DNA of 63,826 bases, counting the filler, from Dugesia japonica (lineage: Eukaryota): the NCBI GenBank assembly GCA_001938525.1. It is 6 parts of 6 records of this genome, joined end to end, with 100 filler letters (N's around TTAATTAATTAA, not from the genome) between each part and the next. Parts side by side here need not be neighbours in the genome. Positions count along the whole stretch, not along the records: positions 54,322 to 63,826 come from MQRL01622553.1; 5 more parts are not named here. One strand, written 5' to 3'. Within the stretch, counting starts at the first letter, position 1. Every line of letters begins with the position of its first letter. The position numbers and the translations under genes were made by a program. Shown one piece after another: positions 1 to 63,826 of this stretch. The notes beneath the pieces are model-generated. The model was not told the origin of the DNA. It was given only the letters and a program-made list of their open reading frames with translations, and did no database searches.

Positions 1-364
1 TATCATGTAATTTAATATGTAATTTAACTTTTTTGGAGTTTTTTCCACCGTATTATATTGTTTTATATTGTATTGCATTGTATTTTATTAAACTGTACCA
101 TGAAATGATTGTTTTTACTGTATTGTGCTGTATTGCCTTGTTTCCTATTCCGCTTTCTATTATATTTTGTATTGTAAAATAGAAAGAATTTAGTCAAAAA
201 ATTCTTAATAAAGAATTTAAAATCACTATTTTTATACATTTATGCGATGTTTTAGTTTTTTTTTTTGATTTTCACATTAAAAAACGTGTTTTTGAAATGT
301 ACGAGTTGACATGGTAATTAATTAAGCATTAATTATAATAGTAATTAATTATCATTAAAAAAAA

Positions 365-371
365 TTAATAA

Positions 372-433
<62 letters not shown>

Positions 434-483
434 NNNNNNNNNNNNNNNNNNNNNNNNNNNNNNNNNNNNNNNNNNNNNNNNNN

Positions 484-545
<62 letters not shown>
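365..545. repeat. (AAT)n microsatellite spanning a gap
   Basis: Pure AAT run on both sides of an N gap; source of the poly-L/I/Y ORFs. Similar runs at ~720-760, 20599-20705, 40060-40235 and 54155-54221. Confidence 0.95.
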
Positions 546-547
<2 letters not shown>

Positions 548-577
548 TACAATTATTAGTAAACATAAACAAATTAC

Positions 578-700
578 TTTATGCAAATAAATTCTTTTAG
601 AACCTTCTTCTGTAGGAATATTTGAAGGTAATTTTTTAATATTTTCTTCACAAATTTCAACTTCCTTCTTTATTTCATTTATTAGTTTTGGAAGAGTTTT
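578..700 (-). CDS. Mx: Mx-like dynamin-family GTPase, 123-nt exon (start of stalk/middle domain)
   Basis: aag|AAA ACT CTT...CAT AAA|gtaatt, phase 0-0. KTLPKLINEIKKEVEICEENIKKLPSNIPTEEGSKRIYLHK aligns ungapped (41 aa) to MxA [41 protein letters not shown] as recalled. Confidence 0.85.
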
Positions 701-898
701 CTTTGTGTATAATAATATAAGTAATAACAATAATAACAATAATTATAATAATAATAATAANNNNNNNNNNNNNNNNNNNNNNNNNNNNNNNNNNNNNNNN
801 NNNNNNNNNNNNNNNNNNNNNNNNNNNNNNNNNNNNNNNNNNNNNNNNNNNNNNNNNNNNNNNNNNNNNNNNNNNNNNNNNNNNNNNNNNNNNNNNNN

Positions 899-3510
899 TC
901 AATGGGTAATTCATTTTCAAAATCACAACTAATATTTTCAGACACAATTTATTTCAGTTTACACAGCTATCATAATAATATAATTATATGAAAATAGAAC
1001 CATAAAAATATTTATTTATAAGTTAATCGGTTTCTATTGGCTGAGTTTATTATTAATTTATAATTAGTTATTTATACCCTTCTTCTTAAGAAACTTTTTA
1101 AGTTTTCCCACATTTTTTTCTAATAGCTGTCCATTTTCTCTTTGTACCGTATACCATCTTTCGTGAATTATTCGATAAGGACCTTCAAATCAGTTTAACC
1201 TGTATTACTTGATTCTACCTTTATGAGGACATAATCTCCTACTTTGAATTATCTATTAGTAGTAACTTCTTGTCTTGATTACATATCTGCAATACTATGT
1301 TGAATTCCTTTTCAATATTCCAATACTATGTCTAGACTATTCAGATAATTAATCCAGGTCTTAAATTGTGATGTAATTGGTTTCTTCTTCGTCATCCTGG
1401 AAATTAGAGCTTTATGACATGTTCTAAGAGTAAATCTTCTACCGTACAGGTAATGTTTGAAATAATAAACAGCCAATAACTCTTTCCATGTGATGCAATA
1501 TATTTACCCGTCACTATGACCCGTCATTGAGTTTGATTCATAGTCAACAACTCTTTCTCTACCTTCTTTATCTCTCTGTTGCATCGAAACTGGCATNNNN
1601 NNNNNNNNNNNNNNNNNNNNNTATGTCTGAATAACACAATATTTGCGCATTCATTAGAGCTTTCTTGAAACCCTCAAATTATCGTTTATTTCATCTTTCC
1701 ATTCTAATTTCTTGTTGCTTGGTCCGCTACAAAACTGTTCACAGATTCTTAGTTCTCTTGCATAATTTTCTATAAACTTCCCGTAGTAATTACAAATTCC
1801 TAAACAACTTCGCAACTTCTTCACACAGTTGGGCCTGCCAAATGTTTTAATTGCTTCTATTTTAGATGTATCTGTTCTAAAACCATCTCTCCAGAATATG
1901 TGCCCAAGAAATTTGTATTTGCTTTGTAGAAACTGATAATTTTCTGGATTAATTCTTTAACCAGCTTTAAATAGTTCCGTCAGTACTCAATTATTTCATA
2001 TTGTTGATCTTTATTGTTCAATTCTAAATGCAGATATCGTAATTTATTAAAACAAGTCAAACTCATAACGTTAATTCAAGCTCATGTTTCTAAAAGACAT
2101 TAAACTTTATTTCCATAAATTGATACCGTAACACTTAGTCTACCTTGTAATCTTTGGTACAAAATATTTGTTTTTTTCTGCTTCAACTGTTCCAATCCAT
2201 TCTTATTTTCTATAATTCGCAAAATTTTCCCTCTTTAAGAACCTGTATATTTTTCCGTAATTTTCCCGATATTATCCAACATTTCAACCCTTTGAAATAA
2301 TCACTCACTTCATTTAACAAGGGATGGCTTCAACCAACGTCTCTACTGTTGGAGCTCTGCCTTTTGGGTACTTTTTTTCAGAATCACTTTCATATACTTC
2401 CTAATATCCATCCTTTGTACTGACTTATTCATCTTCAATCGCATGAATTCGATTACATCGGTTTCGTGGGCCTCCATTATTTATAAATCTTTCGGTTGTT
2501 CCTTTCATTTTCAAATTTGTGTAATACTCTTCTGTTCTATATTCACATCTTTTACACCTTACTTCTTGACATAACCTTATAATGTGGACCACTTTTCCAC
2601 AACCAAAACATTTTGTTGGTTTTTATCTGGTCAAACTCGACTTATATGTTCTTTTTTATGACAAGTCCAACATTCTACTACTTTCTTTGTTGGACAATTT
2701 ACTTTAGTATGACCAAACCTATGGCATANNNNNNNNNNNNNNNNNNNNNNNNNNNNNNNNNNNNNNNCATGTCTACTCACTGCATAATTTATAGGTTTCT
2801 GATAATTTCGACTTGTCACTCTCGCATAACGTCTAACTGAATCAACTTGATCTCTGTTTTCTCGACTTGATTTACTAACACCATTGTTTCTTCAATTTCT
2901 TTTATATTCTGTCGTTTTCGCAAAGTCACTTCTTCTTCAATCTTTTTGTTATCTGAACAATAAACTAGCATATTTGCTATCATGTTTTCTCAGTAAATCT
3001 TTTCACTATATCTTATACATCATTAAAATAAACTTGAATCTCTTTCTTTCCACGTCTGTGATTAATCAAATTTTGAAATATTTTGATAACATCTTTTCTT
3101 TCTCAAATGCCAAACGCAAACGAGACTGAAAACCTTCAACGTTTTTCAACATCTTTGCATATTCTTCCAAAAAATCATTATCTAACAAACAAGAGACTAA
3201 TCTTTCCTGTAGTTTCATATGGATAATGTTCTTAGCCTCAAGATACAATCCACCTCGCTTGATGAATTTCTCAATTTTATCTCCTATGCAGAACACAATT
3301 TGCAATAACCTATCTGTAATAGAATCGGTATTTACCGCTGCCACCGTATTAGGTACTTCTTCAATTGCTAATTCATTTTTAAAATCGCAACTAATATTTT
3401 TAGACACAATTTATTTCAATTTGCACAGCTATTTTAATTATATGAGAATAGAACCATAAAAATATTTATCTACAATTTAATCAATTTCTATTGGCTGAAT
3501 TAATTATTAA
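899..3510 (-). mobile_element. Internally deleted Ty3/gypsy LTR retrotransposon in an Mx intron
   Basis: Similar LTR copies at ~899-1075 and ~3347-3510. Gag zinc knuckles (CHRFGHTKVNC, CWTCHKKEHI). RT/RNase H relics at ~1300-2000 (FLGHIF, CNYYGKFI, ITWKELLAV). Many stops. Confidence 0.85.
3334..3345 (-). promoter_or_regulatory. Primer-binding site complementary to the tRNA-Leu 3' end
   Basis: GGTGGCAGCGGT on the - strand directly after the 5' LTR; matches the reverse complement of ...ACCGCUGCCACCA. Confidence 0.65.
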
Positions 3511-4249
3511 NNNNNNNNNNNNNNNNNNNNNNNNNNNNNNNNNNNNNNNNNNNNNNNNNNNNNNNNNNNNNNNNNNNNNNNNNNNNNNNNNNNNNNNNNN
3601 NNNNNNNNNNNNNNNNNNNNNNNNNNNNNNNNNNNNNNNNNNNNNNNNNNNNNNNNNNNNNNNNNNNNNNNNNNNNNNNNNNNNNNNNNNNNNNNNNNNN
3701 NNNNNNNNTGTTAGATGAGTTTTGAGAACTCATCGGATTATCAACATCAAAATTCAACTCCATAAAATTTATTTCAAAAAAAACTAAAACATCATTATTT
3801 GTTTATTTAAACTAATTAAAATCCATGCTTCTATTGGAAATTATTTTCTAATAAATTAAAAATTTTAAATTAATACCTTATTTAAAATACTTCAAAAATT
3901 TAAGAAAATAATAACCTGTTATTGATATTTCATTTAAAACTTTAACAAAATTTTTAAACAAAACGACACTAGCTACTAAAATATTTAATTTTTAATTTTA
4001 CAAATTTTGAAACAAACCATCATTCACTATATAAATATTTACTTTTTAATTTTACAAATATTGAAAATAAAAATATTTGTGTATAAAAAATATTTGAATT
4101 AATCTTTAACTACACATAATTTTNGTACCAAAATTTTAATATAATTTATTTTAATTTCTTGATTAATATGTGACTTCCAATTTTTAAATAAGAGATTGAA
4201 AATAATAATTTCCAATCAAAGCACAAAATTTTAACTAGTTTCAAAACAC

Positions 4250-5090
4250 ACTAACATCCCCACTTTTAAGATATTTTTTAATCTTCTCTACGTTTCTTTC
4301 AAGATTTGTTTCGTTTGTATCTTCCAGGATGTAACGTCTGTCATAAGCCTTCCTCTTGATCTTATTGGGTCCTTCATAACGATCCTTGTTCTTGTTTCTT
4401 GTTGCAGCTTTCACTAAGATCTCATCAACGACCTCAAATTGTTTTTATTGAGATTGTCTTTGAGAAAGTACTGTCCCAATCGTATCGAAACTCGCATCCG
4501 TGTCGAAAAAAGATTCTATTTATATCTGGAAAACATAATATTAAAGACATCATTAGTGCTTCTTTCATTCCATTAAAAACTTCTAATTCATTTGCCCATT
4601 CAATTTTCTTGTTACTCGGCCCATTACACAGTATTTCCAGAAGTCTAGCCTTTTCCAAATAATCTTTAATAAACTTGCGATAGTAATTGCAAATTCCCAA
4701 AAAGCTTCTCATCTTCTTAACGCATATTGGTTTACCAAAGTTCTTAATTGCTTTTATTTTAGTTGCATTTTTGGTTGAATGTGAGCAAAGCCAAAGAAAA
4801 TAATAATACTAAAAATAATATCCACTACTATTAACAATATAAGTCGTACCAACTTTCCATTTGTCCAAAGCATACCTCATTCTTTATTGAGGTAATTTCT
4901 TTACTGAGGTAATTGATGATCCAAAACCTTTTCAATTTCTAAGCTTTCTAAACCTCAAGGCTTTTATTTGCCTTACCAATTCATTATTTTTCTTTCTTGA
5001 ATCGCTTTTTGGTCTACTACTGCCTTATCATTATATTCTTTATAAAATGTTTGAATGCGATTTACATTTATCTGATTATCTTGCCACGCT
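4250..5090 (-). mobile_element. Ty3/gypsy pol fragment with polypurine tract
   Basis: MRSFLGICNYYRKFIKDY (RT thumb); AAAAGTGGGGA-TGTTAG (PPT then LTR start) at ~4250-4267. Confidence 0.8.
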
Positions 5091-5300
5091 TCTGCTATAA
5101 GTTCAAGAAATTTAAAAAGTTTAAATCGATTTCAATTCTATTCAAATTTAAAGTGTAATCATTACACATTAAAAGAAGATAAAATAATAACTCTTTTANN
5201 NNNNNNNNNNNNNNNNNNNNNNNNNNNNNNNNNNNNNNNNNNNNNNNNNNNNNNNNNNNNNNNNNNNNNNNNNNNNNNNNNNNNNNNNNNNNNNNNNTAC

Positions 5301-5376
5301 TTTTATGATGTATTTCAATTCTCCAGTGATTTTCCTGGCCAAATTTGGAATTCCAAAATTTGTTGGACACATATGA
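5301..5376 (-). CDS. Mx: Mx-like GTPase, 76-nt exon (end of G domain/central BSE)
   Basis: atttcag|T CAT ATG...ATA AAA|gta, phase 2-0. HMCPTNFGIPNLARKITGELKYIIK resembles MxA [21 protein letters not shown]. Splices in frame to both neighbouring exons. Confidence 0.85.
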
Positions 5377-5542
5377 CTGAAATTAAGGTATTTTAAAATT
5401 ATTTAAATTTTAGTTTTATAAACACGTTTTATAAATAACATGGTTAAATACAAATTCGAGTCGTTTGCTTATAATGAAAATAGTTTATTTTATCTGATAA
5501 TAAAATAAAATATTTTCAGTGGATGAATTGAAATATCTAGAT

Positions 5543-8500
5543 AAGGGGTGCACAACCAGCGGCCCTTGCTATGACCGACGTGTAAAATTTCGATGTTGTG
5601 CTGAAACATATAGTAATAAAATATAATAAACAAATTTCATGTGATATGTGTTTTAATAATATTATTTAATTTGTGTAGATTTTAAAATAAATTTTAGTAA
5701 ACCCAAGTTTATTTATTCAATAACAATAACATAACGTCATGATCATTGCTTGAGGAACTTGTCGACTGGTTAAATGAAAAAAGATGTTTTCGATGAAATT
5801 TAAAATTGTAGAAAATATTTCTAATCATATTACCGAAGTCGAAAAAGTTGCTGAAGAACAAAAAATCGGGGATCAAACACAACGCTCAGAAACGTTATTG
5901 GAAAGTTTAGAAGAAAAAACATTTTTTGAACTGAAATTTATTTCAGAGTTTAAATCTAATTAATCAACTTATGAATGGCTGAAGACAAAGTTATTTGAAT
6001 TATATCAAATCAAATCAACCAAGGTAACTCCAATAATTAATATTTTATCCTTGAATCAGGAAGATATGACTCTTAGACAGTATCTACCTGCCATCAGATT
6101 GGCTGGAATTCGAGAAATTGCAGATTATGATGAATTTGATAGAGAAAAAACTATCATCAATATTTTTGAAAGGGATTAATAATCGTTTGGCAGCGAGAGC
6201 CATGAAAATTATGAAACCAAACACTCTGGAAGAAGCTTTTAATTTCTATGAAAAAGGAACATTAAACTTGACATAATGATAAATTGCAAATTATTAACAA
6301 TCATGTTAACAGAGAAAAATGGCAAGAAATAGAAATCTTAAAACGGAAAATAATCGAGCTCAAAAATCGTATAAAGTATTTGGAAAGAAACCATGAAAGT
6401 GTTTCTCCAAACTATGTAGTTCAAAAGATCACACAAGAAATAAAATGTTATAATTGCTATGAGAAATGTCATATTGCTCGAAATTGTAACAAACCATTGC
6501 TATGCAAGAACTGTAACAACTCCAAACATATATCTCGATTTAGTCAAGCAACAAAAAGATTTAATATTCAGAGAGAAGCTTTTCGAAGACTAGAAGAAAC
6601 GAATGACAATTCGAATACAGTATATTATGAGGCCAGTTGTGATTATGAAAAGGAATCTGAAGATAATAATAAATTTTTCAAAATTATTTTAAAAGAAAGG
6701 AAAATTGAAAGACAAAAGAAAACAAAAAGAAATATCAATTATACAGACGATATTATTAAGTTGGATGAGTATATTTGAGGTTCAAGACACAAATTTCCAA
6801 TTCACAAAGGACAAAGAACAATGATATCAGATATAAAAAGTGAACCCGCAGCAAACAAACCAATAATCAAAGGCAATGTAAAACAAGAAAAAGATAAAAT
6901 TTTTTATAGATTCTGGAGAAGAGTCCAGCATCCTGGATTTCAAACTATTTTAAATGATCCGAGAAAAAGAAAACGTCAAGCTGTTTCGATAAAACAAGAC
7001 ATTAACATGTGCAAATAGCTCACCGATTAAGGTAATTTGATGTTCTTTTATAAATGTAACTTTAGGAAATAAAAATAATAGAATTAGGATGACTATTGTA
7101 GATATATTGTTCCCAAAAGTCATAATAGAAATAAGAGATATAAAAAAGATGAACATTTCGATTTTACCAAGACTAGACTGTGTAACTGTAGATGAAATAA
7201 AAGTACCTTTCATATCCAAAATAATAGAGTTAACGGAAAACTATAGAGAACTGTATCCGAGGGTCCAGATAATAGAGCGATAAGTGTGAATGGAGCTCAA
7301 ATGTGTACAGTAAGAGTTATATTAGACAATACAGTTACAAGTTTGAGAAAAGAAGAAGTAACTGTTTTAACCAGTGTAGATAGCGATATATTTTGTTTGA
7401 AAAATTTCATTTAGTCATTATAAAAGATAAGTTAGCAAATATATGGGTTCTAGCTACAAATAAAGTGTCTTATGTTAGAGAAACTGGTAAAATCTCATTA
7501 TGGATAATTAACTTAAAAAATAAACATATTACAATGTTTAAAAATACGTGATTAGGTTGTATTGAGATTGTAGATGATACATAAGATAATATTAGAAATA
7601 TTTATAGAATATATCAAGATATGGTAATGGCTCATATCCAATGTATAATGGACACAATTATGAACAGACATTCAGCTGATATCGATAAATATGAGAAAAA
7701 TACTGTAATAAATATAATAACATTATTTAAAGATATATTTAGTAAAGTTAATTATGGTATGAAACATTGTCCAACTTTAAAACACGAAAAAAATGTCATT
7801 GATCCTAAACCTATTGCTCAACAATTACGAAGAGCTCCCTTTCATCTAGAAAGTAAAATCGACGAGATGATCATAGAGCTTGAAAAAAACGGAATCATAC
7901 GCGAGAGTTCAAGTTTTTCTAGTTTTCACCTATTGTGGTTGTTCAAAAGAAATCTGGAGACATAAGGTTATGTATAAACTAGAAAATTACACTCAGTTAC
8001 TAACAGACCTAAACGTCTTATTCCAGATAACCAACAATTGTTTGATTCACTTGCGAGATCAAGATTCTTTATTGCACTTGATAAATCTAGTGGTTATTAC
8101 AATGTAGAAATCAGAGAAAAAGATAGAAGAAAAACAGCTTTTACTACTCGAAAAGGTCAGTATGAATTTATTCACGTGCCTTTTGGACTGTGTGGAGCCC
8201 TAGCAACTTTTTAAAGATTAATGCAATTAGTTCTCAGAGAAGAAAATTTTGATCAATGCTTAATATATCTCGAATATATTTTGATTTTCGGGAAAAGCCT
8301 AGACGAACAAAATGAAAGACTGAAAACGATGTTAAAGAAGATACGGCAGTCGGGAGTTAAATTATCTCCCAAGAAATGCGTTTTTTTGAAAAAATCAGTA
8401 AAATATTTGGGTCACATAATATCAAATGAAGGAATGACAATTGGTTTTTTTTAATTGGTAAAAAATACCCATAAAGAGTACAATGAAAAGAAAATCAATG

Positions 8501-8873
8501 ACATTTTAAAATATTTTCACGGTTGATTAAGTCATCCAAACGCTAAACAAACTTTGACTAATATCAAGAGATATCATGATTGGTTAAAAAAGCGGGGAAA
8601 TAAAATGGGTTACAATATCAAAACTCCTTTTCAGCGACAGAACCATTTGAAAAGGTATGCTACGATATAAAGCATAAATAAAAAAAGATCACTTATAATA
8701 AAATTTGATTACTTGTATTTAAATATTTATTAAATAGTATTATAATTAATTTTTATAATATATCGATAAGTTTAATGTTTACATTTGAAAATGATTGTTA
8801 TTGTCGTGTGGCCGTTATAAGAGAAAAACCTTTGTTGTACGGCCATCAATAGCCAAAAGGTGTCGCAGCTCTG
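5543..8873. mobile_element. hAT (Buster/Charlie-like) non-autonomous element carrying a nested gypsy insertion
   Basis: Degenerate TIRs aaggggtgcacaacc / ggtgtcgcagctctg; 8-bp TSD-like atctagat (5535-5542) / atctagaa (8874-8881). Confidence 0.55.
5740..8700 (+). mobile_element. Degenerate Ty3/gypsy gag-pol
   Basis: Gag zinc knuckles (CYNCYEKCHIARNC, CKNCNNSKHI). RT motifs (PIAQQLRRAPFHLESKIDEMI, LDKSSGYYNV, KTAF, CLIYLEYILIF, YLGHIIS). Frameshifts and stops. Confidence 0.9.
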
Positions 8874-9021
8874 ATCTAGAATAATTCAGATGATATTTTG
8901 ATTCTTAAGAAATATCAAATGGTTGTAATAAAATTAACTGATAGTAAAACAATCATAAATATTTAAAATAATTTGATCAATGTTAAATAAATATTTACTT
9001 TCCAAATAATAAATATTTTAC

Positions 9022-9245
9022 CAGAAATAATCATCATTTTCGAAAAACTTTCTTTCAGTTTCTAAGGATTTCANNNNNNNNNNNNNNNNNNNNNNNNNNN
9101 NNNNNNNNNNNNNNNNNNNNNNNNNNNNNNNNNNNNNCAGTTCGAATTTCTCATTTTTCAGTAACTTAATAATGTCTTCCTTTTGATGTTTATCGGCTTT
9201 ATCAGGTTTCGTTAAAACACCAATTGTTCGTTCTTTATTTGGATC
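9022..9245 (-). CDS. Mx: Mx-like GTPase, G4-motif exon (5'-truncated by scaffold end, internal gap)
   Basis: DPNKERTIGVLTKPDKADKHQKEDIIKLLKNEKFEL-[22 codons, mostly N]-KSLETERKFFENDDYF, then TG|gtaaaa (phase 2). TKPD is the Mx-type G4 motif. The frame is preserved across the gap. Confidence 0.9.
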
Positions 9246-9345
9246 NNNNNNNNNNNNNNNNNNNNNNNNNNNNNNNNNNNNNNNNNNNNTTAATTAATTA
9301 ANNNNNNNNNNNNNNNNNNNNNNNNNNNNNNNNNNNNNNNNNNNN
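9246..9345. other. Artificial scaffold linker N44-TTAATTAATTAA-N44
   Basis: Six-frame-stop linker; identical copies at 22741, 33777, 44451 and 54222. Confidence 0.95.
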
Positions 9346-9729
9346 ATTTGTATAAACGATAAAACTATATATTGTATTAATAGCGATAGACAAAAATTCT
9401 ACTTTAATTTCGGTTGGCCTAATTTCAGTGGCTTTAGACATTTCGGTTTCGGTTTTGGTAAACTTAATTTAAAGAAACCGAAATTTACATTTGTAAATCA
9501 CTGAAAATTCTGTTTGATATAAATCTTTTTTTACAATGAAACTGCTTAAAACCAAATTCCAGATACTAAACAATTAAAGATAATCCAAAACCATATTGGT
9601 TTTATCAGTAATCTAAATAAATTAAAATCGATATATTTTTTTGATAGTGGCGCTCTGATATATAAAGCAAGTACTACTTAGGACTTTTTTTAAAATTTAT
9701 GAAGACAATAATTCTTTGACAGTCTACAT

Positions 9730-10043
9730 CAGGGATGTCAAACTCACGGTCCGTGAGCCGCATGTGGCTCGGCTAATATATCGCCACACAATAAAAAATA
9801 ATAAAATAACAAACCGACGCAAAATAAAAAGGTTAAAATATAATACAAAATCTTTCCCTAAATAGGAAGTAACAGAGAAGAGATATCAAATGTCAGGACG
9901 TAAACATTAATTTTTTCTTGTTCTTTTATATATGTTTAAAATAATGTACTATTCGAAGTAAACCTGAGTTTCTATGAATATTGACTTTTTGCAGCCCACC
10001 TAATTTGTTTGACCTAAGTTANCCTTTGAGTTTGACANCCCTG
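9730..10043. mobile_element. hAT-type MITE
   Basis: TIRs cagggatgtcaaactc / gagtttgacanccctg; 8-bp TSD gtctacat / gtttacat. Confidence 0.85.
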
Positions 10044-10249
10044 GTTTACATTATCTCAAGGTTTTGGCGGTTTAATTGGCCATCTTGCAAACTAATCATT
10101 TTAAAACATATATTGACATCAAATTAAAACAAATAAAATAAAATAAATAATAGAAGACGACAAATCTTCTGATAGGTAACCTGGCAAAACATCCATTGAA
10201 CAAAATTTTATATAATTCATTGAAATACAAAGAACAACGATAATTCATG

Positions 10250-11170
10250 TTTCTTGGATTTATATTCATCAAGCTATTCAAAGAATGATAAGCATTGATA
10301 TACAGTCAATTTGAATGGTGGAACATCCTATATTAATTCACTTAGTTTGCTTTAAGCTAAGATTTGAAATTCCTAGTAGAAAATATTTTACAGAAACAAT
10401 TTGCGAGGACTTCCGAAAAATTTGGAAAAATATTTTGACTTCTCTGAAATGAATAAATATTCAAAATAGCATTTAGTTGAGTTTATTTACAAAAAAGAAT
10501 TAGAAAATCAACATGTCGGATGAAAATTTGTATTGAATAAATGTATTGTATAAAAAATGTGTTACTTATTTAATTTGTATTTTTACTGTGTAAATTTTGT
10601 TATAAGTAATTTTAGTTTTAATGTTATTTAATTTTATTTAAATTTCTACAGTAGATTTAAGTTTTATTGTAAAGTTTTTGTACATTGAATTTTTAATTAA
10701 TTCTATTTTGAATTTTTAAAAATTTCAATTCTATTTTGTTAATAAACGCAAAAAATGCTATTTTGTATAATGTCCCCATTTGAAATATAATAACGAGATA
10801 ATATAAATTTATGGGCCAATAAATTCTCAACTCATAGTTTTGTGTCTTTAACTTGTCATTGGATAAATAACGAATTTGAATTAGATGTTGCTTCGCTTTC
10901 TTGTTTGCCATTCAACGATAGGCATACAACTATCAATTTAAAAAATTCATTTTCTTTGTGATTTACAACAATGCAGCAAATATTAATAAAGCATTTCGTA
11001 ATATTGGCTGCTCTCATTGCTCTTGTACAGTAAATACTTTCGCGCTCGTGATTAACGATGTTGGATTTCCAATCTTGAATTTGAACTATTAGTTCATAAT
11101 TTCAGGTAATTAGTTGGCCAGTTCACAAAATAGAGCTCAGCAACAAGTCGGCTAAAATCTTTACAACCAT
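10250..11170 (+). pseudogene. hAT (Ac/ZBED-like) transposase relic
   Basis: RFEIPSRKYFTETI and NNAANINKAFRNIGCSHCSCTVNTFALVIND resemble the hAT IPSR and DNAAN...CxAH-L-L motifs. Confidence 0.65.
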
Positions 11171-25177: not shown

Positions 25178-25575
25178 TTATTTATTTAAAGTAATATATA
25201 ATTCATTAATAATTTCATCAAACGATTTGACTCTTTTGGGATAACTAAGTGAATATAAAAAATATAAACATAATACTCCACAAATACTGGTTTCAAAAGG
25301 TTGAACTCGAATTCTATTATAGAAATTTACATATTTTTCAATTTCTTTAAAAAGTTTTAAACCATAAGAATCAAAATAATAGCCTTTAAAAAAAGCAACC
25401 CAATGAGTTCCTTTTTGATTTGTATTTTGATAATTAATAATTTTAAAAATTGGCTCATGCATGAGCAACTTTTTATCTTGCAAAATTTCACTCGAGACTT
25501 CATCTTTCATTAATACTTCTAATTCTAAATTTAAAACATCAACTATAGAATACAAATCAAAATTAGTTTTAGTAT
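25178..25575 (-). CDS. Polinton A: adenain-like cysteine protease
   Basis: IINYQNTNQKGTHWVAF..YFDSYG..RVQPFETSICGVLCLYFL with catalytic H, D, Q and C all present. Confidence 0.9.
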
Positions 25576-25617
25576 TTATTCACAATGTTTTTAGAAAATC
25601 TAAAACGCCGTAGGTCT

Positions 25618-26245
25618 TTAATCCGTAAATTTTCTTATATGAACTAATAAAGAAATAGTTTGCCCATTAAAATCTATAGGATTATTATTTTCATCAATAA
25701 AGGAGGATAAAGTCTTTCTAAAATTTTAAAACCAAAACCAACAGTATTTACTGAAAAAGAATATAATAAATTCATTGGAAAGTTATTAATATAATTACCT
25801 TTTACTAAATTACAAGTAATATTTATTATATTAATATTTAAAATATAAATCTTATTTTCTGAATAGTATTTTCCTGGTGATACTGGGAACCTTCTGGGCC
25901 TTTAGGTAAAAAACCTAAGATTGTATGAAAAAAAGATTTAACATCAAATTTAAAAGAATGTTTTGTTGTTAAATTACATTTTGTTGTTGAAAGATCTGGT
26001 GTAACTTCTATTCCATAATATTTTCATTTATTAGATATTTCTTTAATTTCATAAGAACCCGGCTCTATTGTTATTAATTTATCATTACAGTAGAAAGTAT
26101 TATTTTTATTAGTAACATTAAAAATAATATTATAACAACTGAAACAAAATAATCAAATTTCATAGTCTGAATCTAATTCTTTTGGAAATCTTAAGTTAAC
26201 TTTTAAATCAGATTCTTTACCAACAACTAAAAATTGATGAGACAT
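25618..26245 (-). pseudogene. Polinton A: minor capsid (penton-like single jelly-roll) protein
   Basis: MSHQFLVVGKESDLKVNLRFPKELDSDYEI*LFCFSCYNIIFNVTNKNNTFY...IEPGSYEI...IDENNNPIDFNGQTISLLVHIRK; premature stops. Confidence 0.8.
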
Positions 26246-26249
26246 TTTG

Positions 26250-27078
26250 TTTAAAAAATATTTATTTTTATAAACATATTTTTCTTTGGTAATTATTTCT
26301 TGGTTTAATAATTCTTTACAAACAGATTTAATTTCTTTATTTAAATTAATATGACCTGATTTTACAGCTGAAATTAAAAATGTTAATCTTTCAAATAAAA
26401 AGATGGGCCCCTCTGGGATATGATCATTTGAAATTAATTCTAAACCTTCTCCGTTAATACTCTTCGTTAGCGTTAGCGCATCTTTTTCAATTATATCTTC
26501 TTTATCAGGGATTTCTTTTTCACTATCAACACCGTTTTTAAGCTTTGGCATTTTAGAAGTTTCTAGAGTCTTTTTCCCAGTTAAAAATTGATAATATTTA
26601 GAAGAAGGTGGAAATATAATATTTAATTTTTTTAAATAAAAAATCAATTGCTTCTGGATCATTACTTCCATTTCCTAAAATTAAATTCATTACTTCTTCA
26701 GAATAAAGAATTATTTTTTTATTATTTAAAAAGTATTGCTTAGAGTCTTCTTCAAATAATATTATTGTTGGGCCTTTACCAGGATAAATTATTGTTTGAA
26801 ATTTTTTATCATAAATATCTTGTAATTTAATTATAGGTTTAATTGAATCAGATAAAATAGTATTTAAAATAGTATTTGTAAAGAATAGTTTTCCTTTTTC
26901 AAAAGGGTTTTTTTAGGTTTTCAAGAGCTTTAATAGTAGGTTGTTGTTTTGTAGTTAAAGTATCTTGTAAGGTTTTTTATTCAATTACCTTACCAGTAAA
27001 TAAATTATTATAATCATCTTGAGCTTTAATTAATTCTTTCAAAAGTTTTATTTTTACTAACATTTCTTCACTGTCCAT
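26250..27078 (-). pseudogene. Polinton A: conserved uncharacterised Maverick ORF
   Basis: C-terminal GEG|L...IPEGPIFLFERLTFLISAVKSGHINLNKEIKSVCKELLNQEII, resembling the L-ERL-LL-A-K-AGN...EI..I..EL motif I recognise from Maverick ORFs. Confidence 0.6.
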
Positions 27079-27586
27079 TTTTAAAAGGTTTTAAATATAA
27101 ACCATCACCTTTTACTTTAACTTGTACTTCTTTCTTAAAGTTTTTAGTAATTATTTTCAACTTTGAGTTTGGTAAACTATTTTTAAAATATTTATGAATT
27201 GCTCTTACTTGATATGGTTTTAAGTAAAATCCTGAACCAGAACTAGTTTTATCTAAACCATATTTTTCTAAAGCTTTTTTCTGTAATTCAACTAATTCAA
27301 TTTATTTTTGATTTTTAATTTTTTCCAGAGCTTGTGCTTGAGCGGATCTAGAATTTCTAATTGTACTAGTAATTCCAGTTGCAATTCCGGCTGTAGAAGC
27401 TAAACCAGCAATTATATCTGCAATTGCAGCAAGGAAAGCAAAGCCACCTTCATGTTTTTTACCCATTTTTTAAATTTCTTTTCTAACTTGCTTACCAATC
27501 CAATAGTTTTTTCCATTAATATTTACAGATTTAGATTTATTTGAATTAACCAAATCAATTAGTTTTTGTTCTGGTGCAGAAGACAT
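27068..27586 (-). pseudogene. Polinton A: pX/core-like virion protein with protease cleavage motifs
   Basis: HEGG|FAFLAAIADIIAGLASTAGIATGI (similar to adenovirus pX GG|FLPALIPIIAAAIGA), GSG|FYLKPY, GDG|LYLKPF; two premature stops. Confidence 0.7.
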
Positions 27587-29228
27587 TTTGTTAAGCTAAA
27601 ATCTTTTAGTTATATAAAATGGCTCTTTCTAACACTTATAAACAAACAATTATTAATTTTTTTCAAGATAAAAATAATTTAGAGTTGTTTATTAAAGATC
27701 ATAAAAATTGTAATTGTTTTAAANATATATATGAATATTTTACAAGATTNAAAGGACCCATCAAAAACAAAAACCGAAAAGGTTTAATGAAAATTACAAT
27801 AAAGAAATTAGCTTGAAAGAAAAATTAAAAATATTAGATATAAATGATATAAAAAATCATGTTGAAAATCCCAAAGGCTCCCATGAAAACGAAAATGAGC
27901 GGATGCAAGAGGAGAGTGAAAAGGAAGTGGAAAATGTGCTTGTTGTTTCCATTTTCTAATAATAAAAAATAACAAAATTATTTATTTTGAGTTTGAATTT
28001 TTTACTGTGTAATTTGCTAAATCACTTTAACCGTGGTATGTAACCGTACTATGGAAATTTCTTAAAAGTAAATAAAATTAATAAAGTAGTAATAGAATAC
28101 CAAAAGGAAACATTCATTGTTTCGTATTTTCTCACCAAATATGTATTCATAAAATAATTTTCTTGAATTTTGTCTCATTCGACTTTGTTCATCAAATTGA
28201 GTAGAAATTTCAACCATACCTTTTAATCGTCTCATTAGGACTAGTATGTATTCGACTTTTCTTCCACCTTCAGTATACGTTGTGTTCTTTCATTATCAAC
28301 AGCAATGTACTGAGAGTTTTTATGCGTCGTTTCAAAATAATGTATGATAAAATAAATTATGACAGTTACTTATATACTATTTTACTTAATTGATTTAATT
28401 GATCAAAATTTGTTATGGTTAAATTATTTATTACATATGTATTGTGTCTGCATTGCCTATGCATTGCATTTGCATCATGTCTGTAATAAAGTTTTGATTA
28501 GCTATATTTAACAACATTTATTATAAATTTATTATTTTGTATTTATTTTTCATTTTTCTAACTTTTTCTAACTTTTTAAATGAAATTATATTTAAATAAA
28601 ACTATATTTAATAAAAACAAATATATTTATAAAACAATTATATTTATAAAAAAATTACAAAAAGATATATGTGTATAAAATATGCATAAAAGATATATGT
28701 ACAGCTACATGATATTGATGTTGTTATTGTTAATTTCAGTCATCATCTCCTGAAATTTTTTCATCGTCATATACATTCTGTGGGCCACAATTTCTTGTTC
28801 AGTTCAATGATTATTACTTTATATTATTTTTTACAGGCAATGCATTATATATTGATCAAAAAGAGTCGTCAATGGGCTTTGCTCGTCCATTGACAGTTCC
28901 GAACATGTTTGTGTTGTTATTTTGACCAGGTAATGAAGATCAATTGTTTCGAGATCCCTCACAAAAATCGATAATCAATAATCAATCAGATCAATAATCA
29001 ATAATCGATAATCAATATATGCGCGATAACTCATACGATCGCAGACCCCACTTGAATCTGTTTTCGCGAGGAGGGGAAGAGGCGGGATAAGAGAATATTT
29101 GGGATTAACCAATCAAAATTGTCATATACCTTCATAAAATTCATTTGAAAACTTCCTATTGATTGTTTGAAGTAGCATGTTGGTACTGGATTCATATAAT
29201 TGTACAGAGAATTCAATGCTGGTTGTAG

Positions 29229-29265
29229 CATCATCATCACCATCATCACCATCATCATCATCATC

Positions 29266-29314
<49 letters not shown>
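29229..29314. repeat. (ATC)n microsatellite
   Basis: Direct reading; source of the poly-M/S/I ORFs. Confidence 0.95.
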
Positions 29315-29729
29315 NNNNNNNNNNNNNNNNNNNNNNNNNNNNNNNNNNNNNNNNNNNNNNNNNNNNNNNNNNNNNNNNNNNNNNNNNNNNNNNNNNNNNN
29401 NNNNNNNNNNNNNNNNNNNNNNNNNNNNNNNNNNNNNNNNNNNNNNNNNNNNNNNNNNNNNNNNNNNNNNNNNNNNNNNNNNNNNNNNNNNNNNNNNNNN
29501 NNNNNNNNNNNNNNNNNNNNNNNNNNNNNNNNNNNGAAGAAAATAATAATGAATTAGCTGCCTTATATATATCTTGTTAAAATACCACAACGTAATATGT
29601 TTAGCAAATTAATTTAGATAAAAAATGTTAAAATACCACAACGTAATATATTTTATGTCTATATAACTACAATATATTCATAAGTTACAAAAGCAATGAA
29701 AAGAAGACAATAGATGAAAATACATTTAT

Positions 29730-30069
29730 TTATTTATTACTCTGTTTATACAACCAATCTATACAGTGCTGTCCGCATAAAAATGTGAAAGGATTTGATC
29801 CATTTTATTATTGTAAACAATCGGCTGTTGCATTCTTTCCAACTTTCCTCCCGAGAACACTAGGATAATACATCCAGAGAGTATCATAGACATTGATTCG
29901 ATCAGGTCGAATATACAAAGCTATCCAATGTTCACTAGGCAGGTTTGACGATTGAATATTGATAACATATTCTCCATTATATAAATAGTCAGGCAGCTTG
30001 TCTAATGCATATACTCCGTGAAAATCATATAGACAATAAAGAGCTCTCTCAATATCTGAAGTACTACAT
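29730..30069 (-). pseudogene. Polinton B: adenain-like cysteine protease (not in ORF track)
   Basis: FHGVYALDKLP...YVINIQSSNLPSEHWIALY...VYDTL, frameshift, ...FLCGQHCIDWL. Confidence 0.85.
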
Positions 30070-30158
30070 TAGTTAAAGTAAAAACTGAAAATAAAAACTT
30101 ACTTCATAGCATATTTCAATTGAAACATCATTCATTCATCAAGAATCAAATNTTTTGT

Positions 30159-31400
30159 TTATATTATAATAGATCCGTATTTTGCTATTTGAACTTTTCC
30201 ATCAAGAACTCCATATACATATATTTTTACTGGATCGGTTAATGCGTCTCTGAAACGAATATCTATTTTTAGATTTTCAGTTTTAGGCAATTGTGCTTGA
30301 TCAACATCAAAATCTGGAGCTAGAACGAATGTAAAGAAAGGATAGTCTGACTTGAATTCATCCATACTAATTTCATTGTTCATAGTTTTGTTAATCAGAC
30401 CCATATTGATAATTAAAGATTTCACATAGGCCTCAGTATAGTCATTTCCCATGTTAATATTATAAGTATCTGTATAGTCAATTCCACGTGATAATGAAAT
30501 ACTTTGAATGTTACAATTATCGAATGAGGAGCAAAATAATGAATATTCACCACTAACTTTTGACGTCTTTTGAAATGTTATCAAAACAAACTTTGGCAAT
30601 CTTTCATCGTTAAATACATTGTCTTTATATTCACTTCTTGATCTTTTTGGAATTGAAATTTGATTTATTTTTGCTCTTTGAATTGGATAAATTGCATTTT
30701 GTTTATTCATTCTCATACTATGACCAATAAGTACCAATTGTTGTGCCGAACTCTTCTTATTAAACGTTTTGCTTCTTTAATGAATATGCACGGTTTGATT
30801 TCAGTTTCAGTTCCAATCTTTGCATATTTAAATATTGATGTACTTTCATTTTGTTGCAACTTTATTGATAAATTAACTCCAGGAATTAAATATCTCGGTT
30901 GTTCAAAGAAATCAAGGTTTATTGGTCCACACAATGTCATTTCGGCCGTTTTTAAACCATTTAATTCTGTCAGTATCAGTTCCAAAACCGATACTTTTCA
31001 TAAATGTATTTTTTGTATCTTTGCTAAAATTAAGAGCATTCTCAATAATTGCCTTTTGATAATATGTATCATTTGCATCTTCTACTTTTGAATGATTCAA
31101 GTATAAAACCACATTTTTAAACAATGAATAAAGAAGATAATTGTTCGGTATTATATTGGTAATATCCGTGGTCAAATCTTTACCATCAGCTCCAATTGCC
31201 TTTATTTTCACTGTTAACAATGTTTCATTCAAATCAATATAATCATCTTCACTTCCGACTATATCAAATTGAATTTGTGACTGAGCATAGCCATGAATAC
31301 TATCTTTTGGATAAATTTCTTCAAACGAATAAGATTCAACGACAACTTACGGTGGTGCTGATGAGAAAATATTAAATTCTGTTTTACCTGTAATTTCCAT
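30159..31400 (-). pseudogene. Polinton B: major capsid protein (PY, double jelly-roll)
   Basis: FEEIYPKDS...IQFDIVGSEDDYIDLNETLLTVKIK, NNYLLYSLFKNVVLYLN, YYQKAIIENALNF, FFEQPRYLIPGV, LPKFVLITF, FDNCNIQSI; frameshifted. Confidence 0.9.
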
Positions 31401-31843
31401 TATGAAAAGATTGTTTTTAGAAGTTTTCCATGTTTGTTTATACTGGGTTTTTTCTTTATTTGTTTTCGTCGTTGTCGTCGACGAATGAATACATTACCAT
31501 TTAGTAAACCGCTTCCTCTCTGTTGATCATTGTCATCATAATCACCACCTAATAGATTTGTTGATTCGTGAATTGCATTTCTTGAATGTCTTTTTATTTC
31601 AGGTAAAACCTCTTTAGCACTACTGATTAATACATCTTTAACTTTTGTTTTTTTCTCAATCACATTTCTACCAGCATTCCACAGCGCTTTACCTGCTAAT
31701 TTGGAAATAGGAATTCCAAATTTCTTTAGGATTGGAAAAGCATTTCGACCAAAAACAGATTTTCAATTTCCACCTCTGAAAAACGTAAGATCCCCACCTT
31801 GATGTGGACGACTGTACATATGAATAATGTTACGATCAATCAT
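31400..31843 (-). pseudogene. Polinton B: PW-like small core protein
   Basis: HQGG, amphipathic FPILKKFGIPISKLAGKALWNAGRNVI, QRGSG and an Arg/Lys-rich tail. Its stop overlaps the MCP start (TAATG). One frameshift. Confidence 0.75.
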
Positions 31844-32839
31844 TTCTTTTTTTAAATGTAATGTGATTATTGTCTTTGCACCGTAAAAGAAATTCAACAA
31901 TTCTCCACTATCATCTCTAATGTTGACTTCAATTTTGTTTATACATGTTGTGGAAATAGGTAGATACATAGGATGATTAATTGTTAAAAGAATCACATCA
32001 CAATTTTTGTATTTTGATGTATCTATTTATGTACATCTCAAAAGAGGAGCTTGTTCCGATCCAACCATGATTGGAGCAACAGTGCTTGAGTAAATATATA
32101 TTTGATTGAAAGCGGAATTTAGTTTCATTACTCGTTCACTATTTCTATTCGACTGAAAGTTGAATCTTTTAATCCAAGTGTAATTGTCATTTCTGCTGTT
32201 GTTTTTGCTGTGAGAACAGTANCTTGAAGTTCCCATGAAAACAGATTTGATACTACATTGACTGTTTTGAATATCTGTGAGCAATTTGTCTTAAAATATT
32301 CAACAATCTCATTTGTATTATTCAAATGCACGTCTTTTTCAAATATAAATATTTTATTTCTTTTATCCTCTCAAATAACTACATCGATATCGGCAGAATT
32401 ATTAGTAGTATGTGTTACATAAAATGTTAAACTACTTTCACCACGAACTTCTATTCTATTAAAACCCCACAACCATGCGTCTGACATTGTTTTGAAGGTT
32501 ATTTCAATCTTTTTTGTTGTCTCTATAATAAATTTATTCGCTTGATAAATTACATTGCTTATTTCAGGAAAAGGTGGGGTGAAAACAAATTCATTTTTTT
32601 TCAATTCCATTTTATGTTTTCTTCTTTCACATGGTTGATACTCAATGTATGTTCCTTGTTTTATGGTTTGTGGCCAATATACTAGAAGAATATCAGTCAT
32701 TGCAGCATCCCATTCTCCACGTAAATTGATTGCATTTTCATAGTCGACTGTCAAATTTATTTGCAGAATTATTTGGACGAGTGTTTGGACAACTATTTCT
32801 TGGTAATATCATATAAAATGATGTCATTTTTTCAGACAT
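31840..32839 (-). pseudogene. Polinton B: minor capsid protein (PX)
   Basis: SFYMILPRNS..PNNSANKFTVDYENAINLRGEWDAAMTDI; IYIYSSTVAPIMVGSEQAPLLR; PMYLPI..INKIEVNIRDDSGELLNF..KTIITLHLK. Confidence 0.85.
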
Positions 32840-32842
32840 GTT

Positions 32843-33711
32843 CTATTTTGTTTTGTTTATATTCGATGCAGCTACCCAATTAGGTTTTTAATATAAATAC
32901 CACTTGACCAACACTTGATTGCCTTTTTTACGAATAATTTTCTCCATACGATACATAATTGGTTCACGTTGTAGAACTTGCAATTCTTGTTCATAGAACT
33001 TTCCTTGAATAACTTCATGATCAACATTATTCCATACAACTTATTTCATACATTACATGCATTTGCTTTGTATTTTCGGAAGACTTCATCACTCCAGTTT
33101 TGGTCGAAATTCTTAGTGAATGGAGTTTAACTGATATTGCTTATTCGAACAAAGTCACCAATATTATACTTTGGCTTCTTCTTCACCGTCTTAATTTCAT
33201 TATGTAACCAAAGATTCAAGTCATCAGTTACATCAACCGGTCGATGTCCATTTAGACCACGATGTTGACTATGGTTATAGGATTGAATGAGCTTTGGTAA
33301 GACATTTATCCAAACTTTATTGCCGCGATAAGTGAAATATTGTGCAAGCTTTGTTCTTAATGTTCGATTAAATAGTTGAACGAGAGCAACTTTATACTGA
33401 CTGAAAACAGAATAGTGATTAATATTATGCTTATTCAAAATTGCTTTCACACTAGAATTGTAAAGTTCCTTTCCTAAATCTGTTTGAACATGTTTTGGTT
33501 GTGAATTTTTCAATATTATTTTTATTGCCTCTGACATATCCTTTGCATTTTGTCTCTTAACTGGTACTGCACAAGCAAATCGACTAAAAATATCAACACA
33601 TGTTAAAATATATTTATTGCCTTTATATCTTTGAATAGATATAATTTCCATTAAATCCATTTGACAAATTGCACTGATACCATTAGCCCGATATTTCCTA
33701 GTTGCAATCAA
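32843..33711 (-). pseudogene. Polinton B: retroviral-like c-integrase with C-terminal chromodomain relic
   Basis: QMDL, YILTCVDIFSRFA, VQTDLGKELYN, FNRTLR, YNHSQHR, KYNIGDFVRIS, NWSDEVF, GKFYEQELQ, YRMEKIIRKKGNQVLVKW. Confidence 0.92.
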
Positions 33712-33776
33712 TAGTTAGAAATATGGGATATCTAAACAAGAATATGAATTGTGGAATAACACTAGAAGATTTTAAG

Positions 33777-33876
33777 NNNNNNNNNNNNNNNNNNNNNNNN
33801 NNNNNNNNNNNNNNNNNNNNTTAATTAATTAANNNNNNNNNNNNNNNNNNNNNNNNNNNNNNNNNNNNNNNNNNNN
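33777..33876. other. Artificial scaffold linker
   Basis: N44-TTAATTAATTAA-N44. Confidence 0.95.
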
Positions 33877-33879
33877 ATA

Positions 33880-35840
33880 TCTTTGTTTTTTATCTTTATT
33901 CTTTCTGTATTAAAGATTGTGAAAAATTCAATGAAAGTCATGGAGAAAAGTCAGGTTCTAAATAATTTTCAAGCAGTATCTTAAGGAGCCGTGTATTTTC
34001 AGTAGTAAGAGAAGAGGCTTTTGGGATGTTCAACGCACATTTTATTGGAATGGAATGACCTACAAAGCAGAAATAATTATTGTATATAGAACACTGAAGC
34101 AGTTATTGCATATGGATTGAGGCTTTTGTCAGCTCATGAGCTTGGATACTGTGTACAAAGAAAGAAGTTGTTAGCCTTATACTAATTTGTTTTACATTTT
34201 AAACAATATCTTTATGGGAAATAGTTTATCGAAAGCACAAATCATAAAGCCTTAGTTTTTATGAATACTACGAAAAATANNNNNNNNNNNNNNNNNNNNN
34301 NNNNNNNNNNNNNNNNNNNNNNNNNNNNNNTTTGAGTTTAAAGTACAGAAAAGGCAAGGAGCATAGTGATACTGAATGAATGCCAGGAATTTCTCACATC
34401 ACATGTGGGCAGTGTCAGATAAAGCAAAGTGATGCGAAGTTAGAAAAGCTCAAGATGAGTTAAATCAACGTGGTACATACATATATTAGTCGGCTGGAGA
34501 GAATACAATGTGAACATAACTCAAATTCAGTTATTATTGTGTTTAAAAATTTTAACAAAAGAAAAGGGTGAGTTGTCAGATGTTTCAGAAACGAATATTC
34601 TTTATTCTATGAGAAACAGTCTTAATATAGTAAACGATTTTCTGGTTCTAAGAAGAGATGATAAAAATATTATTTTAATACCAGAAGAATTTGCATAGGA
34701 GTTAGTAACAAATATTCATCCAGAATTGCCATTTTGGGAGCAAAAAGATATTCACTTATATAAAAGATCATTATTACTGGCCGCCATTGTGGAATTCAAT
34801 CAGCTACATGGACTACATGAATTCTTTGCAAAGCAATATTAGATTCATTACAGAAATGGAATATAAATCTAAACTTTCTTTCCTTGACATATTAATGGGA
34901 AAAAATCAAACATTATGAAACAGAGATTTATCAAAAACCAACGGATACAGGTTTGTAAACATCTATTGTTAGATTTTGTGAATCTCATTACAAGTACGTA
35001 CAACATGATTAAATAACTGTTGTATAGATTGTGGACTCTTTCCTCTTTTGAATTCCACACCTTTGAATTCTTGTGCTTATACTCAAAGGTTAACTTCTTT
35101 ACTAAATAAAATGGTTATTGCAAATCAATTGTGGAGAAATTAAATCGTGAAACAATTGATAAACTCGTTTATAAAAGTAATAATGAATTAAAATATGTGA
35201 ATAATAATGGAAATAATAATTTAAATTGTGAAAGTATTATTTAAGACTTAGATAAGATAGATAAGTTTAGTTACGTATTAACTATTCAATATGTAAAATA
35301 GTTTTTAAAAGGAGATTTAATATTTTGTAATTTGAAACTNAATTTATTAAAATCAGATTTCTTAAATATTTAAATTAAATTATTTGTAAAATAATTATAT
35401 TTTTAAATTTTAAAATTCTAGAAATTAACAAGGATCATAAATTGACTGCGATTATTCAAAATAATGAGGATATATTTATGGGAGACACGCGAGACATCGG
35501 ATGCACACACTTAACGAAGCATCGAATAATCACTAAAAAAGGTCCAATCAACATAAAACCGTATCGTCAAGCAATGAATCTAGAAGAGAAGATTAAAGAG
35601 GCCATCAAAAATCTGCATGATAATGATATCATCCAGAAGTGTAATTCTCAATGGAATACGCCATCAATCTGCGTTTGGAAAAAAGAAAAAAAGGATATAC
35701 GATTATGATAAAACTTTAGACAGCTCAATGAAATAACAGAAAAATAAGCTTTTAATACGCCACATGTGGGCAAAATACTGGATGCTTTCGAAGGTGCACA
35801 ATATTTTAGCTCGTCAGATTGGGGAAATGCATACTATTAA
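33880..35840 (+). mobile_element. Ty3/gypsy pol fragments (RNase H/integrase relic, then RT N-terminus)
   Basis: VIAYGLRLLSAHELGYCVQRKKLL; DIGCTHLTKHRIITKKGPINIKPYRQ...WNTPSICVWKKEKKDIRL. Confidence 0.85.
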
Positions 35841-36129
35841 ACTCTGTGAACGTAGAGAAGATCAAAAAATTTCTTAAAAGAGGATGTAAGATAGTTTTTA
35901 AAAGCAGATTTAGATTTTTTGTATTTTGAAACGGAATTTTTTAAAATTAAATTTGTATTTAGATTTATATCAGAAAAATAATTTATAAAATAAATTTTAA
36001 AATTTAAAGAAATTTTGAATAGAATAAAATTTGAAATGAAATAAATCAGATTTGTTAAATATTTAAATGAAATCATTAAAATTATTTGTAAACTAAAGTT
36101 TAAAATTAGCCGTTGTAAGCAAATGAATT

Positions 36130-36969
36130 TTAAAATTTATTTGTTTACAGAAAGCGAATATGAAATTTATAATTTGTGTAAAATATAAAATTTTATAATG
36201 TTTAATTTTTCTATTTTTATTGTAATTCGTAAAATTACCAAATTTCTGATTTTCAACAAAATATATTGTTTATTGTATTTTTAAATTTTACGTTCTACAT
36301 TAAAATTTAAAATAGATTGAATTAATGAAATATTTTTAAAAAGGCTGATATGTTTTATATTTTGTTTTTACTATAAATGTTTTAATTTGTTTGAAAAAAA
36401 CAAATTTATATTCTGAGTTTTTGTTTTGTGAATAAATCTTTTATGGAGGCAGTTGTGAATTCAATTCTTCGATGAGTTCTCCAAACGCACCTTACACTAT
36501 ATTTAAAAGGATTTAAACAATTTAGNNNNNNNNNNNNNNNNNNNNNNNNNNNNNNNNNNNNNNNNNNNNNNNNNNAAAATTTATTTGTTTACAGAAAGCG
36601 AATATGAAATTTATAATTTGTGTAAAATATAAAATTTTATAATGTTTAACTTTTCTAATTTTATTGTATTTTGTAAAATTACCAAATTTCTGATTTTCAA
36701 CAAAATATATTGTTTATTGTATTTTTAAATTTTACGTTATACATTAAAATTTAAAATAGATTGAATTAATGAAATATTTTTAAAAAGGCTGATATGTTTT
36801 ATATTTTGTTTTGACTATAAATGTTTTAATTTGTTTGAAAAAAACAAATTTATATTCTGAGTTTTTGTTTTGTGGATAAATCTTTTATGGTGGCTGTTGT
36901 GAATTCAATTCTTCGATGAGTTCTCCAAACGCACCTTACACTATATTTAAAAGGATTTAAACAATTTAG
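36130..36969. repeat. Near-identical ~390-bp direct duplication, each copy ending at a gap
   Basis: ~36130-36525 matches 36576-36969 with a few substitutions. Confidence 0.85.
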
Positions 36970-37019
36970 NNNNNNNNNNNNNNNNNNNNNNNNNNNNNNN
37001 NNNNNNNNNNNNNNNNNNN

Positions 37020-37595
37020 TAAAATCATAAATATGTTTAGCAATTAGTCTAAACCACCAATTCAATTGTGTTTTGATCTTGTTTATAAATATGTATGTAA
37101 TGTGTGTAATGCCAAAATCATTGGAGAGACTTCCCGTCATTTCTGTATAAGAATTGAGAAGCATCGTCAAGTTGGTAGTGGAAGTATTATTGCTGAACAT
37201 TAATTGTAAATCAGTTATCAGTACAAATAATTTAAAATTTTTTGCAAAAACCTTAAAGATTATTAGTAGAGAGTAATATGTGAAGCCTTGATGATTATAT
37301 CAATTGATCCAAAAATTAATGTTCGAACTTTTGTTTCTAAATCTTTATTGAATGTTTTTAATTAATTTGATTTATTGAAGATATTGCATAATTGATTACA
37401 TAATCAGAATTTTTAAAATATAAATATTGTATTAAAAAATGATCGTAAAAAAGAATTAAATATTGGTACATGGAGATGACAGATATATTGTCGAAAGAAG
37501 TACAAAAATATATCTTGAAATGGCGTTTCAGAGTTTTAATAATAAATAATCCAAATAATATATGATTGTAAATAATAAATATCGTTACGTACATC
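37020..37595 (+). mobile_element. Penelope-like element 3' part (GIY-YIG endonuclease relic and tail)
   Basis: DLVYKYVCNVCNAKIIGETSRHFCIRIEKH; tail shared with 39750-40280 and 59450-59900. Confidence 0.85.
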
Positions 37596-37764
37596 AGTGT
37601 TATTTCAATACGTTTGCCAATTTCTAAAATACACATTTGACGTGATATAAGTCATTTATTCTCATACAAAGATATGTACAAATGATATTTACCAACATAA
37701 ATCAGTCATATTTAACATATATTATATCAAATATTAATTATTATTTTCAACGTAAATATTTTCA

Positions 37765-38359
37765 ATGAAAATGAACATTTATTCTTTATTATTACTTATT
37801 ATTATTTTTTGTGCATGTATTATCGGTCAATTTGATTTTCAATACGTTGTTGCACCTATAAAATCAGTGCGTCTNNNNNNNNNNNNNNNNNNNNNNNNNN
37901 NNNNNNNNNNNNNNNNNNNNNNNNNNNNNNNNNNNNNNNNNNNNNNNNNNNNNNAACATTTAATAATTCTTTGAAAGCCTACAAGGTATATATAGAATTA
38001 GTGAAATTGGGATTTATTAGAAATATAACGATGAAAACTGATGATTCTGGTGGCTCATTTATGGATGAATGGGATGTTGAATTTCAAAGCATTCCCAATA
38101 AGTGCACATCAAGAATTGTAAATATGAAACTACCATTCGTTGATGATTGTCAGTTCAATGNNNNNNNNNNNATCATCATCAGTTTTGAAACTCAAAGTGC
38201 ACTAGGAATCTGCGATTTTTATATTTTTATCGATGCTCCTCCTAAAAGCAATTCAATAATTATCAATGTAAAATTTGTATTAATTTCAAATAAAAATAAT
38301 TTTATAATAATAATTTCATTTAGAAATTTACATGTAGAAGTATATTGAAATGTTATTAA
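37765..38359 (+). CDS. Small secreted protein, cystatin/cathelin-fold-like (multi-exon, gapped)
   Basis: Signal peptide MKMNIYSLLLLIIIFCACIIG; DVEFQSIPNKCT...DDCQF...ICDFYIFIDAP; 56-nt GT-AG intron (38268-38323); last exon KFTCRSILKCY*. Confidence 0.6.
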
Positions 38360-38799
38360 CATGTTCATAAATTTACATCATAGTTTTACACGATTTAATT
38401 GAATTTTGAAAAGTAAAAAATTAATTGAATAATTTAAATTGCTGATTAATTTCAAAAGAATTAATAAATTAATTTCTATTTTTAAAATTCCACGTGATTG
38501 TAAAAATGAAATTAAATAAACAAAAATTAATTAATTAACTTGACAATATATAAATTAAAGAACTGAAATGATAAAAATTAAATTTGATTTAAAATATGAA
38601 ATTTAAAAATAGTTTGGAAATTAAAAACGATGTCAGTATGCCCTAAAATAAAGCATCCCTTCTCCCCTCTGACAATAAAATTTTTTTTTCTAGACTGGTT
38701 TTTTCTTAATTTTCTAGTAATTTCTTAATTTTATTTTTTTTCACTTATGAAATAAAAATAAAATAAAAAATAAGAAAAAAATCGTCGAGTAAATAGTTT

Positions 38800-39750
38800 T
38801 CCCGTCCCGGTAAGGTGGGATTGGAATGTCTTTCTTTTTATGCGTACTTAACTTCCTTTAATGTATTCAAGAGAAATGATTTAATATTTAATAAAACATC
38901 TCTTAAAAATCATTTTAATTGTGAAAAATCAAAATATTTTTAAATATCTTAAATCATAGAAAAAGAAAGCAGACAATTGGCGCAGTGAGACATTTGATTT
39001 AATTTGCAAGTGAATAATACTATATGTGAGCATGTTTTGGAAAAGCAGGTTGAAATTTTTGTGCTCTGTTTGGAAATTGTGTTTTTACAAAATCTTTTTA
39101 AAAAAAAAATTAAATTCACAAATTAATTAAGAAATTAAAATAAATTAAAATTTTTGGAAATGACAATTTTGTTTTGAAAGTTTAGAAGATTTTAAAATAA
39201 TAATTTAATAGCAAGTGATTTTGCTAAGAAAATTTTTTTATGAAAGTTTTTGTGAAAATTTTAAAGGATATGTTAGTAACAAATGGTCATTTTTTGTTTT
39301 AAGAATTTTTGAAAAGTTTAAAGGATTTATTACTAAAAAATAATTATTTTCTGTAAATTGGCAAATTAATTTAAATCAAGTTTCAAATCTAAATTTTTAA
39401 ATTATTTAAAAAAAAATTGTGTAGGTAGCTCAATAGTCTCAACAAATCAGTGTTAGTTTGTTCTTTGATTTTACTTTCAAGAGAAGAAAAAATTCTTAAA
39501 CTCATCATCGTTTTTTTATCCCTCAATTTCGAATACATGAAGTTTCTTGCTGCTTCTGCTGTGACTAAATTTCCATTTTGTCGACTCAATGTTTCAACGG
39601 TTAGCTTTATTGGAATCAAAGAGGCTTGAATTTTATAAAAAGAAGGTCAACATTCGTGAATTTTGATGTAGCATTGAATTCTTTGAGTGTTATTATCAAC
39701 TGATTTTTAGTTTACAATACCGAATCCAACATAGTAAGAATTGAATTCTA
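38800..39750 (-). pseudogene. hAT transposase relic
   Basis: NS(T)YYMLDSVL-like segment and PIKLTVETLSRQNGNLVTAE; TIR-like cccgtcccggtaaggtgggattg at ~38801-38823. Confidence 0.7.
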
Positions 39751-40058
39751 CCTTAAAGATTATTAGTAGAGAGTATTGTGCGAATCAGTGAGGATTAGAT
39801 CAATTGATCCAAAAAATAATGTTCGAACTTTTGTTTCTAAATCTTTATTGAATGTTTTTAATTCATTTGATTTATTGAAGAGATTGCATAATTGATTACA
39901 CAAAAAGAATTTTTAATATATAAACATTTTTAAAAAAATGGATTAAATATTGTATTAAAAAATGATCTTAAAGAAGAATTAAATATATGTACATGGAGAT
40001 GACGGATATATTGTCGAAAGAAATGCAGAAATATATCTTGAAATAGCGTTTCAGAGTT

Positions 40059-40119
<61 letters not shown>

Positions 40120-40169
40120 NNNNNNNNNNNNNNNNNNNNNNNNNNNNNNNNNNNNNNNNNNNNNNNNNN

Positions 40170-40240
<71 letters not shown>

Positions 40241-40280
40241 TCCAAATAATATATGATTGTATATAACAAATATCGTTACG
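39750..40280 (+). mobile_element. Penelope-like element 3' tail with AAT expansion
   Basis: Colinear with ~37250-37590. Confidence 0.8.
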
Positions 40281-40499
40281 TATGTGAGATATGACTAATA
40301 ATATAATATATTCATATTGACATATGTATGAGATAAAAGGTGAATGCGTGATTGACTGTTTGAATGTGTTTATGATTTTAGTGCTCAGACACTTTTACAT
40401 AACTGATTCCTCAAAAGCTATATATATATATATCTATATATATATATATATATGTTACAAGTCATTTTGTCTTAGAATATATATTTTATGCTGAACTCC

Positions 40500-43400
40500 A
40501 TTTCTAAATTTAAAATGGCAACCACGTCAATACTGAACTCGTGGATTCCAACACCCAAGATTTTCGAGATAGGAGGAAATGTTGAAGAATTTAGCGAAGA
40601 AGCTAACAGATTTTTTGAAATTTCCATGACTTAAATTCAATTAAAGAAAATAATTATAAAAACTTTTATGACAACAGACGCAGTCAAATTATATGAAGCA
40701 GTAGATTCAAAGATTAAAGATTTAAAGATGTAGAGAGGCACTTTAAGAGCCTGCAGACCTTGGTAAAAATCTAATTAATGCCTTGAAATATCGTAGACTA
40801 AATGAATCCTCAATTTCATTTTTTTCTGCGTCATCAGTTAACTCGTCAAATTCCTTTTACAAAATTCAATTGACGATAAAGAAGTTAAAAAGGAAATTAA
40901 AATGCAAGATATATAAGATGTTGAAAAAATGAAAGAAGTTGTAATGAAAATTGATGGATTAAAAAAAGAAATGGAACCAGAATATGGAATATCAGCGTTG
41001 AAGAAAAAAGTTACATATGCAACAGTAGCGCATGAAATTCCAAATTCAAATAATCGATTTAATAAACCAAGATTCAATGGAAATTTAAATCAAAGTAAAA
41101 TTTATGATTTATCGAAGAAATACCGGAAATTTTACGAGAGGAAATTATGAACCCAATGTTCAGACATTCAGAGTGAGAAAATGTTGGGCATTTAGAGAAG
41201 AAGGTCACATACGTTCACAATGTTCTAATGTTAAATGTTTGCATTGTAAGAATCCAGGACATCTCCGATTTCAATGCCATTAAATTAATCCTTTGAGAGC
41301 AGAAAGAAGACAAATGTACAACAAGCCACGAAGATTTCAAATGAATGCCTATGATGATGATGATGCCTGTCCCAGTGATGAAATAGATCAAGGAAATTAT
41401 TCAGGAAATGCTCAAGCTCTAATGAGGGAGGATACAATTGGAGCTATAAATCTAGGTTAGATAATAATGTTTTGAGCACTAATGTATGTGATATGAATGC
41501 TTGTGAATGTTTGTTCGATGTAAATAATAAAAATTATAAAAGATTAAATGATTTAGTTTGCTTGAATGAATGTAAATACTTGACGATTAATGATTCATTT
41601 AACAAAACTATAGAATATAAAAATGAATATTTTATAGATAATATTTTAATTCCTAATGGAGTTTCAGTTTTAAATAAGGATTTAAATAATGTAAATTTAA
41701 TAAATAATTATGAAGAGAATATTGTGTATAATTATATGTCAGGAAGACCCTGTTTAAAGTTAAAATTAAATATTTCTAAAATTAAAAGTGAATATATTAA
41801 TGTTACTTGCGCTAATGAAAGTCAACTAAAAATAATAGGAAGTATTATATTAAAAATTACACTTAATAATCGAAAAGAATTTATTAAGTTTTTTGTTGGA
41901 GAAATTATTTCTCCCAGTGTTATTGCAGGAATTGATTTTCCATCTAATTTTAATATCAAATTAAAAATGCTAAATTATATTGATAAAGAAATATGGGAAA
42001 TAAAAACTATGAACTTTAAAAATGAAGTGAAGTAAAAAATTAGGAATATAATTGAATGATTTTTAGAACTTTTTATGAAAGATAAATGGGATGTAGGTAA
42101 AACAATACTATTAAAACATAACATTGTTGCCCACGGTGGTCCAGTTGTAGTAAATCCTAGGCGGCAACCTATTCATTTAGAATATAAAATTAATTAGGCT
42201 GTTTTAGAAATGGAAGAAAGGGGTATAATCAACCAATGTGATTCTGAGTGGAATAATACATTAGTTTGTGTTTGGAAGAAAGAGAAAAAAGACATTAGAA
42301 TTTGCTTGGATTTTAGATTATTGAATAGTATACTGGAGAGACCATTGTTCCCAATACCAAACATAGGAGAAATACTTAACATTTTGAATGGATCAAAATA
42401 TTTTACAACGATAGATTTGAGTAATGCATATTACCAGGTAGAATTAGAGGAAAGGTCAAAATACAAAACGGCCTTTTCTACAAAGTTTGGTCAATTTGCT
42501 TCAACCGAATGCCATTTGGATTAGCTGCAGCACCAGCAAAATTTCAAAAATGAATGACAAAAGTGTTAGGACCATTAAATGGGAAGCAAGCAATTGTTTA
42601 TCTTGATGATATACTGATATTTCCTAAAACTGAGAAAGAGCATTCAAAAAGATTAAAAAATCTTTTTAATCAAATCAAAGATTCAGGGTTGAAATTAAGT
42701 TCTGATAAATGTGTATATATGAAAAGGGAGATTAAGTTTCTGGGCCATATCATTTAAAAAGATGGTTTAAAAACAAATCGAGAAAAGATAAGAGCAATTA
42801 AAGATTTGAACAACCTAGGTGTTTTAAAAAACTTTGTGGATTTTTAGGGCTTACAAATTATTACAGAAAATTCACTAAAGATTATTCAAAACACTTGAGA
42901 ATATTAGAAAGTTTATGTGAAAACAATAAAAACAAATTAATTTGGTCAGATCAATGTAAACAAAGTTTTGAAGCTTTAAAACTAGAATTAATGAAGGCTA
43001 GTTTTGACACAATTGGTGGAGTATTATCACGGTCAGATGAACAAGGCAATTAACGGGTTATGGCTTATGGATCAAAAGCAATGAATAAGCATAAATTAGG
43101 TTATTGTATAACCAGAAAAGAGCTTCTAGCAATATATTATTTTACGGAACATTATAAACACTATTTATACGGGAAAAGATTTAAACTTCGAACTGATCAC
43201 AAAGCCATAACTTTTATGATTTATACAAAAAAACCTATTACTCCACAATTCCAGACATGGATAAATTATTTAAGTAGCTTGGATATGATTATGGAATACA
43301 GAAAAAGAGAATGTTATTTAAATGCTGACGCAATGTCGAGGAATAATGGCGACACGTGTATTCAATGTTAAATGAATCAGGAGAATGCGAAAAAAAGAAA

Positions 43401-44395
43401 ATGAAAACAAAAGACTAAGCAATTGAGCTTAAAACAAATGGTAATAAATGACAAGAAAACTTTGAAGAAATTAATATTATAAAAGGTAACTTAAAAAATG
43501 GTGAAATGAATTCAAAATTTAAGTTTTCAAATGGTATCATAATGACAAATAATAATAAAATTTGGATTCCTTTAGAATGCAGAAAATTATATGTAAGAAG
43601 TGAACACGAATCATTATGCCATATAGGATCTTGAAAGATGGCAGCTCATATAAGAGAAAATTATGATATGGAAGGTCTAGAAGAAATGGTAAAAGAGGTT
43701 ACTCAAAATTGTTAAAATTGTCAATTAAGAAAACCACAGACAACGCAAATCAAAGAAAAAATTATTAGTATTCCAGTTGATGACATCTTTGAAATCATTC
43801 ATATTGATTTTTGTGCCCTTTTAAGAAAACATTATATGTAAAACAATACATTTTAGTTATTATTGATAAATTCAGTAGATTTATATCTCTCAATGCAGTT
43901 TGACATCAAGATGAAAATACCGCTGTTAAAATATTAAAAAATAATTGGATTTTGAAATATGGTGCACTGAAAATAATACAAACAGATAGTGGAAAATCAT
44001 TGGAATCAAATCTTTTCCAACAATTAGCTAAGGAATTTAATTGTGAAATCCAATATTCTAGTTCATATCATCATAGTAGTAATTGAATCATTCAAAGACA
44101 ATTTCGAACTATAAGAGATACAATTCATATTAATTTACAGGATAAGAAAAAGCAGGACTGGGCTGAAATTTTACCAGAAATAGAATTTATGTTGAACACC
44201 ACAATTCAGAGAGCAACGAATGTAGCTCCAGCTGAAATAGTTTTTGGGAAAAATTTACACCAAGAATGAATTGTTAGGAATGATAAAAGAAATGTAAATG
44301 AAAGAAATCTAAAGCGTAAAAAATTAATAAACAATTTAAATAACTATGAAAATTTCAAAAATTTAGAAAAGAATAATACAATCAGAAAATTTAAT
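40500..44395 (+). mobile_element. Near-complete degenerate Ty3/gypsy gag-pol
   Basis: Gag (CLHCKNPGHLRFQC), RT (VWKKEKKDIRICLDFR, IDLSNAYYQ, YLDD, FLGHII), RNase H (TRKELLAI, RTDHKA, NADAMSR), integrase (HESLCH, HIDFC, IQTDSG). Confidence 0.95.
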
Positions 44396-44450
44396 AGTAG
44401 GTAGATATGAGCGCACCAAACCGGGGCCCCTCGAGGGGGGGGTACCCCCC

Positions 44451-44550
44451 NNNNNNNNNNNNNNNNNNNNNNNNNNNNNNNNNNNNNNNNNNNNTTAATT
44501 AATTAANNNNNNNNNNNNNNNNNNNNNNNNNNNNNNNNNNNNNNNNNNNN
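44451..44550. other. Artificial scaffold linker
   Basis: N44-TTAATTAATTAA-N44. Confidence 0.95.
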
Positions 44551-44989
44551 GGTGGTAAGTTTTTCCTTCCTAACAATTCCAATGCATCTTGTTGTTTTCT
44601 TTTCATATTTTCTTATCCGGTTTCTTTTCGATTTCCTTGAGTGACGTTATTCGGGTAAAACGGATTTTTAACTAATTTTGCTTCTTTTTTTTTAAAATTA
44701 ATTAATTTTCTTTTGTTAATTAATTATTTTCCATACTGCTTTTCCTTGTTGTTTATTATTAATTTAATAATTTTTCTTAATTTCCAATTGTAAGTTGCTC
44801 TCTAGTTACTCGGTTCTTCGTATTTATCTTTGATTTTATTTTGTTCTTTTTTAATGGTGATTTCGTGCCTTATATTTCATTATTGGTGACTATAGCGGTC
44901 CTGCTATTCTTTTCTGTTGATTCGGCTTTTCAGCCTTATTCTTGTTTCGCGGGTGTTTCACCCCAACACTTATATTGAATGATATTTAT

Positions 44990-45560
44990 ACTCAGAATAG
45001 ACCATTAAGCTATCACTTTTATGCTAAATACCAAGAAAATGATCACATCACATTTTCAAATTTGGATTAATTATTTGATTAGTTTAGATAAAAAATTGGA
45101 TTATAGAAACGAATACCGTCATACATATGAGGATATGTTGTCAAGGAGTAAATGCGATACATGTGCGCAAGGTCTAATGTCACAGGAAGATCCAAAAAGT
45201 GGAAAATTCAAAACAAGGATGTTAAATACAGTATATGTTCAAAAGAAACAAGGCAATTTTGATGAAAATGATAAAGGAACATGGGTACCTGATGATAAAG
45301 TAGATGATAATAACACAAATGGAAAAATAGAGACGGTTCAGAACTATGAGGGATATGATAATTTCAACACTTAAAGAAAGGAAAACCTCAGAATGCGTTG
45401 ATATATTTCCAGAGATAGAATTGACCTTGAATGCTACAAAGCAGAAGACCATCGGGAAAAGCACTGCTGAAATCGTATTTGGAAAGAAAATAAGCAGAGA
45501 AAAATGGTACGAAACAGATATTAAAAAGTGCACAAAGAGCAAGATGAAGAGAAATTAATC
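44990..45560 (+). mobile_element. Ty3/gypsy RNase H-integrase fragment
   Basis: FQIWINYLISLD...CDTCAQ; PEIELTLNATKQKTIGKSTAEIVFG. Confidence 0.8.
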
Positions 45561-45569
45561 TAAAGACAA

Positions 45570-46942
45570 TTCCATCCAAACGATACTTTTTCTTATCCTT
45601 TTATTTTTCATTTTTCTACTTAGAAAACAGCACACTTCGAAAAAAAGATTTATACTACTTAAAAATTAAAAATCTCTATCTTTCGAAAAATACATCAATA
45701 ATTCGAAAAAATCTTCCACCTTAAAACCCATACTGTCACATGCGTCAAAACTTCCTCTTTCCAATAACATAAAATTCAACACAATCTTACAACTACTCAC
45801 AACACCAGAGCGATTTTAAGTCAGGTGCGCAATAAATAATTGTCCTGTGTTCACAATTTTCTCAGATCCAGACGCATTTTACAATATTAGTCCTTTAGGC
45901 AATATATAGGTCGAATTCAAGGGCCTGACCCAATTCATCTTCAAAGCTTCAAAAAAGTGGATATACACACATTAAAAACATTTGAGTCAAATTTTGTTTT
46001 TATCATATCATCACACACACACACATTACATTACCAAAAAATTAAACCTAAATTTCCATCTACACTATCCCCACACATACATACATCATACCACTTCGTA
46101 TCAATACCATAATACTTATAACAAAATATTTTGAAAAAAATTCAGAAATATATGAAAAACAAATCTTAAAATTTGAAAAAAATTCTTTCATTAATAAAAT
46201 CATAAAAATTTTAAAAAAATAAATAGGATTTTTTTACACACATCGGAAAAATCAAAAATATCAATTTTTCTTAAGAAATCAACGTTCCTCTTTCAATAAT
46301 TTCAACTGGGAAAAAATTATTTTTATCCAAATATATTACTTACTAACCTTCAAACTTTAACCGCCAAAAATTAAATCAACTTTCCCAACAACATGAAATT
46401 CAACCAAATCCATTAACAACTAACTACGAGATCAATATTAAGGAAAAGTGCGCGATAATTCATTTCATGTGCTAGTGCGCTCATCTATTTACGGTAACTT
46501 ACACTAAATTTTCACTATTAGGCAAGGTTTAGGAAGAATTTCGGTCTCACCACAACAATACCATTTCCACCTCCAAAATAAAAAGCACATACAAACCTTT
46601 TGAGTCAACTTTCTCTTTTAACACCATATCTTTACACACACAAACGACATGATAGCACACATTCGTAAACCCATTCATCGTTTAAACCGCAAAATCATTT
46701 TAAAAAAAGTATAACAAATAAAAAAAATTCCGAATAAATTAAAACAAAATTGAGAATTCACAAAAAATTCCCTTATTAATTAAAACAAAAAGATTAAAAA
46801 TTAAAAAAAATAAAAATTTTTGATTCAATCAAAATATTCGAACCGATTAAAAATCTTAAAATTCAAAATATCAGAAATCAAAAACAGTTTTAAGTTTTAT
46901 CGCTAGGCGGGACCAGTGCTATTGCTCTCACATCTACCTACT
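45570..46942 (+). mobile_element. Probable Polinton-type terminal region with diverged internal duplication
   Basis: Ends in ...CATCTACCTACT. ~45760-46220 resembles ~46385-46810. A/C-skewed and non-coding. Confidence 0.45.
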
Positions 46943-47510
46943 CCTGTAATTTGTAATCAGAAACTTGTAAAAATTAAATCATTGTGAATTGATTCGTTAA
47001 TTAATCTTGTGTTGACTAATTTTGAAATGATAAAATCTCCCAATTAAGTATTAAATGTGTATTTTTACAATGTTTACTAAAAAATAAAACAAACCGAATA
47101 ATTATTCAACCAATTAAATGCATGTATTTAGTAAAAACAATTANNNNNNNNNNNNNNNNNNNNNNNNNNNNNNNNNNNNNNNNNNNNNNNNNNNNNNNNN
47201 NNNNNNNNAATGTTTACTAAATCAGAGATATAAAATACATAATAACATTTTATATAATAAATATATTAATAATAACATTAATTTTGAAAAAATAAAATAA
47301 ATATACAATTTCTTAATGCTTCGTCATGATTTGACAAAAATACAATTAACAACTAGGATTCTTAAGAGGAACTGTGTTGGCATTTTGATCAGTTTTTGTT
47401 ACTAATGCATTTATCTCTTTTTCTTTGTCATTCTCTGATAGCAGACTTTGATTGTGCTTAGCGCCTAAAAATAAATAAATAACAGAATATAATTTCACAA
47501 ACATTTACAA

Positions 47511-47796
47511 CAATGTTGTCCAAACTTTTTTGAGCTACGGTACATTTGTCTAAATTAAAAAATTTCACGGCACACTAATTTTTTGCTTCAATTGCAATTT
47601 CTTAATGTACTTTTATTTAAGGTTTAAAATATTATTGCAAACAAATAAATTTCGCACTTAATTGACCAATTAATATTTAAAATTTAAACAACCGTCAAAA
47701 TATCCCTATTTCAACTTTCTTTAATTAAGTTGTCAAAAACCGGGTATTTTTGACTTTATTTGAAAAATTTTGCTGCACACGGTTTGGACAATACTG
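47511..47796. mobile_element. hAT-type MITE
   Basis: TIRs caatgttgtccaaac / gtttggacaatactg; perfect 8-bp TSD atttacaa (47503-47510 and 47797-47804). Confidence 0.88.
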
Positions 47797-48299
47797 ATTT
47801 ACAAGAACGAAATTAACAATTATCAATCACTGGAATTATTGACTAATTCTTGAACTCTCAATTTAAAGTAGAATACATTGTTAAATCAATGTTCTCATGT
47901 TATATATTAGAAGTGGCCAATCACCGTGTATAATTTTGTGTTTAATTTTATGTATATATGATGCATGTAGAATTATAAAGTATTTTCAAAGTAGCCCGTG
48001 AGATCATTATTTTGACCGTGCATAATATTTTTGGTTCGCCAGGCCTGTTAAATAATTTTTAATGACTTGATGTTTAATAGTAATAAAACAAAAAATTGTT
48101 TTTCATGGACCAAAAAATATAAATAATACAATACAAATTAAAATAATACAATTTAATACAATTACAAAAACTCGGATCTACAACAAAATCAAAAAAAAAA
48201 TAAAATTATAAATATTTAATTCATAAATTTATTTAACGTTTTAGCATATTCGAGTACTCACCTCAATATTTTAAAAAATATATTTTTTAATAATAATTT

Positions 48300-50180
48300 C
48301 AGACAACAGAATTTAAAATAACGCACTCGCACTCACACCAAAGTGGTTTAGAATAAAACTGAATCGAAATTGCAACAGTAACCGGTTAGTAATAAAATTG
48401 CTTCTGTACAATTTTATTCCTGGAGTTAATAATTACTTTTAACCATCGACCCATTTCCTATCATTTTACATCATTTTATGGATATTCGAATTTTCGACAA
48501 TTGTTTTCTTCGGGAATATTATGACTTTTTAATAGATTTAAACGATAATAGAACATTGTTACAAAATTGTTTTTATTTTATCAAAGTTTTATTGGTTAAA
48601 TTATAAATTTTATTTTAAATTAAATTTCAAAATGTTTTAATCGAAAAATTTTTTAAATGTTTAATTATTAGTTGGACTTAGTTATTTTTTTTATAAAACT
48701 TTTATATATTTGAAATTTTTAAAAAAAAATTTCAATTATAATTATCATAACTTAATATAATTTTATTCAATTTAATTTTTATTATTATAGAATGTTATTA
48801 TTTTTTAAAATTATTTATTCAAACTTATTATGTTATTAAATTACTCTATTAATATTAATAAATCATTAAATTAAATTATTCCAATTATCATTTTAAAATT
48901 ATTCTTTGAGAATCTGTGTTTTTATCATTTTTTCTTATTTTCTATATATTTATATATATTTAATGTTTTATTCATGTTATAATTAAAAGCAATACATTAA
49001 AATTAAATATCGATGGCATTCTCAGGTCCTTCAATGGAAATTGATTCATATAGATTTTTTACATCCAATAAACCAAATTCATCATCATTCTTCCAGTCAT
49101 AATTCCTAATTCGTTCCATTGTTATTTTATGATCTTTAGAAACACAGTACATAGAAGATGGAAATGGTTCATAACATTTTACTACTAAAAATACAGATTT
49201 TATTCGGTCTTCATATTTCTCTTCAAATTTAATCAACCTTTATTAAATTTATTCTCTTCAATAATTGGTAGTCTTTTATGGTTTATGGTCTCATAATTTT
49301 TCAGATTTTCAGACAAGAAATCCTTGTATGTCTGTTCAGGCAAAGCTACCAATTTAGTTGTTTTATCTGTTGGCGTGATGTAATTGATTTCAAATTCTTT
49401 ATTTCTTTAATAATTTTGTTTTCACTATTTTTAGATTTGATATTCTTATTATATTTTTAAGTTTCTAAAAGTTTATTTTTGAGTTCCTCTATATTGTTAG
49501 CAATTTCTGTAAAAGGAAAAAAGTGTATTTTACCCGTCTGAATGATTGCTTATACTTCCACTTTAATGAAAAAATTTATGAATTATCAGATATTTTATAT
49601 GTTGTGTTTTCTAGTCTGTGCAATTAGCATTTGAGACTGTAAATGGAAGCTTCAATCATTGCAATATTGGAGAAGTCAGAGGCTACTGAATTTTCAGGAA
49701 TATAGTTTGGTCCTTCGTTTAATAATTCTATTTGTCTGTCAGTAAATGTATATTCTGTTAAATTTTGGAAAGGAAGAACAGTTGTATTACTTATAACATA
49801 TTCGTGTAAATTTATTTTGATTTTATCTTCTGTTTTAGTTTTCTCAGAAAGTAGTGCTCTCAATTTTTTTGTTTGTTGCGATCGTTTATGTTTTTAAATT
49901 TTCTATATGCATCTTCATCTTCTTTATTTAGAGTAAATAGTAATGGTCTTCGATGGATAACTCTTCCTCGAAAGATTCTATAGTGAACTTAATTACCTGA
50001 TAAAAACTATAGATCTATAATACTTTTTCAATACTTTCATATTTATTCATAACCACAACCATTTTTGATTCACTTTTGATGAGTTGATACCGATACCTTT
50101 TTTACGGAATTGATGGAAAATAAATCGAATTAAAGCATTTATGCACAGTGAAATCATTCCATTTGTAGTAACGCGCATTT
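48300..50180 (-). mobile_element. Degenerate Penelope-like retroelement ORF
   Basis: NLTEYTFTDRQIELLNEGPNYIP (PLE N-terminal motif), PSSMYCVSKDHK and LLDVKNLYESI (RT motifs). Confidence 0.7.
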
Positions 50181-51610
50181 TATCAGTTGATCAACAAGTG
50201 TGTCAGAAATTAATAACAAAATTATTTTGGCAAATTTAGGTATATCAATGTATTTTGATAATAAAGGATTGTGATTACAGATAATTAGACATGGTTATCG
50301 ATTGTTAGAATGACAAAATTAATAAATTCACAAAATAATGCATTCTAACACACTATAAATACAACATGTATTAAAACAGATCACCGAAAGATCGGAGGAA
50401 ATAAACATTTTCTTATGAATCTCCATTTGAAGTTAATATATAAAATTAAAATTCATCAAAGATTAGAAAATTAATCGAGATCTCTGAAAGATATGTGAAG
50501 GGATCCATGTGGAAAGTGGTAATAATAATGATGAAGATTTTAGCGAAATGATAGATTTGAATTATTCTAAATACTATGTAATAAATAAACAATAATGAAA
50601 ATAATAAACAGTCAAGGAAAAGATATTATTATGTATTACGAGGAAAGAACTAATATCGATATAGAAAAGGAATATNNNNNNNNNNNNNNNNNNNNNNNNN
50701 NNNNNNNNNNNNNNNNNNNNNNNNNGCAAATTTAGGTATATCAATGTATTTTGATAATAAAGGATTGTGATTACAGATAATTAGACATGGTTATCGATTG
50801 TTAGAATGACAAAATTAATAAATTCACAAAATAATGCATTCTAACACACTATAAATACAACATGTATTAAAACAGATCACCGAAAGATNNNNNNNNNNNN
50901 NNNNNNNNNNNNNNNNNNNNNNNNNNNNNNNNNNNNNNNNNNNNNNNNNNNNNNNNNNNNNNNNNNNNNNNNNNNNNNNNNNNNNNNNNNNNNNNNNNNN
51001 NNNNNNNNNNNNNNNNNNNNNNNNNNNNNNNNNNNNNNNNNNNNNNNNNNNNNNNNNNNNNNNNNNNNNNNNNNNNNNNNNNNNNNNNNNNNNNNNNTAA
51101 TAAACAGTCAAGGAAAAGATATTATTATGTATTACGAGGAAAGAACTAATATCGATATAGAAAAGGAATATAGAAAAGATTCCAATATACTAATATCAAT
51201 AGCTATTAAAAAGAAAAATAATGTCTAATTGAAAGGTAAACATGAAGTTAAATTGATCGAAATTGAAAAATAATAACAATTAGTTAGCTACTATCATTGT
51301 TATTCTTTCTCATTTAATAAAAGTTTATAACATAATAAAGGCAAGTGTCAGCTACTAATGTCTTTAGACTACTTCAAACAAATGATAATACTCATTAATA
51401 ATTACCTATTAAAACTATGAAAATGAACCATTTTTATACCCGGTCAATTTTAACTGATTGTAGTGTGAACGTACCTATATCAGCATAGTGGCAATTGAGG
51501 GTTAAAATTATTACAAAATACAAAAGTCGTCAAAATACTGTTCAAGTTGAATACTTATTACAATTGGTGATTAAATTTTGACAATTTCTTATTTATTAGA
51601 AACAGTGTTT

Positions 51611-52151
51611 TTAGAAAATATAATCATTACTTTTAGAATGAGAAGATTTAGATTTTGAGTGGGTCCTTGTGTCAGAACTGGTTGTATATTTAGATATGAA
51701 AAAAGAATACTTCTCTTGAACAAAGCTTGATACTTTATCACGATTTTCCTTGAAGATGAGATTTTATTTATCATAATAATAAAAATGTACAAATTACCCG
51801 ATTAATAACCACAACAAATAAGAACATCATCAGTCCTTGTAATGGAAANAAAATTACCCACATATACATCGCAAATAAATAAGCAATGGCAAAATATGAT
51901 GGGATCCAAGTGAGGCCCATAGAAAAGACTAATTGTAAGAATACTAACAATTCACTGAAAAAAATAAAATAATTTAAAATATGGCAATGGAGATGTACTT
52001 AGAGTCATTAACTTTAGTTTTGCGGTTATTCAAATAATTGCGAATCAGTGCATTTGCAATGAAGAATAATGCAACGAGATTGATAGCCAGAATAATACCA
52101 ATTTGAATGATAAATGCTAAAAATGCTCCACTACTAGTATTGATCCAACAT
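51611..52151 (-). CDS. Class B/adhesion-type GPCR (7tm_2), last three exons (ECL2, TM5-TM7, C-tail)
   Basis: Exons 52151-51999, 51954-51798 and 51748-51611 with 44- and 49-nt GT-AG introns splice to CWINTSSGAFLAFIIQIGIILAINLV...MGLTWI...FPLQGLMMFLF...YIF*. Confidence 0.85.
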
Positions 52152-52809
52152 CTAAAGAATATTACAAATTAATATCCATATATGGATTCATAATTAAACA
52201 TGAAATCTAAGTGGCTAGATATGAGCGTATCTAAAAAAACATCCAATGACCTTATACTGTTTTNNAAAAGGCAATAACATAAACAGGTACGTGATAGTTT
52301 GTTCATAGGTATTTTAGACTATGCAACAATGATTATGTCACTTTGATTATGTAGTCCGGATTATTAAATTGTAATAATTTTCATAATGATTTTATTTAAA
52401 GTTAAAGGTTTAGAGTTTAATGTATTAAAATTATTAATTTTTTTTCAGTTAATAAATTGATTTTTAGATATTAATTGTTGTGAATTCTTAATGTTATGAC
52501 TAAAGTTATTGGAAATATGGTAAATTATTACGAATTATGATCATTGTTATTTGACTATAAGTAAGGATTTATTTTTATTTAAATTAAATGGTAATAATTT
52601 GCCTTTAACGATAATGTTTTTCTTTAATAATTTAATTTAATGAAACTTTAGTAATGCACTACATTTAGAATATTTCCATTTGTAGGTAACANTTTTTTCT
52701 AAAACAATTGGATTTACAAAAAAAGAGTATAATAAAATCATAAAATACAAAATTAAAAATATTCAGTAATATTTAAAAACGTTACTGTTAGGTAAATATT
52801 CAATAGATA

Positions 52810-53280
52810 ATTACAACTAATATTTTTAGACATTATTTATATCAGTACTAAAACAGATAACTGATTAGATAACTATAGGAGATTAGAATTTTTTAAATAT
52901 TAATATTCAATTTAATCGCTTTCTATTGACTGAAATCATTAATTAATGATTATTTCCTTATATCCCCCTTCTTTCTTTCTAATGGCAGTCCATTTTCTTC
53001 TTGTACCGCATATCATCTTTCGTGAATTTTCTCAATTATTCGATAAGGTTCTTCAAATCTGTCTTAACTTTTTTTCTTGTTTCTACCTTGATGAGTACGA
53101 AATTGCCCACTTTGAATTCTCTATTAGTAATCACTTACGAAATGTTTTCTCTAGTTCCATCAGAAACTTCTGACTCACCACTTTTCTCTGCTAATTTTCT
53201 TTACAAATACGATCTCATCAGAGCTGTTTCCAGTCATTTCTTTTGCGTTTATTGTAAATTCTATTTCCATTAACATTTCT
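52810..53280 (-). mobile_element. Gypsy 3' end (integrase tail, PPT, partial LTR), same family as 899-3510
   Basis: RKMICGTRRKWTAIR; PPT AAAGAAAGAAGGGGGA; LTR similar to 925-1075. Confidence 0.75.
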
Positions 53281-53934
53281 GCTTAATATGTTGTCCTAAT
53301 TTTAAATTTTTAAATGAAATTTTCTAATAATATTTTTTTAAAGTTAATTTAATATAAATTGAATTGAAATTTAGGTAAATCTATTAAAAGGTTTCATTAT
53401 TATATTGTCTATGAGGTTTCAAGGTTCAAAAATTATATGATCTATGACGATTAAAGGTTCTATAATTATATGGTCAATGTTATTTAAAGGTTCCATTAAT
53501 ATGGTCAAATGTGACAAAGATGTGTAATACGTGCTAAATAAAACAAAATATGACATGTATTGAATAAGTAACAATTGCGTTGAAATTCCTTACCATTTTG
53601 TGGATACGAGTCTAGTCAATTATTGACGATGGTGAGTGATTGTTTTAAACAATTGTAGAAGTGTTCAATTTATGTCCGGATGGGAACGGACGAAGGCACT
53701 GCTACCAAAAATACAAATACCGTAATCAAGCTTAGCCTAGTTAAAACTTCTCAAGCTGATAAATAAGTTCAATTATGAACGGACTTGATTGGACGCTAAC
53801 GAACCTTAATGAATTCGCTACGTGGGAATGTACATGTCGGAGGAGGTAATGTAATGGAAGGAAAACAAGACTATTACTGAAATAATGCATGAAAATAATT
53901 AATAATTATTAATAATATATTGATTTAAACTAAT

Positions 53935-54040
53935 TAATTCATTTAAAATAAAAGCTTCGACTAAAATTTTTCTTTTTTTTATTTTGGTTTTTCATAACAA
54001 TTCGATATTTCGACTTTGTCTTCTTCAGGAATTGACTTTA
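53935..54040. mobile_element. Partial palindromic MITE copy
   Basis: aaaataaaagcttcga...tcgactttgtcttcttcaggaattgacttt. Confidence 0.7.
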
Positions 54041-54154
54041 ATTAATTAATTTATAATTAACTTGTACAAAATACTCAGGCCCAACACCATCATCTACTCT
54101 TTCATTCAAACCCAAAATCATCGAAATCCCCTAAATACTCACAGCAACTTTTTA

Positions 54155-54221
<67 letters not shown>

Positions 54222-54321
54222 NNNNNNNNNNNNNNNNNNNNNNNNNNNNNNNNNNNNNNNNNNNNTTAATTAATTAANNNNNNNNNNNNNNNNNNNNNNN
54301 NNNNNNNNNNNNNNNNNNNNN
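54222..54321. other. Artificial scaffold linker
   Basis: N44-TTAATTAATTAA-N44. Confidence 0.95.
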
Positions 54322-55422
54322 TAACAAATCTATTTTAATAATTATAAAATAATTTTTGTAAATAATTTTTTAATGAAATATAAAACTAACATCAATAAAT
54401 ATTTATCAACATATTTCTAAATTAAAATAGTTAAAATCATAAAACTTTTAATATAATTCGTAATCTACAATTCTTTGCATTTTTACAAGGTGGCCCAAAA
54501 CATATGGACGGAATTGTATTTTATTCAATAAAATTTATCAATAGACTTTTCTTAGTCTAAAAATATTAGGTTGTCCCTAAAGTTCTGTTACAAATAAGTA
54601 AAATAGAAAAAGAATATGTTATTGAATTTATAAACAATAATAAGAATTTAAAGGAAAGAAATGTTCTTCAATAGTATTTCTTTAGGTATTCTATAGACAA
54701 GTTTTATGATACTAGAAACAACGACAATTTCCAGGCAAGTCAAATTTTAAACCAATTTTTTTCTACTGAAATTCGTCGATCAATGAAATGCAAATTTTGT
54801 AACCCATGAGAATTCCAAAGCACCTTGTCAAAACGTTAATAGTGCACTGTTAACGTATCTATATAGTAACAATTAAAATGCATTAATAGAATACGAAAAA
54901 TAGACTTTATTCAATTTATTAATGCTAATAAAGTCATATTCGTCAATACTCAATCATCAAATCAATGTGATGCATTATATAGCGAATAAATAAATAATAT
55001 CAAAAATATTTTGGTTAAAAATAAATGTTTCAAGTCTTTACATATTTTATTTTATTTATTTAATAGATCTTTAAAAATTAACTTTATGTTTATAATTAAT
55101 TAATAGTAATATAATACTAAAGTAATTTATTTACAATTAATTTCACCAAAACATTTAATAATTTTATAAATATAAACTAACATAGACATACACAATCATC
55201 ATACGAATACAGATAAAATTTTATTAATAAATTTTATAGAATAATTATTTAAATTTTATAACACTTATGAATGTAGGTTTATTAGATTTTTCAATTCATT
55301 GATTTTATTGCGTATTAATTATAAAGAATAGTATTTATTTGTAAAAAATTTACGGTAATTGCATTATTAAATGCTATTAAATAAATTTATTCTATTCTTT
55401 ATTCTTTATCTTCTTATTGCAG

Positions 55423-55515
55423 TAAAAGAACCACAGAAAATATGTCATTCATCAACTTCATTTAAAAACCATGATCAAACTTGTAGCAGTTTCAATGACA
55501 TTGCTGTGAAAACAG
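55423..55515 (+). CDS. Isolated putative 93-nt phase 1-1 exon
   Basis: Long polypyrimidine tract ttctttattctttatcttcttattgcag|...ACAG|gttcat; open frame KEPQKICHSSTSFKNHDQTCSSFNDIAVKT. Confidence 0.35.
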
Positions 55516-58438
55516 GTTCATTATAGATTTATTTTTAAATAAATTATTGAAATATTTTATTTATTTTAATTATATAAAAAATGTTTTTGACTCAAATGGT
55601 ATTTAATTTTAGGAATTTTGAATATTAATTATGATAACTTATTTTATATTTATTAATAAAATATATAATTGTCATCATTCGTTATTTAGATAATAAGAAT
55701 AACTAATTAAGAAAAATTATGAAATATTCTTTAATATAAAAACATGAAATTAGTTTAGTCAAAAAATATCGGAAAACAATAATTATAAAATTAATTATTA
55801 ATAAATATTATTATTAAAATTAATTATTATTACAAATTATTAGTATTGTGACAATTTTAAAACAACTTGTAAACCTTAGTGATTATTTAATTATCAATTT
55901 AAACAAATTTATTAGAATGCCATTCTATCAATTTTATTGTTCTTAATAATTTGATTAAAAAAAGGCGAATTGGTTATTATTGAAATTAGTGCTTATTGAT
56001 TTTTTGGATATGAACAGTAATTATTTCATGAAAAGAAATAAATAATTATTATTTAAACAAATCATAAAACTTATTAATATAAATATTTTCATGATGTATT
56101 AACCCTTAACGTTAAACACGTGTTATCAAAATTATTATTATTGACAGAAACCAGTGAAAAAAGATTGATTTAATTTTTATTTTCACTTAAATCTCTTGAT
56201 TATTGCTAGACTAAAAAAAATATTTCACTAGTACTAATCATAAATAATCAATACCTAAATATTTGGGTTAAAATTGCGCAGTTATTTCATCTCAAGTCTT
56301 CCGTCATCATTTATCAATGTGATGCATTTATCACAAATTATTGTAATCAGTTGNAATAACAGCTTGTTATTGATTTTTCTGCAAATATATTTATTACGTA
56401 TTTTATTAAAGTTGATTAAATAATCTTCATAGAAATAATTACAATTCATTTTACAAATTCAGTAAAAAATTTTAATTTAATTAATTAATCAATTATCACT
56501 TCTTTTCAATTTAATAAACTTGTTCACCCCCTATAGTTATAAATTTTTTTCAGGTAGACCTTTTTATTCATGAAAATATAATTGAAAATATTTAAAAACT
56601 TTTATTTTTTGGAATTTTGTCTAGTACATACAAATGGACTTGCGTATTATTCCCCCTGACTTTTATCATTTTTCAAATCATTCGAAGTTAAATTTTACTT
56701 CGATTAAGAATATCACAGTTAAAGGTTGAGATTACATATACACATCAAATTAAATGAAAATAACCTTAAATTCTCCGCGAGGAATATTAGCATTATATTA
56801 TTCCCCGAGATAGTTTCATATTAGTTGCTCTCCTGGACAATTTGCGCTTTTTTATATTTTTATTTTAATCAAAAAAAGGCAAAAGAGTTTATAGAATTTC
56901 TAGAAAAACAAGAATTTATAAATTTCATTGATTTTTAAAATAACCTTATTTTAAAGGATAATAAAGTGATTGCGTGTAACTGTGTCACTTATAAATTATA
57001 TATTACATCAAATGCTATAAAAAAAGTGTAAAAAAGAAAATTTGGCGCATGTCCCATCATAATATTTATCATTTAGGGGCTTCAACCACAGACTTTTACT
57101 AGTTTAAGTTGATTAATGTGAACAATTGACTGAATTATTTGGCTGGATCGAGTGAAGAATTGAAAATTCGAGAGTAAAATTATGATAAACCCATAGAAAA
57201 TAAAATATTTAGATACACTCCCCGAGAATATTAACATTTGAAATTGATAAATGAAACATTTGAGTGATTAGATCATGAAATATATGAATAATAAAGCTGA
57301 CTATTTGATATAAGTGTATATTAAATGGATAGATTAAGATGGTTTAAATAGGTTATGTATGCATTAAGTGAATAAAGTATGTGACGGGACTAAAATGTTT
57401 GTTGTAAAAATCATATGAGAAAAACAATGAAAAAAATTTTAAAAATTACATGAACTTTTATAAAACTAGTCAGAATTTACATAAAGTTTTCCAAAAAAAA
57501 ATGTTTTTAAAGATTTTTGACTAAATTTTCATTATATGTTAGCCGGAAAAACGTTTCATCCTTGAAGGAGGGTGATATGGTGTGCTACTATCTGTTTACT
57601 ATCCAATGTTAATAATCCAATGCATTTTTCCAACTGCAACGTATAAACAATATACAAATTAATATACGTGTTAATAACGGGAAATTAATTAAATTTGCAA
57701 AAGATTCAAAAACTCATTCATTATCTTACCTTGTATTAAAACAGTATGTATACGGTTAGCTGCGAACAATAGGAAGATTTTATCTTCTTAATCTTAAACT
57801 CATTGGTTCATTTGGTATGCAACAGTTCAGAATGTACTNGCTGGTAATGTAAAATATTACCAAGAGTAAAATTCAATACATTTACTGAGCTTGGTAACGT
57901 AGTATCTTCTCTATCTAGTGAAGTAACCGATATGATCCCAAAAGTATAGCAAATTACATAACAATTGAAATAAGTAATATAATAACAAATCATCCCAAAA
58001 CCAAACTAACTAATAGAAAACGTAAATAATCAAGCTCATTGCGTATAATAAATAAATGAGAGGATATGAAACAATATTCAAGAAATATTTTCGGTATTTT
58101 ATTATGTAGTTTTTATAGCAAATCTCATCAAGCCGTTGTTGAAATTGATTCATTTGAAGACTCGTTTCGAATGAATTCAATTTCTTAATCGTAAAGTTAT
58201 TTTTTATAAAATTATCTTAAACAGCATATTTTTATTTGAATGATACTTTATTGTATATTAAAATGAAGGTAGTTGATAAGCAAGACAAGGTTTTGGTTGA
58301 CACTCATGATGAGGTTCATATGTTGTATTTCTTCAATTAATAATGTCAAAATTGATGAAGAAAATGGAAATTATATTCAAAAACCATTGATTGGAACCAT
58401 AATAGGGGTAGTAAGAATATTTGTCTTACTGCAATGAG

Positions 58439-58740
58439 CTATGTAGCAGAAGTAGATAGATAAAGTCTAATAAAGCGTATAAACCATTGTCTTTCTGTGT
58501 TTACAAGTCTTCCTACATCTCTAAAGTTATCAATAATTGATTTGATCGTCACATAGTGCTCAGCATAGTACTTCACAGCATTCAACCAACTTGTCCATTT
58601 TGTGACAACAGGCTGAGATGGCATTCCAATACCTATAAACAGTTCATGTTTTGTGAAGTTCTTTGTTTTAGGAGCTGTTAAGGTTGCAATCAAGCAGTCC
58701 ACATATTGTAAAGTGACTTAATTCTCAAAAGCACTGTAAC
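58439..58740 (-). pseudogene. hAT-like transposase relic
   Basis: MPSQPVVTKWTSWLNAVKYYAEHY, resembling the PPxPVxTRWGTWL motif. Confidence 0.7.
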
Positions 58741-59029
58741 AAAGAATTTCATATTTAGAAAATTACATTTAAAACGAGTATATAGATGCTATGATGCAAA
58801 ACATGGAATCAATAGACTTATAATCAGATGACGGATATTACTGCTATCTCAGAAGTTCAATCTAACGTATTGATGACGAAATGTTAAGGATTTTAACTTT
58901 TACATTTTAAAAACCCCGTACAGACGTGAAATGTTCATATCTTAGATAATATTTTGATACCTGTCGATAGAGAATTAAAAGCTACCTATTTATTGTTTAA
59001 AGAAGTGATATCGAAAAATGCATGCTTTA

Positions 59030-59900
59030 TTATAAAATCAAAAACAAAGAACTTTTAAATCTTTTAAAAATTGCTTTTGGTATTATTTCAGTATCTAAGA
59101 ATTACCAATGATAATTAATGAGAGTATATATTAAAAACAATTGAGTGTATATAAATAAAAGTTGTTGAGTTTTTATCGTATAAAGTAGATTAATTTGATA
59201 AGTTTTTGAAGATTCAATTGACTTTATTGACAAAAATTGCCCTCGAAATGACTATTGAAATTTTAAAATTGTTTTGCAATCTTATAAAATCATAAAATTG
59301 TTTAGTTATAAGTCTAAATTACCAATTCAATTGTGTACTGATCTTGTTTACAAATACGAATGTAATTGGAATGGATACATTGGAGAGACTTCCGGTCATC
59401 TCTGTACAAGAATTCAAGAATATTGTCGAATTGGTAGTGGAAGTAATATTGCTGAACATAATATTAATTGAAAATCAGTTATNAGTATAAATAATTTTAA
59501 AATTTTGTGCAAAACCTTTAAAGATTATTGAGAGAGAGAGTTGAGTTGTGTGTGAAACATTGTTGATTAGATCAATTGGTTCAAAAATTACTGTTCAAAC
59601 TGGTCTTTCTAAATCTAAATTGAATGTTTTTATTTGATTTGATTTATTGAAGAGATTGCATAATTGTTAACATAATCAAAATTTTATATATATTTCTTTT
59701 TAAAAAATAAAAAATAAAAAAAAAGAAAGAAATATTGTTTCAATAAAGAATTTTCAAAAAAGAATTAAATTATTGTATCAGAAGATGACGTTGTAGTTAC
59801 AGTTATGCTGTCGAAACATGTTATACAGAAATATATATTAAAATGGCGTTTCAAAGTTTGATTAGAAAAAGGGCTAAATAAATACTTTTTAAATACCGTT
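59030..59900 (+). mobile_element. Penelope-like element 3' part (GIY-YIG)
   Basis: DLVYKYECNWNGYIGETSGHLCTRIQEY...NIAEH...NNFKIL. Confidence 0.88.
59774..59827 (+). ncRNA. Degenerate minimal type I hammerhead-ribozyme-like motif
   Basis: TGTAT-CAGAAGA-TGAC...GTC-GAA-ACATGT-T-ATACA: stem I TGTAT/ATACA, stem II GAC/GTC, palindromic stem III ACATGT. Core is CAGAAGA rather than CUGANGA. Confidence 0.5.
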
Positions 59901-60113
59901 ACAATATTTTATTTAATAATTTCACAGAGTTTTACACTTTCACAAAATAAAAATAATCAGAGAACATCAAAATAAATTTGTAACATTTATTAATTATAAT
60001 TAATTATAAATTCAATGATTTATTTAATTTATTAAGATTATTGTTTTACAATTGCAATTATTGCGAGAATAATTGTTGGACTTAACCATTGATCGTTTTA
60101 TAGAATTCATTTT

Positions 60114-60235
60114 ATATAAAAGCTTAGATCAAAATTTAGGTTTTTAATTATTGATATTGGATAACAAATCGATATTTCGATTTGTTATCCAATATCAATA
60201 ATTAAAAACCTAAATTTTGATCTAAGCTTTTATAT
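60114..60235. repeat. Perfect 59-bp inverted repeat with a 4-nt loop, derived from the palindromic MITE
   Basis: 60114-60172 is the exact reverse complement of 60177-60235; loop TATT. The MITE left end starts at ~60045. Confidence 0.92.
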
Positions 60236-60464
60236 TATATTAAGATTATGGGTTGTATTGATTTTTTAAGTATATTAAGCCTATTCGGCCAGACTAAAAA
60301 AATCATTGTCAATTTGTTTTATTATTTTGGATCTATGAAGTGAATTTCTTAGATTTGAACATTATATTATAAAACCATAAAAACTGAATATCAGTTCTTA
60401 CAGAATATATCGAATAATAATTTTTTATTAATCGAAAATTTAGATAATTTTTATTTTTATCCAG

Positions 60465-62335
60465 TTTATCAGGCGATGAAAATGGGAAAACGTATTGTTA
60501 CATTAATAACAAAAATCGCTATTGGCATTGATGGTGAAAACTATGACTTAGAAAGAACTGGAAATGGTGAATTTTTTAGAGAATAATTTTATTTTATTTA
60601 TATAATTGTAGAAATCGAAAGACTATTTATTTCGTTGTGTAAAGAAAAGGCTTTTTACAAATACGGAAAAACAAATGATTTAGAAAGAATTGGAAATAGT
60701 TGATTTGTTAAAGAATAATTTTATTTTATTTATATAATTTTAGAAATAGAAATTCTAATTAATTTGTTAGATAAGGAAATCGTTCTTGATATCAATGGAG
60801 AAAAATATGATTTAAAAAGAATTGCAGAGGGTTGATTTATTATAGAATAATTCTATTTGATTAATGTAATTATAGAAATGGAAATACTNNNNNNNNNNNN
60901 NNNNNNNNNNNNNNNNNNNNNNGACTTTAGTGAAGAAAAATATAATTTAGAAATAATTCGTGATGGTGGATTTATAATAGAATAATTTTATTTTATTAAT
61001 TTAATTATAGAAATGGAAAAACTATTTAATTCATTAATTAATGAAATCACTCTTGGCATTAATGAAGAAACAGATGATTTTAAAAGAAACGGAAATGGTG
61101 GATTTATAATGGAATAATTTTATTTATTGAATATAATTATAGAAATGAAAAGACTATTTATTTCGGTTTTTAATGACATCACTATTTACATCGATGGAAA
61201 AATAGATTCTTTAGAGAAAATCGAAGATGGTGAATTTATTTTAGAATTATTTTATTTTTTAATTTTCATTATAGAAAATGAAAAACTAGATTATATATTA
61301 AAAAAGAAAAATATTTATCTAGACATTGATGAAGAAAGATTTGATTTAGAAAGAATTGAAAATGGTGAACTTGTTTTAGAATTATTTTATTTTATTATTA
61401 TAATTATAGAAATAAGAAGATTATTTATTTCGTTAGTAAAGAAAGATATTTCTTTATACATTGATGGAGAAAAATATGACTTAAAAAGAATTGAAAATGG
61501 TGGATTTATTATAGAATTATTCTATTTTATTAATGTCATTATAGAAATAAAAAGACTATATAACCACCTAAATCAAGTAGCTCCCGATATTGATGGTGAA
61601 AAGAATGATTTTGAAATAAAAGAAAATGGTAAATTTATTATAGAATAATTCAATTTTATTAATATAATTATAGAAATGGAAAAACTATTTATTTTGTTAA
61701 TAAAAGATATCGTTTCTTACATCGTTAACGAAATAGATGATTTAGAAAGAATTGGATACAGTGGATTTATTACAGAATTATTTTATTTTATTAATTTATA
61801 ATTATAGAAATGGAAAGTCTACTTAATTCCGCATCAAAGAAAAGTATCTTCTTAGACATTGATGGAGAAAAATATAACTTTGAAAGAATTGGAAATGGTG
61901 AATTTATTTTGGAATGATTTGTCTTTTATTAATATAATTATAGAAATAGAAAATCTATATAATTCGGTAACAAAAAAAAGTATTTCCATAGAAATTGATG
62001 GGATAAAATATAATTTAGAAAAAATTGGAAATGGTGAATATATTTTAGAATAATTTTATTATATTTATACAATTGTAGAAATAGAGAGACTATATTTTTC
62101 GTTAGTGAAGTCAATTTTTTTTGAAATCCTTAGAAGAAAATATTCTGAACGAGACATTAAATATAGTAAATTTTACAAATCTCTTTATTGTATTCATTGA
62201 ATATTAGCTTTGGAAAATACGTTTAATTTGTCTGAAAAAAAGCAATTTAAATATAAAGGGGGAAATGTCCGAAATTCTACAAAGCGTGTTGTAAAAAACG
62301 AATTTTCTACAAAAAAGAAAACTGGGAGAATTTAA
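60465..62335 (+). CDS. Tandem symmetric-exon array gene encoding a repeat protein of unknown family (~424 aa from ATG 60476)
   Basis: Exons 60465-60566, 60612-60698, 60744-60830, 60876-60965, 61011-61097, 61143-61229, 61275-61364, 61410-61499, 61545-61628, 61674-61760, 61808-61897, 61944-62033, 62079-62165, 62208-62335 (TAA). All 13 introns are GT-AG, phase 1, 42-47 nt. No premature stop in any exon. Confidence 0.85.
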
Positions 62336-63826
62336 GAAAAATGGGTTGTGAATTGCTTCACGAAATACTAAATTGTGATTTTCATTAATTAAGAATTTTT
62401 ATGGAAGTATCTTAATAAATTACGAAACGCGTTTAATTATTTAAAAATAAAAATATATTAATTTCGAAAAAAATTTAAATAAAAAACACAATAATTTATA
62501 CACATGTAAGCAGCAATTTAAAACAACAAATAAATATATAATGATGATAAACATGCTTTTCATAATATTTATAATTTCACTCATTTTTCATTAATAAAAA
62601 TATTTGATTTATTCAAACAAATGTCTTTAGTTATTTTAATTATGATTATCGTAAATAGGTAGTCGTATTGTTTCGGACAATACGATTTGATCTTTTGTTT
62701 TATTGTATGACAATTATTTGGTGGAAAAATTGAATTATAAAACGATTTTCTTATAATGAATTAATTTTAGTGATCAATTTAAAATTGCTCTTAGGGCGGG
62801 ACAGTATTTCATGCGTGATGTTTACGTGTTACATTGGGGATACCTACGTTTGATAATTGTTTTAATGAATGTAGTTTTTGATTTAGCTTTAATCAATTTT
62901 TTCTTTGTTGGTTTGTTTATTGGGTTTATTTGTTGTATTATCCATTAGGCTTAAATAGTTTATCGCTATTCCATTGAAGAAATAACAAAACAATTTAAGT
63001 AATTTAACTACATTTTTACATATGTATTAAAAATGTGTTAAATTGATATTTCTTGCTTATTGTTATCATACAAATATGATATTAGTTTCGGCATGATAGT
63101 GTCAATTGCGGTCCAAATTCTATGATTGGATTTATCAACCCAGTCATATCATTGCTATTGGTCTACTAAGTNNNNNNNNNNNNNNNNNNNNNNNNNNNNN
63201 NNNNNNNNNNNNNNNNNNNNNNNNNNNNNNNNNNNNNNNNNNNNNNNNNNNNNNNNNNNNNNNNNNGAATGAAACGTTATTCTGGAAATATATTCAACAG
63301 AAAGTTTAATATTAGACAAAAATCAATTCGGTTATAAGTCGACAATAATCTGTAAATAAGGAAAAAAACAAATAAAACAACCATTCTCATTCTAGGTTTT
63401 ACGACATCACTTTCAAATTCATATATGGATGTCCACAATCTTAATTATCTTCTTGATAATGTGATAAGATATATGTTTATTTGTAATATTTTTTAATATT
63501 TTGCTTTATTCTTTATTTTCACTTTTTAGTGAATTTATCTATTGACTCATGCTCTTTATTTTGACTTCCTTTTCTTTTACAGGTTTTTGCAGAAATATAT
63601 TTAATTCGTTTCAAAATATATTTAAAATAATAATCTTGTAAAATGTTCAAAATCTAAAAAAATCAAATATTCCAATATTCATATACATCAAACAAATTTT
63701 ACATATATTTTGAAACTTTTAAAATATATTTGGAAAACTATTGAATATAGTTTTGCAAAAACCTGTAATAACTTTGTTAATTTCGCAATTTCTCTTCGTT
63801 CGTTTCCACATCCAACATTTTGCTTC

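Follow-up and report, generated by a model that had tools for sequence, protein, structure and literature searches.

Does an AT-rich stretch of the Dugesia japonica genome that resembles a degenerate satellite encode a protein, and how would such a gene have been built? The stretch lies in the part of record MQRL01622553.1 within a window of 63,826 nucleotides, by which we mean the whole DNA analysed here (six parts of assembly GCA_001938525.1, joined end to end). The original prediction placed at this site a hidden gene made of 13 tandem cassettes, each with one exon and one intron of about 45 nt. Our analysis indicates that the locus is very probably an expressed, lineage-restricted and constitutively spliced gene on the + strand, which codes for a secreted protein of 476 residues with a signal peptide, thirteen acidic repeats and a short basic tail.

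Architecture of the cassette array

A cassette of about 132 bp is repeated in tandem in 13 copies between 60480 and 62165, each unit consisting of one exon of 84-90 nt and one GT..TAG intron. Tandem Repeats Finder (TRF) placed the array, with a period of 132 bp and 69% matches, at 60537-62104, and an nhmmer search with a profile built from the units found 13 cassette copies between 60480 and 62145 (E 1e-29 to 3e-3). Our parse of the sequence, TRF and nhmmer therefore agree on the predicted arrangement. No further cassette copies were found elsewhere in the piece by TRF or nhmmer. The piece is very AT-rich, with a GC content of 18-30%.

The predicted dimensions of exons and introns were reproduced throughout. 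Ten of the 12 homologous cassette introns measure 45 nt, one 47 nt and one 46 nt, and a thirteenth short intron has 42 nt; all 13 begin with GT and end with TAG. This 42-nt intron, intron 14 at 62166-62207, can no longer be aligned to the cassette introns. The repeat exons are, in order, 87, 87, 90, 87, 87, 90, 90, 84, 87, 90, 90 and 87 nt long and all in phase 1-1. When exon 2 is included, the internal exons range from 84 to 102 nt and every length is a multiple of 3. The whole gene comprises 15 exons and 14 introns, and every intron is in phase 1. An in-frame stop is present in ten of the 13 short introns, the frame-shifting lengths (47 and 46 nt) are confined to introns, and exon indels are all multiples of 3. 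Three introns of 45 nt are free of stops (61230-61274, 61365-61409 and 61500-61544) and yield a read-through ORF of 173 aa.

Neighbouring exons and introns are homologous copies in register, as seen with nhmmer and in alignments, and the symmetry of the exons allows the copy number to change without a frameshift. Both features mark genes built by tandem exon duplication, a known class to which this orphan gene belongs. As in other members of the class, adjacent homologous exons in phase 1-1 have lengths that are multiples of 3, a phase-1 intron comes after the signal peptide, and each exon was duplicated along with its intron. Exons in phase 1-1 are characteristic of extracellular modules. However, the unit is very small here (132 bp), the repeat matches no described family, and the introns are near-minimal, better conserved than the exons and nearly uniform in length. 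The array grew by repeated tandem duplication of this 132-bp unit of one phase-1/phase-1 exon and one 45-nt intron.

Transcripts and gene ends

The 13 predicted junctions were borne out in RNA. One contig from run X5 (1481 nt, study P2) and one from run X8 (1521 nt, study P4) align to 60462-62431 with 0 differences and with the short introns removed. Both contigs were taken as cDNA because they lack intron and flank words, the RNA label of the two runs being a guess; neither run showed depth in the flanking non-coding bin 60328-60431. The listed contig joints cover 11 of the 13 short introns, and removal of the remaining two (60831-60875 and 61365-61409) follows from the record lengths. Moreover, raw reads of X22, a run recorded as oligo-dT RNA-seq, show six of the junctions. 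These comprise 60698/60744 (6 reads), 61627/61673 (11 reads), 61096/61142 (2 reads) and 61896/61943 (1 read), as well as removals of 45 nt at 60966-61010 and of 47 nt at 61761-61807 with allelic letters at the exon ends. Since the first mate lies on the - strand in nearly all X22 reads, the RNA represents the + strand. Splicing in RNA thus occurs at the predicted GT..AG boundaries. One more X22 joint, from 60566 to 60676 with 6 reads, may reflect allelic sequence that did not align.

Further runs were assessed by their word content. When 60923-62500 was sampled with 156 31-mers, 19 runs from seven studies each contained a share of 0.44. A run with only those words that lie within exons should reach 0.47, from which 0.44 does not differ beyond sampling error; the DNA-like run X15 contained all of them (1.00). 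In X5 and X8 the full-length mRNA contains every exon and has all 14 introns removed, and the 31-mer content of another 17 runs, from other studies, agrees with this complete form.

From 5' to 3' on the + strand, the array opens with exon 2 (60465-60566, 102 nt), which encodes repeat 1 with a divergent N-terminal half and is supported by contigs, alignment and nhmmer. Intron 2 (60567-60611) carries an in-frame stop and is removed at a joint in both contigs. Exons 3 (60612-60698, repeat 2) and 4 (60744-60830, repeat 3) rest on parse, alignment and contigs. They are separated by intron 3 (60699-60743), which has two in-frame stops and is spanned by the joint in X5 and X8 and by the 6 raw X22 reads. 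Intron 4 (60831-60875), likewise with two in-frame stops, lies inside a wider contig joint, from 60830 to 60923, which also spans a run of N. Exon 5 (60876-60965, repeat 4) holds this run, and its length was deduced from the contig record coordinates. Introns 5 (60966-61010) and 6 (61098-61142) both contain an in-frame stop and are seen as contig joints and in X22 reads, for intron 5 with the allelic letters at the exon end. Exons 6 (61011-61097, repeat 5), 7 (61143-61229, repeat 6), 9 (61410-61499, repeat 8) and 10 (61545-61628, repeat 9) come from parse and alignment, and exon 8 (61275-61364, repeat 7) from contig pieces with 0 differences. Between exons 7 and 10 lie introns 7, 8 and 9, the three stop-free introns listed above. 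Contig joints mark the removal of introns 7 and 9, and that of intron 8 was deduced from the 173 record letters between the pieces (90+83).

In the 3' part of the array, exons 11 (61674-61760, repeat 10), 12 (61808-61897, repeat 11) and 13 (61944-62033, repeat 12) are covered by contig pieces. Contig joints are present at every intron of this part. Intron 10 (61629-61673), with an in-frame stop, is additionally crossed by the 11 X22 reads. Introns 11 (61761-61807, 47 nt) and 12 (61898-61943, 46 nt) would shift the frame if retained, and they are supported by 11 X22 reads with one allelic letter and by the single X22 read, respectively. Intron 13 (62034-62078) and the 42-nt intron 14 each contain an in-frame stop. 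Between them lies exon 14 (62079-62165), which encodes repeat 13 with a divergent C-terminal half according to contigs, alignment and nhmmer. Exon 15 (62208-62431), covered by contig pieces, encodes the basic C-terminal tail, has its TAA at 62333-62335 and continues as 3' UTR to the contig end at 62431. A polyadenylation signal AATAAA is located at 62414-62419, 12 nt before the end of the cDNA contigs. A ciliate-type code with TAA as sense codon and an unspliced repeat of 44 codons was rejected, since the introns are spliced out of the RNA and the transcript reaches its 3' end 96 nt past the TAA.

The run of 34 N at 60889-60922 falls inside the fourth repeat exon and is crossed by the X5 and X8 contigs via the joint from 60830 to 60923. 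The contig records hold 350 letters between 60698 and 61274, which equals 87+90+87+86. Therefore, the N-bearing exon measures 90 nt in the mRNA (13+34+43). It follows that the N run has its true length, that its flanks are continuous and in frame, and that no extra cassette is hidden there.

At the 5' end the gene model had to be corrected. Both contigs run past 60462 upstream with letters that are absent locally, and a 30-letter consensus of this end maps uniquely to 55483-55512, followed by CAG/GT. Exon 1 is therefore 55371-55515 and is spliced onto 60465. Contig loose ends, the ORF and hydropathy define this exon, which comprises the ATG, a hydrophobic stretch predicted to be a signal peptide and two Cys, and which ends in phase 1. 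An in-frame TAA lies just upstream of the ATG at 55371, and the cDNA contigs begin at about 55378, so the first 7 nt of the coding sequence are outside them. The coding sequence of 1431 nt runs in frame from this ATG to the TAA at 62335. The hidden gene is thus real, but the ATG at 60476 from which it had been read, with some reservation, is internal (the X22 strain has ATC at this codon, the window ATG), and the true start is located 4.9 kb upstream. With the signal-peptide exon added, the model of 15 exons in total is firm. A candidate TATA box (TATAAA, 55320-55325), recognised by its sequence alone, lies 51 nt upstream of the ATG. Intron 1 (55516-60464, 4949 nt) has GT..CAG borders, as given by contig ends and sequence, is in phase 1 and contains repeat debris and a foldback element. 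The ORFs 58442-58717 (-) and 59259-59468 (+) may be hAT-like and GIY-YIG/Penelope-like debris, but neither Pfam nor a homology search confirmed these identities.

The original prediction went one step further and proposed a combinatorial isoform generator, conceptually like schistosome micro-exon genes, in which any subset of internal exons can be skipped. Spelled out, this model would have subsets of the 12-13 repeat exons skipped in a regulated way, or the three stop-free introns retained, so that a population of variant secreted proteins arises. In-frame skipping is indeed possible with internal exons that are all multiples of 3 and introns that are all in phase 1, and retention of the three stop-free introns would leave the 173-aa frame open. 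The protein also evolves fast, like interface proteins, and the unusual conservation of the introns described below could reflect control of splicing. However, no joint between a donor and a non-adjacent acceptor was listed in the X22 raw reads (2% threshold, depth 1-18x). X5 and X8 each gave a single contig per junction with every exon, contigs being prone to drop rare variants, and the 31-mer share of 0.44 in 19 runs fits the complete form. With no skipping joint in X22, X5 or X8, the generator is unsupported and we regard it as quite improbable.

The gene can also be set beside those of schistosomes. In micro-exon genes most of the coding region consists of very small symmetrical exons, and alternative splicing creates pools of similar secreted proteins (PMC4350168). 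The gene described here shares with them a signal-peptide exon, symmetric internal exons, a secreted product (predicted here) and fast protein evolution. Micro-exons in these genes measure 6-36 nt. In contrast, the internal exons here are 84-102 nt long and not very small; they are tandem paralogues with introns of 45 nt, show no sequence similarity to micro-exon genes, and gave no skipping isoforms at a raw-read depth of 1-18x.

Evolution of exons and introns

The spliced frame is open, as had been predicted, whereas reading these exons in the two alternative frames meets 34 and 41 stops. The cassettes are 65-81% identical to each other, and identity is independent of the distance in the array. 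Since there is no such neighbour effect, the substitutions are largely independent. We placed the observed differences of each exon from the consensus (216 in total) at random, using the base composition of the exons. Each of the 11 exons tested remained stop-free in 13-35% of trials, and all eleven together in P ~4e-8. Such a value under neutrality means that selection keeps the frame open; after splicing, the locus thus has a frame from ATG to stop that is maintained by selection.

This selection does not act on all residues alike. Between repeats pS is 0.40 and pN 0.34, which corresponds to an omega of ~0.8. The conserved positions of the repeat are the hydrophobic L6, L10, I15, I19, L/F26 and I29 together with a D-G turn. 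Selection preserves this hydrophobic skeleton, and the other residues change almost freely. A comparison of the X22 strain with the window gave 31 listed exon differences, 27 nonsynonymous and 4 synonymous. For this ratio an omega of 0.3 or below was rejected (p = 3e-4), and neutrality is compatible (p = 0.29).

Could the array be a non-coding satellite rich in A and T, or a pseudogene in decay, with a mere resemblance to a gene and incidental transcription? An omega near 1 would suit such a sequence, as would the degenerate array of 69% matches reported by TRF and the lack of a homologue in any searched library. It would not, however, be spliced precisely at GT..AG in every unit in RNA from several studies, nor carry a polyadenylation signal at the contig end, and its frame would not stay free of stops against the odds calculated above while the other two frames are closed. 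Given also that the lengths of exon indels are all multiples of 3, that hydrophobic columns are conserved and that the signal-peptide exon joins in frame, we consider this reading extremely improbable.

The introns of the expressed gene diverge less than its exons. Per-site divergence is 0.18 in introns versus 0.33 in exons (permutation p = 0.00035), and when only columns with an A/T consensus are considered it is 0.19 versus 0.29. The low complexity of A/T sequence could partly account for the intron conservation. Introns more conserved than exons are known from conotoxin and snake PLA2 genes. The gene described here resembles these venom and toxin genes in its predicted secreted product and in introns that diverge less than the coding sequence. 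An analogous reading would be that a secreted antigen or effector came under positive diversifying selection once gene conversion had homogenised the copies, with no constraint on the introns. Identities of 82% for introns versus 68% for exons and the 27 nonsynonymous to 4 synonymous strain differences (omega ~1.5) agree with it. However, the pS of 0.40 between repeats also exceeds the intron divergence of 0.18, which selection on amino acids does not explain. Moreover, omega between repeats is not above 1, the 27:4 ratio is no different from neutrality, and a neighbour effect of the kind expected from conversion is missing. We therefore rate diversifying selection as unlikely. Unlike in the toxin genes, synonymous sites outrun the introns here and omega is not above 1, which argues for intron constraint rather than accelerated protein evolution. 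Because synonymous divergence, too, is higher than intron divergence, purifying selection on the introns is the simplest reading.

Such a constraint could arise from the near-minimal length of the introns and from the self-similarity of the array. Nearly every base of a 45-nt intron would serve as part of the donor, the branch point, the tract or the acceptor. The donor, a putative branch region (TTAAT), a T-rich tract and the acceptor would fill the intron, and its length itself would be constrained. In addition, each donor would have to pair with the next acceptor among many similar ones. A more far-reaching idea is that the tighter-held 45-nt introns carry instructions for joining the cassettes, and that regulated skipping or intron retention at a low level yields variant secreted repeat proteins in a micro-exon-like manner and with an undescribed fold; this we consider rather improbable.

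The predicted protein and its relatives

The predicted product of 476 aa contains thirteen repeats of 29-30 residues. According to hydropathy, residues 1-18 comprise a brief charged segment, a hydrophobic core of 13 residues and a polar segment; this N-terminus is likely a signal peptide and the protein likely secreted. With a pI of 4.8 and a net charge of ~-21 the repeat body is acidic, and the tail of 42 residues is basic (pI 10.6, net charge ~+8). In the original prediction each repeat would be an amphipathic helix plus a beta-hairpin. Hydrophobic-moment analysis revealed a strand-like alternation at I-x-L/F-x-I, followed by D-G-E-K, and a helical periodicity that spans the end of one repeat and the beginning of the next. 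Such a pattern agrees with a strand-turn-helix unit, a kind known to stack into solenoids. AlphaFold modelled one isolated 30-residue repeat, with 12 alignment rows, as a single helix (pLDDT 80), a result that is uninformative on the array.

The original prediction did not recognise the repeat family, and neither did our searches in Pfam, the PDB and two protein collections on the scale of billions, which were queried with a repeat profile of 29 positions, with single exons and with the read-through ORF of 173 aa. A Pfam scan of exon 1, one repeat, the tail and the read-through ORF gave only noise below threshold, including TcaA_3rd_4th (E 0.47) and, for the basic tail, Ribosomal_S30 (20 bits versus a cutoff of 27). 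The sole PDB match of the repeat profile, 4p99, reflects a motif of 10 residues that scored four times, in tandem domains identical to each other, and was dismissed as chance. The same applies to P0001, its sole match among 1.84 billion representative proteins, where an 11-residue motif occurs in five identical repeats. Nothing was found when the read-through ORF was compared with 5.8 billion clusters (word-indexed, proteins of 95-303 aa), a scan of the JGI metagenomes gave no relative, and every feature match in the ESM Atlas was below 0.9. Full-text literature searches on repeat motifs and similar gene architectures returned nothing specific. Within the profile, single-exon and read-through-ORF searches the repeat family is thus without recognised relatives.

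The leucine-rich repeats of the ribonuclease-inhibitor type (28-29 residues) come close in dimensions. The repeat described here has 29-30 residues and, judging from hydrophobicity, would likewise combine a strand-like stretch with a following amphipathic helix. The repeats of the RI gene are laid out exon by exon. However, the Pfam scan gave no LRR match even at E <= 10, and the LxxLxLxxN/C core is absent from the consensus of the repeat alignment, which has a conserved D-G turn instead.

We infer that the protein forms an extracellular folded array, in which strand-turn-helix units would be stacked as an elongated scaffold. The acidic body together with the basic tail may bind a partner at a fast-evolving interface, for instance another organism, a mate or the extracellular matrix. 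Our results show that a well-expressed gene can lie in a stretch that repeat finders would mask as a degenerate satellite rich in A and T. The locus is a clear natural case of a gene that grew by copying an entire unit of exon plus minimal intron, and it bears an unusual signature in that the introns are under tighter constraint than the adjacent synonymous sites. It is therefore a convenient substrate for asking what share of a near-minimal intron is functional and how the spliceosome keeps its register in a self-similar array. Its predicted product joins the orphan, fast-evolving secreted repeat proteins, a class that mediates interactions with hosts, mates or surfaces in many organisms.

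Repeats and stop-free stretches in intron 1

Within intron 1 (55516-60464), the stretch 60016-60223 showed a huge depth in the RNA data. Its word depth reached ~8500 in X8 and ~6300 in X5, two transcriptome runs from different studies whose label as RNA is a guess. In the oligo-dT RNA-seq run X22, which was made from another strain than the window, the depth over this stretch was ~150x and came from both strands. Moreover, the sequences flanking it in the RNA data were many and different, and several of its positions were polymorphic. This stretch appears to be a dispersed repeat that sits inside many transcripts and lies outside the mRNA of the gene described here. In the same intron we also identified a near-perfect foldback at 60106-60243, consisting of two 67-nt arms that are 96% complementary and separated by 4 nt. 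This arrangement resembles that of a MITE or hairpin element. The only Rfam match of the foldback was weak and sub-threshold, to the miRNA precursor MIR1319 (34.6 bits vs a gathering score of 116.6). Besides, intron 1 contains two stop-free stretches, one of 92 codons on the minus strand (58442-58717) and one of 70 codons on the plus strand (59259-59468), which looked like possible remnants of a hAT-like transposase and of a Penelope-like GIY-YIG sequence, respectively; Pfam and homology searches with both stretches gave no match to support these identities. Isolated single N letters occur at 56354, 57839 and 59483, all three within intron 1, and beyond the 3' end of the gene there is a further N run, 95 letters long (63172-63266).

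Read-through frame and basic tail

Since three successive introns (introns 7 to 9) are 45 nt long and stop-free, the unspliced DNA at 61127-61648 (plus strand) forms an ORF of 173 codons, in which hydrophobic inserts of 15 residues separate the true repeats. A prokaryote-style gene caller would annotate a false gene here. For the basic C-terminal tail (62210-62332, plus strand), Pfam gave a sub-threshold match to Ribosomal_S30 (E 8e-4, 20 bits vs a cutoff of 27), which most probably reflects nothing more than the Lys/Arg-rich composition of this segment. The tail could serve as a nuclear-localisation-like or polyanion-binding segment.

Strain differences and an unusual junction

Across the exons in 60478-61953, X22 differed from the window at ~3% of positions. 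Many of these differences were fixed and some were mixed (e.g. 61438, 61473 and 61484), which indicates a divergent strain together with polymorphism of the gene within the sample. Six X22 reads linked the last position of exon 2 (60566) to a point midway through exon 3 (60676), with a skip of 109. This joint is either an allelic stretch too divergent for alignment or an aberrant junction. If it were a true deletion, the reading frame would be shifted.
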